Part shown: one piece after another, positions 1-64,000 of the stretch
Layout of the letters: each line of letters opens with the position of its first letter
How positions within the stretch are numbered: position 1 is the stretch's first letter
Assembly: GCA_963817525.1 (NCBI GenBank)
Contig: CAWFOU010000007.1
Coordinates: 736,001-800,000, forward strand
DNA length: 64,000 nucleotides
Reading direction: 5' to 3'
From: an uncultured archaeon
GTDB lineage: Archaea; Thermoproteota; Nitrososphaeria; Nitrososphaerales; Gagatemarchaeaceae
Notes under the pieces: generated by a model
Databases searched by the model: none
What the model was told of the DNA's origin: nothing
Seen by the model: the letters and a program-made list of their open reading frames with translations, nothing else
Made by a program: the position numbers and the translations under genes

Positions 1-364
1 ACTCATATCTCTGAATCATCCCGTTCTTGTTCTTCCTGACTCCATGCTTGATTATGTTCTCTGAGCCGCACTCAAGGCACGATTGGAAGTCGAGTGGCAC
101 GACTCGCGTCGAGTTCTCTATCCGTCGCCTAAGCTCTAACGAGAGTTCGACCGCGAAGATGTGCTTGCACTTGATTACGCGAGTGAGTGCGTCCGGGCAA
201 GAGCAGAACCAGCCCGCCTCAGTAGAGATGATTTGGTATTCCCCATGACCGGATTGCGACTTGACGCGGTATTCCGTCTCGTCTATCCTCCGGACGTTCG
301 CCTCCACCTGTGCGATTGCTTGGCCTCTCACTTTTCGCGCCTCAAGTTCTTGGACGGTTGCCAT
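1..364 (-). mobile_element. SWIM zinc finger + zinc-ribbon protein, N-terminal part of an archaeal DDE-type transposase/integrase (runs off window edge)
   Basis: Not in the ORF track. Manual translation from ATG 364: MATVQELEARKVRGQAIAQ...YRVKSQSGHGEY...WFCSCPDALTRVIKCKHIFAVE (SWIM CxCx(n)CxH)...CLECGSENIIKHGVRKNKNGMIQRY (IS1-like Zn ribbon), open to position 1. Confidence 0.75.
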
Positions 365-375
365 GTGCTTAACGC

Positions 376-427
376 TATCAATAGGTATCTATCCATACCC
401 TTATAAGGATATCTATTGATACCTAAT
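376..427. promoter_or_regulatory. Divergent promoter with palindromic TATA and inverted-repeat operator
   Basis: CCTTATAAGG perfect palindrome (399-408), flanked by TATCAATAGGTATC (376-389) and GATATCTATTGATA (408-421), an inverted repeat with one mismatch; lies between the transposase and RHH starts. Confidence 0.6.
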
Positions 428-440
428 GATGGTGAATGAA

Positions 441-578
441 TTGGCGCAGAAGCGGTATATGCTAACCATGACCGAAGAAATGGAGAGGAAGCTAGAGGCA
501 GAGCGGAAGCGACGCCTTTTGGATTCGATTCCCGAAACGGTGAGGATGATTCTTTCGGAAGCTCTTGCGAAGTCCTAG
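441..578 (+). CDS. Small ribbon-helix-helix (CopG-like) DNA-binding protein, 45 aa
   Basis: TTG start preceded by GGTGA (431-435); MAQKRYMLTMTEEMERKLEAERKRRLLDSIPETVRMILSEALAKS has an alternating beta strand followed by two helices. Confidence 0.6.
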   Translation: MAQKRYMLTMTEEMERKLEAERKRRLLDSIPETVRMILSEALAKS

Positions 579-750
579 ACCTTCTCCATTTGCGCCACTC
601 GACAACGAAGGTCTTGGTCAAGCGACCATAACCATCAATGAAGAAGACTATTGCGAAGAGCAACAAGGAGGCTCCGACCGTGATGAGGAAGACATAGTTC
701 AGGTCTTGATAGTAAGCTGGATAATGGTGGACTGCGGCTTGAGTCTTGAA

Positions 751-1089
751 CTATATCGAAGTAGCCTGAACTGCGCCCTCAAAGACTAGACAAATCAATG
801 AAAGAATGAATTCAAGATAGCCAAGGATGGCATGACCGGCAACCTTGGCAGGAGGCAAGTCCTCCCCTCTCTCGTATAGGATGGTGCCGCCAAGAGTCGC
901 CAATCCCAAGGCGAAAATAAACCCCCACCGGATAAATAAGGGACCCGGAGCAAGCTCAGCTACCGCCGCAATCGCGAAGTAGAACGTCCCTATTCCGAGT
1001 CTACTAATCTTACGTTTTACCAACTGCCCGATTACCACAAGTGCCCCCAATGTAATAAACAGAAGACTCGGCGCCGAAAGAGCCGACAC
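751..1089 (-). CDS. Hypothetical multi-pass membrane protein (frame continues past an in-frame TAG; possible pseudogene)
   Basis: About four hydrophobic segments; the frame continues after TAG 751-753 into a further TM segment (the 328..666 ORF is in the same frame). Confidence 0.5.
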   Translation of the reverse strand: MSALSAPSLLFITLGALVVIGQLVKRKISRLGIGTFYFAIAAVAELAPGPLFIRWGFIFALGLATLGGTILYERGEDLPPAKVAGHAILGYLEFILSLICLVFEGAVQATSI

Positions 1090-1228
1090 TTAACAGCCCT
1101 TCTCGCGAGCCGTAGTTTGAACAGAACCCGGATTTCGGGGCTGATACCTCTTCGGGTCACGTGAACGGGCGTTACCTTTCGGGTCATTGAGTCTATCTAC
1201 TTCGTCGGATTGACTACTGGTCGCGAAG

Positions 1229-1462
1229 TCATGGAATTGGCCTGGCTGCGGCCCACCTCTTGTAGCGCCCATACAACGGAATAACCCACCGAAAAAACAA
1301 GACGTAGTTGGCCACGAATAGAACCCAGACAAGGATAATGATTCCAAACCCATTCATCGAAGGAAAGAGCACGTATGGAATGAGGAGTTCGAAGACGGTG
1401 GCGATAAAAGAGAAGATAGCACCACCTATTACAGCCAACACCCTCCTAAGAATTGTTGTCAT
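1229..1462 (-). CDS. Small two-TM membrane protein
   Basis: MTTILRRVLAVIGGAIFSFIATVFELLIPY...; start overlaps the end of the transposase remnant. Confidence 0.5.
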   Translation of the reverse strand: MTTILRRVLAVIGGAIFSFIATVFELLIPYVLFPSMNGFGIIILVWVLFVANYVLFFRWVIPLYGRYKRWAAARPIP

Positions 1463-1694
1463 GCGGGCCCCGTTCGCCGCTCTCGGTGTTGTGACTGGCA
1501 TTTTGGATTATCGTTAGCCACTTGTTCTCGCCTTCAACTTTGATTCCTGCGGCCTCTGCCGGGGTCTTCCCTTCAAGGCCCATGTGGGGCCTCACGTAGT
1601 CGTGGAACACTTGCATTCCCTTGGGGACCGGTGAACGCTCCCGCTTTAGTGGCCGCATCCACCTTCTCCCGGTCTCTCAGCTCTCGGTCGAACG
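1446..1694 (-). pseudogene. C-terminal remnant of a DDE transposase/integrase
   Basis: FDRELRDREKV/(+1 frameshift)/MRPLK...FHDYVRPHMGLEGKTPAEAAGIKVEGENKWLTIIQNA, an rve-like C-terminus (RPH...GKTPAE). Confidence 0.75.
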
Positions 1695-1695
1695 A

Positions 1696-1980
1696 TTACA
1701 CGGATTTCGCTCCGTCTTCGTAGTCGTGCTGCCTGCCCGACCTCCAAATGAAAAGCGAGACGAGGTACAACGCGACCACAGCCACGGTGATCACCAGGCC
1801 TACCTCGGCGAGCATGCCTGAGTTGGGGCCGCTTCCAAAGACTATCGGGAACGGCCCGATCAGGATGAACCCTCCGGTCGAGCTCGACCCGCCAGACCCC
1901 TGGGACGCCCCCACGGCCAAAACCACAAAGCCCACAAAGACTATGCCGATACCCAGCAGGGACAGCCTCGCTGGATTCAC
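1696..1980 (-). CDS. DUF131 family membrane protein
   Basis: GGFILIGPFPIVFGS motif; GTG start overlaps the upstream TGA (GTGA). Confidence 0.8.
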   Translation of the reverse strand: MNPARLSLLGIGIVFVGFVVLAVGASQGSGGSSSTGGFILIGPFPIVFGSGPNSGMLAEVGLVITVAVVALYLVSLFIWRSGRQHDYEDGAKSV

Positions 1981-2231
1981 AGGCCGACCAACACCCACGA
2001 CAGGAGGGCTATCACGACCAGCACTATGGCGAGGGCTATCGCGATGCTGGCCCACTTCGCGTCAGACCCGAAGACGATGGGAATCGGGCCGATCAATATC
2101 ACGCCCCCTCCCTTCACCTCCGTCCGCCTCTCGCCCTCCTCCGACGGCTTGCCCGACGCGACAGTCGCCACGAGGACGACCAGGAACCCTACGAAGATTA
2201 TCCCTATCCCTATGAGGACGAGGTCCTGCAT
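1977..2231 (-). CDS. DUF131 family membrane protein
   Basis: EVKGGGVILIGPIPIVFGSD motif between two TM helices. Confidence 0.85.
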   Translation of the reverse strand: MQDLVLIGIGIIFVGFLVVLVATVASGKPSEEGERRTEVKGGGVILIGPIPIVFGSDAKWASIAIALAIVLVVIALLSWVLVGL

Positions 2232-2291
2232 CCAAGGCTTTTCACCGGCGGTTTCTTATATAACATCAGGCGCTCTTTCATCCAGGCACGA

Positions 2292-2459
2292 TTGTCGGAA
2301 TACAGGTATTGCGAGAAGTGCATGATGCGGACGGAGCACGAGGCCGTCGTCGACGGCCGAGACTACAACCCGAGGGGGAGGGGCCTCTACAAGTGCAAAA
2401 AGTGCGGCAGGGTCAAGTCCATGCGGCACCTCCGCCCGAGCTCCGAAATCGGCTACTGA
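2292..2459 (+). CDS. Small CxxC...CxxC zinc-ribbon protein, 55 aa
   Basis: Not in the ORF track. MSEYRYCEKCMMRTEHEAVVDGRDYNPRGRGLYKCKKCGRVKSMRHLRPSSEIGY; TATA-like TTATATAA about 30 nt upstream. Confidence 0.65.
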   Translation: MSEYRYCEKCMMRTEHEAVVDGRDYNPRGRGLYKCKKCGRVKSMRHLRPSSEIGY

Positions 2460-2467
2460 CCACCGGC

Positions 2468-3517
2468 TCAGGCGTACTCTGACCTGTCGACCACGTTCTT
2501 TGGCGGCGAGCCCCTGAAGTACCTTGTCAGATTCTCGACGACCCCCTTCCCGACCCGTCCCGTGATTATGGCGCTCGGCCCCGACGCGTGCGGGGTCCCG
2601 ATGAAGTTCTCGAGCTCCAAGAACGGCAGGTCCGGGGCGAACGTCTCGACGCCTTCCTTGTCGGGCCACCAGACGTCGGTCGCGTAAGCGAACCCGGGAT
2701 TCCTCACCAAGCGGTCGTAGATCGCCTCTTTCTGGACGACGCTGCCCCTCGCGACGTTCACGAGCATCCCGTCGGGCTTCATCGCCGCGAGCTCCTCCCT
2801 GCCTATCATGCCCTTGGTGACCTTCGTGAGAGGCACAGCCAAGACCACTACGTCCGATTCGCGCAGGAGCCTCATGAGACCAGACCTTCCCCTTACCCGC
2901 TCGACCCCCCGGTCGTGGATAGGATGCCTCCCGAACGCAAGGACCTTCATCCCGAAGGGCTTGGCCAACCTCGCGGTCGACCTTCCTATGCCCCCGTACC
3001 CCACTATCCCGATGGTCTTCTCCTTGAAGAAGGCCACCTGTCTCCCCAGCTCGTCCAGTTTCTGGTGCGTGTAGAGCCCCGCCCTCAGCTGGCGGTCGAA
3101 CTTCACGATGCTCTTCCCAGCCGCGAGCATAAGCCCGATGACGAACTCTCCCACCTCGTCGGAGTAGCTCCCCGCGTTGCTACAAACGACCACCCTCTTG
3201 TCGAGCAGGTCGAAGCGGACGCCGTTCACGCCCGCGTTCCCGGCTTGGTAGAAGCGCAGGCCCCCCATCGTCGACACCTTCGCCGCGTCTAGGTGCTTCG
3301 GCCAACCGTGGGAATAGAGTGCGTCTATCTGCGGCAGCACCCGCGCCTGCTCCACCTCGTCCATTTCGGAGAGCCAATAGATGTCGGCGTAGCGCTTTAG
3401 CGGCTCGAACTCCTCCCTGCGGTTCGCGGTCTGCGCCACCAGGAGCTTGTGGCGGGTCTTCCCCATCTGGAACCCTTCTTGCGCAACATATTCAAACGAT
3501 TCGTCGAGGGATCTCAT
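2468..3517 (-). CDS. D-isomer-specific 2-hydroxyacid dehydrogenase
   Basis: GIVGYGGIG Rossmann motif, LVNVARG, DVWW, TPH. Confidence 0.9.
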   Translation of the reverse strand: MRSLDESFEYVAQEGFQMGKTRHKLLVAQTANRREEFEPLKRYADIYWLSEMDEVEQARVLPQIDALYSHGWPKHLDAAKVSTMGGLRFYQAGNAGVNGVRFDLLDKRVVVCSNAGSYSDEVGEFVIGLMLAAGKSIVKFDRQLRAGLYTHQKLDELGRQVAFFKEKTIGIVGYGGIGRSTARLAKPFGMKVLAFGRHPIHDRGVERVRGRSGLMRLLRESDVVVLAVPLTKVTKGMIGREELAAMKPDGMLVNVARGSVVQKEAIYDRLVRNPGFAYATDVWWPDKEGVETFAPDLPFLELENFIGTPHASGPSAIITGRVGKGVVENLTRYFRGSPPKNVVDRSEYA

Positions 3518-3870
3518 CGCTCGCCCTGGGGGCCGCCATCGGATTCCTCGTCCTCCTCCCGTATGGAGACCTCGTCCGGCTCGATGCCCAGGGCCTTCAG
3601 CTCCTCCTCCGCGTCCCTAAGAGTGACTGACTTGTAGAACTCGACGTCGTAGAGCAGGCCGTAGCCCTCCCACCCTCTCTCGACCAGCCTCTTTCCGAGC
3701 TCCGCCGCCCGCGCGAGCCTCCGGCCGAGCTGCTGGCCGCATGAGGCTATCGCCTCAAGGAGCTCAAGGTCGACTGGGGAGCCCTCGAGCCCGTCTATCT
3801 CCCAAGCCGGCTTGCCGAACAGGAAGACCGAGACGGTGACGAGGGGCTTGTCCCGGGTGGGCTCGCTCAT
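3514..3870 (-). CDS. Hypothetical acidic protein
   Basis: Host-like codon usage; ATGA overlap with the downstream dehydrogenase. Confidence 0.65.
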   Translation of the reverse strand: MSEPTRDKPLVTVSVFLFGKPAWEIDGLEGSPVDLELLEAIASCGQQLGRRLARAAELGKRLVERGWEGYGLLYDVEFYKSVTLRDAEEELKALGIEPDEVSIREEDEESDGGPQGER

Positions 3871-3913
3871 CGACCAAAAGTTCGGCATTCGTAATTAAGC
3901 GTCGATGAAAAAG

Positions 3914-4354
3914 TCAGACTTTCTTCCTCCTCGGACGCGAATTCCCATCTCTATCCTCGAGCCTTCTTACAAACTTCGGCGCGGACCACTTTTCGTCTAC
4001 CGCGCAGACCTTCACGTCGACCAGGCCAATCTTCAGGCCGACCTCCCTCACCACCACGTCGCTCAGATTCGTCTCCACTCTCGAAGAGGCCTTCGGCCAC
4101 GACACCCAGATCATCCCGCCCTGCTTGATTCTTGCCTTCAACGCGGGCAGTTTTCTCTCCAGGCTCGCCCTCTCGGTCACGAAGAGCTGGACGAAGTCGA
4201 GCTCCCCTCTGGCTCCTCGAGCGACGGTTACGCCGTCCGGAAGCCTCCCAAGGAGGCTCGAATATCCGGCGGGGGCGTTCAAGAACGCGAGCGAGCACCC
4301 GTCCTTGATTCCCAGCTTCTGCGCTAGCGGTTTTCTAGAATACCCCACAGGCAT
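3914..4354 (-). CDS. DUF3052 family protein
   Basis: GYS..PLAQKLGIK, WVSWPKASS, GLVDVKVCAVDEKWSA motifs. Confidence 0.85.
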   Translation of the reverse strand: MPVGYSRKPLAQKLGIKDGCSLAFLNAPAGYSSLLGRLPDGVTVARGARGELDFVQLFVTERASLERKLPALKARIKQGGMIWVSWPKASSRVETNLSDVVVREVGLKIGLVDVKVCAVDEKWSAPKFVRRLEDRDGNSRPRRKKV

Positions 4355-4554
4355 CTAGAGCCGGATTCCCGGGCTTTTCGTATTTAACAGTCGAACTGTC
4401 GCCGCCGCGTCGCCCTAATGGCCGAGGATGGCCAGACAGATGCCAAATCTAGTTCCTTCTTCCACACGGATTCCACAATCCTGAGGGGAAGACGTCTATT
4501 CTTCGGCTGGAATCCAGAAGTAGAACGCGCCCCCTCGTCTCTGATGTCAGAAAC

Positions 4555-4773
4555 ATGACACACGCACAAAGCGCGGCAGACGACGGCCTGGGCGGAAGGA
4601 AGACGTACTCGGTCAACGTACAGGTGAAGGCGCAGTCCAGCACTAGCTGCTCGTTCTGCTACTTCGTGCTCACGCTCTATCCAACGCTGAAGGGAATGAC
4701 GGATAGGGACATTGCGACCTTCAAGTCGCACCTTCAAACTGCGCACGGTCTCAGGGACGAAATCCAGGCTTGA
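4555..4773 (+). CDS. Small C2H2-like zinc-binding protein
   Basis: CSFC...HLQTAHG spacing. Confidence 0.55.
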   Translation: MTHAQSAADDGLGGRKTYSVNVQVKAQSSTSCSFCYFVLTLYPTLKGMTDRDIATFKSHLQTAHGLRDEIQA

Positions 4774-4844
4774 CAGGCTGCGCGCTCCATTCACCATGTT
4801 TTCCAATTGAACTTGAAGACCTGATATTCTGAATTGAGGTTAAG

Positions 4845-4875
4845 TGCGGTCGCAGCAAGTTGAACTTTAAGTTCA
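4845..4875. repeat. att-like degenerate copy of the tRNA-Gly 3' end fused to a palindrome
   Basis: TGCGGTCGCAGCAAGTTGAAC (4845-4865) vs TGCGGTCGCAGGGATTTGAAC (7107-7127): first 11 nt identical, 18/21 overall; TGAACTT-T-AAGTTCA palindrome at 4861-4875. Confidence 0.6.
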
Positions 4876-5075
4876 GATTACACGCAGTCCTCAAGGAAAC
4901 ATTCAACCTCAGGGACGGGCGAGGAGAAGTTCATCGTCGATTCGGAGATAGGTCAAGGAATTTTGATGGCGAAGGAAGGGCGCATCCCTTCTAAAACTTT
5001 CCCTGCGACGAAGAGAGGAGATTGTTCACCACGAAACCGAAAGAAGTCGCCGCTTGACTCCCCCATGACTACCTG

Positions 5076-6527
5076 CTATGTCGGAATCTCACCGGCCCCA
5101 CCTGCCCTAAGCCGGCCTGCTGGATTGCCTTTGAGGAGCGAAGCCGTCACCACTCCCAGGCCAGCGAAGACAGCCGCAGCCAGAAAGGCGTACCTCATCC
5201 CAGAGATGATCTCGCTACTCGGCGCCGAGACTCCCATGCCGAATGTCACCAGTCCAATCACGTAGACCGATAGGGCGAGCCCGACCGGGCTCCCGACCTG
5301 TCTGGCGGTGTTGATGAGGCCCGATGCGATTCCTTCCTCCCCTGGCTTCGCCGCCGAGAGCGCAAGGATGTTCGAAGCAGTCGCTGCGAGCGACCCGCCT
5401 ATGACACACACGAGCTGGGCGGGCAGGATGAAGGCCAGGTAGCTGGAGGTCAGCGAGAGTCGGCTGAAGAGGAGCATGCCGACCGTTAGGAATGCCATTG
5501 CGCCCACCAAGACGCGCCTCGCGCCGATGCGCCTCACCAGCCTTGGCGCGGCGAACCCCCCGAGGAAGAGGTAGGTCAATGATCCTGGTAGGAGCGCGGC
5601 CGCCGCTATGAGAGGGGAGTAGGAACGCAACACCTGCAGATAGGTCGTCTGCAGAAAGATCACGAAAATGAACGCGCCGAACGCTAGCAGTGCCGTCGAG
5701 TTGGCGAAGAAAATCGCCCTCCGCCGCAGAAACCCGAGCGGCATGAGTGGCGCGGGGGAGAGGTGCTCTATGGCGACAAATAAAGCCAGGACCGCGGCTG
5801 AAAGCAGGAGGACCGCGTAGGTTAGATTGGAGGGGTCCCCATTGCCGACGTTTGTGAGGCCATAGACAAGGAGCATTAGCCCAGTTGTCACCGACACGGC
5901 GCCCGGCAGGTCGAGATGACCGTGTTCGCTCCGAGGTCCGGCTGGGTCGGGGAGGAACTTGATCGCGAGGGCCGACACAACTATCCCGATAGGGACGTTC
6001 ACGAAGAAGATCCACCTCCAGCCGAGCGCCTCAGTCAGGACGCCTCCCATGACGACACCTGCCGAGAATCCCGAGGCCGAGACCGCCGTGAACACTCCCA
6101 GGACCTGGGTCAGCCTACCGAGCGGCCCGAAGGTCCTTACTATCATTGAGAGGCCCGTCGCCGAAGCGAGGGCCGCTCCTATCCCCTGCACCATCCTTGC
6201 TGCTATCAGGACAAGCTCCGAGGGGGCAAGCCCCGCAGCGAGGGATGATAGCGAAAAGACCACAAGCCCTATCATGAAGAGCACCTTGCGTCCGTAGATG
6301 TCAGAGGCGCGGCCGCTGAACAGGAGAAATCCCGCGAATGTCAGTCCATAGGCACTGACTATCCACTGGAGGTCTGGCAGAGACATGCTGAGGTCAGTCC
6401 GGATCGTGGGCAGCGCTATCTGCACAATGGAAAAGTCGAGGACGACCACGAACTGCGCGGTCACCAGAATGCCAAGTATCAAACCTAGCCTGCGAGGGGG
6501 ACTTGGGTTCAAGTTACCTGCGGACAA
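5076..6527 (-). CDS. MFS drug-efflux transporter, DHA2 (EmrB/QacA) family
   Basis: LDFSIVQIALPTI, WIVSAYGL, GRASDIYGRK, WRWIFFVNVPIG motifs; about 14 TMs. Confidence 0.9.
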   Translation of the reverse strand: MSAGNLNPSPPRRLGLILGILVTAQFVVVLDFSIVQIALPTIRTDLSMSLPDLQWIVSAYGLTFAGFLLFSGRASDIYGRKVLFMIGLVVFSLSSLAAGLAPSELVLIAARMVQGIGAALASATGLSMIVRTFGPLGRLTQVLGVFTAVSASGFSAGVVMGGVLTEALGWRWIFFVNVPIGIVVSALAIKFLPDPAGPRSEHGHLDLPGAVSVTTGLMLLVYGLTNVGNGDPSNLTYAVLLLSAAVLALFVAIEHLSPAPLMPLGFLRRRAIFFANSTALLAFGAFIFVIFLQTTYLQVLRSYSPLIAAAALLPGSLTYLFLGGFAAPRLVRRIGARRVLVGAMAFLTVGMLLFSRLSLTSSYLAFILPAQLVCVIGGSLAATASNILALSAAKPGEEGIASGLINTARQVGSPVGLALSVYVIGLVTFGMGVSAPSSEIISGMRYAFLAAAVFAGLGVVTASLLKGNPAGRLRAGGAGEIPT

Positions 6528-6546
6528 AGCTGAACACCGACTGTAG

Positions 6547-6569
6547 CTATACTTAGTATAGTTTATAAA
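6547..6569. promoter_or_regulatory. Operator palindrome and bidirectional TATA between the MFS and HxlR genes
   Basis: CTATACT-T-AGTATAG (6547-6561) followed by TTTATAAA (6562-6569). Confidence 0.6.
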
Positions 6570-6592
6570 TAGGTAAGGGGGTGAAAGGATAG

Positions 6593-7051
6593 TTGCAATA
6601 CATCAAAGGCGAAGAGGAATACGAAGCTAACGACGGCGCCTTGCTGCCTTCTGTGAGTTTCGCCAAATGCCCGATCAAGATTTCCGCAGGGCTCCTCGGG
6701 AAGAAGTGGACGATGGTGATAATCCGGAATATCGGCTTCCGCAAGATTCAGAGGTTCAACCGCCTCCTCGAGGCAACTCCGGGAATCACCCCCCGAGTGC
6801 TTTCGCAACGCCTCAAGGAGCTGGAACAGGAAGGCTATATTGAAGTCGTCGAGAGAAGGTCGCCGATGTTGGTCAGGTGGGCCCTCACGGAAAAGGGCGA
6901 GGACACCCTTCCCATACTCATGAGCTTCATCGCTTTCGGCTCAAAGTGGTATGCCGACGAGGTGTTCGACGACAAGACCCCGAGGACTCTGAGCCAACTC
7001 TACAATAGCCCTCGGGCAAAAGATATCATCGAGAGGTTTGTGACGAAATAG
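6593..7051 (+). CDS. HxlR/DUF24 family winged-helix regulator
   Basis: CPIK...LLGKKWTMVIIR...RFNRL...PGITPRVLSQRLKELE...LTEKG; N-terminal Cys typical of redox-sensing members. Confidence 0.9.
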   Translation: MQYIKGEEEYEANDGALLPSVSFAKCPIKISAGLLGKKWTMVIIRNIGFRKIQRFNRLLEATPGITPRVLSQRLKELEQEGYIEVVERRSPMLVRWALTEKGEDTLPILMSFIAFGSKWYADEVFDDKTPRTLSQLYNSPRAKDIIERFVTK

Positions 7052-7106
7052 AAGCGGGTGCGACCCAATGCGAGGATAGCGCAGTCCCCAGTTGAATCGA
7101 AAGGTA

Positions 7107-7225
7107 TGCGGTCGCAGGGATTTGAACCCTGGTTGCCAGCTTGGAGGGCTGAAGTCCTAGACCAGACTTTCCACATGCAGTTGATATGCTGAACGCATAC
7201 CCAACATGTTCTGGACGACGACCGC
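7107..7225 (-). tRNA. tRNA-Gly(TCC) with 44-nt D-loop intron (7167-7210, position 15/16)
   Basis: Acceptor GCGGTCG/CGACCGC, anticodon arm TCAGC-CCTCCAA-GCTGG, T arm CAGGG-TTCAAAT-CCCTG; removing the relaxed-BHB intron gives a 75-nt cloverleaf. Confidence 0.9.
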
Positions 7226-7255
7226 GCGAGCACCAGCCCCGATTATCCCTCCTTT

Positions 7256-7927
7256 TTACCGTTGGTCTTTGGCCGCCTTCTCGACCTCGTAAACTACCCG
7301 GGCCGCCACGACGTGGGCGTCCAGCGCTCTCTCGTCGATCCTCGCGAGAGTGTCGAATGCCCTGAGGTCCTTCGTGAGGAAGTGCCCGCGGGGAAAGCCC
7401 CCTACCACCACCGCCGGGTTCTTCTTTCGGGCCAGGTCCCCAGCCAACACCTCTATGCGCACGGGGGCGCCCTGGACGGAGAGGCCGGCCGAGTAGTCTG
7501 TCCCGACGCTCTTCAAAAGCTGGGGTAAGGTCGCGTCCCTCACCTTGACCAGGCCTTCGTCGGGCCTCTCCACCAACAGCTTCTCCATCAGGTTCCTGAA
7601 TCTCGCGTAGCTCTTGGGCGGGCGCGCCCCTTCCGCGAACTCGAGGACCGAGTCGTCGATGGTGTGGATGTAGACCCTGGCCTTCCCTTCCTGGTGTAGG
7701 GGGGTGCTGGTAACGCTCAGAAGCGTAAGGTGGACGAGGTCGGGCCTGCCCCTCCTATAGTCGTCGCTGAGCTTGAGCATCGCGGAGTGGTGGACGCTCC
7801 TGTCGAGGAGGATGCTCCCGGGCTCCAGGTCGCGCCTCTCTGAATCGCTCCGGACCGGCGGCTCGCGCCAGACCTCCTCCGGGATGAGCTCGAGGGCGGC
7901 CTCCGCGATCACAAAATGGAGCTTCAA
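7256..7927 (-). CDS. nep1: 16S rRNA pseudouridine N1-methyltransferase Nep1/EMG1
   Basis: LLDRSVHH, RGRPDLVH, RPPKSYARFRNLMEKL, VVGGFPRGHF. Confidence 0.9.
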   Translation of the reverse strand: MKLHFVIAEAALELIPEEVWREPPVRSDSERRDLEPGSILLDRSVHHSAMLKLSDDYRRGRPDLVHLTLLSVTSTPLHQEGKARVYIHTIDDSVLEFAEGARPPKSYARFRNLMEKLLVERPDEGLVKVRDATLPQLLKSVGTDYSAGLSVQGAPVRIEVLAGDLARKKNPAVVVGGFPRGHFLTKDLRAFDTLARIDERALDAHVVAARVVYEVEKAAKDQR

Positions 7928-7966
7928 GGCGGTCCAGCAAGACTTTTCGACTCGCGATTAATTAGT

Positions 7967-8296
7967 TTGCGCGAGGGGTCGAAAGAGACGCCACCGATAA
8001 AGAGGAAGGAGACGAAGAGGCAGGCGACCGTCGCCGCCAAGGCCCTGCTCGACCTCTCCACCGCGACCGCGCGCGACGACCTCGTCCTCGCGAAGCAGCA
8101 GGCCGCCCTGGCGAGGAAGCTGATGCTGAAGTACAACATCAGGTTCGGCTGGGACCTCAAGAGGTTCTACTGCCATGGCTGCAAGGAGCTCATGGTCCCC
8201 GGGGTGAACGCGAGGGTGAGGCTCACGGGGGGGATGGTCCTGACGACGTGCGCGAATTGCGGGCACGTCAACAGAAAATCCCTGGGGCAGGCTTAA
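7967..8296 (+). CDS. rnp4: RNase P protein Rpp21/Rpr2 (start uncertain)
   Basis: KRFYCHGC...PGVNARVRL...CANCG; conserved position before rps19e. Confidence 0.85.
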   Translation: MREGSKETPPIKRKETKRQATVAAKALLDLSTATARDDLVLAKQQAALARKLMLKYNIRFGWDLKRFYCHGCKELMVPGVNARVRLTGGMVLTTCANCGHVNRKSLGQA

Positions 8297-8348
8297 ATAT
8301 TCAAAGGGGAGGGCTGGTCAATCCACTAACCCGGAGCAAAGAGAGCGA

Positions 8349-8804
8349 ATGGTCAAGGTCTACGACGTCCCTGCGGACAAGCTGATCGAGGAGCTCGCCG
8401 GGCACCTGAAGCGGGTCACCGAAATCGAGCCTCCCACGTGGGCGTCGTTCGTCAAGACGGGTTCGCACGCCGACAGGCCGCCGCAGAGGCAGGACTGGTG
8501 GTATGTCAGGGCGGCGTCTCTGATGAGGAAGGTCTACATGCAGGGCCCTGTGGGAATCGAGAAGCTCGAGATAGCCTACGGCGGGAGCAAGCAGCTCGGC
8601 TACTTCCCCAAGCACCACAGGGACGCGGGAAGCTCCGTGATCAGGAACCTCCTAAAGGGCCTGGAGCGGGCGGAGCTCGTCACGAAGCAGGGGACGTCCG
8701 GCAGGGTGCTCACCCCGAAGGGGGTCGCGCTGCTCGACAAGGTCAGCAAAGACATTTTTAAGGAACTCGTGAAGCAGAACCCAGCGCTAGAAAGGTATAG
8801 TTGA
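8349..8804 (+). CDS. rps19e: 30S ribosomal protein S19e
   Basis: PPTWASFVKTGSHADRPP..DWWYVRAASLMRKVY. Confidence 0.97.
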   Translation: MVKVYDVPADKLIEELAGHLKRVTEIEPPTWASFVKTGSHADRPPQRQDWWYVRAASLMRKVYMQGPVGIEKLEIAYGGSKQLGYFPKHHRDAGSSVIRNLLKGLERAELVTKQGTSGRVLTPKGVALLDKVSKDIFKELVKQNPALERYS

Positions 8805-8808
8805 TTTT

Positions 8809-9102
8809 ATGATGGACGAGCAGCACAAGGAGGTTCAGCCGAGGGCGGCGTCCCAGGACGAGGCGTCCAGACGTGCCATGCGCGACAACGTGATGCGCGT
8901 AGCGCTGACCTCGGAGGCTCGTCAGCGCCTGGCAAACATCAGGATGGTAAAGCCAGAGGTGGCGCACGCGATCGAGGAGTACATCATCCAGCTCGTCTCG
9001 TCCGGGAGGCTGAAGAGGACCATCGACGACGACCAGCTCAAGGAGCTCCTGTCGAGCATCCAGGGGACGGGCAAGAGAGAGTTCAAGATCAGGAGGATCT
9101 GA
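8809..9102 (+). CDS. PDCD5/TFAR19 family dsDNA-binding protein
   Basis: LTSEARQRLANIRMVKPE...IDDDQLKELL. Confidence 0.92.
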   Translation: MMDEQHKEVQPRAASQDEASRRAMRDNVMRVALTSEARQRLANIRMVKPEVAHAIEEYIIQLVSSGRLKRTIDDDQLKELLSSIQGTGKREFKIRRI

Positions 9103-9107
9103 GTGGC

Positions 9108-9266
9108 ATGGGTAGAAATAAGGACGCATCCAAGAAGAACCGCCTCATGAAGGCCAGGAAGGACAACGCCTCTGTCCCCTCGTGGGTCATCGCCAGGACC
9201 AACAGGCAGACAAGGACTAACACAAAGCACAGGGCTTGGAGAAAGACCAAGCTCAGGTTCAAGTAG
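9108..9266 (+). CDS. rpl39e: 50S ribosomal protein L39e
   Basis: Manual translation MGRNKDASKKNRLMKARKDNASVPSWVIARTNRQTRTNTKHRAWRKTKLRFK; synteny. Confidence 0.93.
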   Translation: MGRNKDASKKNRLMKARKDNASVPSWVIARTNRQTRTNTKHRAWRKTKLRFK

Positions 9267-9300
9267 GCCTCCGCTACCGAGATAACGAGAGGATAGAAAA

Positions 9301-9585
9301 ATGTCGTCAACAAACGTCGAGCCTCTGACCAGGGTGCACATGGTCCCCCTCAGGCGAGCATTCGAGGCGCCAAGGTACCGGAGGACGAAGGTCGCGATAA
9401 GGGTGATACGCGAGTTCACCGTGCGCCACATGAAGGCCACGGAGGTCAAGATCGACAAGGACGTCAACCTCCTGCTGTGGACTCGGGGAATCGGGAACCC
9501 GCCCCGACGCATCAAGCTCGAGATGGAACGAGACGAGGACGGAGTCGTCTCTGTCCGGCTGCCTCCCACCGAAGAGTCATCCTAA
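9301..9585 (+). CDS. rpl31e: 50S ribosomal protein L31e
   Basis: RVHMVPLR...RRTKVAIRVIREF...WTRGIGNPPRRI. Confidence 0.95.
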   Translation: MSSTNVEPLTRVHMVPLRRAFEAPRYRRTKVAIRVIREFTVRHMKATEVKIDKDVNLLLWTRGIGNPPRRIKLEMERDEDGVVSVRLPPTEESS

Positions 9586-10251
9586 ATGGGTCTTCACCTA
9601 GTCGACCTCTACAGAAGCCCCAACATCGGAATCTTCCTGAAGGCGAACGACAAGGCCATACTGGTGCCCAAGGGGGTAGCGAGCAGCAAGGCTGAGAAGA
9701 TCGGGACCGACCTCGACGTCGAGGTCTGCCAGACGTCGGTGGGGGGGACGCGGTTGCTCGGCCCGCTCATCGCCATGAACAACAAGGGCGTCATCGCCTC
9801 AAGGATGATAGAGGACTACGAGATGGAAGAGATCTCATCCAAGACGGGCCTCAAGGTGGCGAGGCTCGAATCCAGGTTCACCGCGGTGGGGAACCTGGTG
9901 GCCGCCAACGACCACGGGGCGATAGTCTCTCCCGTGCTGGAGCACCACGCGGTGAAGCAGCTCGAGGACACCCTCGGAGTCGAGACGCGCACCATGACCG
10001 TCGGCGAATTCTCCCAGGTGGGGGCCATGATAATCGCAACCAACAGCGGCGCGGCGGTGTCCCCAAGGGCGGGCGAGGAAGAAGCGCTAGAGATCGAGAA
10101 GGTCCTCAAGGTCGAGGCCTCCGCCTCCTCCGTGAACGGCGGGATACCATTCCCGGCCTCGGGGGTGGTCGCAAACTCGAGGAACGCTGTCGCCGGCTTC
10201 CTGACCACCGGGCCTGAGCTGGTCTTCCTCACCCGGGCCCTGAAAGTCTGA
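9586..10251 (+). CDS. eif6: Translation initiation factor 6
   Basis: SPNIGIF..AND, GNLVAANDHGA, SVNGG..SGVVAN, TTGPEL. Confidence 0.95.
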   Translation: MGLHLVDLYRSPNIGIFLKANDKAILVPKGVASSKAEKIGTDLDVEVCQTSVGGTRLLGPLIAMNNKGVIASRMIEDYEMEEISSKTGLKVARLESRFTAVGNLVAANDHGAIVSPVLEHHAVKQLEDTLGVETRTMTVGEFSQVGAMIIATNSGAAVSPRAGEEEALEIEKVLKVEASASSVNGGIPFPASGVVANSRNAVAGFLTTGPELVFLTRALKV

Positions 10252-10298
10252 GCAGGCTACCCACTCTTTAAAAGCCCCAGAGGGCTCGGCCCTTCAGT

Positions 10299-10742
10299 TT
10301 GAGCACCGAAGAAGACAGGATGAACAGGCTCCTCCTACAGTCGAGGATGCTCGAGTCCACGTTCAACGAGCTGTCGAACAGGCAGGGGATGCTCGAGAGG
10401 ATGCTCATCGAGAGCCGCGCCTCGCTCGACACCGTCAGGCAGGCGGGCTCCGCCACCGACGAGGTCCTCATCCCGGTGGGCGCCGGCGTCCTGCTCCGAG
10501 CCTCTCCGCCAAAGGCGGACAAAGTCCTCGTGGGCATAGGCGCCAACGTCGTGGTCGAGAAGACCAAGGAGGAGGCCGAGAAGATCCTGGAGGCGAGGGG
10601 GAAGGAGCTAGAGGAGAACATCATCGCGATTCTCACGCAGAGAAACCAGATCGCGCAGAGGTTGGAGGCTGACAGGAGGACCCTGCAGGCGTTCATCGAC
10701 AGGCAGGAGCAGCAACAACTTCAGCAAGGTCAGCAAGGGTAA
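10299..10742 (+). CDS. pfdA: Prefoldin alpha subunit
   Basis: EVLIPVGAG...KVLVGIGANVVVEK flanked by coiled coils. Confidence 0.93.
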   Translation: MSTEEDRMNRLLLQSRMLESTFNELSNRQGMLERMLIESRASLDTVRQAGSATDEVLIPVGAGVLLRASPPKADKVLVGIGANVVVEKTKEEAEKILEARGKELEENIIAILTQRNQIAQRLEADRRTLQAFIDRQEQQQLQQGQQG

Positions 10743-11647
10743 TGTTTGATAAGCTCAAAGGGGCGTTCTCCTCACTCGCAAAGGCCGTCTCCGAGAAGAA
10801 GCTCTCTGAGAAAGACCTCGACGAGGCTCTCTTCAACTTCCAGCTCGCCCTGATGGAGAGCGATGTCGCCCAGAACGTCGTCGAGGGCATCACCGGCGAC
10901 CTGAAGAAGCAGCTCCTGGGGATGTCCGTGGAGCGCTCCAAGGACGTCGAGGGGTTCGTGAAAGAGAAGCTCAGGGGAGAGGTGCTCTCGATCTTTACCC
11001 AGGCGGGGGACGTCGACGTCCTGGCGAGGGTGAAGGAGAGCAAGTCCAAGGGCGAGCCGTTCAAGATACTCTTCCTCGGGATAAACGGGACCGGGAAGAC
11101 GACCACGGTCGCGAAGTTCGCAAACTACCTGAAAAAGAACGGATTTTCAGTGGTCATAGCCGCGGGGGACACGCACAGGGCGGGGGCAATCGAACAGGTG
11201 TCAGAGCACGCGAGCCGCATCTCGGCGAAGGTGGTCGCGCAGAGGTACGGGGCAGACCCGGCGGCGGTGGCCAGGGACGGGGTCCTCTACGCCAAGGCGC
11301 ACCACGTCGACGCGGTGCTCATCGACTCCGCGGGGAGGATGCAGACCAACCAGAACCTGATGGAGGAGATGGCCAAGATAGTGCGCGTCGTGACGCCCGA
11401 CCTGAAGATATTCATCGGGGACTCGCTCGCGGGCAACGACGCCGTCTCCCAGGCGGAGCTCTTCAGCAAGTACACCGGGTTCGACGGCGCGATACTGACG
11501 AAGGTCGACGCCGACTCGAAGGGAGGCGCCGCCCTGTCGATAGCCTTCACCACGAAGAGGCCCGTCCTCTTCTTAGGCGTGGGGCAGGGCTACGACGACC
11601 TCAAGAGGTTCGAAGCAAAGTCCTTTGCGGAATCGCTCGTGAACTGA
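10742..11647 (+). CDS. ftsY: SRP receptor FtsY
   Basis: GINGTGKTTTVAK, DTHRAGAIEQ, DSAGRM, TKVDADSKGGA. Confidence 0.96.
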   Translation: MFDKLKGAFSSLAKAVSEKKLSEKDLDEALFNFQLALMESDVAQNVVEGITGDLKKQLLGMSVERSKDVEGFVKEKLRGEVLSIFTQAGDVDVLARVKESKSKGEPFKILFLGINGTGKTTTVAKFANYLKKNGFSVVIAAGDTHRAGAIEQVSEHASRISAKVVAQRYGADPAAVARDGVLYAKAHHVDAVLIDSAGRMQTNQNLMEEMAKIVRVVTPDLKIFIGDSLAGNDAVSQAELFSKYTGFDGAILTKVDADSKGGAALSIAFTTKRPVLFLGVGQGYDDLKRFEAKSFAESLVN

Positions 11648-11663
11648 CCCGCGCGAAAGCCGA

Positions 11664-11978
11664 CTAGAATTCCGCGAAGAGGTACTTGTTCAGGTTGACC
11701 TTGCCTGCAGAGACCTGGACCCCCTCGCGCGAGAGAAGCTTCGCCTTGGTGGTCGGTCCCTGGCCCCCGGAATATCCGCCTAGGACCCCGTCCGCGCGCA
11801 CGACCCGGTGGCACGGCACGACCACGGGGTTCGGGTTCGCTCCCAGCGCTTGGCCCACAGCCCTAGCAGCTCCGGGGAAGCCCATCGCCTTCGCTATCGC
11901 ACCGTAGGTGGTGACCTTTCCCATCGGAATCATAGACGTCATCGCGTAGACAGAATCGCTGAAGCTCTTTGTTCTCAT
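11664..11978 (-). CDS. ogt: Methylated-DNA-protein-cysteine methyltransferase (MGMT C-terminal domain)
   Basis: IPMGKVTTYG..ARAVG..NP..VPCHRVV; ATG 11978 overlaps the dtdA stop. Confidence 0.9.
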   Translation of the reverse strand: MRTKSFSDSVYAMTSMIPMGKVTTYGAIAKAMGFPGAARAVGQALGANPNPVVVPCHRVVRADGVLGGYSGGQGPTTKAKLLSREGVQVSAGKVNLNKYLFAEF

Positions 11979-12808
11979 ACCCTGATTACCTCGAGGGCGA
12001 ATTGTTTGGCGAGCAATATTACCTTTTCCCTGTGGGGCCCGGCACCCTTCCAGTCCACCATCACGGCCCGGGGGAACTTGGACGTCCTCTGGATGAGCTG
12101 CCCGAACATCTCGCTGTCTATCCACTCGAGGTAGTGCTTGGCGACCACCGCGGAGAGCGCGTACTCGCCCTCGAGCAGCTGATTGTTGAACTTCTGGGGA
12201 TAGTGGGTCCCGCCGAACGCCAGCGCGACCTTGTCCCACTTCTTCCCGGACGCGAGGGACGCCATCAGGGCGTCCGCGATCACCTCGGCGGCGTGCACGT
12301 CCCCCCACTGCTTCTCCGTGGAGCCCAGCTCGACGAAGAGGACGGGCCTCCGGAGCGACGTGGGGCCGTGGTGGGTCGCCTCGATGGTTATCTCGTAGCC
12401 CTCGAGCTGGGACCTCCTGTCGTTGAGCGCGATGAGATAGTTCTTCTGCAAGTCGGGGTCGATCGCCCCCACCTCCCTGGGCCTCGCCCCCAAGACCTCC
12501 TTGTCGGTGAAGTTGCCCGTGGTGTGGACGGTGAGCGAAGGTATCCCCGACTCCGCCCTGTGAGTGGAGAGGAAGATGTAGGCCTGGGGCCTGAAGTACG
12601 CGTCGAGGTCGGGCGGCTCGATTATCTCGTTGTCCATGGTGGCGAGGATTACCGAGCCGTTCTGGAAGAGGTCTCTCGACCCGAACGTAATCCCAGTGGA
12701 CTCGAACCCGTGCCTCCTCGTCAGCGCTGAGGCGATGGTCATCGAGGCGAGGTTCCTTGAGGAGGCCACAAGCACGAAAGTGGGGCTGGCCGGCGGCTGG
12801 GGCATCAT
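11975..12808 (-). CDS. dtdA: D-aminoacyl-tRNA deacylase (archaeal DtdA)
   Basis: FLSTHRA, LTVHTTGN, EATHHGPT, FVELGS, GGTHY. Confidence 0.93.
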   Translation of the reverse strand: MMPQPPASPTFVLVASSRNLASMTIASALTRRHGFESTGITFGSRDLFQNGSVILATMDNEIIEPPDLDAYFRPQAYIFLSTHRAESGIPSLTVHTTGNFTDKEVLGARPREVGAIDPDLQKNYLIALNDRRSQLEGYEITIEATHHGPTSLRRPVLFVELGSTEKQWGDVHAAEVIADALMASLASGKKWDKVALAFGGTHYPQKFNNQLLEGEYALSAVVAKHYLEWIDSEMFGQLIQRTSKFPRAVMVDWKGAGPHREKVILLAKQFALEVIRV

Positions 12809-12940
12809 CTGTCGTCGCTCCGTCGGCGACAGGGCGGCCGGAAAAAGGTTGGCCGGAAGCTGTGCAGGGCGGGGCGGCCGCCAAGACGACCAACAAGCCA
12901 TATAAACACGTCCGGGCACGTCGGGCACAAGTAGACCGAA

Positions 12941-13117
12941 TTGGCTTGGCGTGACTTCCTCAGGTCCATGGGCTCAGTGATCAAGATGTCGAGGAAGAGC
13001 GACATGGATGAGTTCTTCCTTTACCTCAAGCTAGTCCTTCTGGGCCTGGGAGTGGTAGGAGTGATAGGCTTCCTGGTGAAGTTGATTTCCACCGCCCTGC
13101 CGCACATCTTCGGCTGA
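12941..13117 (+). CDS. secE: Protein translocase subunit SecE/Sec61-gamma
   Basis: Manual translation MAWRDFLRSMGSVIKMSRKSDMDEFFLYLKLVLLGLGVVGVIGFLVKLI...; directly upstream of spt5. Confidence 0.88.
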   Translation: MAWRDFLRSMGSVIKMSRKSDMDEFFLYLKLVLLGLGVVGVIGFLVKLISTALPHIFG

Positions 13118-13139
13118 GAAAAGAGATTTGGAGATTACA

Positions 13140-13634
13140 ATGTCATCGACAACAGAGCAGAAACAGACGTCAATCTACCCGGTCAAGACGACCGGAGGGC
13201 AGGAGAGGACCGTGGCAACATTCGTCGCCGAGAGAGCGAAGCAGAAGGGCAAGCCCATCTACTCCATACTCGCCCTCGACACGTGGAAGGGATACGTCCT
13301 GTTCGAGGCTCCCAACTCCCAGGTGGTAGACGAGAGCATCCAGGGGTTCAAGCACATCAGGAGCAAGATCCCCGGGATGATGCAGTTCTCCGACATCGAG
13401 AAGTTCCTCGTGACCAAGTCGATGGTCGCGGAGCTCGGGGAGGGCGACACCGTCGAGATCGTGGCCGGGCCGTTCAAGGGCATGAGGGCCAGGATCACCA
13501 GGATCGAGCAGGCGAAGCAGGAGATCACCGTGGTCCTTGTCGACACCCCCTACCAGATGCCCATCACGCTGAATGCCGGCTACACCAAAATCGTAGAGAA
13601 GGCAAAGCAGCAGCCGCAGGCAGAGAAGCCCTGA
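13140..13634 (+). CDS. spt5: Transcription elongation factor Spt5/NusG
   Basis: VKTTGGQE, KGYVLFEA, KOW motif GDTVEIVAGPFKG. Confidence 0.96.
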   Translation: MSSTTEQKQTSIYPVKTTGGQERTVATFVAERAKQKGKPIYSILALDTWKGYVLFEAPNSQVVDESIQGFKHIRSKIPGMMQFSDIEKFLVTKSMVAELGEGDTVEIVAGPFKGMRARITRIEQAKQEITVVLVDTPYQMPITLNAGYTKIVEKAKQQPQAEKP

Positions 13635-14731
13635 CCACTCAAGCAAAGGTCGCAGCCGTCGGTCTTCTAGTCCTCGCCCTACTGGTTTCGTCGAACGCCG
13701 TCGCCCTGACCTTCCCGAACCCGCCTGACACGTCGGCGCCCGCTAACACCCAGACCGGAGCCCTGCCTTCTAGCGCCCAGTCGTTCCCCGGCGGCGTCCT
13801 CCTGGCGAAGAACGGGAGCGCCGACCAGAACGTCACCGCGTACGAATTCGTCGCCGAGTTCTTCTGCTTCGACCACAACAACACGTTGGTCTGGAAGCAA
13901 TTCGAGACCGGAATCGGCGAGAGCGTCAGCGGCTCCCTCTCGGCCGCCCAGGCTTCAGGCATCACCGACGCACTGAACTCTGTCAAGCCTCCCAAGACAG
14001 TGTCTCTCAGCGTCAACGTGGGGGAGGTTGACGCCGGGGGCAACCTCACGTACGTGATGCACGCGATGATCTACAACGTGACCACGTACTCGGTATGGAT
14101 AGCGACCCAACAGTCTCCCCCGGTCGAGCAGAGGGTGGGGTACATCACTGTGAGCGTCCCGGTGCAACCTGTGGTGACCAGGCTTTCCCAGGACCTTGCC
14201 GGAAGCTCCTGCAACACCTATGCCTTGCTCAAGTATGGCGCCGGGTTCCAGAGCACGAGCACGGAGTTCTACCAGAGCTCGAACCCCCTCCCATTTGCCA
14301 ACAGCCCGCTCAGCTGGATCGCGGCCCCTCCCGAGGGCGGGTTCTCGCCGATCCTGAGCTACGGCACCGTGAAAGTCCTCTCGGGCGCCTCCGTGGAGGG
14401 GGCGGCCACCATCAAGCCTGGAGAGAACGTGACGTTTGTCCTCCCGCCAGGCAAATACACGGCGGTGGCGGACGTGGCGCTCTTCGGCATCCCGTTCGCC
14501 GCGACCCTCGCGACGTACTCGTCCCCTGTGGGGGCATCGAACGAGCAGTTCACGGTCTCCCTGAACAACATGTACGGCCTCTGGTACGGCATCGAGCTAG
14601 CGATCCTGATCATCGTCGTGGCCGCGCTCTTGATACTCAACCACAGGTTCCACTGGTGGAGGGCCCTGGTCCACGCCTCCAAGTACTCCGGCCGCGGGCT
14701 TCGCTCAACCTGGCGCAGGTTCTGGGACTAG
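13631..14731 (+). CDS. Secreted/cell-surface protein with C-terminal TM anchor, paralog 1 (probable CTG start)
   Basis: Signal peptide TTQAKVAAVGLLVLALLVSSNAVA begins at a CTG overlapping the spt5 TGA; C-terminal TM plus basic tail ...WRRFWD. Confidence 0.75.
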   Translation: MTTQAKVAAVGLLVLALLVSSNAVALTFPNPPDTSAPANTQTGALPSSAQSFPGGVLLAKNGSADQNVTAYEFVAEFFCFDHNNTLVWKQFETGIGESVSGSLSAAQASGITDALNSVKPPKTVSLSVNVGEVDAGGNLTYVMHAMIYNVTTYSVWIATQQSPPVEQRVGYITVSVPVQPVVTRLSQDLAGSSCNTYALLKYGAGFQSTSTEFYQSSNPLPFANSPLSWIAAPPEGGFSPILSYGTVKVLSGASVEGAATIKPGENVTFVLPPGKYTAVADVALFGIPFAATLATYSSPVGASNEQFTVSLNNMYGLWYGIELAILIIVVAALLILNHRFHWWRALVHASKYSGRGLRSTWRRFWD

Positions 14732-14761
14732 CGGACCCCGTCGGACTCGAACCCAACCCGA

Positions 14762-14872
14762 GGGATAGCGATGGTCCTGGTCGAAACGCCTAACGAGAAG
14801 CCAGCTCTTAGTGCAGGCAACACGAAGATTCTAGAGAAGGCGAAGCAGTAGCCGTAGGCGAAAGAGCCCTGA
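14762..14872 (+). pseudogene. Degenerate duplicate of the spt5 3' end
   Basis: IAMVLVETPNEKPALSAGNTKILEKAKQ*P*AKEP* aligns with spt5 ITVVLVDTPYQMPITLNAGYTKIVEKAKQQPQAEKP* (13521-13634). Confidence 0.85.
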
Positions 14873-15933
14873 GCACACACGCCAAGGTTGCTACCATCGG
14901 TCTCCTTCTCCTCCTGCTACTTTCTTCCTCGGCCTCGGCAGCGGTCATTCCGCCGAACCCGCCCAACAGGGGCGCGCCCGCGAACAACCAGAGCGGACCG
15001 CTGCCGACGGCGCAGCCGTTCACTGGCGGAGTCTTCCTCGTGAAGGACGGGAGCACCGACCAGAACGTGAGCGCGAACGAGCTCATCGTGGAGTACTACT
15101 GCATACCCCACCCTGCCTATATCTCAAAACAGTTCGAGACCGGGATAAGGGAGAGCATCAGCGGCCCCCTCTCGACCGCCCAGGCCTCCGGGGTCATAGA
15201 CGCCGAGAACTCCGTCAGGCCGCCCAGGCTGGTGAGCCTCGCCGTAACTGTGGGTGGATTGGATCTGGCGGGGAACATCACCTACGTGATGACCGGGATG
15301 ACCTACAACGTGACCACTTACTCGGTCTGGGTCACGGTCCAGCAGTCTCCTCCGGCCGAGCAGAGGGTGGGCTACATCGTCGTGAGCGTCCCGGAACGAC
15401 CGACGGTCAACGAGACCTCGATTGACCTTTCCGGATCCTCCTGCTCTAACTTTGCCATGTCGAAGTCCGGGCCCGCGTGGACGAGCCCCGCGTTATCGCT
15501 TAGCAACCCGCTCAAGCTATTCTCCACTCCTCCGCAAGGCGGGTTCGCGCCGTTCCTGAGCTACGGCACCGTGAAGGTCAGATCTAGCGCCGGCGTCGCC
15601 GGGGCGGCTAGCATCACGCCGCGCGAGAACGTGACGTTCGTCCTCCCGCCGGGCAAATACACCGCGGTGGCGGACGTGGCGCTCTTCGGCATCCCGTTCG
15701 CCGCGACCCTCGAGACGTATACGTCCCCTGCGGGCGCGACGACCGCGCAGTTCACGGTCTCGCTGAACAACATGTACGGCCTGTGGTATGGTTTCGAGCT
15801 CCTGGTCCTAATCATCGTCGTGGGCGTACTCTTGGTCCTCGACAACAAGCTGCATCTGTTGCGGGCCCTGGTCCACGCCTCCAAATACTCCGGCCGCGGC
15901 CTCCGCTCCGTGTGGCGCAGGTTCTGGGACTAG
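14869..15933 (+). CDS. Secreted/cell-surface protein with C-terminal TM anchor, paralog 2 (probable CTG start)
   Basis: Clear paralog of 13631-14731 (KQFETGI, YNVTTYSVW, ENVTFVLPPGKYTAVADVALFGIPF, WRRFWD); signal peptide begins at the equivalent CTG. Confidence 0.75.
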   Translation: MSTHAKVATIGLLLLLLLSSSASAAVIPPNPPNRGAPANNQSGPLPTAQPFTGGVFLVKDGSTDQNVSANELIVEYYCIPHPAYISKQFETGIRESISGPLSTAQASGVIDAENSVRPPRLVSLAVTVGGLDLAGNITYVMTGMTYNVTTYSVWVTVQQSPPAEQRVGYIVVSVPERPTVNETSIDLSGSSCSNFAMSKSGPAWTSPALSLSNPLKLFSTPPQGGFAPFLSYGTVKVRSSAGVAGAASITPRENVTFVLPPGKYTAVADVALFGIPFAATLETYTSPAGATTAQFTVSLNNMYGLWYGFELLVLIIVVGVLLVLDNKLHLLRALVHASKYSGRGLRSVWRRFWD

Positions 15934-15986
15934 CGGAAACCCTTTAATCGGGTCTCGCGTCGGGCGGTCAGAACAAGGTCCCGAAG

Positions 15987-16484
15987 ATGGCTGAAAAGAA
16001 GATTGTCTCGGTTCTCGTGATGGGCGGAGAGGCCAGCGCAGGAGCGCCGCTTGGCCCCCAGCTCGGCCCGCTCGGCGTGAACGTCCTGGGAATCGTCAAC
16101 GAGATCAACAAGGTGACCAGCGACTTCAAGGGGATGAGGGTCCCCGTGAAGATAGAGGTCGACCCGGAGACCAAGGCGTTCGCCGTCTCGGTGGGGACCC
16201 CGACGACGTCAGCGCTCGTGGTCAAGGAGGCGGGCGTCCCGAAGGGCTCGGGGAAGCCCAACACCGACCTCGTGGGCAACGTCAGCTTCGACAAGGTGCT
16301 CAACATAGCCAAGATCAAGATGGGTGACTCCTACGCAAAGTCGATCAAGTCCGCGGTGAAGGAGGTCGTCGGCAGCTGCGTGAGCATGGGGATCAAGGTC
16401 GAGAACACCGACCCCCGCCAGTTCATGAAGGAGATTGAGAGCGGCAAGTGGGACTCTCCGATCTCCGCCTTCGAGTCCAAGTAG
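15987..16484 (+). CDS. rpl11: 50S ribosomal protein L11
   Basis: GGEASAGAPLGPQLGPLGVN...VGSCVSMGI. Confidence 0.97.
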   Translation: MAEKKIVSVLVMGGEASAGAPLGPQLGPLGVNVLGIVNEINKVTSDFKGMRVPVKIEVDPETKAFAVSVGTPTTSALVVKEAGVPKGSGKPNTDLVGNVSFDKVLNIAKIKMGDSYAKSIKSAVKEVVGSCVSMGIKVENTDPRQFMKEIESGKWDSPISAFESK

Positions 16485-16575
16485 GCCGGGACGCCAGGCC
16501 CGAGTTAAGCCCTCCGAACCCGAAACTCTTTTAAGAACAATCTGGAGGCTCGTCTCGATTCCGGGGATAGCGGTT

Positions 16576-17229
16576 TTGCTTTCAAACGTCCAGATTGCTG
16601 AATTGGTCAAGAAGGGAAAGGACTCGAAGGAGAGGAAGTTCCCCGAGTCAGTGGAGGCCTTCCTGACCTTCAGGGACGTCGACCCGAAGAAGACCGACTT
16701 GAACATCAACGAGATGGTATACCTCCCGCACCCAGGGTCGCACCGTGCCTCGGTCTGCTTCGTGGGCTCCGGCGACCTGCTCCTGAGAGCCAAGAACGCC
16801 AAGGTGGACGGGGCAATCGAGCCCGCGCAGCTCGAGAGCTACGCCGGAAACAAGAAGGAGGCGAAGGGCCTCGCGAGGCAGTACGATTTCTTCCTGGCGG
16901 ACACCGCCCTCATGCCGAGGATCGGCAGGATTCTGGGCCAGTACCTGGGCCCGAGGGGGAAGATCCCCACGGCGGTCCCGCCCAATGCCCAGATCGAGGC
17001 CATGATCACCAGGACCAGGGGAGCCATCCGGGTCAGGAGCAGGGGCTCCCTCGGGGTGAGCGGGAGGGTCGGCGACAAGAAGCTCACCGACACCCAGATT
17101 GCCGATAACATCGTAGCAATGATCCAAGCCGTCCAGAAGAAGCTCCCCAACGGCGACAAGAACATCAGGACTGTGGCTGTGAAGACGAGCATGGGGAAGC
17201 TCACGAAGGCAAAGGTCGAAGAGAGTTGA
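16576..17229 (+). CDS. rpl1: 50S ribosomal protein L1
   Basis: RKFPESVE, LMPRIGRILGQYLGPRGKIP, KTSMGK; TTG start at 16576. Confidence 0.95.
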   Translation: MLSNVQIAELVKKGKDSKERKFPESVEAFLTFRDVDPKKTDLNINEMVYLPHPGSHRASVCFVGSGDLLLRAKNAKVDGAIEPAQLESYAGNKKEAKGLARQYDFFLADTALMPRIGRILGQYLGPRGKIPTAVPPNAQIEAMITRTRGAIRVRSRGSLGVSGRVGDKKLTDTQIADNIVAMIQAVQKKLPNGDKNIRTVAVKTSMGKLTKAKVEES

Positions 17230-18104
17230 GCAAGCAGGTCCAGGTCCACAAGCGGGAGCCTAGCGCCGAAAAGGTCGCTATGGTGGAGCGGATCGCAAAG
17301 CTGGCGAAGCAATACCCAGTCCTGGCCGTCACCAGGCTCTCGAAGGTGAGGTCCGCCCAGCTCATGGCCGTGAGGAAGGTCCTGAGGGGCAACGCCGAGA
17401 TCATAGTCGTCAAGAACCAGCTCGCCGTGCTCGGGCTCAAGCGCGCCGGGCTCAAGAACGCGGACGAGCTCCTGAAGAACCTCTACGGGCAGAATGCGCT
17501 GATATTCTCCAAGCAGGACCCGTTCAAGCTCTTCCTGCTCCTCGAGAAGAACAGGGTCAACCTCGCCGCGAGGGCCGGGGATATCGCTCCCTCCAACATA
17601 GTCGTCCCCGCCGGGAACACGGGGCAGCAGGCAGGCCCGGTCCTGAGCGAGTTCAGGGAGGCGGGCATCAAGACCAAGATCGAGGCGGGCAGCGTCCAGG
17701 TCGTAGAGGACTCCATCGTCGCCAAGCCGGGCGCCGTGATATCCCCCAAGCTGGCGAGCCTCCTCTCGAGGCTCGGGATCAAGCCCATCCGCGCAGGGCT
17801 CGCGATAGCTCTCGCGTACGAGAACGGCCTGATCTACGGCGCGGAGGCTGTCGCGATAGACCTTGACAAGTACCGGGCCAGCCTGCTCGAGGGATTCGGC
17901 TCGGCCAAGGGCCTCTCGATCTACATAGGCTATGTCACCAAGGAGACGGCTCCCGAGATAATCGCAAAGGCCTACCGCGAGGCGCTGGCCTTGGCAGTGG
18001 AAGCGGGAGAGGTGACCCCGGAGAGCGCCCCGGTGATACTGGGCAAGGCGGAGGCAGAGGCCAACGCCGTGCTCACCAAGGCCAAAGAGAAAGGCTACCA
18101 GTAG
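17226..18104 (+). CDS. rpl10: 50S ribosomal protein L10 (P0)
   Basis: ARAGDIAPSNIVVPAGNTG, LLSRLGIKPI. Confidence 0.95.
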   Translation: MSKQVQVHKREPSAEKVAMVERIAKLAKQYPVLAVTRLSKVRSAQLMAVRKVLRGNAEIIVVKNQLAVLGLKRAGLKNADELLKNLYGQNALIFSKQDPFKLFLLLEKNRVNLAARAGDIAPSNIVVPAGNTGQQAGPVLSEFREAGIKTKIEAGSVQVVEDSIVAKPGAVISPKLASLLSRLGIKPIRAGLAIALAYENGLIYGAEAVAIDLDKYRASLLEGFGSAKGLSIYIGYVTKETAPEIIAKAYREALALAVEAGEVTPESAPVILGKAEAEANAVLTKAKEKGYQ

Positions 18105-18237
18105 AGCATAGCAGAGTGCCTGAAGGCCATATCCCTGCGACATAGGGGCGGTTCTGGCCCGCTATGGCTGGTCCCAGACCTGACGGTGGGGCTCTAGAAA
18201 ATTCCGTAGGGGTGGGTTGAGGTCCTTGGCGGAGAGT

Positions 18238-18540
18238 CTAGCCGAAGAGCGACGCCAGTCCGGCGAGCGCCTCTTCTTCCCTCTTCTCCTCGACCTTGGG
18301 CTTCTCTTCCGCCTTTGCCGCAGGAGCCGCAGCCGCTGGGGCTGCCGCCACGGCCATCGTCGCCGCGCTCTTGAGCGCCTCGTCGATGTTGATTTCGCTC
18401 AGCGCGGAGGCGAGCGCCTTTACCTTGACGGTGTCTACGTCGACTCCGGCCGCCTTTACAACGCTCGTGAGGCCCGCCTCGTCGACCTTCTTCCCCGCCT
18501 TGTGAAGCACTAATGCAGCATACATGTACGAATCCGTCAT
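18238..18540 (-). CDS. rpl12: 50S ribosomal stalk protein L12/P1
   Basis: YMYAALVLHKAGK...AAPAAAAPAA...EEALAGLASLFG. Confidence 0.95.
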   Translation of the reverse strand: MTDSYMYAALVLHKAGKKVDEAGLTSVVKAAGVDVDTVKVKALASALSEINIDEALKSAATMAVAAAPAAAAPAAKAEEKPKVEEKREEEALAGLASLFG

Positions 18541-18690
18541 TTCGAAATTCGAACTCGCCATCCACCTACCGCTTTTATAGTTTTTGCTGGGAAAGGAGCC
18601 CCGGTGCCCTCCCCGCCTCGAGCCCACTCGAGACGTGCGCGAACCCCGAATCTGTTTATTACCTTCTCGGCAAGGCTGCGAGAGTCGCAG

Positions 18691-21435
18691 ATGAAGAGCC
18701 CGAAGGAGGTACTCCAGGAGAGGTTCTCCAGCGAGTACGAGAAGTACTACGAAGTCGACCTCTTCAAGCGCAAGGGCTTTGTCAGGAAGCAGTGCCCGAA
18801 CTGCGGGAAGCACTTTTGGACCCTGAGGCCCGAGAGGAAGCTCTGCGACGACTCGACCTGCTCGCCCTACACCTTCATCGGCGACCCGCCCACCAAGAAG
18901 AGGCTGGACTACATCCAGGCGTGGGACGTCGTCGAGAAGTTCTTCGTAAAGAACGGGCACGCCAGCGTCCCCAGATACCCCGTGGTCGCCCGGTGGCGGC
19001 CAGACCTCTTCTTCACCGTGGCCTCCATCGTGGACTTTCAGAGGATAGAGAACGGCAAGGTCGTCTTCGAGCTCCCAACCAACCCACTTGTCGTCCCGCA
19101 GATGTGCCTGAGGTTCAACGACATCCCGAGCGTCGGCGTAAGCGGCAAGCACGGGACCTCGTTCACCATGATAGGGCAGACGGCCATCGCGAACAAGCAG
19201 GGCTACTGGAAGGACAGGTGCATCGACCTCGACTTTGAGCTCCTCACGAAGGAGTTCGGCGTCCCCGAACAAGAGGTGTCGTTCGTGGAGAGCGTCTGGG
19301 TCGGCGCGGGGGCCTTCGGCTACTCCCTCGAGTACTTCGTTAGGGGCTTGGAGGCTGGGAACGCGGTCTTCACCGCCTACGAGGGGGACCCGTCGAACTA
19401 CACCGAGCTAGCCGAGAAGGTGGTCGACATGGGGGCGGGCCTGGAGAGGCTGTCGTGGATCACCACGGGCACCCCCACATACTATGACACGAGCTTCGCG
19501 CCGGTCCTCGCCCGCATGAGGGAGGGGTCGAAGATAACCTACGACCAGCGCCTCTTCGAGAAGTACTCGCGCCTCGCGGGGGCGATGAACCTCGACGAGT
19601 ACCCGACGCTGACAGAAGCGAGAAAGGTCATCGCCAAGAGCCTCGGCGTCGAGCCCGAGGCTCTCGCAAAGGCACTGGAGCCGATAGAGGCTATGTACGC
19701 CGTCGCAGACCACGCGCGCACCCTCCTGTTCGCGATCACGGACGGGCTGCCGCCCTCCAACGTGGGGGGAGGCTACAACCTGCGCGTCCTCTTCAGGAGG
19801 GCGCAGTCATTCATCGACTATCACGGTTTCAAGTTCCTGTTCTCGGACGTGGTGAACTGGCACATCGACCAGCTTGGGAAGATGTACCCCGAGCTCGAGG
19901 AGCACCGCGACGACGTGGCCAAGGTCCTCGCGGTCGAGTCGTCTCGCTACACCGCCACGGTCCAGCGGGTCTCGAGGACGGTCGCCTCGCTCGCCGCTTC
20001 CAAGAAGAACATCGGGGTCGACGACCTGGTCAAGCTCTACGACTCCGATGGCATCACCCCCGAGCAGCTGGTCGAGGGAGGCGCGAAGGTGGCCGTCCCG
20101 GAGGACTTTTACCAGCGGGTCGTCGCCAAGCACGTCTCCCAGAAGCTCGAGCAGAAGCGCCCCGAGTTCGACACCTCGGGCCTCCCGGAGACCAGGGCGC
20201 TCTACTACGAGGACGGAGAGAAGTTCGAGTTCGACGCCAAGGTCCTCAAGGCCTTCCGGGGGGGCTACGTCGTCCTTGACGAGACCGCCTTCTACCCGAG
20301 GGGAGGGGGCCAGGAGCCCGACCACGGGACAATCGAGGGCAGGCCCGTCACGGACATCGAGAAGTACGCCGGCGTGATAGTCCACAAGGTCGAGGGGCTG
20401 ACGCCCCGCGAGGGCCAGAAGGTCGTCGGGAAGGTGGACGCCAGAAGGCGGCAGAAGATACGCCGCATCCACACAGCCACGCACATCCTCAACGGGGCTT
20501 CGAGGCAGGTCCTCGGCCCCTGGATCTGGCAGCACTCTGTGTTCAAGGAGGAGGACTATGGCCGGCTAGACATCACCCACTTCGCCAAGCTCACGGACGA
20601 GGAGGTCAGGAAGATCGAGGACGTCGCGAACGACGTCGTCATGAAGAACTACCCGATCAAGATCACTTGGCTCCCCAGGAAGGAGGCCGAGGCCAAGTAC
20701 GGGTTCAGGCTCTTCCAGGGAGGGGTGGTCCCGTCCAGGACCCTTCGCATAGTCAACATCAACGACTGGGACGTGGAGGCGTGCGGGGGCACCCACACGG
20801 ACACGACCGGGCAGGTCGGGTTCATCAAGGTCATGAGGACGGAGAGGATACAGGACGGCGTCGAGAGGCTGATCTTCGTCGCGGGATACCCAGCAGTCGA
20901 CTACGTCCAGAAGATGGACTCGACGGTCGAGGAGGCGTCGGCCGTCCTCGGCACCCAGAGGGAGAACGTCATCAAGGTCATCTCCGCGATGAAGCAGAGG
21001 CTCGAGGAGTCCGAGAAGAGGGAGAAGGCGCTGGGCGACAAGCTCGTGGAGGCCTCCATCCCTACGCTCGTCTCCTCCGCTACCCCGATGCAGGGGCCAA
21101 AGGGCAAGGCGATGCTTTATGTGTCGGCGGACGGAGAGATGGGCGACGAACTTATTGTTAGCCGCGGCGAGAAGCTAGTAAAGGCAGAGCCGTCCCTAGT
21201 TAACGTCAACATCTCGCCCCGCGGAAGCTCCACGCGTGTCATCTGCTTTGTCGGGCCACAAGCAAGGGAGGCTGGCGTGGCCGCGGACTCCATCGTCAGG
21301 GAGCTATCGAAGGCCCTAGGGGGCTCCGGCGGCGGGTCCAAGGACTTCGCCCAGGGCGGGGGACCCAAGGCCATCGACGGGTCGGTCGCCAAGGAGATGG
21401 TGGCCAAGTCGGTCGCCGGCATGCTCGGGAATTAG
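18691..21435 (+). CDS. alaS: Alanyl-tRNA synthetase
   Basis: RYPVVARWRPDLFFTVASI, editing HTATH...CGGTH, C-terminal GGSGGG. Confidence 0.97.
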   Translation: MKSPKEVLQERFSSEYEKYYEVDLFKRKGFVRKQCPNCGKHFWTLRPERKLCDDSTCSPYTFIGDPPTKKRLDYIQAWDVVEKFFVKNGHASVPRYPVVARWRPDLFFTVASIVDFQRIENGKVVFELPTNPLVVPQMCLRFNDIPSVGVSGKHGTSFTMIGQTAIANKQGYWKDRCIDLDFELLTKEFGVPEQEVSFVESVWVGAGAFGYSLEYFVRGLEAGNAVFTAYEGDPSNYTELAEKVVDMGAGLERLSWITTGTPTYYDTSFAPVLARMREGSKITYDQRLFEKYSRLAGAMNLDEYPTLTEARKVIAKSLGVEPEALAKALEPIEAMYAVADHARTLLFAITDGLPPSNVGGGYNLRVLFRRAQSFIDYHGFKFLFSDVVNWHIDQLGKMYPELEEHRDDVAKVLAVESSRYTATVQRVSRTVASLAASKKNIGVDDLVKLYDSDGITPEQLVEGGAKVAVPEDFYQRVVAKHVSQKLEQKRPEFDTSGLPETRALYYEDGEKFEFDAKVLKAFRGGYVVLDETAFYPRGGGQEPDHGTIEGRPVTDIEKYAGVIVHKVEGLTPREGQKVVGKVDARRRQKIRRIHTATHILNGASRQVLGPWIWQHSVFKEEDYGRLDITHFAKLTDEEVRKIEDVANDVVMKNYPIKITWLPRKEAEAKYGFRLFQGGVVPSRTLRIVNINDWDVEACGGTHTDTTGQVGFIKVMRTERIQDGVERLIFVAGYPAVDYVQKMDSTVEEASAVLGTQRENVIKVISAMKQRLEESEKREKALGDKLVEASIPTLVSSATPMQGPKGKAMLYVSADGEMGDELIVSRGEKLVKAEPSLVNVNISPRGSSTRVICFVGPQAREAGVAADSIVRELSKALGGSGGGSKDFAQGGGPKAIDGSVAKEMVAKSVAGMLGN

Positions 21436-21444
21436 GGATAGGCC

Positions 21445-24303
21445 TTGGCGCAATACGAGAAGCACTGGCTCAAGGTATGGAATGATAGGCGCATCTTCGA
21501 GTCCGAGTCCGTCCCGGGTCGGAAGAAGTCGTTCGTCACCTTCCCCTTCCCGTACATGAACGGGCCTCTCCACATTGGGCACTGCTTCACCGCGAGCCGC
21601 GTCGACATCTTCGCGCGCTTCAAGAGGATGCAGGGCTACAACGTCCTGTTCCCCTGGGCCTGGCACTGGACGGGGGAGAGCATCCCCGGGATGAGCTACC
21701 GCCTCTCGCTGGGAGACGAGGGGGTGCGCAAGGCCTTCCTCGAGATCGACGGCGTCCCCGAGAAGGAGGTGGAGCGCTTCGTCGACCCTGAGTACCTGGC
21801 CTCCTACTACACCCGGGTTAGCCGCGAGGCCGTCAAGGACACGGGCTTCGCCATCGACTGGCGGAGAGAGTTCAGGACGGTCGACCCGGCGTTCAAGAAG
21901 TTCATCGACTGGCAGTACCAGAGGCTCCGCGAGCTGGGCTACGTCGTGCAGGGGACCCACCCCGTCGTCTGGTGCAGCCACGACGAGAGCCCCACCGGGG
22001 ACCACGACAGGATGGAGGGGGAGGGCGTCTCCCCGGAGGAGTTCAACCTGCTCAGGTTCGAGGTCGACGAGGACAAGGCGAAGGGCTCGCCCGTGCTCTC
22101 GAAGAAGTTCCTGGTCGCCGGCACCCTCCGCCCCGAGACCATCTTCGGGGCGACCAACGTCTGGGTCCACCCCCACGGCAAGTACGCCGAGGCCGACGTC
22201 GAAGGCGAGACGTGGATAATCAGCCTCTCCGCGGTCCACAGGCTCTCGGAGCAGCAGCACAAGGTCAAGGTCCTCGACGAGTTCGAGGGCTCGGAGCTCC
22301 TCGGCCTGACGGTCAAGGCCCCGCTGACCGGCAAGCGTCTGCCCGTCCTCCCCGCGACCTTCGTGGACACCGAGCTCGTGACTGGCGTGGTCTATAGCGT
22401 GCCCGCCCACGCTCCCTACGACTACATGGGCCTGGTCGACGTCCAGGAGGGGCGGGTCAAGGCTCCTCCGTCTGTGGTGAAGCTCGCCAGGGAGCTCAAG
22501 CCGATCCCGCTCATCACCGTCCCGGGCTACTCCTCCATTCCCGCGGAGGACGAGGTCAAGAAGCGGGGGATCAAGGACTCCAGCGACCCCAAGCTCGAGG
22601 ACGCGACCGCCGAGGTCTACAAGGCCGAGTTCCACAAGGGCGTGATGAAGGAGAACACGGGGAGCTTCAAGGGCCTGAAGGTCAGCGAGGCCAAGGAGAA
22701 GGTCGTCGAGGAGATGAAGGGCAAGGGCATCCTCACCACCATGCAGGAGCTCCCGCAGAGGGTGGTGTGCAAATGCGGGACGAGGTGCTACGTCAAGATA
22801 CTCGAGAACCAGTGGTTCCTGAACTACTCGGACCCCGCCTGGAAGGAGAAGACCAAGACCCTCATCAGGGCCGCCAACGTCTACCCCGAGCAGTCGCTCG
22901 AGTGGTACTTCTCGACGATCGATTGGCTGCGCAACTGGCCGTGCGCGCGCAAGTCAGGGATGGGCACCAAGCTCCCGTGGGACCGGGAGTGGATAGTCGA
23001 GACCCTTTCCGATTCCACCATCTACATGGCGTTCTACACGATCTGCCAGTTCGTCAACAACGAGACCGTCAAGTTCGGGCAGCTGCTCCCTGAGGTCTTC
23101 GACTATCTCCTCCTCGGGAAGGGCTCCGACGCCCACGTATCCAAGCTCTCCGGCATCGACCTCAAGACCTTGAAGGCGATGAAGAACGAATTCTCCTACT
23201 GGTATCCGGTCGACCTGAGGAACTCCGCCAAGGAGCTCATCCCCAACCACCTTACCTTCTTCGCGTTCCACCACGCCGCCCTGTTCGAGCAGAAGCACTG
23301 GCCCAGAGGCTTCAGCGTCAACGGGATGATCCAGATAGAGGGCCAGAAGATGAGCAAGTCGAGGAACATCTTCATCACCTGGCGGCACGCGCTCGACCAG
23401 TACGGGGCTGACGGGCTGCGCGCCACACTCGCGCTCGCCGCGGACGGGATGGACGACGCCGACTGGAAGTCAAAGAACGCCGAGGACATCAGCGCGAAGA
23501 TAGACTCGCTCTTCCCCTTCATCGAGAAGTCGCTGGCCGCCTCGACCGAGAGGGACGCAGACCTCTCCGACCGCTGGCTGCTCTCCATGGTCCACGGGCG
23601 CATAGACCTGACGACCAAGTCCCTCGAGGAGATGAAGATCCGGAAGGCCATCTCCGTGGCGCTCCTCGACGTCTGGAACGACCTCCGGTGGTATCTCAGG
23701 AGGACGGAGAAGCCCAGGTACGAGACGCTCAAGACGGTCTTCGAGACCTGGATACGCATGGTCGCTCCGTTCATCCCCTTCGCCGCGGAGGAGCTCAACA
23801 GCAGGATGGGGAACAAGGGGCTCATCGCCACGGCAGACTGGCCCTCGGTGGTGGACTACCCGCGGGACGAGGAGGCGGAGGTCTCCGAGCTCCTCGTCGC
23901 AAAGGTCATCGAGGACGCGAGGAACCTGCTGAAGATAATCAAGGAGAGGAAGACCCGACTGACCGTCTACGTGGCGTCCGACACCGCCTCCGAGTTCTTC
24001 CTTGCGCTGGCGACCACGGAGAAGGGCGAACGCGGGGAGGTCATCAAGAAGTACGCCCCGTCCGGGATAAAGCCGGACAGGGTAATCAAGCTCCAGTACG
24101 AGCTGGGGCAGGAGCTGGTCGTGAGGCTCGCCTCACTCGGGAAGTTCGACGAGTTCGAGGTCCTGAGGAACGCCGCGCGCTTCCTCTCCAGCGAGGCCGG
24201 GATAGAGGTGAGGGTCTTCAAGGCGGGAGGGACGAAGGTCGAGGACCCCGCCAACAAGGCCAAGGACGCCCTCCCGTTCAAGCCCTCGTTCTATCTAGAA
24301 TAG
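21445..24303 (+). CDS. leuS: Leucyl-tRNA synthetase
   Basis: FPYMNGPLHIGH, TLRPETIFG, KMSKS. Confidence 0.97.
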   Translation: MAQYEKHWLKVWNDRRIFESESVPGRKKSFVTFPFPYMNGPLHIGHCFTASRVDIFARFKRMQGYNVLFPWAWHWTGESIPGMSYRLSLGDEGVRKAFLEIDGVPEKEVERFVDPEYLASYYTRVSREAVKDTGFAIDWRREFRTVDPAFKKFIDWQYQRLRELGYVVQGTHPVVWCSHDESPTGDHDRMEGEGVSPEEFNLLRFEVDEDKAKGSPVLSKKFLVAGTLRPETIFGATNVWVHPHGKYAEADVEGETWIISLSAVHRLSEQQHKVKVLDEFEGSELLGLTVKAPLTGKRLPVLPATFVDTELVTGVVYSVPAHAPYDYMGLVDVQEGRVKAPPSVVKLARELKPIPLITVPGYSSIPAEDEVKKRGIKDSSDPKLEDATAEVYKAEFHKGVMKENTGSFKGLKVSEAKEKVVEEMKGKGILTTMQELPQRVVCKCGTRCYVKILENQWFLNYSDPAWKEKTKTLIRAANVYPEQSLEWYFSTIDWLRNWPCARKSGMGTKLPWDREWIVETLSDSTIYMAFYTICQFVNNETVKFGQLLPEVFDYLLLGKGSDAHVSKLSGIDLKTLKAMKNEFSYWYPVDLRNSAKELIPNHLTFFAFHHAALFEQKHWPRGFSVNGMIQIEGQKMSKSRNIFITWRHALDQYGADGLRATLALAADGMDDADWKSKNAEDISAKIDSLFPFIEKSLAASTERDADLSDRWLLSMVHGRIDLTTKSLEEMKIRKAISVALLDVWNDLRWYLRRTEKPRYETLKTVFETWIRMVAPFIPFAAEELNSRMGNKGLIATADWPSVVDYPRDEEAEVSELLVAKVIEDARNLLKIIKERKTRLTVYVASDTASEFFLALATTEKGERGEVIKKYAPSGIKPDRVIKLQYELGQELVVRLASLGKFDEFEVLRNAARFLSSEAGIEVRVFKAGGTKVEDPANKAKDALPFKPSFYLE

Positions 24304-24368
24304 AGTTCCGGGCAGCAGATTCTGACCCGCAGTTTCTATTTTCAGGTCCTCGGTTAGTTGGTGCTTTT

Positions 24369-25172
24369 GTGCTACGCCTGACTACTAGTGTGTTGAAGAA
24401 GTGCCGATTCTGTGGTGTTCCACTAAACCTTGCATCAAACTGGTGGCTTAGCAGCTATCGACGTCATGACTATGGATGTATTCAATGTCTCTCGGCGAAA
24501 AATCAGCGGTACAGGTTGAATCACGCCAATTCAATGAGAAAGTATAACGAGGCATACTATCTTTCGCACAAGTCAACAATACTGCCAAGAAGGCGATCGA
24601 ATCATCTTAAGAATCGAGAGGCCGAGTTACGTCAATAAGCAAAGTACCGCAGAGAACTCAAAATCAAATCCATCGAAAAATTTGGAGGTCAATGCGTTCA
24701 TTGCGGGCAACGGGAACTCGCGTTCCTCACTTTCGGTCATCTCAAAGACGGAGATGGAGCCAAGCACCGACGAGAGGGAACCGGGCAGCACGACGGAGCT
24801 CATTTCTATTTGCGTCTGCTTCGCGGTGAACTAACCGAATTTCCATTGCAGTCGGAATGTTTCAACTGCAACAACGGTAAACGGAACGTAGGATTGCTGC
24901 GCATGAAGGCCATAGCTGCCTACGGAGGTAAGTGTTTGTGTTGTGGTGAATCAAGAGCAAGTCGTCTAACACTTGGCCATCCCAACAACGATGGGGGAGT
25001 TCATCGCAAACTAGTTCAGGCAGAGAAGACCTTCTATAGACACATCAAAGCAGCTGGCTTCCCCGCCAGGCCAGATGGATTCAATATAGAAATTCAGTGT
25101 TGGAACTGCAATCTGGGCGCCGAAATGAACTCAGGAATCTGCCCGCATAAAACATGCACGGGGGAAAAATGA
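24369..25172 (+). pseudogene. Tandem-domain HNH-like (His-Me) endonuclease gene interrupted by an in-frame TAA (24636-24638)
   Basis: One frame across the TAA: N-terminal CRFC...CIQC finger, then two repeats GGxCxxCG...LTxGH..DGxxHR...FY...CxNCN; AT-richer than flanks. Confidence 0.7.
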
Positions 25173-25198
25173 GAGAGGACGGGGAGTAATTGATTGAA

Positions 25199-25348
25199 TC
25201 ACTTAACTCCGCCGATACGAAATAGGCGAGTACCACAGACTGGACAAGTCCCTTGTATCGCTTTTCTTCCATTCTTCATGGTAATTTCTTTGGGGTCTTT
25301 CATCTCCCTCTTTGCTTTGCATTTCACGCAGAAGGCTTGAGTCGCCAT
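25199..25348 (-). CDS. DUF5679-like small basic zinc-binding protein, 49 aa
   Basis: Not in the ORF track. MATQAFCVKCKAKREMKDPKEITMKNGRKAIQGTCPVCGTRLFRIGGVK. Confidence 0.85.
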   Translation of the reverse strand: MATQAFCVKCKAKREMKDPKEITMKNGRKAIQGTCPVCGTRLFRIGGVK

Positions 25349-25508
25349 TATGATTCGCTCTTCAGACGTGGATGAACCCGTATAAACCGCGCCAGTCCAA
25401 CACGCTTCTCAACTGGCTCCACCAGATTAGACAATGACTTGGACGTCACAAGAGTTACCCGGAGGTTAATTACGGCCTGGCTCTCCAGACGAGAATCGTA
25501 GGCGCGCC

Positions 25509-26546
25509 TTGGCAACGATTCTATACGGCGTCAGCCCGATCGGGTTTGGGCACGCTTCCCGCTCCGTGGCGATCGGGCTCAAGCTGAGGGAAAAGTCGAT
25601 CGAGCCGGAGTTCGCGACGGGCGGCCCCGCGGCGAAGTTCCTCGAGTCCTACGGCTTCAAGGTCCACGACGTCGTCACCGAGCCCGTCCCCTCGGAGTCG
25701 GGAGGGGAGATGAAGATGGCTGCGCTGTGGTATCTCAGGTACTGGTTCGGCTACAGGTCGACCAGCGGGAGGATGGCCGAGCTAATCACGAGGCTCTCCC
25801 CCCGCCTCGTGGTGGGGGACGAGGAGTTCTCCTCCGTCTCCCTCGCGCTCCAGAGGGGGATCCGGCACGCGATGATATCCGACGAGCTCCAGCTCGGCTT
25901 TGCGAGGGGCGCGGTCGCGAAGAGGGTGGAGGCGCGCGTGAGCGAGTGGTACTCGGACCTCCAGGGGCGCGTCTCCAACCTGCTCGTCCCGGCCTTCGGG
26001 ACGGACAGCGGTAACGTCCACTACATGACCCCTGTGACGAGGGAGGTCAGGACGACGCGCGAGGCGGAGAGGAACGAGCGAGGCCTCCCCCTCGACTCCA
26101 AGGTCGTCCTCTTCAGCTCGAGCGGTAGCGGGATCGGGAGGTTCCTTCTCGAAAAGTCCCTCCGGGCCTTCAAGAATGTGTGCACGCACGGGGAGGTCTT
26201 CGCCACCTCGGGGGTCGGCATCCCCCACGCGGCGGGGAACGTGCGCGACCTGGGGGTCGTCCGCGACAACCAGAACCTGATCGCGGCGTCCGACCTCGTC
26301 ATCTCGACGGCGGGGAAGAGCACCATCGACGAGTGCGTCGGCAGCGGCACGCCGATCATCGCCGTCCCGATAAGAAACCATGTCGAGCAGGAGAGGAACG
26401 CCGCCGAGCTGGGCTTCTCCTTCGGCGACCTAGGAAGGCTCGAGGAGCTCATACCCAAGCTCGTGGGCAGGAGGAGCGCGCCCGCAAACTACGCGGGCGC
26501 CCAGCGGACCGCTGACTACCTGGCTTCGCTTCTGCCCGCCAGCTAG
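25509..26546 (+). CDS. GT-B glycosyltransferase (MurG/GT28-like)
   Basis: GFGHASRS, DLVISTAGKSTIDE, PIRNHVEQERNA. Confidence 0.85.
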   Translation: MATILYGVSPIGFGHASRSVAIGLKLREKSIEPEFATGGPAAKFLESYGFKVHDVVTEPVPSESGGEMKMAALWYLRYWFGYRSTSGRMAELITRLSPRLVVGDEEFSSVSLALQRGIRHAMISDELQLGFARGAVAKRVEARVSEWYSDLQGRVSNLLVPAFGTDSGNVHYMTPVTREVRTTREAERNERGLPLDSKVVLFSSSGSGIGRFLLEKSLRAFKNVCTHGEVFATSGVGIPHAAGNVRDLGVVRDNQNLIAASDLVISTAGKSTIDECVGSGTPIIAVPIRNHVEQERNAAELGFSFGDLGRLEELIPKLVGRRSAPANYAGAQRTADYLASLLPAS

Positions 26547-27080
26547 GCGCCCTTCGACTTCTTCCCCGCGCCCTTGCGAGAGAGCTCGCGCATCACCTTC
26601 TTGACCGCATCCTCAGGGGTCGACCCGCCTTCTATGAGCCGGGTCTTCCTCCCGTCCAGGTACCTTCCGGCCCACTCGTCGGCGACGCCGCCCGTCCCCT
26701 TGACGGCCACTATAGGCTTCGCGGCCTGGTAGGCGGCGGCCACCTCGGAGGGTCCCTGCCCCTCCCCCGACGACTATCATCGCGTCCCCGGAGTAGGCGA
26801 CGACGAAGTTCCTGACCCTCCCCAGCCCCGTGGCTATCACGAACTCGCAATACCGGTTCGCCTCGTCGGCGTCTGCGGAAGGGATGATGCCCACCGAGTG
26901 GCCGCCCGCGTCGAGCGCCCCCCTGCTCGCGGCCTCCATCACTCCGCCTAGGCCTCCGCAAACGACCGTCCCGCCCTCCGTCGCAATCGCCCTCCCCACC
27001 CTGTATGCGGCCTCGCGCGCGACACCTGTGCACGAGTCGGCGTCGAAGCCCACGACTGAAATCTGAACTCGCCGGACCAC
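26543..27080 (-). CDS. LOG/TIGR00725 family protein with a frameshift near 26747
   Basis: VCGGLGGVMEAASRGA, RNFVV, GGGAGTL in one frame; EVAAAYQAAKPIVAVKGTGG continues in another. Confidence 0.8.
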
Positions 27081-27141
27081 GGCCGGCGTGGCCGGCTCAA
27101 GCCCTTAAAGGCTCAACGGGCCACGGGGTGCGATCCTCCGA

Positions 27142-27819
27142 TTGACTCGAGCGCGATATGTCGACCGGGCGGAGGCGGGGAGGGTCCTCGCGAAGGCCGT
27201 GAAGCGCGACCTAGGCCCGGGCCTCGCGTCGGGGAGACCTCTGGTCTTGGCCATACCCAGGGGAGGGGTCCCGATAGGCCGCGACGTCGCCGCCGCTCTG
27301 GACGCGGACCTCGACCTCGTCGTGCCAAGGAAGCTCGGGGCCGAGGGGAACCCGGAGTATGCCATCGGGGCGGTAATGCAAGATGGGACCCTCTACTTGA
27401 ACCCGGATGCCCTCAGGGTGACGGGTGCGGGCAAGGAGTACATCGACGCGGAGAAGGGCAGGGAGATGAGGGAGGCGGCGAGGCGCCTCGAGGCTTACAG
27501 GGACGGGCGCCCCGAGCCAGCGCTCCCCGGGAGGGTCGTCGTAGTCGTCGACGACGGGATCGCCACGGGGGCGACCATGATAGCCGCATTGAGGTGGGTC
27601 AGGTCTCACGGGGCGCGGATGGCGGTCGCCGCGGCGCCGGTCGCCCCGCTCAGCACTGTCGATGAGCTGAGCCGGGAGGCTGACCTCGTGATATGCCCTC
27701 TCACGCCCGAGCCCTTCTACGCGATAGGCGCCTTCTACGATAGCTTCGGGCAGGTCAGCGACGAGGAGGTCAAGGCGACGCTGCAGGGATATCGGGGCCG
27801 ACCCGCAAAGGGACCATGA
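27142..27819 (+). CDS. Phosphoribosyltransferase family protein
   Basis: LAIPRGGVP, VVVVDDGIATGAT. Confidence 0.9.
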   Translation: MTRARYVDRAEAGRVLAKAVKRDLGPGLASGRPLVLAIPRGGVPIGRDVAAALDADLDLVVPRKLGAEGNPEYAIGAVMQDGTLYLNPDALRVTGAGKEYIDAEKGREMREAARRLEAYRDGRPEPALPGRVVVVVDDGIATGATMIAALRWVRSHGARMAVAAAPVAPLSTVDELSREADLVICPLTPEPFYAIGAFYDSFGQVSDEEVKATLQGYRGRPAKGP

Positions 27820-28691
27820 TCTCCCTCGCCGTGGTCTTGGGGCTCGTCCTCGCCTTCTGCTTCGGGACCTCCGACTACCTCTCAAAGGGCTTGACGGCGA
27901 CGGTGGGGTTCTACCGTACTGCCGTCTACACTCTGGCTGTCAGCGGGGCGCTCGTTCTGGTTCCCGTTTTCCTGCTAGGGATTCCCGGGCGGCTCACCAT
28001 CGCCGGCTTCTTCCTCCTCGCTCTGATTGCCGGGTCAACGTTCGTCGCGTTCTTGTTCATGTACCGAGGATACCAGAAGGGACACCTCTCCGTCGTCTCA
28101 CCGACCGTGAACTCGTTCCCAATCTTCTCAGTCGTCTTCGCGATATTCGTCCTTCGGATCGCGATATCGTCGGAGGAGCTCCTCGCCCTCGCAGGCGTGA
28201 TCCTGGGCATCCTGCTGGTCTCGACGAACCTGGCTGCGCTCAGGTCGTCGACGGGGCGCAGCCTCACGCCCGGAGTCCCCGAGGCCGTCTTGGCCTCGTT
28301 CTTCTTCGCGGTGGGGTTCACCTCGCTGGGATATGCGGACGAGACGATCGGCTACCTCTTCCCCATCCTGGCGGCAAGGCTGGGAGCCGCCGCAGTGGGG
28401 TTTGTCATCGGCGCCGCCCTGAAGCAGGACCTCGCGCCATTCGGAAAGCCGCTCCTCCGGCTCCTAGCGATGGGAACGCTGGAGGCGACCGGGATCCTCG
28501 CCTTCACCCTCGCGCTCTACTACACGAGCATCGCCACCCTCCCGATAGCCACGACCCTGGGAGGAATGGGCGTAGTCTTCACGGTGGGGTACGCGGTGGT
28601 CCTGATGAAGGAGAGGGTCGGGCTGAACTACGCCATAGGGATCGTGATCCTCATCGCGAGCGTGGCGACCCTTCTCTACCTCACGGCTTGA
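27816..28691 (+). CDS. EamA/DMT family transporter
   Basis: Ten TMs in two repeats; GHLSVVSP, LMKERV. Confidence 0.85.
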   Translation: MISLAVVLGLVLAFCFGTSDYLSKGLTATVGFYRTAVYTLAVSGALVLVPVFLLGIPGRLTIAGFFLLALIAGSTFVAFLFMYRGYQKGHLSVVSPTVNSFPIFSVVFAIFVLRIAISSEELLALAGVILGILLVSTNLAALRSSTGRSLTPGVPEAVLASFFFAVGFTSLGYADETIGYLFPILAARLGAAAVGFVIGAALKQDLAPFGKPLLRLLAMGTLEATGILAFTLALYYTSIATLPIATTLGGMGVVFTVGYAVVLMKERVGLNYAIGIVILIASVATLLYLTA

Positions 28692-29379
28692 GCGAGAAGT
28701 AGAGCCGTCTGTTGCTCTTCCCCTTGTTCTCTATCTTGTTCACGACTATCTCGCCGATCTCGGAGGTGTTCTTGACGTGGACGCCCCCGTCGGCCTGCGT
28801 GTCTATCCACCCGATCTGCACTATCCTGAGCTCTGCGACGGCCGGAGGGAGCGCGTCCGCGAGCTTGACGAAGCCCGGCGTGTTGAGCGCCTCCTCCCTC
28901 TTCATGAAAAACGTCTTCACCTCCGCGCCGCCCGCGGCGGCCTCATTAGCCATCTTCACGTAGCCCCCGAACATGTCCCTGTCGAACGCCTCCAACGAGA
29001 AGTCGATCCTCGACTCGACCGGCGAGATCTGGTTCCCGGTGATCAGCGCCCCCGTCTCGCGGTTGACCACGGCGCAGAGGATGTGGGCTGTGGTGTGCAT
29101 CCTCATCACCCTATACCTCCTCTCCCAGTCGATGACCCCGTGCACCTCGTCGCCGGGCTTCAGCGACGCTCCCGCGCCGAGCACGTGGTATATCTCCTCG
29201 TCCTTCTTGACCACCTCGACCACCTCCGCCCCGTTGAGCCTCCCGACGTCCGAGACCAGGCCCCCGCCCCGCGGGTTGAACGCGGTCCTGTCGAGCCTCA
29301 CGCCGGCCTCCTCGACAGACTCGACCCTCGCGTCGAACTCGCGGAGGTACATGTCCTGCCAGAAGAGCTTCTCTGTCAT
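28681..29379 (-). CDS. alaX: Alanyl-tRNA editing protein AlaX
   Basis: LDRTAFNPRGGG, MRMHTTAH, QADGGVHV. Confidence 0.9.
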   Translation of the reverse strand: MTEKLFWQDMYLREFDARVESVEEAGVRLDRTAFNPRGGGLVSDVGRLNGAEVVEVVKKDEEIYHVLGAGASLKPGDEVHGVIDWERRYRVMRMHTTAHILCAVVNRETGALITGNQISPVESRIDFSLEAFDRDMFGGYVKMANEAAAGGAEVKTFFMKREEALNTPGFVKLADALPPAVAELRIVQIGWIDTQADGGVHVKNTSEIGEIVVNKIENKGKSNRRLYFSLKP

Positions 29380-29430
29380 GTTGCGCGCCTTGAATAAATA
29401 TCCGGGGGTGGCCGAGCCCGCGAAGACCCG

Positions 29431-29925
29431 TTGGTGAACAGGTCCAGGCTCCTGATAATGGTCGCCGTCCTAATCCCCCTCCTCGTCGTCGCCGCGGGCG
29501 TCCTTGTATATGATTCTACGCCGATCGCCAGCTCGCCGAACGCCCACTTTTCGAGCTTCACCGTGGGCGGGAAGACCTTCAAGCTGACCTACGTCGCGAC
29601 CAACCAGAGCGCCCTGGCAAAGGGCCTGATGGGTGCGAAGGTGACCTCGAGCACCTTCGAGCTCTTCGTCTTCCCCTCGGCGGGCACGTATTCCTTCTGG
29701 ATGTACGGGGTGAACTCGAGCCTCGACATAATGTGGTTGGACACGCCCCCGGGCTCGGACGCCGGGACCTTCGTCTACCTCGCCCTCGACGCGCCCCCTT
29801 GCCACCTCTCGGTCGCCTGCACCACGTATCAGCCCACCATGAAGGCGGACTATGTGATAGAGGCGCAGGCGGGCTTCGCCGCGGCCAACGGGATAGAGGC
29901 CGGGACCGCGGTGACCCTGAACTAG
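29431..29925 (+). CDS. DUF192 family membrane-anchored protein
   Basis: KGLM, FVFP, FWMYGV..LDIMW, YVIEAQAGF. Confidence 0.85.
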   Translation: MVNRSRLLIMVAVLIPLLVVAAGVLVYDSTPIASSPNAHFSSFTVGGKTFKLTYVATNQSALAKGLMGAKVTSSTFELFVFPSAGTYSFWMYGVNSSLDIMWLDTPPGSDAGTFVYLALDAPPCHLSVACTTYQPTMKADYVIEAQAGFAAANGIEAGTAVTLN

Positions 29926-31232
29926 AAGCTCGTTATCTTCGCCTGCGTCAGCTCCCTCGAGACGAGGACGGACGAGGCCTTCCACTTCTTCGTCGGGATC
30001 CTCATCTTCGCCAGCGCCTCGGCAAGTGCGGGGCCAAAGGAGTCGAACTTCGACGGCTTCTGCCTCATCAGCTGGCGGATGCTCTCCCTGACGTTCCAGA
30101 CCCCAAGCGGCATGATGTACCCGGGGTAAGTCTCGCGGAGGACGATGGCCGCAGCCTGCCTGCGCTCCGATTCTAGGGCCTCGCCGACCGCGAGCCTCGT
30201 GGAGTAGTAACAGCCGCCAACCTTCGCGTATGTCTTCCTCCCGAAGTACTCCTCGTAATCGCCGATGAGGTAGGGCTCCTTGTCGAACTTGTTCCAGGTC
30301 GTGTTAGGGAACCACGCCTCTATCCACTCGAACCTCCACGGCTCGGGGAGGAGGATCGCGACGTATTGGTTGTCGTAGACGAAGTATCGGTAGACCCTGT
30401 ACTCGTCGATGGTGGGGAACTCCTTGACTCTCTCGATGAGCTTGGAGCTTATCGTGCTGTCGACCGCGGTGATGCTCCAGCTCGTCGGGACCAGCCTCCT
30501 CCGTGCGCCCTCCCCGAACATCCCGATGCTCAGGGCCCTCTGGATGCGCGTCACCATGATGCCGTCCCTGTAGAGCGAGTAGATCGCGTCCGAGGCCTTG
30601 AGGTCGCGGTCGTAGTACGGCTTCTCTATCTTCCGCTCCACAGTCACGTTGGAAGTCTTGAACCTCTCCATCGGGGCCGAGGGCCCGAAGGGCTGCGTGT
30701 CTTCGCTGAGCGTGAGGACCCTCCTCGGGGCCTTTGAGAGTCGGAGCTCCGAGTCCACCGGCTTGGCCGCCATGGAGAGCTCCTGCAGCTGCTGCAGGGT
30801 CCTTCCAGGGTTCGCCGCGTCCTCGACGTTCGCCCTCGTGTTCCCCCTCACGAGGGAGTACCGATAGTCCACGATGGTCTCGAGCGGCCTCCCCAGCCAG
30901 AACTCGGGCGTGTCCATGATGGAGGTGTCCCCGTACTGGGGCGGGACCATAGGGCCTATCGAGACCTTCGGGTAGCCTATCCTCCCCACGAAGACGCCGG
31001 GCGGGGACGACCCGGAGACCTGGTCGCTGTAGGAGAAGTTCGACCTGCCGATGGACTCGGCCTTTACGATTATGGGGCACCGCGGCTTGCCGCAGAGAAG
31101 CTTCGCTCCGCGACACTGCAAACACATCCAGCCCGGGGGCGCCTCCACCACCTCGATCGAGCGTGCGACCTCCTCGAAGCCGACCCTCTCGGCCGAGATT
31201 ACGTTCGATAGCCAGGTGATTCTGCGGGGCAG
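29922..31232 (-). CDS. nreA: Archaeal DNA repair protein Nre with C-terminal PIP box (start probably CTG 31232)
   Basis: CLQCRG..LLCGKPRCP, GSSPPGVFVGRIGYPKV, GGCYYS.RL, C-terminal QAKITSF; frame open upstream of the called GTG to a CTG about 27 nt below a TTTAA box. Confidence 0.9.
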   Translation of the reverse strand: MPRRITWLSNVISAERVGFEEVARSIEVVEAPPGWMCLQCRGAKLLCGKPRCPIIVKAESIGRSNFSYSDQVSGSSPPGVFVGRIGYPKVSIGPMVPPQYGDTSIMDTPEFWLGRPLETIVDYRYSLVRGNTRANVEDAANPGRTLQQLQELSMAAKPVDSELRLSKAPRRVLTLSEDTQPFGPSAPMERFKTSNVTVERKIEKPYYDRDLKASDAIYSLYRDGIMVTRIQRALSIGMFGEGARRRLVPTSWSITAVDSTISSKLIERVKEFPTIDEYRVYRYFVYDNQYVAILLPEPWRFEWIEAWFPNTTWNKFDKEPYLIGDYEEYFGRKTYAKVGGCYYSTRLAVGEALESERRQAAAIVLRETYPGYIMPLGVWNVRESIRQLMRQKPSKFDSFGPALAEALAKMRIPTKKWKASSVLVSRELTQAKITSF

Positions 31233-31272
31233 GTCAAGGCTGCAATGCCCCCGGCCTCTTAAAGTCCTACGC

Positions 31273-33282
31273 TCACCGGGCGACCCTTGACTCGCCGTCT
31301 ACCTTGGTGACCCTGAAGACCTGGTCCGCCATGCTCTCGAGCTCCCTCTCGTGAGAGACGATTATCACCTGCGGGTTGGCAATCTCGTCGAGTATCTCCC
31401 TCACCTTTCCGAGCTGCTCCTTGCTGAACCCGTCGGTGGGCTCGTCGAGGATGAGCGCGCTCGGGCCTGTCTCCGCGTACTTTTGGACGATCTGGCTCAA
31501 CGACAGCCTGTACGCGAGCGCCACGCTCGTCCTCTCCCCGCCGCTGAGGAACTCCACGTCCTGGTCGTACCCCCCCTGGTCGACGATTGGGGAGAACTCC
31601 TCGTCGACCCTCGCCTCCTTCCCGGCGTCGTCGACCAGCGTCCCGAACCACTTTTGGAAGCTCGCGCCAAACTCGCGGTTTATCGACGTCATTACGTGCC
31701 TCTCTATCGACTCCAGCGTCGGGACGAAGAACTCCTCCAGCCAGATCTCCCTCTCCCCGAGGGCCATGGCCTTGGCGGCCGACTTCTCCTTGCGGGCGAC
31801 CGCCTCCGCGCTCCTCTTCGCGTCCTCCCTCCACTTCCTCACGTCGCTCTTTAGGCCCGCGGCCCTGTCCCTCGTCGCCTTGAGGTCCCTGTGGACCGAC
31901 TCGATCTTCCGCTGGAGCTCGTCCAGGCCCTTCGCCTCGCCCTGGAGGACCTCCACCATCGCGTCCAGCTCAGTCAGCTTCTTCTGCCCGGCGTCGAGGT
32001 CGGCCTTGACGGAAGCCAGCCGCTTGCCCTTCCTCTCCCTCTCCTCGGAGTAGTCCTTCGAAAGGGCCTTCGCCCTCTCCGCGCCCGCGAGGAGCTCGTC
32101 GTACTCCCTCCTGCTCTCGAGCAGGCCGTCCGTGTCGCGCAGCTCCTTGGTCAGCCGTTCTAGGTGCGCCGAGTTCCTCTTCTCTTCCGCCGTGAGGCCC
32201 TCGACCTTCCCGCTGAGGACCGCGGCGTCCGCCTCGCTGTCGCAGACGGGGCACCTCCCCAGCCTGGCCACCGACTCGTACTGGCCTATCTTCGTGCCGA
32301 TCTCGGCCTCCGAAGCCTTGTGCCTCGCTATCTCCTCGCGGACGGCCTCTAAGGCCGCCTTGAGCTCCCTCACCGTCTTCTCGGTGGGAGGGGGGCCCGC
32401 CTCCGTGGTGGAGCCCAGCTCCTCCCTCTTCCTCTCAGCCCTCTCGACCTCCGCGGCCAGCTCGTCGACCTCCCGCCTCAGGCTCCTGACCTCCCGCATC
32501 CGCGACTCGCGCTCCTTGGAGGTGCTCGCGAGCTGCACCTCCACCTCGTGAAGGCTCTGCCTCTTCTCCTCGAGCCTCACGAGGGCCTTTGTCTGCTCCT
32601 CCTCCTCGCGGTCGAGCCCCGCGAGCTCCTCGTCTCCCCTGCTCGCCCTGGCGTCCAGCTCCTGTGCCTCCTTCCTGAGAGCGGGGATATCCCTCGCCGC
32701 GCCCTCGAACTGCGAGCGCTTGTCGTGGACCTTTCGAGAGAGCTCCTTTGCGTTCTCCATCGCCAGCTTGTATTCCTCGACGCCGAACGCCCTGCGCAGT
32801 ATAGAGAGCCTGTCGGTAGGCCTGAGGCCCAGGATGAACTTCATCTCCTCCTGCGGCGAATAGATGGCGTACTGGTAGATGAGGCTCCTCGCCTTGGGCT
32901 CCGTTGACTCGCGGAACCCGAGGATGGCGAGGATGCGCTCCTTCATCTCCGTGGGCGGATAGTCCTCCTCGCCGTCGGGCCCCCTGAGTTTCCCCTCGAC
33001 CTGCTGAATGGACCCGCCCTTCTTCGCTAGGACCCTCCGCACCCAGAACTCCTTCCCTCCAGCCTCGAACTCGAGCTCCACGCTCCCCTTGCTCTCGCCC
33101 ACCCGGAGCAGCGACGATGCCCTCGCGCTCCCCAGGCCGAAGAGGGCGAACTCCACCGCCATCAGGATGGTGGACTTGCCCGACCCGATGTCCCCCGAGA
33201 ACAGAGTCCTCCCCCGAGGGAAATCGAGGTCGGCGCTCTTGTAGCTCCTGATGCACTCCATCCTCAGGCGCCTGATTATCAC
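31273..33282 (-). CDS. rad50: Rad50 ATPase
   Basis: Walker A GDIGSGKST, CPVC zinc hook, LSGGE, LILDEPT, SH; next to mre11. Confidence 0.92.
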   Translation of the reverse strand: MIIRRLRMECIRSYKSADLDFPRGRTLFSGDIGSGKSTILMAVEFALFGLGSARASSLLRVGESKGSVELEFEAGGKEFWVRRVLAKKGGSIQQVEGKLRGPDGEEDYPPTEMKERILAILGFRESTEPKARSLIYQYAIYSPQEEMKFILGLRPTDRLSILRRAFGVEEYKLAMENAKELSRKVHDKRSQFEGAARDIPALRKEAQELDARASRGDEELAGLDREEEEQTKALVRLEEKRQSLHEVEVQLASTSKERESRMREVRSLRREVDELAAEVERAERKREELGSTTEAGPPPTEKTVRELKAALEAVREEIARHKASEAEIGTKIGQYESVARLGRCPVCDSEADAAVLSGKVEGLTAEEKRNSAHLERLTKELRDTDGLLESRREYDELLAGAERAKALSKDYSEERERKGKRLASVKADLDAGQKKLTELDAMVEVLQGEAKGLDELQRKIESVHRDLKATRDRAAGLKSDVRKWREDAKRSAEAVARKEKSAAKAMALGEREIWLEEFFVPTLESIERHVMTSINREFGASFQKWFGTLVDDAGKEARVDEEFSPIVDQGGYDQDVEFLSGGERTSVALAYRLSLSQIVQKYAETGPSALILDEPTDGFSKEQLGKVREILDEIANPQVIIVSHERELESMADQVFRVTKVDGESRVAR

Positions 33283-34550
33283 TCGACCGCCTCCTCCAGC
33301 AGCTCCTTTGCGAGCAAGGCTTGCGCGCCCGCGTCCATGACCCTCTTGGAGTAGTCCCTCTTCGACTCCATAGTCTTCTGCCCCTGCCTGAGCAGCCTCA
33401 GGAGCTCCGCCGCGCGCTCTAGCCCGCCCTCGCCCGTGAGCTCCCTCGTCGTGAGCTTGAGGCCCCCGATGTTCTCCTTGAAGAGGCTCCTCTCGATCGC
33501 CGTCGGGTCCTCCCCGACCACCTTCACCTGGGCCTGCTCCTTTGAGGTCAGGCCGTGCCTGTTGACGTAGACGTAGAGGGCGCCCCTCCCTTCCATCCCC
33601 CTCTTTGCCGCCTGGGCGTCCACCTCGGTGGTCTTCCCGCCCGCGAGCTCTCCCACCACCCTCACCGCGACCACCTTCCCCCCGACGTCGAGTCTAGAGG
33701 CCTTCTCCAGGAGGAGCTTGTTCGCCTCCATCGAGTTCATCCCCGCCGCGTCGAACTCCAGGTAGGCGCCGGTTATGCTCTTCACTGGGACGAACCTGAT
33801 CCCCCTGAACCTATCGTCAAAGTCGACCACGTAGAACCCCCTCCTCTCTCCCCTCGCCGTCATCTCGAGGTCCTTCCCGCCGTATCCCGTGAATAGCGGC
33901 CCAGGGAAGACGACCCTCGGGTAACCGGGGAGGTGGTACTCGCCCCTCTGGTGGATGTGCCCGCCCGCGTAGTAGTCGAACCCCTTGGGTAGGCTCTCGA
34001 TGTCGAGGGTCTCCATCTCGCTGAGGTAGTCCGGCTTGAACTGGGTTATCCCGCTGTGGAAGGCGAAGACCTTGAACCCGGGCTCCTTCTCGAGAGAGTC
34101 CCTGTCGAGGATGTCGTATTGCTTGCTCTCCAGCCCGACCTTCCTCGCCGAGATCCCTGTGAGCTTCGCGCCCGTCTCGGGGTCGACGAACATCTTGAGC
34201 CTGAGCCGCCCGTCCTCCATCGAGGCCCGCATGACGTTGGTGAGGAGGCCCGCGGTGTGGAGGACGTCGATCACCGACGTGCCCGTGGGGGTGTAGTCGT
34301 GGCTCCCGTAGATTGCGTAGACCGGAATCCTCGCCTCCCTGAGCTCCCTCATCTTCCTGACCGCGTCGTTGACTATGCCCAGGTCGGGGACGCCCGTGTC
34401 GAAGAGGTCGCCTGAGATCAAGACGAAGTCCACCGCCTCGTCGATGCACATGTCCACAGCCTCCGCGAAGCACTTGCGCTCGAGGTCCCTGAGCGCCGGC
34501 TCCCTGTGCGCCCCGAGGTGGACGTCTGACATGTGGGCGAACTTGCTCAA
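33279..34550 (-). CDS. mre11: Mre11 nuclease
   Basis: SDVHLG, GDLFD, GSHD, FH, GGHIH. Confidence 0.92.
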   Translation of the reverse strand: MSKFAHMSDVHLGAHREPALRDLERKCFAEAVDMCIDEAVDFVLISGDLFDTGVPDLGIVNDAVRKMRELREARIPVYAIYGSHDYTPTGTSVIDVLHTAGLLTNVMRASMEDGRLRLKMFVDPETGAKLTGISARKVGLESKQYDILDRDSLEKEPGFKVFAFHSGITQFKPDYLSEMETLDIESLPKGFDYYAGGHIHQRGEYHLPGYPRVVFPGPLFTGYGGKDLEMTARGERRGFYVVDFDDRFRGIRFVPVKSITGAYLEFDAAGMNSMEANKLLLEKASRLDVGGKVVAVRVVGELAGGKTTEVDAQAAKRGMEGRGALYVYVNRHGLTSKEQAQVKVVGEDPTAIERSLFKENIGGLKLTTRELTGEGGLERAAELLRLLRQGQKTMESKRDYSKRVMDAGAQALLAKELLEEAVE

Positions 34551-34664
34551 GGGGAACTCCAGCGGCCACCGGCGCCGACGCTACTTAATTCTGTCACGCA
34601 CCGGAGACCGCACGCTCGGGAGATAGACGCTTGAACCACTCGCCTTTTATCTCGCACCGGCAGC

Positions 34665-35438
34665 ATGGCCCCAATGGCCAGAGGAGGATTGGCCACCGCT
34701 GCCATAGTGGGCATCGTAGTGGTCGTGCTAGTAGGCGCGGGGGTCTTCGGCTACATGTTTCTTGCGCCCTCGAGCCACAACTCTAGCACCACTACCCAGA
34801 GCACTTCGACGACCACCTCCGCGACCATCACCACCACCTCGACAACGGAGGGCAACGTGGTGATCAGCAACGCCGCGGTCTCTAACAGCAGCCTCCTGGT
34901 GACGATTCAGAACACGGGGGCGCAGCCCGTCTCAATAAGCTCCCTGCTCGTAACGCCGGGGAGCGGATGCTCCTCCACGTCCTTCTTCGGGTCCACGACC
35001 GCGTCAAGCACTTCGGCGAGCACCTCTAGCGCCTCGCAGACGAACCAGACCCGCACTGGGTTCGCGCTGCCGGCCTGCATGGAGGGTGCCGTCGTGTTCA
35101 CGGTGCAAAGCAACAGCACCCTGAAGCCGATAGCGCTAGGGCAATTCAACTTCACCCACGCCTTCAACTCCACGAAGTTCTCCCGGACGTTCTCGCGTAA
35201 TGCCTCTAGGACCTTCTCCGCCAACTCCTCGCGGACCATCTCCGGGAACTTCACCAGGGGTGGTTTCCCCGGATTTGCAGGCAACGTCACGGGGGGCGGG
35301 GTCCAGCTGGCGGCGGGCCAGTCAGTGACCTTGACTTATGTCGGGCAGATGGGGTCGGGCGTGACCGAAGGGAGCCAGTACACCATCATGGTGACAGGTC
35401 AAGGGGCGGACGCGCAGATCACCCTGAAAGCCACCTAG
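34665..35438 (+). CDS. Membrane-anchored Ser/Thr-rich glycoprotein with pilin-like N-terminus
   Basis: MARGG-LATAAIVGIVVVVLV N-terminus, Thr/Ser linkers, many NxS/T sequons. Confidence 0.65.
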   Translation: MAPMARGGLATAAIVGIVVVVLVGAGVFGYMFLAPSSHNSSTTTQSTSTTTSATITTTSTTEGNVVISNAAVSNSSLLVTIQNTGAQPVSISSLLVTPGSGCSSTSFFGSTTASSTSASTSSASQTNQTRTGFALPACMEGAVVFTVQSNSTLKPIALGQFNFTHAFNSTKFSRTFSRNASRTFSANSSRTISGNFTRGGFPGFAGNVTGGGVQLAAGQSVTLTYVGQMGSGVTEGSQYTIMVTGQGADAQITLKAT

Positions 35439-35503
35439 CCTCCCTGGGCCTAGATTTTGATTGACCGATGGAGGGGGGCTGTAGACCTCCCCTCCACCGA
35501 CTT

Positions 35504-35799
35504 CGACACGTGTCGGCACGTAGTCCTCCTTTTGTTCTAGGCGGGATTCAGCTCAGCGGCCTACCTTGGTCTGGTGCAGGCGCGTCGTCGACCATGTTCG
35601 GCCTTGCTCTGCACGGGTCAGCCGTTTCATCCCGTTCCCGTCGACCTCGGGATCGCTCCTTCATCGCTCTTGACGGGACGGGTCTCGTTTCTGTTCTGTT
35701 GCCAGCCGTCTCCGACTACGTCTCTCGGCGTCGTGCATCCTGCAGTGAGGGAGGAACTTCCCCAGGAGATCCCCGTGGCCCACCCGCCGACTCGCATCG
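35504..35799 (-). ncRNA. rnpB: RNase P RNA
   Basis: Minus strand has GGGGAAGUUCCUCCC (CR I), CAGAAAC, GAUGAAACGG, GCAAG and AACAAAAGGAGGACUA (CR V); terminal P1 pairing. Confidence 0.9.
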
Positions 35800-35849
35800 C
35801 CTCTTGAACGAGCTCTCTTCGGAATTAAGCGTTTCTTTAGACTCGAGAT

Positions 35850-36383
35850 CTAGCCTCGGAAGGCAGTCCGCACCTCGGTGTTTTGCAGTTGTGGGAAGAA
35901 GCTCTTCTCGATTTCCTTGACCTCGTCCTCTGACTCCGCCCTCGCGTACTCCTCCAACGGGTCGTGGTTGAGCGTCTCAAAGGTGGGACCCCACTTGTAG
36001 ATGTTCAGGAACGACCTCGCATCCTCCTGCTCGCCGAGTATGAACAAGGTCGCCGCGACCGCCTCCACTGAGCTGAGGATGCCAAGCCTCGAGTAGTTGG
36101 TCGGGTTCGCCGCGAGGAGCGCGGGCAGCTGCCTGTGCTTCCCGCCTATCTTCCTGAAGAAGACCTCCTGGGCGAGGTTCCAGGAGCAGTCTATCGCCAA
36201 GATGGACTTGCAGCTCCGGTCAAGAGGGGTGAGGAGCTGGCCGGCGAAGGGGTTGAGGACGACGGTCGTGTTGGAGGCGTGGAACTTCCTGGTTACCTCA
36301 GTCGCCAGGCCCATGTGCGCCATCTTCTTGGCGGTGCACTTCGCAGGGTCGTCCTGCCCATAATCGATAACGAAGACGTTCAA
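35850..36383 (-). CDS. tsr3: 16S rRNA aminocarboxypropyltransferase Tsr3
   Basis: QDDPAKCTAKKM, IDCSW, LPALLAANPTNY, LSSVEA, KWGPTF..LN. Confidence 0.93.
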   Translation of the reverse strand: MNVFVIDYGQDDPAKCTAKKMAHMGLATEVTRKFHASNTTVVLNPFAGQLLTPLDRSCKSILAIDCSWNLAQEVFFRKIGGKHRQLPALLAANPTNYSRLGILSSVEAVAATLFILGEQEDARSFLNIYKWGPTFETLNHDPLEEYARAESEDEVKEIEKSFFPQLQNTEVRTAFRG

Positions 36384-36481
36384 GGTGCTAACACGAGTCC
36401 TTTGGTCAAAGAATCGACGCGAAGAGGGGCTAATATATCCTCGCGGACAGGACGCCCAGCGGAAGCCTAGATGGTGAGAGC

Positions 36482-37291
36482 GTGAGCGTCGGCAGGCCGA
36501 TCGACGTCAGAGACGTTCTCGTCAGGTCCGCGCAGATAATCCGCGCGCAGCCGCTCCTCCTCGTCCCCCAGTTGATCATCCTGGTTCCCACGGTCCTCGG
36601 CGACGCCCTGGGGGGGTCGGCGACCCTCGACGCACTCAGGCTGGTCGCGACGATACTCTCGTTCGTGTTCTTCGTGATAGCGAGCGGAGCGTACCCGCCC
36701 CTGGTCAAGACCGTCATTGAGGGAGGCCAGATATCCGTGACCGACGCCCTCGTAGGCGCGTCTCGCAAGTTCTGGACGCTCCTCCTCGCGAGCATCCTCG
36801 TCATCATCATCGTGGGGGTAGGCCTCATAGCCTTGGTAGTCCCCGGCGTGATTCTCTGGACGTGGTATGCCTACACCATCCCCAGCGTGATGCTGGATGG
36901 CAAGGGGGTGACCGGGGCAATGTCGGCGAGCAAAGCGTTCGGGGGCGACAAGAAGATGCGCACATTTCTCATTGGCCTCGCAGCCGTGGTCGTGATCCTA
37001 GTGATCCTCATCGTCGAAGCCGTATTCTCGCTGGCTTCTCCCTTTGTCGGGGACATCGTCTATGACATCCTGCTTGTGTTTCTCGGGGCGTGGCTCTCCG
37101 TGGTCTTGGCGTACACCTACCTCATCTACGGCCCGTCGCCAGTCGCCAACCAGTCTCAGCCCACAGGTTTTAGGCCGCCTCAGGTCCCGACTCAACCGGC
37201 GGTCGGGGCGTCAGGGAACTACTGCCAGTCTTGCGGCTCGCTCATCCCAGCGGGCTCGAAGAACTGCACCGCCTGCGGCAAGCCCATCTGA
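36482..37291 (+). CDS. Multi-pass membrane protein with C-terminal zinc ribbon
   Basis: About six TMs, then YCQSCG...NCTACG. Confidence 0.75.
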   Translation: MSVGRPIDVRDVLVRSAQIIRAQPLLLVPQLIILVPTVLGDALGGSATLDALRLVATILSFVFFVIASGAYPPLVKTVIEGGQISVTDALVGASRKFWTLLLASILVIIIVGVGLIALVVPGVILWTWYAYTIPSVMLDGKGVTGAMSASKAFGGDKKMRTFLIGLAAVVVILVILIVEAVFSLASPFVGDIVYDILLVFLGAWLSVVLAYTYLIYGPSPVANQSQPTGFRPPQVPTQPAVGASGNYCQSCGSLIPAGSKNCTACGKPI

Positions 37292-37339
37292 GGTCGGCAC
37301 CCCGACAGCATGCTTTAACCCGGACCGCCCGCCCTCGCA

Positions 37340-37846
37340 ATGGCGATGCCAGCCCCCACCACCCAAGGGCCGCCGCCCCCGTCCGACCTGGTCAGGGGAG
37401 AGGGGCCCTACTGGAAGATGGCGGACGTGAAGGGCCTCATCGTGCGGCACCTCGTCACCGGATACCTGATCACCAACTACCGTTGCTTCATCTGGGACGT
37501 GGAGAGGAACGTCGTCACGGCCAACGTCCCGATAGATCTGGCCGACGTGACGGTCGAAGGGCGGAGGAAGGGGAGGAGGTCGAAGCGAGGAGGCAACTTC
37601 ATCGTGCCCCAGACGGTCAACTATTACCAGCCGACCATGGGCGAGCCGGTGGAGATAGGCGACCTCTACTTCCTGGTGAAGGGCGAGGCTGTGATGGTCT
37701 TCAAGGACGTCGCCGAGCCGCTCAACGTCAAAGCCCTGATAGACGCCCTGAAGGCGCACGCGAAGGCCCACATGAGGGCGCCCCGTGGCCTGGGAGTGGA
37801 CTCCCTCTGGAGCGAAAAAGGGCAGGCGTCTGGAGAGCGCACGTGA
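37340..37846 (+). CDS. Hypothetical protein (possibly bPH-like fold)
   Basis: Host-like codons, YLITNYR motif, TTTAA box upstream. Confidence 0.6.
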   Translation: MAMPAPTTQGPPPPSDLVRGEGPYWKMADVKGLIVRHLVTGYLITNYRCFIWDVERNVVTANVPIDLADVTVEGRRKGRRSKRGGNFIVPQTVNYYQPTMGEPVEIGDLYFLVKGEAVMVFKDVAEPLNVKALIDALKAHAKAHMRAPRGLGVDSLWSEKGQASGERT

Positions 37847-37897
37847 GCCCGAAAAGAAAACATACGGGGTGACTGGAGTCCCATCGGTGAGCCCGCG

Positions 37898-38329
37898 TTG
37901 ATGAAGATCGAGCTTTCGTCAGAAGAGCTTGCCGAGGAGCTCCAGAAGCACCTCCAAGACAAGAGGTTCACGGGCGGGAGCTACGACCAGGCACGAAGGA
38001 CCATCGAGTTCTCCGACGACCTGAGCCCGGCACAATGGGCGAGCCTCAGAGGCACGGTCGAAAAGTGGGCGAGAGGGAAGAATCTAGGGATCGAGGAATC
38101 GCTCAAGATCCAGGCCCCCATCCCCGAGGAGCCGCAGGCCAAGGAGAGGGCGAGAGAGCAGCAGGCAGAGATGAAGAAGAGACTGGCAGGCCTGACGCTC
38201 CAGGAGGCGGAGGCGCGATTCAACTTCCTCCAGAGCAAGTCGTTCAGCGAGCTGACGGACGCCGAATACGAGGAGCGGCTCGCTTTGGCGGAGACGCTTT
38301 CGCAAAAATCCAAGGGCGCAAAGCGATGA
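37898..38329 (+). CDS. Hypothetical protein
   Basis: Host-like codon usage, GGTGA upstream. Confidence 0.6.
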   Translation: MMKIELSSEELAEELQKHLQDKRFTGGSYDQARRTIEFSDDLSPAQWASLRGTVEKWARGKNLGIEESLKIQAPIPEEPQAKERAREQQAEMKKRLAGLTLQEAEARFNFLQSKSFSELTDAEYEERLALAETLSQKSKGAKR

Positions 38330-38370
38330 CCCTTCCCAAGCCAGCTTGGGTGAAATCGCAGGAATGTCGT

Positions 38371-38580
38371 TCACGCATATCTCGCGAAGTCATCTCTGTC
38401 TATCCTAGCGTCGTTTAGGATGGATAGCAGAGTCCCCTTGTCGAGTTCGGGATGAAGAGGGACTGTGATGAACGAGGCGTCATTGGTCAGCGTGACGTGG
38501 CTCCCCCTTTGACGAAGGACCCTGAAGCCGAAGTTCTTCGTCAGGATTTTGACCAACTTCTGACCTGAGACGACCGGCAG
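38371..38580 (-). CDS. hicA: HicA family mRNA interferase toxin (start uncertain)
   Basis: LPVVSGQKLVKIL...GF...RQRGSHV...VPLHPELDKGTLLSIL. Confidence 0.85.
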   Translation of the reverse strand: MPVVSGQKLVKILTKNFGFRVLRQRGSHVTLTNDASFITVPLHPELDKGTLLSILNDARIDRDDFARYA

Positions 38581-38585
38581 CCTAG

Positions 38586-38801
38586 CTAACTGGCCGAGAC
38601 CAACTGCCCTTCTTCTATCGCCACGTTGCCGTGTTCGATGGCGTAATCGGCCATCGCCTCCAAGTGCACCTGAATGGCCTCCCTCAGGTTCTTCTTCGCT
38701 TCTGCGCGCGTCTTGCCTTGAGTGGTGATCCCCAGCTCCGGGACCCGCGCCACAAAATACTTGCTCCCCTTGACTATCTTGACTGTGAACTTCATGGACA
38801 A
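38586..38801 (-). CDS. hicB: Short HicB family antitoxin
   Basis: FVARVPELGITTQGKTRAEAKKNLREAI. Confidence 0.88.
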   Translation of the reverse strand: MSMKFTVKIVKGSKYFVARVPELGITTQGKTRAEAKKNLREAIQVHLEAMADYAIEHGNVAIEEGQLVSAS

Positions 38802-38858
38802 GGCTAGCGCAAATATGCTGGAATTCTATTTAAGCGAATCTGCATATCTCGGCAATGC

Positions 38859-39941
38859 TCACGGGTCGATGGTAAACGTCTGCGTCTGATTGTCCGAGAA
38901 AACCAAGGTCAGCGGAGTCGGTGGAGAGGTCGCGCTCACGAGGACGCATTTTTCAGGATAGAAGAACGCTGGATAGCCCAGTGTACCGTTGGGTGCGTAG
39001 TATCCCCAAGTATCCGACTGACTCATGCTGGGAGAGAAGAAGAAGAACTCGTTTGTGTAAGGTAAGCCGGTGAGCGTGGAGTTTCCCGTGTTGGTCAGCG
39101 CAAGTACAACCGTGTTGTCAAGCCCCGGATTCCGGTAGTATGCATCGAGCTTGAGAGGACCCGGGCCGGCCGAGCCGTTCGTGTAGCCCACGAACAAAGA
39201 ATTGGACGCGATGGTGGCGCAGTCGAGCGGGTTCTGGTTCTCGACCACCCGGAAGTGGAGGATTGTCGCCTGTCCCCACAGATCTAGGCCCTCGATCGTG
39301 TATATGCCCGGGGAGAAAGGTCGGAAGACGTCTCCCTTGTCGTAGGTCCAGTAGCCCCAATAGGTCATGTTTGCGGCTGCCGGGAACCCCCTGTCTGAGA
39401 GGTCGTTGCTCATCGGCGCAAAGGACCAGGAATTGGGGCGAAATCCGCACCCATTGACGACTTCTTCGTTAGGACTGATGAGGCCAAGAGATTCGCCTTG
39501 GGACGCGTTGCCGACATCATAGTTGCCCTGGAATATTGCGGCGCCAACGGGAAGCTGACTGCAGGTTTCGTAGGAAGATGAGGGTAAATTGCTGCCAGCA
39601 GGACGGGTGAGGTTGTTTTGCGTGGCCAACGTGTTGTTCAGCGAGAAATACAAAGAGACACCGTCGTTTTCGGACAACGTGCTCCGCGTGATGCTCATCG
39701 TCAACTCGAGGCCTAGGGACGAGTTGGAGTCGCTCGTGGTGAGAGTCGAGAGAATCGTCTGGAGGCTTGTAGTCGAGGTAGAAGCAACGGTGGAAGCGCT
39801 GGTGGCTTCGGTCGTCTTCGTAGTCTTCCCGGGGGAAGGCAGAATCACAACAGCTGCGATGACGAGCACCAGCGTCAAGGCTATGGTCGCGGCAACGATG
39901 ACCGCCCGGCGTGAAATTCTAGCTATCGATTTGGGCGTCAT
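38859..39941 (-). CDS. Membrane-anchored exoprotein, GYW/DxWG-domain family
   Basis: N-terminal TM, T/S linker, QGNY, GYW, FSPGIYTIEGLDLWGQATILHF. Confidence 0.75.
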   Translation of the reverse strand: MTPKSIARISRRAVIVAATIALTLVLVIAAVVILPSPGKTTKTTEATSASTVASTSTTSLQTILSTLTTSDSNSSLGLELTMSITRSTLSENDGVSLYFSLNNTLATQNNLTRPAGSNLPSSSYETCSQLPVGAAIFQGNYDVGNASQGESLGLISPNEEVVNGCGFRPNSWSFAPMSNDLSDRGFPAAANMTYWGYWTYDKGDVFRPFSPGIYTIEGLDLWGQATILHFRVVENQNPLDCATIASNSLFVGYTNGSAGPGPLKLDAYYRNPGLDNTVVLALTNTGNSTLTGLPYTNEFFFFSPSMSQSDTWGYYAPNGTLGYPAFFYPEKCVLVSATSPPTPLTLVFSDNQTQTFTIDP

Positions 39942-40077
39942 GACCGTCTTACGCAGGAGACCGAGGCAAAATTTACGGGTTGTGGAAAAGAGTTCGTCGA
40001 CGGCAAGATCCCTTTGACAGATGAATGATTCAGAACCCTTAATGGCTGGCTTGACTAGAGAAATCTAGGGTTGGGGT

Positions 40078-41385
40078 TTGAAGGCGCCCGAGGACAGAAT
40101 TATCCTGACGAACAAGAGCCTCGCGGCGATGGGCACTGTGACCCTTCTTGTCATCGCGTCGGTAGCCCTCTACTCTAGCTATCACCCGGGTGCCAAGGCG
40201 AGCAGCACCTCCGAGACGTCTCCGACAGTCTCTATCCAGTCCTCAACCGCCTCGAGCGGCTCCACGTCAGCTAACCAATCCGCGTCCCAGACAGCCTCCG
40301 TCCAGTCTACGAACTCGACGAGTACCGCGCTCTCTTCCTCCCTCTCGACTGGATCGAGCATCAATGAGTCCTCGAGGGGTCTGGAACTCTCGGTCTCAAC
40401 GAACGCCACGATCCGAGAGGGCCAGAAGCTCACAATTGTCATGTCCCTACTCAACTCATTCCCCTCGCCTCTTATCGTCCCGGCATCAGACGGCTGGGGA
40501 GTCAATGGGTTCCCCGTTGCACTTTGGGGCTCATGCACAGGCCTTGAGCCATTGGAGTTCATGATTGTGAAAGGGAACTATACCGTTGCCGCCCTTCACG
40601 CGGCTTCTGTGAACGCCTCTGTTCAGGATGGAGGCTGCATGGAGGGGGGCTCGGTGTCCAACCTTGTCTTTCTGGGCGAAGGCAGCGATGCCAACGCGAC
40701 CGGAAAGTTTTGCGAGGCAAGTTGCTTCCCGGACAACAACCGCGTCAATCTGGACGCGAACTTCACTGTAAGCGGCTACTGGGCGTACCCCATCAACAGC
40801 TCAGAGGCCACCGACATCTTCACTCCTCCAACCCCGGAGTGCACGGACAGCGGAATACCCGACTGCATAAGTTTCCAATTTCCTGAGGTGGGACCCTTCG
40901 CCCAGCACGGGTTCATCCCTGGTTCGTACACGCTGGCTGCGGCTGACGAATGGGGGCAAACTGAGATCCTCCACTTTGCCGTCGCCATGGCAACCACAGA
41001 GGCCACTAGTTCCAACTCGTCAGGGGCACAGCCGCCCCTTGGTTGCGCCTTCGCCAGGACGGTGGACTTCGGCAACGTTCTTGAGGACATCTACATCTCG
41101 CCGGCGCCAACGCTGGGGAGCACCGTCTGCGTCTACGTCCACGCAGACACCAACCCGCCCGCGTTCCCTGCTCCGATCACCTTCGCCATAGCCAACTCCA
41201 CCGACTACATCTTCTTCACCGGTCAATGCGTGGCAATCCAGGGCGAACCTGGGTCTTGTTCGACCAGCTGGGACACGAGCCAGAACTACAAGGGGGCCTT
41301 TCCCGCCGGAGGCTCCTATCGGCTGCTCATTTCGTTCGGCGGACAGCTCATGGACACTGGGGTCACCTTCACGGTTTCTGCGTGA
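40078..41385 (+). CDS. Membrane-anchored exoprotein, GYW/DxWG-domain family
   Basis: N-terminal TM, S/T linker, KGNY, GYW, FIPGSYTLAAADEWGQTEILHF. Confidence 0.75.
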   Translation: MKAPEDRIILTNKSLAAMGTVTLLVIASVALYSSYHPGAKASSTSETSPTVSIQSSTASSGSTSANQSASQTASVQSTNSTSTALSSSLSTGSSINESSRGLELSVSTNATIREGQKLTIVMSLLNSFPSPLIVPASDGWGVNGFPVALWGSCTGLEPLEFMIVKGNYTVAALHAASVNASVQDGGCMEGGSVSNLVFLGEGSDANATGKFCEASCFPDNNRVNLDANFTVSGYWAYPINSSEATDIFTPPTPECTDSGIPDCISFQFPEVGPFAQHGFIPGSYTLAAADEWGQTEILHFAVAMATTEATSSNSSGAQPPLGCAFARTVDFGNVLEDIYISPAPTLGSTVCVYVHADTNPPAFPAPITFAIANSTDYIFFTGQCVAIQGEPGSCSTSWDTSQNYKGAFPAGGSYRLLISFGGQLMDTGVTFTVSA

Positions 41386-41635
41386 GAGAATACCGGGCCA
41401 AGGAAGAGGGCCTGGCGGAGACGCCCTACGGCACGAAGCTTGCTCAGGCCGATGGGCTTCCCCTAAGAATATCTTACCAATCACTAGCAACTACATTCGT
41501 GTCAGTTTAGGCTATCAGTTCGCGCTCCTGCCGGCTGTGGCAGACTATGCGTTGTTGACCGGAGTCGCGGCCGCTCTCACAGGGATCACGCTGACAATAC
41601 TTCGAAGAAGACACGCCAAATGACTCGATGACCAG

Positions 41636-42349
41636 TCATCTCTGCCGATGGCGTCGCACTTCGGCTGACGTCACGCGACCCTCGCCCTCTACGAGCACGT
41701 ATCCCCTTCCTCTTCCCAGAATTCGCCGAATGGTCTCCCTGGCATACTTTGGGTGCATCCTACGGAGTTCGCTCAGGCAGCGCCCCTCTTCGAAATGCGC
41801 TCTTCTGATATTGTCGTAGTCCCTCCTGGATACCTTCGCTCTTGACTTTTCTATCGCTGCAACGATTTTTGCTCTTCTCTTATCTTTCATCAGAGCGTCG
41901 CCTTCCGGATAGGTGAACGGAACATGAATGACGACCTTCCTCTCACGCCTTTCCCTTCGACCTGCCTCAACCTCCTCTCCAAAAATCCCGAATAGGTCGT
42001 CACCTCGAACCCTTCCCTCGTAGCAGTCGATTCCGGCCTGTGCCTCAATGGCTTTCTTGAAAAGGAACGGACGCATTGCCTTCAAGCAAAACAACACACT
42101 CTCGAATCGGCTCACCGCAACCATGTAGGCTGTTCCCTTGGAGGTCTTCAGGACGTTACTCGTAATCACACCATGCTTCTCAAGGAACCCTCGGACCATC
42201 ATAATCTGATCTCCAGACTGGTCGACAAAGATTAGGCTCAGGCTGATTTTGTAAGGCTGATTGGAAGTGTCTGAAATGACTATCGTCCCGTCGCCATCGA
42301 AGTAGCCAGCTACCTGCCTCCAGGAGGTATATTCGGTCACTCTCCACAA
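41636..42349 (-). CDS. Free-standing LAGLIDADG endonuclease-like protein with C-terminal basic helical extension
   Basis: QVAGYFDGDGTI motif, ...IFVDQS..., RPFLFKK; lower GC than host genes. Confidence 0.8.
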   Translation of the reverse strand: MWRVTEYTSWRQVAGYFDGDGTIVISDTSNQPYKISLSLIFVDQSGDQIMMVRGFLEKHGVITSNVLKTSKGTAYMVAVSRFESVLFCLKAMRPFLFKKAIEAQAGIDCYEGRVRGDDLFGIFGEEVEAGRRERRERKVVIHVPFTYPEGDALMKDKRRAKIVAAIEKSRAKVSRRDYDNIRRAHFEEGRCLSELRRMHPKYARETIRRILGRGRGYVLVEGEGRVTSAEVRRHRQR

Positions 42350-42422
42350 AGGTGGAATTGTGATAAAAGGGCAACGGTTAATAGCGGATTCTCGGATACT
42401 TCGGGACAGGTGATATTTGGCA

Positions 42423-42657
42423 TTGCCAATGGCCTTTCGTCCTCATTAACGCAGATTTAGGTGCTGAAGAGGAGCTGCTGAAGTCGCTCAGAGGGTTAGA
42501 GTTCGTTCGTGACGTCTACGTTGTCTATGGCGTTTACGACATCATTGCCAGGGTCGAGGCCGACACCATGGAGAAGGTCAAGGAGACCATCACGTGGAAG
42601 ATCCGCAGGCTCGACCGCGTCAGGAGCACCCTGACGATGATCGTCGTCGAAGGCTAA
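42423..42657 (+). CDS. Lrp/AsnC ligand-binding (RAM) domain protein with a +1 frameshift near 42436
   Basis: Not in the ORF track. MPMAF/VLINADLGAEEELLKSLRGLEFVRDVYVVYGVYDIIARVEADTMEKVKETITWKIRRLDRVRSTLTMIVVEG; span 235 nt = 78 codons + 1. Confidence 0.85.
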
Positions 42658-42687
42658 GTCTCCAACAAGGCGCGTCCTACTCGCCTC

Positions 42688-43737
42688 TCAGTCTTGGACT
42701 GTGAAGTGGGATAGCACAATGTCGCCCCACTCGTCTACCGCTGCCACGGTGTAGGTACCCGGAGGGAAGAGTAGGAATGTCTCCTGGGGATGGGCAGAGG
42801 CGGAGTCGGTGACCCAGTAGCCAAAGAGGGTCGCCGAAATGCTCGCGTTCACCTGCGTGGGGTTCGTCCCATACGCCGTTGCCTCGCTGCTCTGGGGTCC
42901 GAAGATGTAGTATGAGGCTGCATTTCCCCCGCAGATCGTTTTGCCCTGGCTCAGGGGCACGGGGGTGCCCTGGGTGAAGTTTCCCAGGCCGTAGTCGCCC
43001 TGGTAGACCACGAAGTCGACCCATCCGCCGGCGCAAACACCGTTGATGGTCCAGGGTGTGACCGCCCAATCCTCCCCTGTGGAGAGGTTGTTCGCACTGT
43101 CCAGCGTGTTGACATCGTAGGCCGTCACGGTGATCGTCTGGTTGGCGGTTGCCGTGAGGTTTAGGGTGAGGCTCAGATGGGTCTGTAGGTCGAGTCTCGA
43201 CACCGAAGCAGCAGGAACCTGGATGCTGGCGACCGCGGAAGAAGACTGCACCCCGGACGTGGAGGGTGGAGGCGCTGGTTCGCCAAGGATGAATGCGGTC
43301 GAGTTGAGGAGAACGCAGTAGGCTCCCACTTCGCCCGTGAACCCCAATTCGTAGGCGCAGTTGGCCCACGGTTGACTTTGGTTGTGGTAGGGAACCACGT
43401 TGATGCCGTAGGTCGGAAACGGGAAGACATCGCTCACCACGACTTTGCTGCACGATCCACCAGGCTCTGCGGGAAAGGAAGGTGGGCAGTTGAAAACGTA
43501 GGCTGGTTGTCCCCAGCAGGGCGCGTTGCCTCCATCGCAATTCCCAGACGCTGTGATGAAATCGAACCCGTAGACGGTCAAGAGAGAGCCTGTCGTGGTC
43601 ACAGTGTTGGTCGCGGTGGTTGTAGACGTGCTCGTCGATGTCAGCGTGGTCTTGGTGCCGGACTCATAGACGGTGGTCGATGCAAGGACTATCGTCAGCG
43701 CCACGAGGAGCCCAAACAGCGCGGATTTGACGTTCAA
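42688..43737 (-). CDS. Membrane-anchored exoprotein, GYW/DxWG-domain family
   Basis: N-terminal TM, Thr linker, Cys-rich domain, then QGDY, GYW, FPPGTYTVAAVDEWGDIVLSHF. Confidence 0.75.
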   Translation of the reverse strand: MNVKSALFGLLVALTIVLASTTVYESGTKTTLTSTSTSTTTATNTVTTTGSLLTVYGFDFITASGNCDGGNAPCWGQPAYVFNCPPSFPAEPGGSCSKVVVSDVFPFPTYGINVVPYHNQSQPWANCAYELGFTGEVGAYCVLLNSTAFILGEPAPPPSTSGVQSSSAVASIQVPAASVSRLDLQTHLSLTLNLTATANQTITVTAYDVNTLDSANNLSTGEDWAVTPWTINGVCAGGWVDFVVYQGDYGLGNFTQGTPVPLSQGKTICGGNAASYYIFGPQSSEATAYGTNPTQVNASISATLFGYWVTDSASAHPQETFLLFPPGTYTVAAVDEWGDIVLSHFTVQD

Positions 43738-43900
43738 CCTTAGAGGTGTTGAGTCGGCGGGAACCTCATGAAGCTTTGGATAGTTTGTTCAGGCCGCCCC
43801 CGCGGGAGCGCGAGGCAGCACTTTGACGATGTTCGTCGTCGAAGCCTAGGAATATTTTGGTCAAAGAATTATATATAATAGGAATATCCATAGATAGACC

Positions 43901-44098
43901 ATGAAGCCTTCCTTCCTGGTGGTCGCAAGAAACGGTGGGATGCTAAACAAGTTCGAGCAGGACTCGATGCTAAAGTCGTCGAACCTCAAGGACTATCTCG
44001 AAGGCCTCGGCGACTACCAGGACGTCTCGATCTTCCAGTTATCCATGAACAGCGGGATCAGCAAGGATTGGGTGAAGCTGGCCGCGTTCGAGTCCTGA
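43901..44098 (+). CDS. Small hypothetical protein
   Basis: ATG about 25 nt below a strong TTATATATAA box; host-like codons. Confidence 0.6.
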   Translation: MKPSFLVVARNGGMLNKFEQDSMLKSSNLKDYLEGLGDYQDVSIFQLSMNSGISKDWVKLAAFES

Positions 44099-44112
44099 GG
44101 CAGCACAAGGAC

Positions 44113-45228
44113 TTAGGAGTAAACCCTGGCGATGGCTCGAAGCTGGGCCCTCGACATCTTGACCGGAGGAGTTCCCAGAGACTGGACGAGGACCTGCTGA
44201 TGGCTTCCGGCGCTGCCCGCCTCGCTGACCCGCTCCCCGAAGGTCTCTCCGCGGGTCGCGAACATGCTAGCGAGGAAGGTCGTATACCCGTCTGGCTTCT
44301 GCCATTCTAGTTTCTTGCCGAGCTCCTGGAAGACCTCCCAGAGAAGCGAAGGCCTCGACAATGTCTGGGTCACAGGCGGGAGGGCTGCTTTTGTTTCGCC
44401 GCTCTGGTCTTTTTTGTAAGCCCCCACCGAGCGCACAAAGCCGCCTCGGGTCGCCTCGACCGTGAGCAAGTCGTAATCCATCGTCGAGAGTGACGAAGGC
44501 CATCCCTTCGCGTCGAGCCGCACGGCCTCGACCGAGATGCGCAGCGTGCTCTCGGCCTCCGCGGAGTCGACTGGGAGCAGATACGCCCCGAGCGGCGCCG
44601 AGATGCGGACCAGCTCGCCGAACCTCGCGACGAGCGACTCCTCGGCTCCTCCAATGGTGAGGGAGGCGGCCTCGAGAACCACGAAGAGAGACGGCCCGGT
44701 GTCCCCCAAGATGACCAGTAGCGTCTCGTCTACCCCGCCCAGTACCCTGCCTGCCTGCTTCGTCGCTAGCTTCACCTCCGCCAAGGCGAACCAGTGGAAG
44801 GGGTCGAGGCTGGGCCTGAGCAGGATCGAGTCTGGCACCGGCCGCAGGGCGCCGTGGCATCCCAGCCTGATCGCCGGCGTGCCCCAGAGGAGAAGGACGA
44901 GCCCGACCCCCCCGAAGACAAAGGGCGAGAGAGTCCCGCCCTCCGCTACCGCCACCGCCGCCAGGAAGAGGAAGACCAGCCCCAGCCCACGTCGCAACGG
45001 GTGGCCGACACGGCCTCTGAAGCTCACCGGGACGACGACCTGCGTCCCTTGTCGAGGGATGGTTGGAGCCGCCACCGCGGTCGGGGGGCTCCGCCGCCCG
45101 AGGCGCAGGAGGCGGACGATAAGGCCACCAAAGGCGTAGAGGAAGAGGAGAGCCGAAACAGGCCAGCCGCCGAGCGGGAGGAGCATCAGCCCGACAATGA
45201 CCGCGAGCCCCTTGAGCAGCAGTCCCAT
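44113..45228 (-). CDS. Membrane protein (about four N-terminal TMs) with large soluble C-terminal domain
   Basis: Hydrophobic segments in the first ~115 aa; starts 2 nt after the ATPase stop. Confidence 0.7.
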   Translation of the reverse strand: MGLLLKGLAVIVGLMLLPLGGWPVSALLFLYAFGGLIVRLLRLGRRSPPTAVAAPTIPRQGTQVVVPVSFRGRVGHPLRRGLGLVFLFLAAVAVAEGGTLSPFVFGGVGLVLLLWGTPAIRLGCHGALRPVPDSILLRPSLDPFHWFALAEVKLATKQAGRVLGGVDETLLVILGDTGPSLFVVLEAASLTIGGAEESLVARFGELVRISAPLGAYLLPVDSAEAESTLRISVEAVRLDAKGWPSSLSTMDYDLLTVEATRGGFVRSVGAYKKDQSGETKAALPPVTQTLSRPSLLWEVFQELGKKLEWQKPDGYTTFLASMFATRGETFGERVSEAGSAGSHQQVLVQSLGTPPVKMSRAQLRAIARVYS

Positions 45229-45230
45229 GG

Positions 45231-46313
45231 CTAGTGGAACCCCTCCCCGTCCACCCTCGAGTACCCGTACTTCGCGTACTCCCCCATCGCGGGGTGCCTC
45301 TGGACCCAGATGCGCCTGAGCTCCTTGTCATCGTCGTCCCTCTCCTCCGGGTTGATCTCGGCGGCGTCCTTGTTCCTCTTCGAGGCGCCCTTGGTCAGCT
45401 CGAAGCTGAACTTCGCCTCGTGCCCCAGCATCACCCCGCCGTATGGCCTCCTGTCCCACTCGTGCATTGGGTCGATGGAGACGTGGCTCACCACCACCAC
45501 GGCTATGCCGAACTCGACGCAGAGGCGCTGCGCATGGGATAGTATCATTGCCATCCCCGCACTCCTCGCGGGAAGGTCCTGCGTGTTCGGGAACGTCGAC
45601 TTGAATGGCGCGGAGATCGAGTCGTAGACGAGCAGCTTCACGTTAGTCTCTTTGATCACCTGCCTCAGGACGGACTCGTAGACCGGCGTCCGCTTCAGCC
45701 TTAGGGTGACACGCCCTCCCTCCGAGACCTCCTTATCCGCGACGACCCCGTGGAGGCTGAGGAGGTCGATGACGTCCGGCATCTGTATGACCATCGCCGA
45801 AGGCACCGTCACGTCGTCGAGCTGGAGCTGGAACTCGGGGCAGACCAGGTCGGCCATCGAGCCTATTTCGGATTCACTGTAGACTATGCCGAGCTGGTTG
45901 AGCGCGCTGCTCAGGGAGGTGATGACCTGGCTCCTGGTGGCGGGCTCCTTCTTCTTGTCGCCCCGTCCTGAGCCCGCCCTCTTTGGGACCTTCTCGAGCT
46001 TGAGGTTCTTGAGTTGGAAGTCCTGGCCGAGCTTCGCGCTCAGGCGGGGCACCCAGTAGGGGGCGAGGTAGCTGAAGTAGGACTGCTCGGTGTCGATCAG
46101 CAGGGCGCTGTGCCCGCTCGAGACCGCGGAGAGCGCGGCCTGGAGCGAGAGTATGCTCTTCCCGAGGGCCTTCTCGCCGAAGATCTGCGTGATGGTCCCT
46201 GTCGCCAGCCCGCCGTCCGTGAGGGTGTCGAGGACCTTGCAGTTGGTGGGGAGCCTCTCCAGAGCCCCCACCGGCCCCTGACCCGCCTTTTCCGACTCGG
46301 CCTCCTCCATCAC
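45231..46313 (-). CDS. RecA/RadA-superfamily ATPase (RadB/aRadC-like paralog with a long insert)
   Basis: RLPTNCKVLDTLTDGGLATGTITQIFGEKALGKS, IDTE, LLVYDSISAPFK, YGGVMLGH. Confidence 0.85.
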   Translation of the reverse strand: MMEEAESEKAGQGPVGALERLPTNCKVLDTLTDGGLATGTITQIFGEKALGKSILSLQAALSAVSSGHSALLIDTEQSYFSYLAPYWVPRLSAKLGQDFQLKNLKLEKVPKRAGSGRGDKKKEPATRSQVITSLSSALNQLGIVYSESEIGSMADLVCPEFQLQLDDVTVPSAMVIQMPDVIDLLSLHGVVADKEVSEGGRVTLRLKRTPVYESVLRQVIKETNVKLLVYDSISAPFKSTFPNTQDLPARSAGMAMILSHAQRLCVEFGIAVVVVSHVSIDPMHEWDRRPYGGVMLGHEAKFSFELTKGASKRNKDAAEINPEERDDDDKELRRIWVQRHPAMGEYAKYGYSRVDGEGFH

Positions 46314-47557
46314 TTGCTCAACTCCAGGAGGCTCTTCCCCTTCTCCGTGAGCGCCAGGACGCTCATCGGTCGCCCGGACTTTAGGTCCTTCTGCACGACC
46401 TCCACGTAGCCCTCGCCCTGGAGCTTGTCCAGAGTCCTCTCGACCAGCCCCTGGTCGTATGCCTGGGAGAGGAACGCGACCACGGACTGCCTCGTCGGCG
46501 CCTCGTAGGAGTCGATGTCGAGCAGCATCTGCGAGATGAGGTCAGCCGTCTCGGCCTCGGGCTGGACGGGCTCCGTCCCCTTGGGCGGCCCGCTCTTGGG
46601 CTCGAACTCCCTCGGGATGAACGTGGTATCGTGACCGTATGGGTGGTTGCGGACCATGAACATGTTGGGGAGGAGGACTTCGTCCCGGCGCGCGCTCCCG
46701 TTCCAGACCGCGCTCGAGTGTATCCTGACGAAGCCGGTCTCCTCGAAGTGCTCGTCGAGGCCGTAGGCGGTCTCCGTCGCGAGGACCTTGGGGATGGGCG
46801 AGGCGACGAACGACGCCAGGAGCCTCTCCGTCCTCCTGAAGACAGGCCTGACCCTGAAGAGCCTCCCTGCCTGCGGGATGATCACCACGTCCGGGCGGCC
46901 TGCGGCTCCCGCCTCGAGGGTCGCGAGGAGCTTCGCGAGGACGAGGGCAGCCGCCGTCTCTACGGCCTCCGGCTGGCCTGCCCCGGCGAAGCTCAGGACG
47001 GCGCTCCTATGCAGCAGCGCGCCCATCGCCCCCGCGTCTCCGACCATGTTGAGGGAGGAGAGCGAGGCGAGCCTCGAGATGAGCCTGTCCGCCGGGCGCC
47101 CCCTGAACTTGTCGTTCTTCTCGACCATGAGGTCGGCCACCGCTGCCGGGCTGGCGACGCCGCGCTCCGAGGCGATGATCTGCATCGCGGAGTTGATTAT
47201 CCCCTCCTGCTCGAAGGAGAGGTCCAGCGCGCACGAGTAGGCGGAGGCGGCGAGCTGCCCGTGGACGCTCGCTGAGGTGCCATCCTCGTCGATCCGGAGG
47301 GCGTCGTAGAGGAAGTGCGGGAGCTCGTACGAGTCGATGTATCCAGAGAGCTTCCCCGAGACCACGCCGCCGATGTCGAGGACGAGCGTCCTGAGCCCCG
47401 CCTCGTTGCAGGCGTAGGCGACTAGCGCGGCGAGGTCCGCCGCCCCCTGCCCCAGGATTGTGATCCCTCTCCGGATGTCTTCCTGGTTGAGCTCGAACCT
47501 GCCCGCTGTGCTCCTGTACCCAAGCCTTACCGACCTTCCGCTTGACTCAGAAATCAT
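46310..47557 (-). CDS. Degenerate HerA/VirB4-like P-loop protein with C-terminal winged helix
   Basis: RGITILGQGAAD at the Walker A position, LVLDIGG, VVIIPQAGRLF at the Walker B (hhhhDEAHR) position; C-terminal LDKLQGEGYVE...LTEKG. Confidence 0.6.
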   Translation of the reverse strand: MISESSGRSVRLGYRSTAGRFELNQEDIRRGITILGQGAADLAALVAYACNEAGLRTLVLDIGGVVSGKLSGYIDSYELPHFLYDALRIDEDGTSASVHGQLAASAYSCALDLSFEQEGIINSAMQIIASERGVASPAAVADLMVEKNDKFRGRPADRLISRLASLSSLNMVGDAGAMGALLHRSAVLSFAGAGQPEAVETAAALVLAKLLATLEAGAAGRPDVVIIPQAGRLFRVRPVFRRTERLLASFVASPIPKVLATETAYGLDEHFEETGFVRIHSSAVWNGSARRDEVLLPNMFMVRNHPYGHDTTFIPREFEPKSGPPKGTEPVQPEAETADLISQMLLDIDSYEAPTRQSVVAFLSQAYDQGLVERTLDKLQGEGYVEVVQKDLKSGRPMSVLALTEKGKSLLELSK

Positions 47558-47595
47558 GCGGAGAAAGGACGGAGCGGGCTTATAGAGAATTCCTC

Positions 47596-47617
47596 ACCTA
47601 AGATACTTATCTTAGGT
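47596..47617. promoter_or_regulatory. Perfect 10-bp inverted repeat (candidate operator) between divergent promoters
   Basis: ACCTAAGATA-CT-TATCTTAGGT, between TATA-like boxes at about 47580 and 47633. Confidence 0.7.
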
Positions 47618-47663
47618 AAGTCCCGTGTTTTCCTTAATTACTCTCGACCCCTCTTCCCGATGG

Positions 47664-47918
47664 TTGAAGAGGAGGCCGAACGTCCTCATCTACATGGAGA
47701 TCCTCGATCTGCTCTTGGACGGGCCTAGGGGTCCCACGAGGCTCGCGCAAGCCATGGGACTCAACTTCAACAAGTTCCTGGAGTTCGCGACCTTCCTGAA
47801 GGCGAGGGAGCTCATCAGGAGCGTGGACCAGGAAGGACACGAGCTATATTTCATCACTCAGAAAGGCTCCGAGCTCAACAACGACTGGAAGAGGGTCTGG
47901 AACAGGCTCGCCCCCTGA
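47664..47918 (+). CDS. Archaeal winged-helix transcriptional regulator
   Basis: KRRPNVLIYMEILDLL..GP.GPTRLA..MGLN...YFITQKG; TTG start about 24 nt after CTTAATTA. Confidence 0.85.
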   Translation: MKRRPNVLIYMEILDLLLDGPRGPTRLAQAMGLNFNKFLEFATFLKARELIRSVDQEGHELYFITQKGSELNNDWKRVWNRLAP

Positions 47919-47975
47919 GGCAACTTATCATAGGTGAGGAAGGGTTTTATGTCAAAAGCGGACTTCGGGCCTCTC

Positions 47976-48350
47976 GTGGCCGAAGAGCAAGCCGATCACG
48001 CCAAGGTCGCTGTTCTCGACGCCCACGAGGAGTTCGTCCAGCACATCGAGAGCGGGCAGGCCCGGATACGCGTCCTGTCGCTTGTTACTATCGTGGTCGC
48101 CTTCATTCTGCTCGCGTCCTACTTCGACCAGGTCCTCACCCCCTTCACGACCGGGACGAAGGTCGTGACGGTGAACCTCCTCGATCCGACCCTCCTGGCG
48201 CTCGAGCTTATCCTAATCGCCGTGACCTTCGCGTGGCTCTACGTCGGGGTGGTGAACTATCTCTTCGCGTCGCGCCTCGGCAGGCAGATCAAGGAGGCCC
48301 GCGCAAAGGAGAAGGAGATCGAGGGCAGGCTAGGTCAGCCGGGGGCTTGA
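47976..48350 (+). CDS. Two-TM membrane protein
   Basis: Two hydrophobic helices, charged tail. Confidence 0.65.
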   Translation: MAEEQADHAKVAVLDAHEEFVQHIESGQARIRVLSLVTIVVAFILLASYFDQVLTPFTTGTKVVTVNLLDPTLLALELILIAVTFAWLYVGVVNYLFASRLGRQIKEARAKEKEIEGRLGQPGA

Positions 48351-48417
48351 CCACCCCCAACCTGGCGACACTTCGGCCCGCATAGCCTTATCTCATCGCC
48401 GGCCCCGCTGAAACAGC

Positions 48418-49398
48418 ATGGCGCAAGACGAGGCTCCCCTCTCTTGGCAGACGGTCAGGTCCGGTGGCCGCCTGTCGCTAGTCTTGGTCTTCCTGCTCTC
48501 GATAGTGTTCGGGCTCCTCGGGACGGTCCCGTTCCTGGCCTTCGCCCTCGTCTACGGGGCTAACACCGCCGAAAGCATAGTCCAGGCAGACATGTCGGAC
48601 ATCCTGTGGCTGCTGAGGTCCTGGGAGCTCGGGTTCTTCCTGGTCTTCTACCAGCTCGGAAACCGTTTCGACCTCCGACGCCAATACCCGTACCTGGCGG
48701 CCCTGTCCATGGCCGGGGTCCTCATAGGGTCCATCCCCGAACTCGTCTCGATACAGGCCGTCCCCGGCACCTCGTCCGCCACTTTCAGCTTCGCGTTCCA
48801 GGGCGTCGGTCTCGGGGGGACTGTGGCAGTTCTCGTCGGGTACCTCGACAACGCCTTCCAAGACTTCGCCTTTCCGTTCGCCGGCCTCGCGCTGGCCTTT
48901 GTCATCGGGCAGGCACGCTTCAGAGTCCCCTCTGGGAGCCGCCTCCTCGAGGGGCGAGCCCTGGCTCTAGGGTTCGCGATCACCACGATCGCTTTCCTTG
49001 CATCAGGGATCACCTTCGTGCTCGGGTCGCGCTTGTCGAGCCTGTCCGCGTTCGTGGTATCCACTCCGTACGACTCCTACGCGTATGATTTCTTCTACCC
49101 GCTTGTCTTCTTCGTCGTCTTCTACTTCGTCGGCAAGAGGCTGCTTGACTCCAAGGGCGGAATGGTCACGTTCGCAATCTGCGTCTTCGCTGCCGGTGTC
49201 CTCGGATTCCTTGTCGGCCAGCCGCTCGCCTATTATCTCAGGACCTTCGCCTCTACAGGCCAGCCCTCCGCTCCGTTCGCCTTCGACGCTTCATTCTTGG
49301 AGACCGCGCTGGTGCGAGGCGGCTACGTGCTGACCTTGGGACTGGCGGGCGCGTGCTTGGGGTTCGTCAGGAGCATGAAGCGCCAAGCATCATGGTGA
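48418..49398 (+). CDS. Multi-pass membrane protein with internal duplication
   Basis: About eight TMs; FFLVFYQLGNR and FFVVFYFVGKR repeat. Confidence 0.65.
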   Translation: MAQDEAPLSWQTVRSGGRLSLVLVFLLSIVFGLLGTVPFLAFALVYGANTAESIVQADMSDILWLLRSWELGFFLVFYQLGNRFDLRRQYPYLAALSMAGVLIGSIPELVSIQAVPGTSSATFSFAFQGVGLGGTVAVLVGYLDNAFQDFAFPFAGLALAFVIGQARFRVPSGSRLLEGRALALGFAITTIAFLASGITFVLGSRLSSLSAFVVSTPYDSYAYDFFYPLVFFVVFYFVGKRLLDSKGGMVTFAICVFAAGVLGFLVGQPLAYYLRTFASTGQPSAPFAFDASFLETALVRGGYVLTLGLAGACLGFVRSMKRQASW

Positions 49399-49474
49399 CT
49401 GCCATGTCGCAATTGTCCGGGGAGCTCGCCGGATCCCCGGTCCCGCCTCAGGCTTTTATGCACCCGTCCTTCCG

Positions 49475-49867
49475 GTGAGTGAAATGGAAGCGAGGCTCAT
49501 CTATACGGGGATAAGGGTAAAGGACATGGAGAAGTCCATCGAGTTTTACACGAAGGTCCTCGGGATGAAGGTCACGGGACGGACCAAGATAGAGGCGACC
49601 AAGGGGGAGACGGTGGGACTCGTGACCGAGGAGGGCGGGCACCTCTTGGAGCTCAACTACTACGGGAAGGGGAGCGACTATGACACGAAGTACGGCGTCG
49701 GGGAAGCGTTGGACCACCTGGCCTTCCAGGTAGACGACCTGAAGAAGGCACTAGCCGAGGCGGCCAAGGCGGGCTACCCGGTGGTGCTCGACATGAAGAC
49801 GAAGACGAGTCGATGGACTTACATCAGAGACCCGAACGGGATCTACATCGAGCTTTTCGGAAAATAA
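49475..49867 (+). CDS. VOC/glyoxalase family protein
   Basis: IRVKDMEKSIEFYTKVLG, HLAFQVDD, DPNGIYIEL. Confidence 0.9.
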   Translation: MSEMEARLIYTGIRVKDMEKSIEFYTKVLGMKVTGRTKIEATKGETVGLVTEEGGHLLELNYYGKGSDYDTKYGVGEALDHLAFQVDDLKKALAEAAKAGYPVVLDMKTKTSRWTYIRDPNGIYIELFGK

Positions 49868-49874
49868 TGAGACT

Positions 49875-51227
49875 ATGAGCTTCCTCCTAGGCATCGACGA
49901 CACGGATTCCAGGTTCGGGCACTGCACGACCCACCTAGGTTATCTGATGACGTCCGAGTTGGCGAGCCTTGGGTGCACCTTCCCGGCCTACCCGCGTCTG
50001 GTCAGGCTCAACCCGAACGTCCCCTTCAAGACGAGAGGGAACGCGGCGGTCTGCATCGAGTTCGAAGCCGGCTCTGAGAGCCTGCGCGACGAGGCCTTCC
50101 GCGCCGCGGAGCGCCTGATGGAGGAGGAGGCCGACGTGGAGAACGGCGCGAACGCCGCTCTGGTGATGGCGCCGAGGGACGACCCGGATCGCCTGGATTT
50201 CTTCAGGCAGGTGTACCTGAGGGCTGTCAGCGGGATCGTGAACTACAGGGGAGTGATTCGTGCCATATCGGAGATGGGAATCCCCCACAGACTGCTGGGG
50301 AACGGGATGGGGGTCGTTGGGGCGGTCGCGAGCATGGGGTTCTCCTGCGACCTGGACGACCACACATACGAGCTCATCGCCTACAGGAGACCCGAGCGCT
50401 GCGGGACGCGCAGGGCGCTCGAGAAGGGGTCTGTCGTCGAGATGGAGGCCGATACCTTCCCGCACACTTTCAATAGCTACGACCACGAGTCGGGGCGGGT
50501 GCTCGTCGCCCCCACAGGCCCCGACCCCGTCCTCGCGGGGGTGAGGGGGGACTCTCCCAAGACGGTGCTCGAGGCGTTCAGGAAGATCCGCATCGGCGAG
50601 GAGCCCCTGGGGCACATGGTCTACGCGACCAACCAGTGCACCGACGCGCACCTGACGGGCAGGCTCGCGACGCCCCTAAAGGCGTACTCGGCCGGCTGGC
50701 TCGAGGGAGAGGTAGCCTCGGTCCGGCCATCCCAGGGCGGCCACCTCGTTCTCGAGCTGCGGGGCCAGGATTCCTCGACGTCTTCGTGCATGGTTTACGA
50801 GCCCTCTGGGGACCTCCGGCGGGCCGCCCGCCTCCTGAGGCCCGGCGACTCGGTCAGGGTCTCGGGCGGGGTGAGGAGGGCCACTTCCAAGAACCCCGCG
50901 GTCGTCAACGTCGAGAAGATTGACGTCCTCTCGACCTCTACCCAATCTATTAAGGCGAGCCTACGGTGCGCCGCCTGCGGCTCAGGGATGAAGTCAGAGG
51001 GCAAAGGGAAGGGATACCAGTGCAGGAAGTGCGGCCACAAGAGCGGAGCCGCCGGAGCGGACAGGGCGCCCAAGCCGGCCCCGTCGGGAATCCGCCCGGG
51101 CACCTATCTTCCCTCCCCGCGCGCGCAGAGGCACCTGACCAAGCAGCTGATACGCTACGGGAACGAGTCCGTGGGCGACCAGGCCGTCGTCGAGGGGTGG
51201 GTGACGCTGGGGGGACGCCCTTCATGA
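49875..51227 (+). CDS. tiaS: tRNA(Ile2) 2-agmatinylcytidine synthetase
   Basis: GIDDTDS..GHCTTHL, RLNPNVPFKTRGNAA, TNQCTDAH, Zn ribbon, RHLTK. Confidence 0.93.
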   Translation: MSFLLGIDDTDSRFGHCTTHLGYLMTSELASLGCTFPAYPRLVRLNPNVPFKTRGNAAVCIEFEAGSESLRDEAFRAAERLMEEEADVENGANAALVMAPRDDPDRLDFFRQVYLRAVSGIVNYRGVIRAISEMGIPHRLLGNGMGVVGAVASMGFSCDLDDHTYELIAYRRPERCGTRRALEKGSVVEMEADTFPHTFNSYDHESGRVLVAPTGPDPVLAGVRGDSPKTVLEAFRKIRIGEEPLGHMVYATNQCTDAHLTGRLATPLKAYSAGWLEGEVASVRPSQGGHLVLELRGQDSSTSSCMVYEPSGDLRRAARLLRPGDSVRVSGGVRRATSKNPAVVNVEKIDVLSTSTQSIKASLRCAACGSGMKSEGKGKGYQCRKCGHKSGAAGADRAPKPAPSGIRPGTYLPSPRAQRHLTKQLIRYGNESVGDQAVVEGWVTLGGRPS

Positions 51228-52750
51228 CATTCCACAGCATACTCTTCGAGGGGTCGGAGGACGAGACCCGGGGGCCGGGGACAGACCCCGACTACTTCGT
51301 CGACCTGAACCTCAATCAGATAGTGGACGCCATCATAGCGGGAAAGGAGGACTACGGCCTGCGCCCGTTCTTCCTCGCCCCGCTGAAGAGCGTAGACGCT
51401 ATCAAGTACCGCCACGAGGTGTTGCAGGACCTCGAGACCCCAGGCCTGCACGACGCGGCGGAGGCCTTCGCAAAGTCGATGGCCGCGATGCGGCGATTCA
51501 GGGGCATCTCCGACAGGGTCCTCAACAGGCAGGTCAAGCAAGGCTGGTTCCTGAACTCGGTGGAGGCGTACTGCGAGGGGGTGGAGCGCCTGGCGCGAGA
51601 CCTGGCCGCCCTGGGTCCAAAGTCTCGCGGCCTGTCGTCCTTCCAAGAGTACCTGAAGAAGTACGCCGAGTCGGCCGATTTCACTTCCCTTGTCGCCGAG
51701 ACCACGAAGATGAGGGCCGACCTTTCGGCTTCCAAGTACGCCGTGCTAATCAGAGGCAACCAGCTCTCCGTCCGCAAGTACGAGGGGGAGGAGCAGTACA
51801 GCGCCGCAGTGGAGAAGATCTTCGCGAAGTTCAAGCAGGGGGCGACTAAGGACTACCGCGTCCAGATCCCCGAGTTCTTGGACGTCAACCACATAGAGGA
51901 GGCGGCGCTCGAGTTCGTCGCCAAGATATACCCAGAGGTCTTCCTGAGCCTCGAGAGCTACTGCGCGAAGCACGCCGGGCACCTCGACAAGACCATCGCC
52001 ACCTTCGACCGCCAAGTCCAGTTCTACCTCTCGAGCCTAGACGTCGTGGCCAAGCTCAGGGAGACGGGGCTGCGCTTCTGCTACCCCGAGGTCTCCGAGA
52101 GCAAGGAGATCTCCAGCAGCGAGGGGTTCGACCTGGCGCTCGCCATCAAGCTCACGCGCGAAAAGGCGCCCGTCGTCACCAACGACTTTTACCTGAAGGG
52201 GAAGGAGCGGATATTCGTGGTGAACGGCCCCAACCAGGGCGGAAAGACGACCTTCGCCAGGGCCTTCGCGCAGACGCACTACCTGGCCAGCCTCGGCTGC
52301 CTCGTCCCCGGGAGGGAGGCGCAGCTCTTCTTGTTCGACAGGATTTTCACGCACTTTGAGCGCGAGGAGGACATCAACGACCTCAGGAGCAAGCTCGAGG
52401 ACGACCTGGTCAGGATCCATGCCATCCTGGACGCGTGCACGCCAAGGAGCATCATCGTCGTGAACGAGCTCTTCAGCTCAAGTGCCCTCCCCGACGCCGT
52501 CTTCCTTGGGAAGAAGGTCCTCGAGAGGGTGATAAAGCTGGACTCGCTCTGCATCTACGTCACATTCCTCGACGAGCTGTCCACCCTCGAGAAGACCGTG
52601 AGCCTCCTCAGCACGGTGAGGCCCGACAACCCCGAGGTCTGCACCTTTAAGATCGAGAGGCGGCCCGCCGACGGCCTCGCCTACGCCCAGTCGATTGCAA
52701 GGAAGTACAGGCTCTCGTACGAGAGCGTGAGGGAGCGGATAAAGCCATGA
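51224..52750 (+). CDS. MutS-related ATPase lacking the mismatch domain (first of a tandem pair)
   Basis: DLNLNQI, GPNQGGKTTF, FTHFERE, NELFSS; ATG 51224 overlaps the tiaS TGA. Confidence 0.88.
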   Translation: MTFHSILFEGSEDETRGPGTDPDYFVDLNLNQIVDAIIAGKEDYGLRPFFLAPLKSVDAIKYRHEVLQDLETPGLHDAAEAFAKSMAAMRRFRGISDRVLNRQVKQGWFLNSVEAYCEGVERLARDLAALGPKSRGLSSFQEYLKKYAESADFTSLVAETTKMRADLSASKYAVLIRGNQLSVRKYEGEEQYSAAVEKIFAKFKQGATKDYRVQIPEFLDVNHIEEAALEFVAKIYPEVFLSLESYCAKHAGHLDKTIATFDRQVQFYLSSLDVVAKLRETGLRFCYPEVSESKEISSSEGFDLALAIKLTREKAPVVTNDFYLKGKERIFVVNGPNQGGKTTFARAFAQTHYLASLGCLVPGREAQLFLFDRIFTHFEREEDINDLRSKLEDDLVRIHAILDACTPRSIIVVNELFSSSALPDAVFLGKKVLERVIKLDSLCIYVTFLDELSTLEKTVSLLSTVRPDNPEVCTFKIERRPADGLAYAQSIARKYRLSYESVRERIKP

Positions 52751-54285
52751 AGGTCTCCCTCATGCACAGGGACCGCAACTTCGACATGGCGCGGAAGCTC
52801 CCGCCCGGCGAGGTGGCGCTCACTCAAGACCTGGAGCTCAACGTCGTCCTGAACGCCATGGCGCGCGACGACAAGTTCCTCCACGAGGTCGCGAGGAGGG
52901 TCCTCCTTTCCAGCCTGGTCGACGTCGACGAGATACTCTACCGTCAGAGCGCGCTCAAGGACTGCATGAAGAACGCCGCCGAAGTCAGGGACCTCTACAG
53001 CGTCGCGGTGGAGACGACCACCGGCGAGAAGGGGATCTGGGGCTGGTACAACCCCTACAAGTCGACCGACCAGATCATGGGCAGGTCGGTGAAGGTCCTT
53101 TTGCTCTGCGTCGAGAAGCTCAAAGAGCTGAGGACCATCATCGACAAGAACGCAGGCAAGTTCGAGTCGGAAGGCTTCAGGGCGCTCTTCGCCATGCTCA
53201 AGGAGGAGCTCTCCGACCAATACCTCGCGAACGTCCAGAGGCTCCTCGAAGGCCTCGAGTCGGCAGACGGGACCCTGATCAGGGCCGAGCTGGGGGAGGG
53301 CAACAGAGGCGTCAACTACGCGCTTTGCAGGCAGCCGGAGAAGAAGCAGGGCAGGATGGGCAGGGTCTTCGGCACGGGCGAGCCCCGGTCGCTCACCTAC
53401 AGCGTCGACCCTCAGGACGACACCGGGACCGAGATGCTCTCGAAGCTCCGCGACAGGGGGATAAACGACGTCGCGAACACGCTCGCGCAGTCCTCAGACC
53501 ACGTCCTCGGGTTCTTCACCTCGCTGCGGACCGAGCTCGCCTTCTACGTCGGCTGCCTGAACCTGTACGACACGCTCGCCCAGAAGGGCGAGGCCACCTG
53601 CTTCCCCGTGCCCCTCGCGCGGGGAGGACGCTCGCAGGCCTTCGAGGGGCTGTACGACGCCTCCCTCGCGCTGAAGCTGGGGCAGAAGGTCGTGCCGAAC
53701 GACGCGGACGCCAAGGGGAAGGACCTGGTGATTATCACCGGCGCGAACAGGGGCGGCAAGTCGACCTTCCTGCGGAGCGTGGGCCTGGCGCTGCTGATGA
53801 TGCAGTCGGGCTCCTTCGTGGCGGCCAAGTCATTCTCCTCCGACGTGTGCACCGGCCTCTTCACCCACTTCAAGCGGGAGGAGGACGTGACCATGAGGAG
53901 CGGCAAGCTCGACGAGGAGCTGAAGAGGATGAGCGAGATAGTGGACCACCTGTCGCCGGACTGCGCCGTGCTCTTCAACGAGTCGTTCGCCGCGACGAAC
54001 GAGAGGGAGGGCTCGGAGATCTCGAGACAGATAGTCACCGCCCTGCTGGAGAGGCGGGTCAAGGTCCTCTTCGTCACCCACCAGTACGACTTTGCTGAGA
54101 GCTTCTACCAGAAGAATATGCCCAACGCCCTCTTCCTGCGGGCCGAGAGGAAGCAGGGAGGGGAGCGCACCTTCAAGGTGGTCCCAGGGGAGCCGCTGGA
54201 GACCAGCTACGGCGAGGACCTCTACGACCGCATATTCCTGGGGGCCGCCCCCAGCCCCGCCCCGGCGCCTCGTGTGACGACCTGA
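52747..54285 (+). CDS. MutS-related ATPase lacking the mismatch domain (second of a tandem pair)
   Basis: ITGANRGGKSTF, FTHFKREED, NESFAATNEREGS, VTH. Confidence 0.88.
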   Translation: MKVSLMHRDRNFDMARKLPPGEVALTQDLELNVVLNAMARDDKFLHEVARRVLLSSLVDVDEILYRQSALKDCMKNAAEVRDLYSVAVETTTGEKGIWGWYNPYKSTDQIMGRSVKVLLLCVEKLKELRTIIDKNAGKFESEGFRALFAMLKEELSDQYLANVQRLLEGLESADGTLIRAELGEGNRGVNYALCRQPEKKQGRMGRVFGTGEPRSLTYSVDPQDDTGTEMLSKLRDRGINDVANTLAQSSDHVLGFFTSLRTELAFYVGCLNLYDTLAQKGEATCFPVPLARGGRSQAFEGLYDASLALKLGQKVVPNDADAKGKDLVIITGANRGGKSTFLRSVGLALLMMQSGSFVAAKSFSSDVCTGLFTHFKREEDVTMRSGKLDEELKRMSEIVDHLSPDCAVLFNESFAATNEREGSEISRQIVTALLERRVKVLFVTHQYDFAESFYQKNMPNALFLRAERKQGGERTFKVVPGEPLETSYGEDLYDRIFLGAAPSPAPAPRVTT

Positions 54286-54354
54286 CCGCCCGAAATTCCC
54301 GCGACAACGTTAAGAGCGCGCGCGACTCCCACCCGGACGAGGAAAACGCCTCAG

Positions 54355-55056
54355 TTGTCAGATAGCCCGGGCCTGGGGAGGAGATGCGTCGCCGAGGTCC
54401 TCGGGACCTTCCTGTTCGTCTTCGTCGGGGCGGGCTCCGCCGTGGCCTCTCAGTATCTTGGCATCACTGATCCCGGGTCTGCGCTCCTGGTCGCCGCCTT
54501 CGCGAACGGGCTGGGTCTCGCGATTGGTATCTCGGTCACGATGGGCGTCTCTGGCGGTGCCCTCAATCCCGCGGTAACGATTGGCCTCCTGCTGGGTAGG
54601 AAGATGTCGGCCAGAGACGTGGTCCCATATATCATCGCGGAGCTCATCGGGGCCACCCTGGCGGGAGTCCTCCTGATGGCCTCGGCCCCCACTTCCGTCG
54701 GAGCGGCCGCCCACTGGGGAGCCCCGACCCTGTCCAGCGCCATCACGGTCGCCCAGGGGACCCTGCTCGAGCTCGTGATGACTTTCCTGCTGGTCCTGGC
54801 TGTCTACGGGACGATTGTCGACCCGCGCGCGCCGAAGATTGGAGGATTCGGGGTGGGCCTGATCGTGGTGGCGGACGTCCTGGTCGGCGGCCCCTTCACC
54901 GGCGCCGCGATGAACCCCGCGAGGGCGATGGGCCCGATGATAGCGAGCCTTTCCTTCCCGAGCTACTGGTACATCTACTGGATAGGGCCGATAATCGGAG
55001 CGGCGATCGCTGGGCTGGTCTACAGCAGGATCATAGAGAATCGGCACCAGAGCTGA
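54355..55056 (+). CDS. Aquaporin/MIP channel
   Basis: Two NPA motifs (LNPAVT, MNPARA), YWIGP. Confidence 0.93.
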   Translation: MSDSPGLGRRCVAEVLGTFLFVFVGAGSAVASQYLGITDPGSALLVAAFANGLGLAIGISVTMGVSGGALNPAVTIGLLLGRKMSARDVVPYIIAELIGATLAGVLLMASAPTSVGAAAHWGAPTLSSAITVAQGTLLELVMTFLLVLAVYGTIVDPRAPKIGGFGVGLIVVADVLVGGPFTGAAMNPARAMGPMIASLSFPSYWYIYWIGPIIGAAIAGLVYSRIIENRHQS

Positions 55057-55113
55057 CGATTATCAGGCCGACCTTCGAAAAGCTTAAGATTGAATCCGCC
55101 CCCCACAGCGGTC

Positions 55114-55168
55114 GGCGGTGGGGCTCGCCATAACCGCTCGCATTAGATTGTGAGCCAATAGCTCCTAC
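55114..55168 (+). promoter_or_regulatory. Fluoride riboswitch (crcB motif)
   Basis: GGCGGTGGGGCTCGCC-ATAACCGCTC...GAGCCAATAGCTCCTAC matches the fluoride aptamer layout and lies directly upstream of crcB. Confidence 0.85.
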
Positions 55169-55202
55169 AAGAACAACAAGAGCGAGCGGTGATGGGAACA
55201 AG

Positions 55203-55583
55203 ATGAGGCTGGACCTCCTGTACTTGTTAGCCGGGGCGGTTCTCGGCGTCCTGATTCGTTACTACGTCACGGGGGGCAACCTCTTCGTCGGAAGCCTTCC
55301 TGTCTCCGTCCTGATCGTCAACATCATCGGGAGCCTCATCCTTGGTGCGAGCGCCGCCGCGATCACCGGGCTGGGGCTGAGCCAGGACTACACACTCTTC
55401 ATAGGGATAGGGTTCTGCGGGACGCTCACGACGATGTCGACGTTTGCGTTCGAGAGCATGAACCTGGTTGGCGTGGGCGAGTTCGCCACCGCCGGGGCCT
55501 ACATCTTCCTGAACGTGGGATGCTCCTTCGGAGCCATCCTTTTAGGAAGGGCGATTGTGAATCTACTGATAGGCCTTGGCTAG
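55203..55583 (+). CDS. crcB: Fluoride channel Fluc/CrcB
   Basis: GAVLGVLIRY, VNIIGS, GFCGTLTTMSTF..E. Confidence 0.93.
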   Translation: MRLDLLYLLAGAVLGVLIRYYVTGGNLFVGSLPVSVLIVNIIGSLILGASAAAITGLGLSQDYTLFIGIGFCGTLTTMSTFAFESMNLVGVGEFATAGAYIFLNVGCSFGAILLGRAIVNLLIGLG

Positions 55584-55920
55584 CGATAAGGACGAGGTGC
55601 CCCTCCCTCCCTCTAGGAAGATGGTGAGGCTTACCGTGATAGTCAAGGCGAAGGACTCGTTCAAGGGCAAGCCGGCGGTCGATGTCATCATCTCGCTCCT
55701 GCAGAAGGCGGGGATTTCGGGCGCGACCGTGACGCACGCGGCGAGGGGGTACGGGGCGCGGGGGGTTGCGAGGGCCGACGTCCTGGGGCTGTCCGTCAAC
55801 CTGCCGACGATAATCGAGACGGTCGCCGACAAGTCGGCGATTGACAAGGTCATCCCGGACGTTCACGAGATGATTGGGAGGAACGGACTGATAACGACGG
55901 AAGAAGTGAACGTCTACTAG
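55576..55920 (+). CDS. DUF190 (PII-like) protein
   Basis: GISGATV...GYG...LSVNLP.IIE...GLITTE; usual crcB partner. Confidence 0.88.
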   Translation: MASDKDEVPLPPSRKMVRLTVIVKAKDSFKGKPAVDVIISLLQKAGISGATVTHAARGYGARGVARADVLGLSVNLPTIIETVADKSAIDKVIPDVHEMIGRNGLITTEEVNVY

Positions 55921-56120
55921 AAACCGTCACATTAGCGGCGAGGGAGCCTAAATAGCCAACCCAACAATTCTGTCGTGGACCCGCCCGATTTCACGCGGCT
56001 TAGCTCGGAAACGGCAGAGGTAGTCGGAGCGTCGACCATGACAAAGGCCCCCTCCTCGTCGACTGCGTTCTGCTTTCCGATGGCGTAAATAGCTTCGTCT
56101 CTCGCAGTTGTGTCTCTCAG

Positions 56121-56537
56121 CTAGTTTTCGGGCTCGTCAATTCGTTCGACCGTACCATCGAAGCCTATTGAGACTGAAGAGCGCGGGAGCTTGCCAACGC
56201 CTTTGTCCACGAGCCACCTCGAGTACTTGCTGGAGTGGTGCATGCTGCGAACGTGGCGCCTGAAAGTCTCAATCGACCTGGCCGAATGGCCGCACGTGCA
56301 AATGTTGAAACCATCGGGCATCTCGAGCGTCAACACTCCCATCATGATGCTGCAGGGAAGACATCTGACCTTGACTCCCTTTGAGTGAGACGGGGAATAT
56401 ATTATCATGCCCACGTCGAGGATCCTCTGGCAGGACCAGCATCTCATCACGCCGCCGTGTCGATGGATCATAGCGGAGGAGATGCGATAGCAGTGAGCTT
56501 CCTTAGGAATGCTCGCTGTGAAGAGAACCTCCTTCAT
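56121..56537 (-). CDS. Hypothetical zinc-finger protein
   Basis: CWSC...CLPC and CTC...FRRHVRSMH motifs; atypical codon usage. Confidence 0.5.
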   Translation of the reverse strand: MKEVLFTASIPKEAHCYRISSAMIHRHGGVMRCWSCQRILDVGMIIYSPSHSKGVKVRCLPCSIMMGVLTLEMPDGFNICTCGHSARSIETFRRHVRSMHHSSKYSRWLVDKGVGKLPRSSVSIGFDGTVERIDEPEN

Positions 56538-56768
56538 TCAGAACATCACACGAGATTTTCCACCGGTCGGCTCTGTTAGGACGTTGCCGGCGCCTGATCC
56601 ATCGAACTCTACCACGAGGGAACATCAGAAGATTTGCATTAGAAACCTCTGGTGCAAGCATCTATCAGCGTGTTCGCAGGATAGACTCTGCCCCGCTCTC
56701 TGCCCTCGGACACATCTCCTAACTATCGCCACCTGAACCAGTTTACGGGTGCCTCGCTCTAGCAAGAT

Positions 56769-56785
56769 TGGTAGCGAGGGGTGGA
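56769..56785 (-). repeat. Duplicate of the tRNA-iMet 3' exon including CCA
   Basis: Minus strand TCCACCCCTCGCTACCA; 56772-56785 identical to 57275-57288. Confidence 0.85.
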
Positions 56786-56806
56786 TAAATATCATATCCA
56801 CTTATT

Positions 56807-57274
56807 TTGCAGTTGGGCACCAGAGAAGCTTGGTTCGCGGGCCTGATAGACGGGGAGGGTTGTTTCACTATCGGAATCTCGCACCAACACAAGAGAGCCC
56901 TAAAATTCAGCCTGATTTTTTCGATTTCAATGAAGAGTGGAGATTGGCAAAACGGCGCACAAGAATTGCTCAGGTTCCATGATATTCCCTTTCACACCCG
57001 GTGCCGGAAGAATCAATTCGAAATAACCGTGAGCGGCCATAAATCTGTGAAGAAATTAATTGCCGTTACCAAACGGTATCTGGTAGTGAAGAAACCAGTT
57101 GCCGAAGTCCTGGCCAGCTTTCCCGTCGCCCCTGCCAGGAATAGGTTCACCGGAGTCGATAAGCGTTATCTCCGAATTGTCTGTGAGAAAGTAGACCAGG
57201 TGAGATTCTTGAACAAGGGAAAAAACAGGAAGCACAAGTGGGATGGCAGACGAATCTGGATGTTTTATGATTAA
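56807..57274 (+). CDS. Free-standing single-motif LAGLIDADG homing endonuclease
   Basis: AWFAGLIDGEGCFTI, ...FSISMK..., YLVVKK; lower GC than host genes. Confidence 0.88.
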   Translation: MQLGTREAWFAGLIDGEGCFTIGISHQHKRALKFSLIFSISMKSGDWQNGAQELLRFHDIPFHTRCRKNQFEITVSGHKSVKKLIAVTKRYLVVKKPVAEVLASFPVAPARNRFTGVDKRYLRIVCEKVDQVRFLNKGKNRKHKWDGRRIWMFYD

Positions 57275-57395
57275 TAGCGAGGGGTGGAGTTTCAGAGGGA
57301 TATCCCTCCTTTGAACCACCGCTCTGCGGGTTATGAGCCCGCCGGGATAACCTTGCCCCTTCGGTCGGGAGAAGGTCTGGCTTCCCCACCTCGCT
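57275..57395 (-). tRNA. Initiator tRNA-Met(CAT) with two non-canonical introns (57352-57376 D-loop; 57289-57309 T-loop)
   Basis: A1-U72 acceptor AGCGAGG/CCTCGCT, anticodon arm GCGGG-CTCATAA-CCCGC; removing the 25-nt and 21-nt BHB-type introns gives a 75-nt cloverleaf with T loop TTCAAAT. Confidence 0.92.
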
Positions 57396-57467
57396 GAAAG
57401 AGGCGACGATTTCTGACCCTTATATCCTTCTCGCAGTCTTGGCGTTGTCAGGCTCGCGCGCTTCCGC

Positions 57468-58004
57468 TCACGGCTTGAGTATCATCGCTTCCGCGTCCCC
57501 GCCTACCGCCGCGTCGACGTCCTGCTTGAGCCGCCTGAGCCTCTGGACGTCGTGCCCCTTCTTGACGAAGCGCTTGACCTCCTCCTCGAAGGGCCTCGCC
57601 CTGTCCCCGTCGAGCATCTTGTCCGCGAAGCAGACGAGCTTCTGCTCGAGGGTCCTCGGGATGTAGTCCCCCGGCGGGAACCCCAGGGTCACCGCCTCCT
57701 CCGGCGAGATCCCCGCGCCTACGTGCCGCCTCACAATCTCCACGACGACCGGGTCGACGCCCTCCTTCTCCAATATCGCCGCGCCCACGTATCCGTGGCC
57801 CACGAGCTGGGTCCGGCTCCGCCCGATGTCGTGCAGCAGGGCTCCCGCGACCGCGGCCTCCCCGTTAACCAGGTTCCCGCGCTCGGCGGCCTTGTCAGAA
57901 AGCAGCCTCGAAATCCTGGCGCAGGCCTGGCAGTGGCCCACGACCCTTTCGTTGCTCCCGTACTTTTTGTGCAGCGCCAACGCCTGCCGCGCGTTGGGGA
58001 TCAT
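57468..58004 (-). CDS. HDIG-type HD-domain protein
   Basis: GALLHDIGRS, RRHVGAGI, PRTLEQKLVCFADK. Confidence 0.9.
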   Translation of the reverse strand: MIPNARQALALHKKYGSNERVVGHCQACARISRLLSDKAAERGNLVNGEAAVAGALLHDIGRSRTQLVGHGYVGAAILEKEGVDPVVVEIVRRHVGAGISPEEAVTLGFPPGDYIPRTLEQKLVCFADKMLDGDRARPFEEEVKRFVKKGHDVQRLRRLKQDVDAAVGGDAEAMILKP

Positions 58005-58034
58005 TCGCTCACTTTCTTGGGAGGGGCAGGGCGG

Positions 58035-58550
58035 TCACTTTGCTATCGTGATGTCTTCTTCCAGCTGGTTGATCTTCCATTTCAGGGCCTCCTTCAGCTC
58101 CGTGTTGTCTATCCTGTTGAGGGGCCTCTGGCAGGTGGGGCACTTGAAGAAGGTCTCCATCGCCTCCTCGAAGGTGCGGGTGACGCAGGTGGGAGTCCCG
58201 CAGAAGTAGAACTCCCTGGTCTCCTCGTGCTCCAGGCGCTGCTTCAGCCTGTTGAGTATCTTCTTCTTCTGGGTCTGGATGAACCCGTCCGTCTGGTCGC
58301 GCTGGGCCTTCCACCTGTAGACGAACCAGCCCCTCTTGGGGTCCCTGACCCTGACGCCGGAGATTAGGCTCCTCCCGAAGAGGTCGTAGAGGGCCTTCCT
58401 CACGGTCTTTATCTTGAGCCCGGTCGCGGAGGCAATCTCCTCGTCCGTGGCGTTCTCGTTGTTGAGCAGAGCCCTGGCTACCCTCACATAGTCGGGGCCC
58501 CCAATTAGGCCCGCGACCTTCACGAAAGTGTCCTCGTACTCTATTTTCAC
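58035..58550 (-). CDS. tfe: Transcription factor E alpha
   Basis: ATDEEIASATGL..VRKALYDL, GWFVYRW, FEEAME..FKCPTC. Confidence 0.93.
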   Translation of the reverse strand: MKIEYEDTFVKVAGLIGGPDYVRVARALLNNENATDEEIASATGLKIKTVRKALYDLFGRSLISGVRVRDPKRGWFVYRWKAQRDQTDGFIQTQKKKILNRLKQRLEHEETREFYFCGTPTCVTRTFEEAMETFFKCPTCQRPLNRIDNTELKEALKWKINQLEEDITIAK

Positions 58551-59077
58551 GTTTTCTGTTCTACCCGTTTTCCTTTAGCAGAAGGGATTATCCTTAGCTT
58601 ATAATCGCCGAACACCTTCTTAAGCTCTTCCCCCTTTTGCAGGTCGTGGATGGTGATCGCGAGGGCCGCCACCTCCGAGTGGGGCTGCGAGGTCACCGCG
58701 ACGTTGTAGTCCGCCGTCCTGTAGACCTCCCCGGGCACCTTGGGCCCCCCGACTGCGATGAGGAGGCTGTCGCGCTTCCTCAGCTCGCCAATCTCGTCCT
58801 GGAGCGGCGACCCGTACATGGTCAGGTGGACTATCACCCTCCCCTCGGCCTTGGCCTCCTGGAAGACAGGCTTCCACTTCGCCTCGACCAGGGAAAAGTC
58901 CCCGCCCCAGGTCCGGTTGACCTCCGCCACGGTTTCCTGGAGCTCCTTCTCGACCTCCTCGAGGTAGATGGACTCCGCCCCCAGCGCCCTGGAGACCAGG
59001 CAGAGGTGGGTGAGGGTGCGGTAGTCGCGGACGTATCGGTGCCCGACCCTGACGACCCTGACGCTCTTCAGGCCCAA
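58547..59077 (-). CDS. trm56: tRNA (cytidine56-2'-O)-methyltransferase
   Basis: RVGHR..RD.R.LTH, HLTMYG, KVP, QPHSEVAALA. Confidence 0.93.
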   Translation of the reverse strand: MGLKSVRVVRVGHRYVRDYRTLTHLCLVSRALGAESIYLEEVEKELQETVAEVNRTWGGDFSLVEAKWKPVFQEAKAEGRVIVHLTMYGSPLQDEIGELRKRDSLLIAVGGPKVPGEVYRTADYNVAVTSQPHSEVAALAITIHDLQKGEELKKVFGDYKLRIIPSAKGKRVEQKT

Positions 59078-59078
59078 C

Positions 59079-60176
59079 CTAGAGGGGCACCTTGCGCTCC
59101 AGCCCCTCCTCCTCGGCCACCTCGCTGAGCTTCAGGTCGGCGAGCCTCAGGAGGTTCTCCACCCCCTGCCCCGTCTTCGAGGAGACCTCCACGACGTCGA
59201 CCGGCCCCAGCTCCCTCTTCCTCTCCTCTATCAGCTCCGCTGGCGCGAGGTCGCACTTGTTGAGGACGAATATCGCCTTGGAGGGCTTCACCATCAGCTC
59301 CGTCAGGGCCTGGGCGGAGCTCTCGTAGCTCCGGATGAACTTCTCTTCGGACTGGCTGACGTCAAGGAGGAGGAAGACGGTGCTCGCGTACGAAATCTCC
59401 TCCAGCGTGGACTTGAACGACTCGACGAGGTACGCGGGGAGGTTGCTGATGAACCCGACCGTGTCCGTGAGGAGGGTCTTCCTGTCCCCGACCATCACCG
59501 CCCTCGTCGTGGGCGCGAGCGTGGTGAAGACCCCCGCGTCGACGCTCTTCGACTCGCCAGTGAGCAGGTTGAAGAGGCTGGTCTTCCCCGCCGCGGTGTA
59601 GCCCGCGAGGGCGATGGTCGGGAAGGCCAGCTTCCTCCGGTGCTCGCGGAAGATCTCCCTGCGCTTGGCCACGCCCTCGACCTTCTTCTTGAGCGTTGAG
59701 ATGCGGCTCTTCATCATCCTGGTGTACACGTCGGCCTCGTACTTGCCCAGGCCGAAGAACCCCGGCTGCTCGCGCTGCCTGGCCATGTTGACGCTCTCCC
59801 TCGCCCTGGGGAGCTCGTACTCGAGCTCCGCGAGCTGGACCTGCAGCTTGGCCTCCGCGGTGGAGGCCCTCATCGCGAATATCTCCAGGATGACCTTCTC
59901 CCTGTCCTTCACCTCCACCTTGCAGAGCTTGGCCAGCGCGTAGGCCTGCGAGGCCCTGAGGGCGGAGTCGAAGATGACCAGGTCGGCACCCTTCTCCTTC
60001 ACCTCCCCCGCCACCTCCTCGGCCTTGCCGCTTCCCACCCCGTACTTGGCGTGGTGGAGGAACCCCTGGGTCACGACGCCGACCGGCTCGTAGCCCGCGG
60101 CCTTGGCGAGGGCCTCCGCCTCCTCTATGGTGTCCCTATCGGGACGCGATACCAGCAGCGCCTTGTGGGTGCTCAG
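59079..60176 (-). CDS. hflX: GTPase HflX (probable CTG start)
   Basis: EAKLQVQLA, GYTAAGKTSLFN, FTTL, DTVGFI, NKCD; frame extends to a CTG overlapping the mbf1 TGA. Confidence 0.93.
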   Translation of the reverse strand: MSTHKALLVSRPDRDTIEEAEALAKAAGYEPVGVVTQGFLHHAKYGVGSGKAEEVAGEVKEKGADLVIFDSALRASQAYALAKLCKVEVKDREKVILEIFAMRASTAEAKLQVQLAELEYELPRARESVNMARQREQPGFFGLGKYEADVYTRMMKSRISTLKKKVEGVAKRREIFREHRRKLAFPTIALAGYTAAGKTSLFNLLTGESKSVDAGVFTTLAPTTRAVMVGDRKTLLTDTVGFISNLPAYLVESFKSTLEEISYASTVFLLLDVSQSEEKFIRSYESSAQALTELMVKPSKAIFVLNKCDLAPAELIEERKRELGPVDVVEVSSKTGQGVENLLRLADLKLSEVAEEEGLERKVPL

Positions 60177-60631
60177 ATTCCAGTCGGCCTGCCGCCCTCG
60201 AGCTCGGAGAGGGAGACTATCAGATTGATCTTTAGCTCGTGCATCAGCTTCCTGGTGAGCGTGGCGTCGGGCTTCAGCTTCTTCGACTCGACCATCTTGA
60301 TGACCGAGGGCTTCTCGTTTAGGAGCTTCCCGAGCTGCTCTTGGGAGAGGCCCAGCTTCTCCCTGGCCAACCTGATCATCAGGTGGTAGTCCGGGTCGAC
60401 GTCGTAATCCGACTCGACTGCGACCGCGACCGGCGCAGGCCTCGGCGCGCTGCTCCTCAGCCCCTTGAACACGGTCCTGGCTGGCATCGGCGCAGGCTTG
60501 AAGGGCGCCGGACCCACCTGCTTACCGAGCTTGGCGCAGTTGTTGCACACGACCATCACGGCCCCGTCTATCTCGACCCTGTTCGGAGAGGCGCGAAGAG
60601 GGGAACCGCACACCTCGCACGCGGCTTTCAT
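60173..60631 (-). CDS. mbf1: Archaeal multiprotein bridging factor aMBF1
   Basis: CEVCG...VCNNCAKLG plus HTH AREKLGLSQEQLG. Confidence 0.92.
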   Translation of the reverse strand: MKAACEVCGSPLRASPNRVEIDGAVMVVCNNCAKLGKQVGPAPFKPAPMPARTVFKGLRSSAPRPAPVAVAVESDYDVDPDYHLMIRLAREKLGLSQEQLGKLLNEKPSVIKMVESKKLKPDATLTRKLMHELKINLIVSLSELEGGRPTGI

Positions 60632-60718
60632 CTTGGCGTGTGCCCCCAGGCTCGCCTTAAAAGGTTCGCGCGAGGTCGCAGATTTTTAGGTGGGCTCCGC
60701 GGCACGGGCCTCCTCCAC

Positions 60719-61198
60719 ATGAGGCTACTCGACGGCGGGAAGCAGTTCTCCATCATGCTCGACTATGAGTTCGGCGTCGGGACGAGCCGGGCGCTCCCAA
60801 AGTCCGACCTGGAGTTCGTCTACTCGAAGCGCTCCGACAGGCTCAAGCAGGTCATGCACGACGGCAAGCTCTTCGCGACGATCAGGCCAAGCGGCGTCAT
60901 AGCCCCGACCTACTACGGGGCCACGGTCCTGATAAAGTCCAAGGCCTACGCGCAGAACTCCGTGGTCGTGGACCAGGCCGCCGTGGAGTTCGTGAGCGAG
61001 GGTAAGTCGGTCTTCTGCAAGTTCGTGAAGGGCGTGGGGAGGCACGTCCTCCCCTCGGGGGAGGTCGCCATCCTCGACCCCAAGGGCAGGGTGATAGCCG
61101 TCGGGAGGGCGAGGGTCCACGGGGACTATATGCGCCAGTTCAAGCACGGCGTGGCCGTCAAGACTAGGGGGAGCGCAAGGTCGTCATCCGAGGCCTGA
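60719..61198 (+). CDS. PUA-domain RNA-binding protein
   Basis: DYEFG, GKSVFCKFV, IAVGRA, GVAVKTR. Confidence 0.85.
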   Translation: MRLLDGGKQFSIMLDYEFGVGTSRALPKSDLEFVYSKRSDRLKQVMHDGKLFATIRPSGVIAPTYYGATVLIKSKAYAQNSVVVDQAAVEFVSEGKSVFCKFVKGVGRHVLPSGEVAILDPKGRVIAVGRARVHGDYMRQFKHGVAVKTRGSARSSSEA

Positions 61199-61261
61199 GC
61201 CCACCGCGCGAACGATGACTTTAAGGCTGGACTAACCTACAGCCGAGGTCAGGCGAGCAGG

Positions 61262-61600
61262 ATGGGAATGAAGATTAACGACAGGAACGCGCGCCGAATG
61301 ATGGAGCGCATGGGGATCAACCAGAAAGAGGTCCCTGACGTCGAGGAGGTAATCATCCGGACCCGCACCAAGGACATGGTCATCGCGGGCGCCTCCGTCT
61401 CCGAGGTCAACTTTCAGGGCAACCGCGTCTTCCAGGTGGCGGGAGAGGTTGAGGAGGTCGCCAGGGAGGTCAAGAAGTACTCCGACGACGACATCGTCCT
61501 GGTCCAGCAGCAGGCGAACGTCTCGCGGGAAAAAGCGCTCGCCGCGCTGGAACAGTCCGACGGCGAGGTGGCGAAGGCCATCATGCTCCTCACGTCCTAA
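61262..61600 (+). CDS. nac: Nascent polypeptide-associated complex protein
   Basis: RRMMERMGI, VEEVII, UBA-like DDIVLV.QQANVS..A..AL....G.VAKAI. Confidence 0.93.
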   Translation: MGMKINDRNARRMMERMGINQKEVPDVEEVIIRTRTKDMVIAGASVSEVNFQGNRVFQVAGEVEEVAREVKKYSDDDIVLVQQQANVSREKALAALEQSDGEVAKAIMLLTS

Positions 61601-61607
61601 GCAGCCG

Positions 61608-61916
61608 CTAGTCGCCGGTGTATCCTTCTGGCGCGTCGTACTTGCGCTCGGTCTTTTGGATCTCCGACCACTCGTGCCCGCAGTGCTTGCACTTGTAGGT
61701 GTACTGGAACTCGTCGATGTCCACGATGACCGGAGCGTCTTCGGTCAATGTGACCGGCATCGCCGGCCTGGCATAGAGGCTGGGGGCCGAGAGGTGCCCT
61801 TCGGGCTCGGTCTCGGAGAGGCTCTCCGAGTCCACCTCCTTCTTGCTGACGAGCTGGATCTGAAACCTCCGGCCGCAGGACGGGCAGTGGCGGAAGAAGG
61901 TCCTCGCGCCTGACAT
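61608..61916 (-). CDS. Zinc-ribbon protein with widely split CxxC pairs
   Basis: HCPSCG...YKCKHCGHEWSE. Confidence 0.7.
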   Translation of the reverse strand: MSGARTFFRHCPSCGRRFQIQLVSKKEVDSESLSETEPEGHLSAPSLYARPAMPVTLTEDAPVIVDIDEFQYTYKCKHCGHEWSEIQKTERKYDAPEGYTGD

Positions 61917-62063
61917 GCCTTCTGGAAAAATCCCTCGCCATTACTTATGCCTTGGGACCTCCGCTTCTCGCGGGCCCGGCGCCCGGAATTTGCGTCGAGG
62001 CTTACAATTTTGCAGATATGCATAAATACGGTTTGCCGAAGCAGCGGAAGCACAGAGACTCAA

Positions 62064-62288
62064 ATGGTAGCAGTCGATCCAGAACTTGCAATCGCGGCGG
62101 CTATTGTGATGGCCGGAGGTCTTATCGGGACTGGGCTCGCGCAGCAGGGGATTGGCGCTGCGGGCATGGGAATCATAGCGGAGAAGCCGGAGAAGTTCGG
62201 ACAGGTGCTGTTCTTCTTCGTGATCCCAGAGACCCTGTGGATCATCGGCTTCGTGCTTGGCATAATCCTACTCCTTAACATCCTGTAG
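62064..62288 (+). CDS. atpK: A/V-type ATPase proteolipid subunit K (c), single hairpin
   Basis: GLAQQGIGAAGMGIIAEKPE...VIPETLW. Confidence 0.93.
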   Translation: MVAVDPELAIAAAIVMAGGLIGTGLAQQGIGAAGMGIIAEKPEKFGQVLFFFVIPETLWIIGFVLGIILLLNIL

Positions 62289-62296
62289 AGACCGGT

Positions 62297-62863
62297 GTGA
62301 CCGAAGTGGCCGCAGAAGCCTTGCTCGGCGAGGTGGAGGAGAAGCGGAAGAAGACCATAGAGATGCTCGAGGCTGAGTACTCGGCGAAGAAGGACGAGGT
62401 CGCCAAGAAGGCCACAGAGCAAAGGTCCTACATCGTCGACTCCAGCAAGAAGCAGGCGGACTCCGTCTCGCAGAGGGAGAGGATCAGGATAGCCGGCGCC
62501 GCCAAGCTCAAGGCCAAGAAGATGGTCTTCGACGCCACGGAGAGGATGCTCGAGGCCAACGTGGAGGCCCTGAGGCAGGTCCTCGCGGACTTTGCTGACA
62601 CCGAGGACTACCAGGAGATGCTCCCCAAGATTGTCGCCTATGCCTCCAAGAGGCTCGGCGGGTCCATCAGCGTCAGGAGTAGGCAGGCCGACGCGGCCGT
62701 GCTCAAGAAGCTCGGCGTCAAGGTCGACTCCTCCGACCTGGCCAGCATGGGCGGGTTCAAGGCGACCAACCACGACGACACGCTGGAGCTCGACCTCACC
62801 TTCGAGGAGCTGCTTCGCAGCCGCGAAGACGAGGCGCGCGCCTCGATCCTAGGGAAGGAGTAG
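62297..62863 (+). CDS. atpE: A/V-type ATPase subunit E
   Basis: Coiled coil, MGGF, DLTFEELL; operon position. Confidence 0.85.
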   Translation: MTEVAAEALLGEVEEKRKKTIEMLEAEYSAKKDEVAKKATEQRSYIVDSSKKQADSVSQRERIRIAGAAKLKAKKMVFDATERMLEANVEALRQVLADFADTEDYQEMLPKIVAYASKRLGGSISVRSRQADAAVLKKLGVKVDSSDLASMGGFKATNHDDTLELDLTFEELLRSREDEARASILGKE

Positions 62864-62870
62864 TTGTAGC

Positions 62871-63938
62871 GTGCAGTCCTCCTACGCCGCGAGCTTCGGT
62901 GTCCTCAAGGTCATGTCGCTCAGCTTCCTGAGCAAGAACCAGCTCTTCGAGCTCGCGAAGGCGAAGGACGCGGCGGACATCGCCCAGCGCCTTGAGTCGA
63001 CCTGGTACGGGCCGGACATCGAGGCGGCCGAGTCCGCGTACAAGCCCCCGGAGTCGATAGAGATCGCCGTCAACCGACACCTCGTGAGCGTCAACAAGGC
63101 GGCCCTGCAGGCCGCGCCGGTCTTCGGGAAGAACGCCCTCCGGGCCTATCTCTCAAAGTGGGACATCGAGAACATCGAGCTCATAATCGCCGCAAAGAGC
63201 CTGGGGAGGACCCTCGAGCAGACCGAGACCTTCCTCGTCTCGTCCAGGAACGTGCCGGTCGGCCTCTCCTTCAACACCATCCCGCTCAGCGAGCTCCACG
63301 TCCTCCTCCAGCAGCCCGACGTCGAGACGGTGATCAACTACCTGGTCAAGTTCGGCTACGGCGCGGTCCTCCTCCAGCAGCTTGGGGAGTTCAGGAAGTC
63401 AGGTGACCTCGGCGTCTTCACGGTCGCCCTCCAGACGTTGTACTACTCGCGCCTTTTCCAGGAGCTCAGGTTCCTCCAGGGGGACGAGGGGGTCCTGCGC
63501 GATTACTTCCGGACGGAGATCACGAAGAGGAACCTCCTCAACCTGCTGAAGGCCAAGGAGTCGAACCTCAGCAGGGAGACCTTCGCCAAGCACCTTATCG
63601 ACGGTGGGCTGATCAACCAGGCCGGGATTCTCGACGCCTACACCTCGCCCGAGATGGGAGACGTCGCGAAGAAGCTCGAGCCCTGGTTCGACCTCAGCGA
63701 GCCCCTGGAGAAGTACAAGCAGAGCCACGACCTCACCGAGTTCGAGGTGAGCATGGACAGGCTCGTGGTCGCCAAGTACCTCCCCAAGTTCCACAGCCTC
63801 GCGATATCCCTAACAGCGGTCTTCGCCTTCGTCCTTCAGGCGGAGTTCGAGAGGCAGAACATCAGGCGGATAACCTACGCCAGGCAGTATGGGATGACCG
63901 AAGAATACATAAAGTCAATAATTCTTGCGGGTAATTGA
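62871..63938 (+). CDS. atpC: A/V-type ATPase subunit C
   Basis: KWDIENI, EITKRNL, GGLI, ERQNIRRI. Confidence 0.88.
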   Translation: MQSSYAASFGVLKVMSLSFLSKNQLFELAKAKDAADIAQRLESTWYGPDIEAAESAYKPPESIEIAVNRHLVSVNKAALQAAPVFGKNALRAYLSKWDIENIELIIAAKSLGRTLEQTETFLVSSRNVPVGLSFNTIPLSELHVLLQQPDVETVINYLVKFGYGAVLLQQLGEFRKSGDLGVFTVALQTLYYSRLFQELRFLQGDEGVLRDYFRTEITKRNLLNLLKAKESNLSRETFAKHLIDGGLINQAGILDAYTSPEMGDVAKKLEPWFDLSEPLEKYKQSHDLTEFEVSMDRLVVAKYLPKFHSLAISLTAVFAFVLQAEFERQNIRRITYARQYGMTEEYIKSIILAGN

Positions 63939-63940
63939 AC

Positions 63941-64000
63941 TTGAGTGGAAAACTAACCGCGCACAGCGGCAAGATAGCAGTGGTCGGGGATCGCGAGCTG
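63941..64000 (+). CDS. atpF: A/V-type ATPase subunit F (partial)
   Basis: MSGKLTAHSGKIAVVGDREL, runs off the window. Confidence 0.8.
   Translation, partial: MSGKLTAHSGKIAVVGDREL

What the first reader, a model, noticed from the sequence alone, without database searches (positions are those of the whole stretch)
44113..47918. Coupled operon of a degenerate HerA/VirB4-like protein, a RadA-paralog ATPase and a membrane protein, under a palindromic operator with a divergent wHTH regulator
Seen: three tightly coupled genes (GTGA overlap at 46310-46313; 2-nt gap at 45229-45230). Gene 1 keeps the HerA/FtsK/VirB4 layout but both Walker motifs appear lost (GQGAAD; VIIPQAGRLF) and it ends in a winged helix. 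Gene 2 is a RecA-fold ATPase lacking the RadA N-terminal domain, with an unusual Walker A (GEKALGKS) and a long insert before Walker B. Gene 3 has about four TMs plus a large soluble domain. A perfect ACCTAAGATA-CT-TATCTTAGGT repeat lies between the divergent promoters. Established: HerA/VirB4-like ATPases paired with membrane proteins form the archaeal Ced and conjugative DNA-transfer machines. Inference: a regulated membrane-associated DNA uptake, recombination or signalling module in which a pseudo-ATPase scaffold partners a RecA-fold enzyme. I do not recognise a described system with this composition.
Basis: partly seen in the sequence, partly recalled or inferred. Interest (0 to 1): 0.72.

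Follow-up and report, generated by a model that had tools for sequence, protein, structure and literature searches.

The report
Dead HerA-like, RadA-paralog, membrane-protein operon
A conserved three-gene operon in soil archaea pairs a catalytically dead relative of DNA-pumping ATPases with an intact RadA-type recombinase paralog and a membrane anchor, and it looks like an undescribed helper of DNA recombination working at the cell membrane.

Summary
Three translationally coupled genes (46310-47557, 45231-46313, 44113-45228, minus strand) sit behind a unique perfect palindrome (47596-47617) and a divergent wHTH gene.

- **Gene 1:** it has a HerA/VirB4/DndH-type fold (Z 19-22). It has no Walker A or B in any of 12 relatives aligned, and it ends in a PadR/MarR-like winged helix.
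- **Gene 2:** a RadA/Rad51-family ATPase with intact catalytic motifs, no HhH domain and about 94 extra residues.
- **Gene 3:** four TM helices plus a cytoplasmic domain that modestly resembles the VirB4 N-terminal domain and ESX chains that are probably EccE (Z 7.4-8.7).

The trio is syntenic in 20 of 20 loci from non-ammonia-oxidising Nitrososphaeria. It was not found in 301 genomes of the two largest families.

Homologous dead HerA-wHTH proteins (hhalign 98.4%) lie between a TM protein and the canonical radA in 6 of 7 loci from other Thermoproteota. Each has a divergent membrane-bound wHTH regulator.

I read it as a lineage-specific version of an unpublished, membrane-anchored RadA-accessory module. 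It is not a mobile, defence or classical Ced/T4SS element. The function is inferred, not shown. The palindrome type follows the divergent wHTH, which supports that pair as regulator and operator.

The parts
46310..47557 (-). Gene 1: Walker-less HerA/VirB4-fold domain (about residues 5-330) plus a C-terminal PadR/MarR-like winged helix (about residues 334-415).
   Evidence: ORF. AF2 model pLDDT 84.5. Foldseek hits DndH-C E 8e-8, HerA 4e-7, VirB4 1e-6. VIA scores Z 22.4, 20.8 and 19.1 for the body and Z 10-11.6 for the winged helix. No Walker A or B in 12 of 12 relatives. No Pfam hit apart from a weak wHTH.
45231..46313 (-). Gene 2: RadA/Rad51-family ATPase paralog. It lacks the HhH domain, keeps the catalytic motifs, and has about 94 extra aa between DTE and Walker B plus a C-terminal acidic insert.
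   Evidence: PF08423 at 61.9 bits against a cut-off of 22. It falls below the RadA and RadB equivalog cut-offs. Invariant residues are G46, G51, K52, S53, D74-T75-E76, D231, R250 and G292-G293.
44113..45228 (-). Gene 3: membrane protein with TM helices at 3-16, 22-43, 77-95 and 101-114, a linker helix, and a cytoplasmic alpha/beta domain at 128-371.
   Evidence: AF2 model pLDDT 80.5. Best fold matches are ESX-3/ESX-5 chains (Z 8.1-8.7) and the R388 TrwK/VirB4 N-terminal domain (Z 7.4-8.0); the next match is Z 5.8. No Pfam, NCBIfam or PADLOC family.
47579..47586 (-). Putative TATA box of the trio (TCTATAAG on the minus strand), 21 nt before the gene 1 ATG. This implies a leaderless mRNA.
   Evidence: Sequence. 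The TCTATAAG box (TCTTTAAG in two) sits at a similar distance, in an ATTCTC/ACTCTC context, in 10 of 13 upstream regions compared. Its role as a promoter element is inferred.
47596..47617 (.). Perfect 10-2-10 palindrome, 9 nt upstream of the gene 1 TATA box. Putative operator.
   Evidence: Searches show it is unique in the window and in the genome. Its position relative to the gene 1 promoter is conserved, and its sequence type follows the divergent wHTH.
47664..47918 (+). Divergent wHTH regulator (HTH_45 / Sso10a-like), 84 aa from TTG 47664. The longest ORF starts at 47625. A TATA-like CTTAATTA lies at 47633-47640.
   Evidence: PF14947 E 1.4e-10, 41.5 bits against a cut-off of 25.5. NF053610 E 3.2e-9, below its cut-off. 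Orthologue starts.
47934..48350 (+). 138-aa two-TM protein in an operon with the wHTH gene. Probable membrane partner of the regulator.
   Evidence: It lies next to the wHTH in 9 of 10 close loci; in L005 and L010 about 0.8-1 kb separates them, and in 2 of 10 distant ones. Other lineages carry wHTH-TM fusions at the equivalent place. The partnership is inferred from architecture only. No sequence homology to the fusions was found.

Best explanation
The three genes form one leaderless, translationally coupled operon that encodes a membrane-anchored, RadA-linked accessory complex.

- **Gene 3** would anchor the complex in the membrane. Its four TM helices place an EccE/VirB4-NTD-like domain in the cytoplasm.
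- **Gene 1** is a HerA/VirB4-type subunit that lost ATP binding long ago but stays under selection. It would serve as an oligomeric scaffold and present PadR-like winged helices to DNA.
- **Gene 2** is the only subunit able to hydrolyse ATP. It is a RadA paralog that keeps the L1 arginine and the GG motif after L2, so it would carry out the ATP-dependent DNA binding or remodelling.

The operon is the non-AOA Nitrososphaeria version of a wider Thermoproteota cluster: membrane-bound wHTH regulator, then divergently a TM protein, a dead HerA-wHTH protein and radA. The most likely role is therefore in homologous recombination or repair of DNA held at the membrane.

Expression is set by the divergent 84-aa wHTH, probably working with the 2-TM protein encoded after it, through the palindrome that abuts the BRE/TATA of gene 1.

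**Shown:** gene structure, folds, motif loss and retention, synteny, homology to the radA-linked proteins, and palindrome-regulator covariation.

**Inferred:** complex formation, DNA binding, membrane topology, promoter elements, and the recombination role.
For: - **Coupling.** Junctions of 20 nt or less between the three genes where both reading frames are intact (17 of 20 loci; L006, L009 and L010 have frame breaks), spanning at least five families of the class.
- **Gene 1 fold.** VIA Z 22.4 to DndH-C, 20.8 to the VirB4 CTD, 19.1 to HerA and 18.5 to TrwB, over 280-304 aligned residues. Foldseek E 8e-8 to 1e-6. Language-model neighbours are DUF87/HerA/TrwB clusters at 0.90-0.93.
- **Gene 1 is dead but kept.** 0 of 12 relatives have Walker A or B, yet the protein is 19-52% identical across families with no stops.
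- **Gene 2 is intact.** Walker A, the DTE catalytic Glu, the Walker B Asp, R250 and the GG motif are invariant, both in 20 of 20 family members and against canonical RadA.
- **Gene 3.** The nine best structural matches are all membrane-proximal partners or parts of FtsK/HerA-type secretion ATPases.
- **Matching distribution.** Gene 1 was found in 20 of 401 genomes and gene 2 in 26 of 401 of the class sample, in the same families. Neither was found in 0/223 (f2) and 0/78 (f4).
- **Link to radA.** Of 7 extended loci from other Thermoproteota, 6 carry a Walker-less gene 1-like ORF. All 6 have a TM protein just upstream and the canonical RadA (HhH plus Rad51, 232-256 bits) just downstream. hhalign of gene 1 against these proteins gives 98.4%, E 4.8e-15, over 388 columns including the wHTH.
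- **Regulator.** A divergent ArsR/TrmB-wHTH fused to 3-4 TM helices is present in 6 of 6 of those loci.
- **Palindrome.** It is unique in the genome. Its type follows the divergent wHTH: type-A wHTHs are 73-96% identical to each other, including L008, whose gene 1 is only 50% identical and whose gene 1 winged helix is only 38% identical.
- **Chromosomal context.** TiaS and a glyoxalase flank the locus and are syntenic in relatives.
Against: - No experiment and no expression data bear on the locus.
- The gene 3 fold matches are only moderate (Z 7.4-8.7). The tool itself warns that Z under 8 can reflect a common arrangement.
- Gene 3 shows no detectable similarity to the TM proteins of the radA-linked clusters (hhalign probability 0.8%). 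The membrane subunits may therefore not be equivalent.
- Gene order differs: TM-dead HerA-radA elsewhere, dead HerA-RadA paralog-TM here.
- Gene 2 has His in place of the Gln of RadA's NQV motif and lacks the polymerisation/HhH region. It may not form filaments or exchange strands.
- Adjacency to radA elsewhere suggests but does not prove a shared function.
- The own genome keeps a canonical RadA and a second short paralog elsewhere, with no dead HerA beside them.
- The winged helix of gene 1 could mediate protein contacts rather than DNA binding.
Confidence: 0.45

Rival explanations
1. A regulatory or signalling module. Gene 1 is mainly a transcription factor (a PadR-like wHTH on a pseudo-ATPase sensor body). 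Gene 3 holds it at the membrane. The RadA/KaiC-like ATPase gene 2 releases or remodels it, in the way proposed for archaeal KaiC-like signalling hubs.
For: Public annotations call gene 1 relatives 'PadR family transcriptional regulator'. The C-terminal 80 aa match MarR/PadR/VanR regulators at Z 10-11.6. The N-terminal part of gene 2 also matches KaiC (PF06745, 32.7 bits against a cut-off of 26.6) and ArlH/FlaH models weakly. Membrane-bound wHTH proteins accompany the module in several lineages.
Against: The motifs of gene 2 from Walker B to the C-terminus are those of Rad51/RadA, not KaiC. In other lineages the partner is the canonical recombinase RadA itself. The palindrome type does not follow the winged helix of gene 1, so no target site for gene 1 is evident. 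The paper proposing KaiC hubs could not be read, so the comparison rests on recall.
Confidence: 0.2
2. A Ced/T4SS-like DNA transfer machine. Gene 3 plus gene 1 would form a split VirB3/VirB4-like unit that moves DNA across the membrane, powered by gene 2, and hands it to recombination.
For: Gene 1 is most like VirB4-CTD, VirD4 and HerA. The gene 3 domain matches the VirB4 N-terminal domain, residues 19 to about 401-435, in 5 R388 entries. Split VirB4-like proteins have a precedent in Sulfolobales, where CedB and CedD each cover part of the VirB4 NTD (PMC11868833, abstract and section 9). A RadA-type partner would fit uptake coupled to recombination.
Against: The VirB4-like subunit has no nucleotide-binding motifs in any lineage, whereas that paper describes CedB and CedD as having C-terminal ATPase domains. 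No pilin, VirB6/CedA-like channel or relaxase gene is linked in the 20 loci inspected. The flanks are housekeeping genes. RecA-fold recombinases are not known to translocate DNA through membranes (established knowledge).
Confidence: 0.15
3. An anti-virus defence system or a remnant of an integrated mobile element built around a HerA-like protein.
For: HerA-family proteins are common in defence systems, and the structural hit list includes SIR2-HerA, DUF4297-HerA, TdpAB and DndH. A LAGLIDADG-like ORF lies 2 kb away, though the match is weak.
Against: No PADLOC model matches any of the four proteins at a meaningful level; the best E-value is 0.026. There is no nuclease, SIR2 or other effector gene. 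The locus is single-copy and syntenic with core genes, and it is present in 9 of 11 genomes of the own family. The ATPase is dead in all lineages. No integrase or repeats were noted in the flanks inspected.
Confidence: 0.05

Closest known systems
VirB4 of type IV secretion, and the split VirB4-like CedB/CedD of the Sulfolobales Ced DNA-import system
   Same: Gene 1 aligns to the VirB4 C-terminal domain (4ag5, Z 20.8, 297 residues). The gene 3 cytoplasmic domain aligns to the R388 TrwK/VirB4 N-terminal domain (Z 7.4-8.0, 166-187 residues). Distributing VirB4 parts over two proteins is reported for CedB/CedD (PMC11868833, section 9).
   Different: Walker A and B are absent in gene 1. It carries a C-terminal winged helix. 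No pilin or channel genes are linked. Its partner is a RadA paralog. The locus is chromosomal and syntenic. No Ced components were searched for in this genome.
HerA (HerA-NurA end-resection helicase) and the DndH C-domain
   Same: The same RecA-like core with helical insertions: DndH-C Z 22.4 and S. solfataricus HerA Z 19.1. Both are linked to DNA repair or DNA transactions.
   Different: The model begins directly at the core. The Pfam DUF87 model does not detect it. It has no ATPase motifs and no NurA, Mre11 or Rad50 neighbours. The genome has separate DUF87 proteins with matches above the cut-off.
Archaeal RadA paralogs (RadB, aRadC/SSO2452 type) and eukaryotic Rad51-paralog mediator complexes
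   Same: Gene 2 has a Rad51/RadA core without the N-terminal HhH domain and keeps Walker A/B. PDB profile hits include RadB, SSO2452, XRCC3 and RAD51C. The idea that paralogs act as mediators is recalled knowledge.
   Different: Gene 2 scores far below the RadA and RadB equivalog cut-offs (67 against 259; 66.7 against 172.4). It has about 94 extra residues with its own invariant motif (P179, L185, G189, R201, V202, L206). It is always co-encoded with a dead HerA-like protein and a membrane protein.
EccE-EccC of mycobacterial type VII secretion
   Same: Gene 3 has a TM hairpin, a linker helix and a cytoplasmic alpha/beta domain. EccE3 is described the same way (PMC6986878, passages found). The best structural matches are ESX-3/ESX-5 chains, Z 8.1-8.7. 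EccE sits beside an FtsK/HerA-superfamily ATPase.
   Different: That the matched chains are EccE is my inference from their lengths and the paper's description; no tool confirmed it. The Pfam EccE model matches neither gene 3 nor anything else in the genome, and it also matched none of the control genomes, so that test is uninformative. No other T7SS genes are present.
The TM protein / dead HerA-wHTH / radA cluster of other Thermoproteota
   Same: Gene 1 is homologous over its full length, including the wHTH (hhalign 98.4%). Both versions have a RadA-family gene directly downstream, a membrane protein in the operon, and a divergent wHTH regulator tied to the membrane.
   Different: Here the RadA-family gene is a diverged paralog with inserts rather than the canonical recombinase. 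The membrane protein lies last, is larger (4 TM plus a 245-aa domain) and is not detectably related. The regulator is split into a wHTH gene and a 2-TM gene.

Membership tests
FtsK-HerA superfamily, HerA/VirB4/VirD4 branch (gene 1) | RecA-like P-loop core with the helical insertions typical of HerA/VirB4/TrwB | tested here: met
   VIA Z 18.5-22.4 over 280-304 residues to DndH-C, VirB4, HerA, DotL and TrwB. FtsK scores 12.5 and EccC 12.9. Foldseek E 8e-8 to 1e-6.
FtsK-HerA superfamily, HerA/VirB4/VirD4 branch (gene 1) | Walker A GxxxxGK[ST] | tested here: not met
   0 of 12 aligned relatives from at least five families have it. The window protein has ILGQGAADLA at that position.
FtsK-HerA superfamily, HerA/VirB4/VirD4 branch (gene 1) | Walker B hhhhDE | tested here: not met
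   The window has VVIIPQAGRLF. Some relatives have TEAN or TEAH, and none has the acidic pair.
FtsK-HerA superfamily, HerA/VirB4/VirD4 branch (gene 1) | Match to the Pfam DUF87/HerA sequence models | tested here: not met
   No such hit at E up to 1. A PF01935 scan of the genome does not list this locus.
RadA/Rad51 family (gene 2) | Pfam Rad51 domain above the gathering score | tested here: met
   PF08423 at 61.9 bits against 22, in two stretches.
RadA/Rad51 family (gene 2) | Walker A, catalytic Glu after strand 2 (DTE), Walker B Asp | tested here: met
   G46, G51, K52, S53, D74-T75-E76 and D231 are invariant in 20 of 20 family members and shared with canonical RadA.
Canonical archaeal RadA (gene 2) | N-terminal HhH domain and equivalog-level score | tested here: not met
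   There is no HhH region. NF003301 scores 67 against 259 and TIGR02236 58.2 against 361. The canonical RadA is elsewhere in the genome (303.7 bits).
RadB (gene 2) | Equivalog-level score to TIGR02237 | tested here: not met
   66.7 bits against a cut-off of 172.4.
KaiC-like ATPases (gene 2) | Pfam KaiC/ATPase domain over the whole core | tested here: inconclusive
   PF06745 scores 32.7 bits against 26.6, but covers only residues 22-79. The archaeal KaiC and ArlH models fall far below their cut-offs.
VirB4 N-terminal domain / EccE-like cytoplasmic domain (gene 3) | Shared fold of the membrane-proximal domain | tested here: inconclusive
   Z 7.4-8.7 with 131-187 aligned residues. The nine best of the 1000 chains compared are all ESX or TrwK/VirB4, and the next match is Z 5.8. 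Foldseek best E is 3.8e-3. No sequence family matches.
Ced DNA-import system | Active VirB4/HerA-type ATPase (CedB) with CedA/CedA1/CedA2 membrane and pilin proteins | tested here: not met
   The gene 1 ATPase motifs are absent. The Ced composition is taken from the PMC11868833 abstract. I did not search the genome for CedA-type proteins.
HTH_45 / Sso10a-like wHTH (divergent regulator) | Pfam PF14947 above the gathering score | tested here: met
   41.5 bits against 25.5. NCBIfam Sso10a_fam scores 36.7 against 60, below its cut-off.
Known anti-phage defence systems (PADLOC) | Any component model match | tested here: not met
   The best E-value is 0.026-0.046, on winged-helix segments only.

The most novel reading that the evidence does not exclude
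The locus is one branch of an ancient gene cluster that runs across Thermoproteota and has never been described. In it, a VirB4/HerA-type DNA translocase was turned into a dead, DNA-binding ring tethered to the membrane and dedicated to RadA. This would be a membrane-anchored recombination platform that receives DNA at the envelope (imported DNA, or tethered or broken chromosome) and loads a RadA-family ATPase onto it, under a membrane-bound wHTH sensor-regulator. In non-AOA Nitrososphaeria the radA copy inside the cluster became a specialised paralog with a new insert domain, and ammonia oxidisers lost the whole module.
Probability: 0.22. Interest if true: 0.85.

Novelty: new variant of a known kind. 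Interest (0 to 1): 0.62.

Why it matters
Archaeal homologous recombination has few known accessory factors, and none is known to be tied to the membrane. Here a catalytically dead HerA/VirB4 relative carrying a DNA-binding winged helix is co-inherited with RadA or a RadA paralog and a membrane anchor across distant Thermoproteota. That pattern suggests a missing part of the RadA pathway, and a possible evolutionary bridge between DNA-transfer ATPases and recombination.

The idea is directly testable in cultivable relatives that carry the radA-linked version, by deleting the genes and measuring recombination, UV/DSB survival and DNA exchange. The palindrome-wHTH pairs offer an easy EMSA system with natural specificity variants.

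For Gagatemarchaeaceae-like soil archaea, which are uncultured, the operon marks a conserved trait that separates them from ammonia oxidisers.

Tried and rejected
- **Complex prediction** of gene 2 + gene 3(125-371) + gene 1(1-335) gave no verdict: ipSAE 0.50, 0.27 and 0.00, median below the mark. I do not use it either way.
- **Expression:** no RNA holder was listed for window:44000-48400. The 13 rows, from 6 studies, are soil or peat metagenomes (one without an organism label), none on record as RNA. I therefore did not use read laying.
- **Sequence searches of PDB** with gene 1 found only a MarR wHTH at E 0.88.
- **Atlas neighbours of gene 3** (DUF6585-containing Planctomycetota clusters, 0.90, recognition below threshold) were too weak to use.
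- **Rosetta-stone test.** I asked whether the wHTH-2TM fusion of L014 is homologous to the window's wHTH or its 138-aa TM protein. BLASTP gave nothing meaningful, so that argument rests on architecture only.
- **Gene 3 against the TM proteins of the radA-linked clusters:** hhalign probability 0.8%.
- **The Pfam EccE model** found nothing in the genome, but it also matched none of the control genomes, so the test is uninformative.
- **Structural families not seen near the top for gene 3** beyond ESX/VirB4. The remaining rows were helical-hairpin or eIF2-alpha-like matches at Z 5.8 or lower.
- **The KaiC-hub paper** (mBio 2017) is not held.
- **Literature searches** for the composition returned nothing that describes it. 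Supplements were not consulted.
- **The sigma-70 promoter/terminator scanner** was not used because it does not cover archaeal promoters.

Full report
**What is there.** ORF listing confirms three same-strand genes with coupled junctions.
- Gene 1 is 46310-47557(-), 415 aa.
- Gene 2 is 45231-46313(-), 360 aa. Its GTG overlaps the gene 1 TGA, and the next codon is an ATG that would also overlap it.
- Gene 3 is 44113-45228(-), 371 aa, after a 2-nt gap.

The intergenic region holds the perfect palindrome ACCTAAGATA-CT-TATCTTAGGT at 47596-47617. It is the only match with up to 3 mismatches in the window, and none of 100 shuffles gave a match. Its core occurs once in the 2.82-Mb assembly, and the reversed control gave 0 hits.

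The divergent ORF (47625-47918) is an HTH_45/Sso10a-like winged helix (PF14947, E 1.4e-10; NF053610, E 3.2e-9 but below its cut-off). Orthologues in 12 loci begin at the residue that corresponds to TTG 47664, so the protein is probably 84 aa. A 138-aa two-TM protein follows it (47934-48350).

**Gene 1.** It has no Pfam, NCBIfam or PADLOC family apart from weak C-terminal wHTH hits.

Its family is small. There are 88 clusters in the 5.8-billion-protein set, named 'hypothetical' or 'PadR family transcriptional regulator' and labelled Nitrososphaerales or Thaumarchaeota where a label exists. There are 99 representatives in 1.84 billion proteins.

An AF2 model from 30 sequences has pLDDT 84.5. Foldseek places it with DndH-C (E 8e-8), HerA (4e-7), VirB4 (1e-6) and TrwB. 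The Foldseek-independent search gives these scores:

| Structure | Z |
|---|---|
| DndH-C | 22.4 (299 residues) |
| VirB4 CTD | 20.8 |
| HerA | 19.1 |
| DotL | 18.9 |
| TrwB | 18.5 |
| FtsK | 12.5 |
| EccC | 12.9 |
| MarR/PadR/VanR regulators, residues 334-415 | 10-11.6 |

Language-model neighbours are DUF87/HerA/TrwB clusters.

In an alignment of 12 relatives from at least five families, none has a Walker A and none has the acidic Walker B pair. Some keep 'TEAN/TEAH' where HerA-type proteins have DEAH; that motif is recalled, not tested. The loss is therefore old and the protein is maintained: it is a stable pseudo-ATPase.

**Gene 2.** It matches Rad51 (PF08423, 61.9 bits against a cut-off of 22) in two pieces. 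It scores far below the RadA and RadB equivalog cut-offs.

Twenty family members share an invariant set of residues: Walker A (G46, G51, K52, S53), D74-T75-E76, the Walker B D231, R250 and G292-G293. These are also shared with canonical RadA.

Compared with RadA, gene 2 differs in four ways:
- It lacks the HhH domain.
- It has about 94 extra residues between DTE and Walker B, with their own invariant positions (P179, L185, G189, R201, V202, L206).
- It has an acidic insert of about 20 aa near the C-terminus.
- It has SHV/NHV in place of NQV.

The genome separately encodes a canonical RadA (340 aa, 303.7 bits) and a 266-aa paralog. GEKALGKS is a canonical Walker A.

**Gene 3.** It has no sequence family. 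The AF2 model (20 sequences, pLDDT 80.5) has helices at 3-16, 22-43, 77-95 and 101-114, a linker helix, and an alpha/beta domain at 128-371. The Arg-rich 44-76 loop suggests that the loop and the C-terminal domain are cytoplasmic. This follows from the positive-inside rule and is an inference.

Foldseek's best hits are ESX-3 chains (E 3.8e-3). The Foldseek-independent search ranks ESX-5 first (Z 8.5), then ESX-3 (Z 8.1), then TrwK/VirB4 residues 19-445 (Z 7.4). On re-alignment of Foldseek's top 1000 chains, the nine best are four ESX entries (Z 8.1-8.7) and five R388 TrwK/VirB4 N-terminal-domain entries (Z 7.4-8.0). The next match is Z 5.8.

The ESX chains have the length expected of EccE. The ESX-3 paper describes EccE3 as two TM helices, a linker helix and a cytoplasmic domain (PMC6986878, passages). 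The chain identity is my inference. These scores are moderate, so I treat the resemblance as a lead that fits the gene 1 fold, not as proof.

**Conservation.**
- All 10 loci found in species-representative genomes carry gene 1, gene 2 and gene 3 in order, together with the wHTH and the 138-aa TM gene. L007 is cut by its contig end, and L006, L009 and L010 show frame breaks.
- Ten more loci from more distant families of the class also carry the set. Each has a gene 1-like ORF, of which BLAST detects only the C-terminal part or nothing in the most distant loci. Each has a full-length gene 2 homologue (34-58% identity) and a downstream ORF with TM helices and a soluble domain. In L019 the downstream ORF is split over two frames. 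Junctions are 20 nt or less wherever the frames are intact.
- In a 401-genome sample of the class, gene 1 was found in 20 genomes and gene 2 (E 1e-30 or better) in 26. They fall in the same families: f1 9/11 for both, f14 1/1 for both, f15 6/10 for gene 1 and 7/10 for gene 2, f12 3/9 and 6/9, and f20 2/2 for gene 2 only. Neither was found in f2 (0/223) or f4 (0/78).
- No gene 2-type protein appeared at E 1e-25 in 400 other genomes of the phylum.
- The flanks are housekeeping genes and differ between families: TiaS and a glyoxalase here, and what look by sequence motif like Glu-tRNA amidotransferase or ribosomal-protein genes elsewhere (recalled motifs, not run through a family search).
- Two of the closest relatives (AcS1-13 and palsa-1368, 80-83% identity) are Gagatemarchaeaceae (Group I.1c, non-ammonia-oxidising) according to PMC10640624 (passages). 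The window's genome is probably from that family, by inference.

**The wider family.** A note from this scan (e1-1374948) described a dead HerA-like protein with a wHTH and a membrane anchor upstream of radA in another genome. I tested the idea.

The gene 1 profile found ATPase-domain matches in other Thermoproteota families. Of 11 short loci, 7 hold a Walker-less ORF of 446-468 aa and 4 hold Walker-positive HerA-like proteins. I extended 7 places, chosen from the better matches. Six carry the Walker-less protein, and the seventh is an active HerA-type ATPase. In all six:
- a 200-241-aa TM protein lies directly upstream;
- the canonical RadA (319-321 aa, HhH plus Rad51 at 232-256 bits) lies directly downstream.

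Profile-profile comparison of the two groups of dead proteins gives 98.4% probability and E 4.8e-15 over 388 columns, including the winged helix.

In 6 of 6 of these loci the divergent neighbour is an ArsR/TrmB-type wHTH fused to 3-4 TM helices. One distant Nitrososphaeria locus (L014) has a wHTH-2TM fusion upstream.

The membrane subunits themselves are not detectably related. The fusions are not detectably related to the window's wHTH or TM protein either.

**Regulation.** The TATA-like TCTATAAG (47579-47586, minus strand) lies 21 nt before the gene 1 ATG. The box recurs with similar spacing in 10 of 13 upstream regions compared, twice as TCTTTAAG, which implies a leaderless mRNA (inference).

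A palindrome always sits about 9 nt upstream of this box, but its sequence differs by lineage:
- Type A is found in the window, L001, L002, L003 and L008.
- A palindrome built on GCACTCAT...ATGAGTGC is found in L005, L006, L009 and L010.
- A 13-nt-arm palindrome is found in L004.
- No palindrome with arms of 7 nt or more was found in L007, L011, L017 or L020.

The type follows the divergent wHTH. The type-A regulators are 73-96% identical to one another, the second group 75-95%, and identity between the groups is 43-52%.

The type does not follow gene 1. L008 has the type-A site and a 77%-identical regulator, although its gene 1 is only 50% identical and its gene 1 winged helix only 38% identical.

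The distance from the palindrome to the wHTH gene varies, and in some loci they are more than 1 kb apart. The site therefore belongs mainly to the trio's promoter. Because it abuts the BRE/TATA, it could serve either repression or activation.

**Interpretation.** The evidence fits a membrane-anchored complex in which a dead HerA/VirB4-type scaffold with winged helices partners a RadA-family ATPase. The repeated adjacency to radA itself points to recombination or repair as the process.

The Ced-like DNA-transfer reading keeps some weight because of the VirB4-like parts and the precedent of split VirB4 in Sulfolobales (PMC11868833, abstract and section 9). A translocase without nucleotide-binding motifs and without channel or pilin genes is hard to defend, however.

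A purely regulatory role for gene 1 remains possible. Defence or mobile-element readings are unlikely.

No binding, expression or activity has been shown. The complex prediction gave no verdict, and no RNA data were available (see Tried and rejected).

**Novelty.** Five literature searches and the papers read describe no system with this composition. The parts belong to known superfamilies. The assembly, and its link to radA across Thermoproteota, appears to be unpublished.

Noticed in passing
window 43901-44098 (+): A 65-aa ORF convergent with gene 3 has its own TATA-like TTATATATAA about 25 nt upstream. It is conserved at 71-77% identity in L005 (again just after gene 3) and in L006 (elsewhere in the locus), and it is frame-broken in L002. 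It has no Pfam family.
   Followed up: partly
L006, L009, L010 (genes 1 and 2): tblastn matches to gene 1 and/or gene 2 are split over frames in these three assemblies. This may reflect sequencing errors in the assemblies or real decay. I did not resolve it.
   Followed up: no
window 41636-42349 (-): A 237-aa ORF has weak LAGLIDADG-like matches (E 0.02) and an Arg/Lys-rich C-terminal half. A 33%-identical relative lies in L003 downstream of the trio.
   Followed up: no
window 42688-43737 (-): A 349-aa protein has an N-terminal hydrophobic segment followed by a Thr/Ser-rich stretch and many Cys and N-x-S/T sites. It is probably a secreted or S-layer-associated glycoprotein. It has no family, and a partial relative lies in L006.
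   Followed up: no
L041:6889-7221 and the equivalent gaps in L037-L039: In the radA-linked clusters of one Thermoproteota family, a small ORF of about 110 aa with no Pfam family lies between the dead HerA-like gene and radA. This matches the 'small basic protein' of the earlier scan note. The window has no counterpart.
   Followed up: partly
L001, L003, L005, L009, L010 between the wHTH gene and gene 1: Between 1 and 4.6 kb of extra DNA separates the regulator from the trio in these relatives, while the palindrome stays with the trio's promoter. Only one copy of the type-A site was found per locus, so the regulator's own promoter lacks it there.
   Followed up: partly
window 48418-49398 (+): A 326-aa polytopic membrane protein without a family lies between the regulator operon and the glyoxalase gene. 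It is conserved in L002 (74% identity) and only weakly in L003, so it is not a constant neighbour.
   Followed up: no

What the first reader, a model, noticed from the sequence alone, without database searches (positions are those of the whole stretch)
56769..57395. LAGLIDADG gene bracketed by an exact duplicate of the initiator-tRNA 3' exon: candidate endonuclease-driven tRNA intron/3'-end replacement element
Seen: the LAGLIDADG stop TAA (57272-57274) directly abuts the tRNA-iMet discriminator (57275). A 14-bp direct repeat TAGCGAGGGGTGGA (56772-56785 and 57275-57288) flanks the gene and equals exactly the 3' exon downstream of the 21-nt T-loop intron (59/60). The distal copy carries an encoded CCA that the proximal copy lacks, and its next base fits the intron-less T loop (weak, one base). 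The ~490 bp between the repeats holds only the endonuclease, with no integrase. The distal copy is fused to GTGGATA-AATATCA-TATCCAC. Established: archaeal LAGLIDADG genes are known mainly inside rRNA BHB introns and inteins; tRNA introns are short and ORF-less; free-standing phage endonucleases can home together with a neighbouring intron that disrupts their site. Inference: the element entered at the intron position and supplied a new intron-bearing 3' end that is immune to cleavage, which would offer a mechanism for non-canonical tRNA intron gain.
Basis: partly seen in the sequence, partly recalled or inferred. Interest (0 to 1): 0.85.

Follow-up and report, generated by a model that had tools for sequence, protein, structure and literature searches.

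The report
Homing-endonuclease cassette replacing a tRNA end
A small selfish endonuclease gene sits at the end of the initiator tRNA gene of a soil archaeon, next to the displaced stub of the old tRNA end; the same layout recurs in many relatives and at other tRNA genes, so such cassettes probably reshuffle tRNA gene ends and their introns.

Summary
A two-intron tRNA-iMet(CAT) gene (57395..57275, minus strand) abuts a 153-codon I-CreI-like LAGLIDADG gene (56813-57274). An exact 14-nt copy of the tRNA 3' exon lies on the gene's far side (56772-56785).

It is not a one-off. I found 24 distinct loci with a homologous endonuclease ('HEG-B'). All sit tail-to-tail on a tRNA-Met (A1:U72) 3' end. In 21 of 24 the stop codon is the TAG formed by the tRNA's last three bases. 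A TATA box plus a 3'-exon relic lies upstream in 20 of 20 assessable high-GC loci.

The gene is under purifying selection (dN/dS 0.04-0.14). It is patchy (5 of 61 related genomes), sometimes a pseudogene, and its tree conflicts with that of the neighbouring host gene. My best reading is a free-standing homing-endonuclease cassette that replaces the tRNA 3' end and leaves the old end as a relic, as fungal mitochondrial 'mobile ORFs' do.

The 59/60 BHB intron occurs in 33 of 50 relatives, 28 of them without the endonuclease. Yet every HEG-B locus has the intron. In G018, G029 and G020 other cassettes displaced intron-bearing ends, so cassette turnover does change intron content. Genome-wide, 9 of 11 short LAGLIDADG ORFs abut tRNA genes.

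The parts
57275..57395 (-). tRNA-iMet(CAT) gene with two non-canonical introns; anticodon at 57333-57335
   Evidence: ARAGORN and Rfam miss it. tRNA-Met(cat) is called once both inserts are removed. The precursor folds as a cloverleaf with two intron hairpins. The same gene occurs in 50 of 61 relatives.
57289..57309 (-). 21-nt BHB intron in the T loop (59/60)
   Evidence: Coordinates. By eye: T stem, 3-nt bulge, 4-bp helix TTCA/TGAA, 3-nt bulge, hairpin. In 33 T-loop introns of relatives the 4-bp helix pairs 4/4 in 27 and at least 3/4 in 32, and the core hairpin closes at both ends in 30, with differing sequences.
57352..57378 (-). 25-nt D-loop intron; borders ambiguous by 2 nt inside this span
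   Evidence: Comparison with relatives that lack it (G012, G017 and others) and those that share it (G006, G009); hairpin in the fold.
57275..57288 (-). Functional 3' exon (position 60 to discriminator A73); proximal copy of the repeat
56813..57274 (+). HEG-B: single-motif LAGLIDADG endonuclease gene, 153 codons plus TAA (an upstream in-frame TTG lies at 56807), convergent with the tRNA
   Evidence: Pfam PF00961, E=1.7e-7. 50 homologues. Motif and acidic residue invariant in 26 sequences. AlphaFold pLDDT 92. Best PDB matches are I-CreI, I-CvuI, I-MsoI, I-Vdi141I. dN/dS 0.04-0.14 in related pairs.
56786..56791 (+). TATA-like box TAAATA, 27 nt upstream of the start codon at 56813 (leaderless or nearly so; inferred)
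   Evidence: TATTTA, or a one-base variant, sits directly next to the relic in the loci printed. Distance from relic to ORF start is 41-44 nt in 16 of 19 loci.
56769..56785 (-). Relic 1: displaced native 3' exon (14 nt, 56772-56785) followed by encoded CCA (56769-56771)
   Evidence: Relic plus trailer matches G020's tRNA end plus trailer 21/21. It has no TGAA tail upstream, so no BHB can form there (by eye).
56782..56802 (.). Inverted repeat of 7 + 7 nt around the TATA box; specific to G000
   Evidence: Absent from the homologous positions printed.
55955..56771 (.). 817-bp low-GC segment absent from G012/G022: probably an older, gutted cassette. Holds a 138-aa Cys-rich ORF (56121-56537, minus strand)
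   Evidence: G012 and G022 run from the tRNA straight into the DUF190 gene. GC 0.46-0.56 against about 0.64. No similarity to HEG-A or HEG-B. ORF138 has 7 metagenome homologues at 68-96% identity and none in 60 relatives.
55933..55954 (-). Second TATTTA (55949-55954) plus degenerate relic 2 (55933-55948), 12 nt from the DUF190 stop codon
   Evidence: Read. Its position matches where the tRNA end lies in G012/G022. Assigned by eye; no statistics run.

Best explanation
The finding is a compact (about 500 bp) free-standing homing-endonuclease cassette lodged at the 3' end of the initiator tRNA gene of a Nitrososphaerales archaeon (Gagatemarchaeaceae-like).

Proposed mechanism:
1. The gene (HEG-B) is read from its own TATA box as a leaderless or nearly leaderless mRNA, convergent with the tRNA.
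2. The protein is an I-CreI-like single-motif LAGLIDADG enzyme that should act as a homodimer.
3. It cuts endonuclease-free tRNA-iMet alleles somewhere in the T-arm/acceptor 3' region.
4. Repair from a cassette-bearing allele copies the cassette together with the adjacent tRNA 3' portion. The tRNA therefore stays functional, and the recipient's old 3' end is pushed downstream as a dead 13-14-nt relic.
5. Both junctions, and probably the T-loop BHB intron, break up the target, so the carrier is immune.

Shown:
- the anatomy and its recurrence in 24 loci;
- the protein fold and conserved catalytic motif;
- purifying selection;
- patchiness and pseudogenes;
- conflict between the endonuclease tree and the host-gene tree;
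- stacked cassettes with successive relics.

Inferred: cleavage activity, the target site, homing by double-strand-break repair, immunity through the intron.

The 59/60 intron itself is an old, widespread feature of this tRNA. This endonuclease did not bring it in as a rule.
For: Layout and recurrence:
- HEG-B is found in 5 of 61 related genomes, 6 genome-collection loci and about 20 metagenome loci. After removing duplicates this gives 24 distinct loci.
- In 24 of 24 the ORF ends on a tRNA-Met 3' end. In 21 of 24 the stop is the TAG made by the tRNA's terminal CTA. G000 and G006 have their own TAA abutting. In L028 the ORF runs 60 nt into the tRNA.
- The relic is present in 20 of 20 assessable high-GC loci (19 by pattern, L090 by eye; L104 is cut by its contig end). 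It is absent in 3 of 3 low-GC loci.

Protein:
- The 'GLIDGEGC' motif is invariant in 26 sequences.
- pLDDT 92. Foldseek top hits are I-CreI (TM 0.74), I-CvuI, I-MsoI, I-TnaI and I-Vdi141I.
- Dimer model score 0.63 against best control 0.00. The calibration mark was reached by 20 of 30 proteins solved as pairs and 1 of 23 solved as single chains. Runs agree in at least 91% of contacts and partner pLDDT is at least 86. The interface is the LAGLIDADG helix. This may reflect memory of solved I-CreI dimers.

Selection: dN/dS is 0.084, 0.135, 0.088 and 0.040 in the 4 of 10 pairs where dS could be estimated.

Selfish-element life cycle:
- HEG presence needs at least 9 changes on a 37-row host-gene tree.
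- Broken copies occur in G005, L103 (1 internal stop) and L107.

Mobility:
- Endonuclease clades B and C each span host clades X, Y and Z.
- AU tests on the endonuclease alignment reject host clades X (p=4e-7), Y (3e-4) and Z (2e-6), but not H1 (0.28).

End replacement:
- The relic's T-stem part differs from the functional copy in about half of the 20 loci. For example, L024, L025, L027, L093, L094 and L101 have tRNA CCTCC with relic CCACC, while L097 is the reverse.

Stacking:
- L092 reads tRNA / two-motif LAGLIDADG / 3'-exon copy / HEG-B / relic.
- G018 reads tRNA / two-motif LAGLIDADG / relic with two introns / about 50-nt stump of HEG-B.
- G000 itself has a second TATTTA plus relic 817 bp further on.

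No integrase: the roughly 500-bp interval is filled by the ORF.
Against: - No cleavage, target site or transfer event has been observed.
- No presence/absence polymorphism was seen in reads; one search gave only thin contigs and no joints.
- The host tree rests on one neighbouring 176-aa gene, and the tested groups were named after both trees had been seen.
- The two endonuclease lineages could be old paralogues lost differentially rather than transferred.
- The last 9 nt of the relic are nearly invariant (18 of 20), while its T-stem part and the spacer decay. That suggests the relic has a function I cannot name, or is repeatedly refreshed.
- Strong purifying selection and a fixed position would also fit a domesticated gene.
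- The intron-immunity step has no independent statistical support: 5 independent pairs, sign test not significant.
- In L109 and L114 a related endonuclease sits beside a tRNA-Gln with an intact, intron-less T loop.
Confidence: 0.7

Rival explanations
1. Deletion remnant of an integrase-type integrative element (SSV or pNOB8 kind). The 14-nt repeats would be attL/attR from site-specific recombination in the T loop, and the endonuclease is the only cargo left.
For: - Direct repeats that run from the T loop to the tRNA 3' end are the classic signature of tRNA-targeting integrases (discussion of PMC3293823).
- That paper proposes intron gain through an intron-bearing attP.
- G000 carries 817 bp of further foreign DNA beyond relic 1.
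Against: - In 20 of 20 assessable high-GC loci the interval holds only the roughly 460-nt ORF plus its promoter, with the ORF's stop inside or abutting the tRNA end and the TATA box against the relic. Independent deletions would not converge on this.
- Neither the interval nor ORF138 has an integrase family match.
- Different LAGLIDADG families show the same end duplication at this tRNA and at other tRNAs.
Confidence: 0.05
2. Domesticated LAGLIDADG protein. It would be a vertically inherited host gene (regulator, maturase-like or tRNA-related factor) fixed next to tRNA-iMet, and the repeat is a fossil of one ancient insertion.
For: - dN/dS is 0.04-0.14.
- The junctions are identical over endonuclease divergence down to 41% identity.
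- The distal 9 nt of the relic are conserved beside the promoter. This could be an operator for autoregulation, an idea recalled from phage I-TevI.
Against: - It is present in only 5 of 61 relatives, 4 of them among 23 genomes of the genus (G000 included).
- At least 9 gains or losses are needed on the host-gene tree.
- Three broken copies exist.
- AU tests reject three host clades.
- Relic and functional T-stem variants are shuffled.
- It is overrun by other cassettes in G018 and L092.
Confidence: 0.12
3. The cassette entered an intron-less tRNA at 59/60 and delivered the intron. The wide spread of the 59/60 intron would be the footprint of past invasions followed by loss of the endonuclease through deletion between the repeats.
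For: - All 24 HEG-B loci have the intron, against 28 of 45 endonuclease-free relatives.
- Within the closest host clade the intron is polymorphic. It is present in G000, G006, G008, G012, G017, G022, L089 and L090, and absent in G009, G014, G018 and G020. Where present it is nearly identical.
- G009 shares G000's D-loop intron but lacks both the T-loop intron and the endonuclease.
- Deletion between the repeats would leave exactly the G012-type allele.
- Relic 1 plus trailer equals G020's intron-less end 21/21.
Against: - The intron occurs in 10 of the 16 other families of the order in which a tRNA-iMet was recognised, where HEG-B was not found with this query.
- No endonuclease-free, intron-bearing locus shows a relic or a stump of HEG-B: 0 of 28, apart from an unexplained second copy in G052.
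- The independent-pairs test is not significant.
- The cases actually seen (G018, G029, G020) go the other way, with intron-bearing ends displaced by intron-less ones.
Confidence: 0.13

Closest known systems
Fungal mitochondrial mobile endonuclease ORFs (mORFs) that replace the 3' end of a host gene: Allomyces macrogynus atp6; Glomus atp6, atp9, cox2, nad3
   Same: An endonuclease ORF (LAGLIDADG or GIY-YIG) sits directly behind a host gene. An inserted copy of the gene's 3' end is joined to the gene body. The native 3' end is displaced downstream as an unused relic. The inserted and native ends differ, which points to transfer (PMC3630166, passages read; the Allomyces case as cited there).
   Different: Here the host gene is a chromosomal archaeal tRNA gene, not an organellar protein gene. 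The ORF is on the opposite strand with its own promoter. The replaced piece is only 13-14 nt (longer with the two-motif family). The replaced ends carry or lack BHB introns.
Integrase-mediated tRNA-end replacement with intron gain in Caldiarchaeum subterraneum tRNA-Thr (Sugahara et al. 2012); SSV/pNOB8-type integration
   Same: A mobile element sits at a tRNA gene, with a direct repeat of a tRNA end. The reconstituted tRNA differs in intron content from the displaced fragment. Introns are proposed as protection of the target site (PMC3293823, abstract and discussion read; Randau and Soll as cited there and in PMC4090602).
   Different: That element is 1.8 kb with a recombinase and acts by site-specific recombination at a tRNA 5' fragment. 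Here there is no recombinase, only a LAGLIDADG gene, so the expected route is double-strand-break repair.
Archaeal rRNA BHB-intron-encoded LAGLIDADG endonucleases (for example I-Vdi141I, PDB 3e54)
   Same: Archaeal LAGLIDADG enzyme of the same fold (Foldseek rank 47), associated with a stable-RNA gene that carries BHB introns.
   Different: Those ORFs lie inside the intron on the RNA's strand. Here the ORF lies outside the 21-nt intron, outside the tRNA, and on the other strand.
Phage free-standing homing endonucleases, including 'collaborative homing' with a neighbouring ORF-less intron, and T4 SegB in the tRNA gene cluster
   Same: A free-standing endonuclease gene lies next to its presumed target, with co-conversion of flanking markers. 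An intron that interrupts the target could give immunity. SegB links an endonuclease to tRNA genes (abstract listing of PMC13096335; the rest is recalled).
   Different: Those are GIY-YIG or HNH enzymes with group I introns in phages. No end duplication is described there, to my recollection.
I-CreI family of homodimeric LAGLIDADG enzymes
   Same: About 150 aa, one motif. Best structural match TM 0.74. Dimer model through the motif helix.
   Different: About 21% sequence identity. Target unknown. Not intron-encoded.

Membership tests
LAGLIDADG homing endonucleases, single-motif homodimeric (I-CreI-like) | LAGLIDADG motif with conserved acidic residue | tested here: met
   Pfam PF00961, 32.5 bits against cut-off 23.1. 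G10 L11 D13 G14 E15 G16 invariant in 26 sequences.
LAGLIDADG homing endonucleases, single-motif homodimeric (I-CreI-like) | alpha-beta-beta-alpha-beta-beta-alpha core fold | tested here: met
   AlphaFold pLDDT 92, pTM 0.85, element order H-E-E-H-E-E-H. 148 PDB matches at E<=0.001, led by I-CreI at TM 0.74.
LAGLIDADG homing endonucleases, single-motif homodimeric (I-CreI-like) | Homodimer through the motif helices | tested here: inconclusive
   Model score 0.63 against best control 0.00. Mark reached by 20 of 30 solved pairs and 1 of 23 solved single chains. At least 91% contact agreement; pLDDT at least 86. The pass may come from likeness to solved I-CreI dimers.
LAGLIDADG homing endonucleases, single-motif homodimeric (I-CreI-like) | Site-specific cleavage of a cassette-free allele, and homing | not testable with these tools
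   Only indirect evidence: patchiness, pseudogenes, tree conflict.
BHB-intron-encoded archaeal endonuclease | ORF lies inside the BHB intron, on the RNA's strand | tested here: not met
   The intron is 21 nt (57289-57309). The ORF is 56813-57274 on the opposite strand.
Integrase-type integrative element at a tRNA gene | Direct repeat of the tRNA end at both borders | tested here: met
   14 nt exact.
Integrase-type integrative element at a tRNA gene | Tyrosine or serine recombinase gene within the element | tested here: not met
   Between the repeats only the LAGLIDADG ORF has a family match. ORF138 in the next segment has only sub-threshold Zn-ribbon hits. I did not scan the flanks of all 24 loci for integrases.
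mORF-type 3'-end replacement element | Endonuclease ORF directly behind the host gene, and native 3' end displaced downstream | tested here: met
   Trailer after the relic resembles trailers of cassette-free genes.
mORF-type 3'-end replacement element | Inserted and native ends differ in sequence (foreign origin of the inserted end) | tested here: inconclusive
   In G000 the two copies are identical 14/14. In about half of the 20 relic-bearing loci the T-stem part differs, and in G018, G029 and G020 the intron content differs. No donor was identified.
mORF-type 3'-end replacement element | Only the inserted end is expressed | not tested
   No usable RNA data. By sequence, the relic lacks the TGAA tail needed for a BHB.
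Canonical archaeal BHB tRNA intron | Helix / 3-nt bulge / 4-bp helix / 3-nt bulge / helix at the splice sites | tested here: met
   By eye. Across 33 homologous introns the 4-bp helix is intact in 27 and the core hairpin closes in 30, with compensatory sequence differences. Splicing itself was not observed.

The most novel reading that the evidence does not exclude
In this group of soil archaea, tRNA genes are a battlefield for several families of LAGLIDADG homing endonucleases. These move as 'end-replacement' cassettes at the 5' or 3' ends of tRNA genes. Each invasion swaps in a foreign tRNA end together with whatever BHB introns it carries or lacks, and leaves the old end as a relic. Introns that split the enzymes' targets, such as 59/60 in the T loop, are kept because they make the gene immune. 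This would be a concrete DNA-level engine for the gain, loss and shuffling of non-canonical archaeal tRNA introns, and direct support for the idea that tRNA introns protect genes from mobile elements.
Probability: 0.35. Interest if true: 0.9.

Novelty: new variant of a known kind. Interest (0 to 1): 0.75.

Why it matters
How archaeal tRNA genes gain, lose and move their many non-canonical BHB introns is an open question. Published ideas invoke intron 'transposition' or integrase-borne elements. In the reviews I read, protection against integrating viruses is given as a possible reason for keeping introns.

This locus and its relatives offer a system in which that can be tested:
- a defined enzyme family;
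- natural alleles with and without the intron and the cassette;
- relics that record earlier states;
- cases where the displaced end and the working end differ in intron content.

It also extends the fungal-mitochondrial 'mobile ORF with replacement gene end' principle to archaeal chromosomes and to RNA genes.

There is a practical side. Standard tRNA finders miss these genes. ARAGORN found 41 tRNAs in this 95%-complete genome and not the initiator, and relics can produce false 'giant-intron' tRNA calls.

My searches of the held paper library found no description of LAGLIDADG genes flanking archaeal tRNA genes.

Tried and rejected
- Large-intron reading. I considered that the 503 bp might be one large tRNA intron spliced to the distal exon. 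Rejected: the relic is preceded by TATTTA, not the TGAA tail that forms the BHB helix, and the ORF is antisense.
- Chance repeat. Rejected by recurrence.
- Hairpin at the distal copy as a functional element. It is not conserved in other loci.
- The 817-bp segment as a decayed HEG-A or HEG-B. tblastn and an HMM built from A1 found nothing. One of the three HEG-A queries in that call (G029) was mistranslated through my coordinate error, so only two were valid.
- First AU tests. They were flawed because rows of unknown host placement were forced to one side. I redid them with those rows left free. After that the H1 clade (G006 with G000) is no longer rejected.
- Expression and population variants. 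One run search and one laying gave only low-depth contigs, no joints, and an RNA run that touched only 36 nt of the conserved anticodon arm with 4 differences. Nothing can be said about transcription, 3'-end use or empty sites.
- Viral carriers. The scan of viral contigs found only distant LAGLIDADG relatives; the longer matches (about 100 aa) were at most 34% identical, and higher identities came only from short partial segments.
- Predicted dimer. It is used only as likeness to I-CreI-type dimers.
- Target-site guess. The T arm is a natural palindrome that would suit a homodimer. This is inference only. A centre further 3' is equally possible, and I could not decide between them.
Full report
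**What is in the window.**

- On the minus strand at 57395..57275 lies a tRNA gene that ARAGORN and Rfam both miss.
- When one segment in the D loop and one in the T loop are removed, ARAGORN calls tRNA-Met(cat) in 674 of 6771 distinct trial excisions, and never another isotype.
- The sequence shows A1:U72 and three G-C pairs at the foot of the anticodon stem. I take it as the initiator tRNA.
- The T-loop insert is 21 nt (57289-57309). It leaves a 14-nt 3' exon (57275-57288).
- Read by eye, the T stem, a 3-nt bulge, the 4-bp helix TTCA/TGAA, a second 3-nt bulge and a 5-bp hairpin form a canonical bulge-helix-bulge (BHB) motif with splice sites at 59/60.
- Across 33 homologous introns from relatives, the 4-bp helix is intact in 27. 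The core hairpin closes at both ends in 30, with quite different sequences. This is what a real intron should show.
- A 153-codon ORF (56813-57274; an in-frame TTG also lies at 56807) runs towards the tRNA. Its TAA abuts the discriminator position. It matches Pfam LAGLIDADG_1.
- Upstream of it lie TAAATA (56786-56791) and then an exact second copy of the 14-nt 3' exon (56772-56785), followed by CCA on the tRNA strand.
- The small inverted repeat around the TATA box is real but specific to this genome.

**The organism and the background.**

- The window is part of a 1.28-Mb contig of a 2.82-Mb MAG (95% complete, 8.75% contamination).
- Homologues carry Nitrososphaerales/Thaumarchaeota names. 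One related locus is from 'Candidatus Gagatemarchaeum'.
- Its tRNA genes are rich in non-canonical introns. ARAGORN finds only 41 tRNAs, several with implausible giant introns.

**The layout recurs.**

- The endonuclease, which I call HEG-B, has 50 homologues in the protein collection.
- Among 61 related genomes it is found in 5 (G000, G001, G006, G032 and a broken copy in G005).
- The genome collection adds 6 loci and the metagenome collection about 20 more. After removing duplicates I tabulated 24 distinct loci.
- In all 24 the ORF ends on the 3' end of a tRNA-Met gene with A1:U72.
- In 21 the first in-frame stop is the TAG formed by the complement of the tRNA's last three bases. G000 and G006 have their own TAA abutting. 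In L028 the frame runs 60 nt into the tRNA.
- In all 23 loci where HEG-B abuts a complete tRNA, that tRNA has the T-loop intron. In L092 it abuts a 3'-exon copy with an intron tail.
- In the 20 high-GC loci where the upstream side is available, a TATTTA-like box and a copy of the tRNA's last 12-14 nt lie at a fixed distance. That distance is 41-44 nt from the ORF start in 16 of the 19 found by pattern; L090 carries a one-base insertion.
- The three low-GC loci (41-47% identity) have the TATA box but no relic.
- The trailers that follow the relics resemble the trailers that follow the tRNA in endonuclease-free relatives.
- G000's relic plus trailer matches the tRNA end plus trailer of G020 over 21 of 21 nt.
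- The distal copy is thus the displaced native end of the gene.

**The protein.**

- The 'GLIDGEGC' motif, including the acidic residue, is invariant in 26 aligned homologues.
- The AlphaFold model is confident (pLDDT 92).
- Its best matches among solved structures are I-CreI (TM 0.74), I-CvuI, I-MsoI, I-TnaI and the archaeal I-Vdi141I. To my recollection these are all single-motif enzymes that work as homodimers.
- A two-copy model scores 0.63 against 0.00 for the best of three controls. The calibration mark was reached by 20 of 30 proteins solved as pairs and 1 of 23 solved as single chains. Contact agreement is at least 91% and pLDDT at least 86. The interface is the motif helix.
- Because I-CreI dimers are solved, this shows likeness, not binding.
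- Where synonymous divergence is not saturated (4 of 10 pairs), dN/dS is 0.04-0.135. The gene is kept working.

**Is it mobile?**

- The distribution is patchy: 5 of 61 genomes, and at least 9 changes on a 37-row tree of the neighbouring HD-domain gene.
- Three copies are broken (G005, L103, L107).
- Identity of HEG-B to the G000 copy levels off at 56-60%, while the adjacent HD protein ranges from 55 to 87%. For G006 the figures are 82% for HD but 56% for HEG-B.
- In the endonuclease tree, two well-supported lineages (B and C) each contain members from the same three host clades X, Y and Z of the HD tree.
- AU tests on the endonuclease alignment, with rows of unknown host placement left free, reject X (p=4e-7), Y (3e-4) and Z (2e-6). 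They do not reject the clade that holds G000 and G006 (0.28).
- An earlier version of the test was flawed and is disregarded.
- Caveats: the host tree is a single 176-aa gene next to the site; I named the groups after seeing the trees; and old paralogous lineages with differential loss would give the same picture.
- The relic's T-stem part differs from the working copy in about half of the 20 loci, in both directions. L024, L025, L027, L093, L094 and L101 have the tRNA with CCTCC and the relic with CCACC; L097 is the reverse. This is what variable conversion tracts between alleles would produce.

**Stacked cassettes and other endonuclease families.**

- In metagenome locus L092 the tRNA is followed by a two-motif LAGLIDADG_3 gene (HEG-A; Pfam PF14528), a second 3'-exon copy with an intron tail, HEG-B, and a third, decayed copy.
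- In G018 the tRNA has neither a T-stem nor a T-loop intron and carries a unique T stem. It is followed by HEG-A, then a relic consisting of a T arm with both introns plus the 3' exon, then about 50 nt of the 3' end of HEG-B.
- In G029 HEG-A is followed by a relic that starts in the anticodon stem, contains the T-loop intron and ends in CCA. The working tRNA lacks that intron.
- In G020 a 1.3-kb insert with ORFs of no known family separates an intron-less working end from a relic with both introns. That relic is 95.8% identical to G000's T arm over 48 nt.
- HEG-A lies next to tRNA-iMet in 2 of 61 relatives.
- These loci show directly that cassette arrival replaces a tRNA end, and that the replaced and replacing ends can differ in intron content.
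- G000 itself is stacked. G012 and G022 run from the tRNA straight into the DUF190 gene, so G000 has 1.35 kb extra.
- Beyond relic 1 lie 817 bp of low-GC DNA. This ends in a second TATTTA and a degenerate relic, 12 nt from the DUF190 stop codon. That is where the tRNA end lies in G012 and G022.
- The segment has no detectable endonuclease remnant. It holds a 138-aa Cys-rich ORF with 7 metagenomic homologues and none in 60 relatives.

**The intron question.**

- A 5' pattern of tRNA-iMet is found in 50 of 61 relatives.
- The T-loop intron is present in 33 and absent in 17. It occurs in ten other families of the order.
- 28 intron-bearing genomes have no HEG-B. G012, G017 and G022 carry the identical 21 nt.
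As a rule this intron was not brought by this endonuclease.
- On the other hand, HEG-B is never seen without it: 24 of 24 against 28 of 45, naive Fisher p=2.5e-4. Relatives are not independent, though. Only 5 independent pairs exist, the intron goes the same way in 1.4 on average and never the other way, and the sign test is not significant.
- Within the closest host clade both the intron and the endonuclease are polymorphic. G009 shares G000's D-loop intron but has neither the T-loop intron nor the endonuclease.
- None of the 28 endonuclease-free, intron-bearing loci shows a relic or a stump of HEG-B within about 1.1-1.3 kb, apart from an unexplained second copy in G052.
- I therefore keep 'the intron protects the carrier's own gene from its endonuclease' as a plausible, untested step. 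I rate 'the cassette is the general source of the intron' as unlikely.

**A wider pattern in the same genome.**

- Family searches of G000 give 11 LAGLIDADG hits in short open frames under 300 aa.
- Nine of these abut tRNA genes. Eight lie within 75 bp of an ARAGORN call, and the ninth is the present one.
- Of the other two, one looks like an intein by eye and one has no T-arm-like sequence within 260 nt.
- Four of the nine are bracketed by exact duplicates of 11 nt or more of a tRNA end:
  - iMet, 14 nt of the 3' end;
  - tRNA-Ala at C7:814 kb, 15 nt of the 5' end;
  - tRNA-Val at C1:676 kb, 15 + 12 nt;
  - tRNA-Glu at C1:82 kb, 11 nt of the 5' end.
- More distant HEG-B relatives lie behind tRNA-Gln genes. 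One is followed by a tRNA-Gln T-arm relic with a 9-nt insertion in its T loop. Another lies inside a tRNA gene array.

**What it is like, and what is new.**

- The closest known mechanism is the 'mobile ORF' of fungal mitochondria. There, an endonuclease gene travels with a replacement 3' end of the host gene and leaves the native end downstream (PMC3630166, passages read).
- In archaea, replacement of a tRNA part together with intron gain has been proposed for a recombinase-bearing element in Caldiarchaeum (PMC3293823, abstract and discussion).
- Introns as protection against integrating elements are discussed in reviews (PMC4090602, passages). That review does not contain the word 'homing'.
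- The paper on group I introns in archaea concerns rRNA genes (PMC6125680, passages).
- The Gagatemarchaeaceae genome paper mentions neither introns nor LAGLIDADG (PMC10640624, term search).
- The thaumarchaeal mobile-element survey has no occurrence of 'homing endonuclease' (listing).
- Five searches found no description of LAGLIDADG cassettes at archaeal tRNA gene ends. The library is partial and supplements were closed.
- I file the finding as a new variant of a known kind.

**Limits.**

- No enzymology, no RNA evidence and no observed empty-site polymorphism.
- All genomes are MAGs.
- The target site is unknown.
- Relic 2 and the BHB assignment rest partly on reading by eye.
- The near-invariance of the relic's last 9 nt (18 of 20 loci) is not explained.

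Noticed in passing
G000 contigs outside the window: C7:814219-814985, C7:1045105-1045733, C7:848077-848755, C7:269484-270449, C7:400756-401604, C1:676465-677358, C1:82448-83371, C1:706071-706856: Nine of 11 short-frame LAGLIDADG ORFs of this genome abut tRNA genes. Four are bracketed by exact 11-15-nt duplicates of a tRNA 5' or 3' end. ARAGORN's 'giant-intron' tRNAs (for example tRNA-Glu with an 838-nt intron) seem to be a relic plus the working gene read as one.
   Followed up: partly
L109/L110 (metagenome), about 764-1370 of L109: A 41%-identical relative of the endonuclease lies co-directionally behind a tRNA-Gln(CTG). It is followed by a tRNA-Gln T-arm/acceptor relic with a different T stem and a 9-nt insertion in the T loop. 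This may be a scar at, or a disruption of, the enzyme's target.
   Followed up: partly
L049 (G020), about 1614-2920 in tRNA orientation: A 1.3-kb insert lies between the working tRNA-iMet end and an intron-bearing relic. It encodes a 294-aa and a 154-aa ORF with no Pfam family. This could be another kind of cassette cargo.
   Followed up: partly
window 56121-56537 (minus strand): A 138-aa Cys-rich ORF inside the older insert. It has 7 metagenomic homologues at 68-96% identity, none in 60 relatives, and only sub-threshold zinc-ribbon hits. Function unknown.
   Followed up: partly
L107 (metagenome), tRNA side: The tRNA-iMet next to a decayed HEG-B is recognisable only from the anticodon loop onward. 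Upstream sequence is unrelated. It is possibly a truncated or split tRNA gene.
   Followed up: no
L079 (G052), 313 nt downstream of its tRNA-iMet: A second exact copy of the last 15 nt of the tRNA, with no endonuclease ORF between the copies. Possibly a gutted cassette.
   Followed up: no
L113 (metagenome): A 30%-identical LAGLIDADG ORF sits inside a dense array of at least 7 tRNA genes. This is reminiscent of phage or bacterial tRNA arrays.
   Followed up: no
L092 421-533 and L004 about 1200-1306 (tRNA orientation): A small Cys-rich ORF (about 35 aa) lies between the HD-domain gene and the tRNA-iMet promoter in some relatives. It is absent from G000.
   Followed up: no
window 57272, run X1 (table 7): One low-depth contig matches from 57272 onward but has 64 unrelated letters before it. 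This may be another allele at the tRNA 3' end in the same sample. A single contig, so weak.
   Followed up: no
G000, many contigs: About 20 further LAGLIDADG_3 hits lie in long open frames (400-1800 aa) and are most likely inteins. This genome is unusually rich in LAGLIDADG domains.
   Followed up: no
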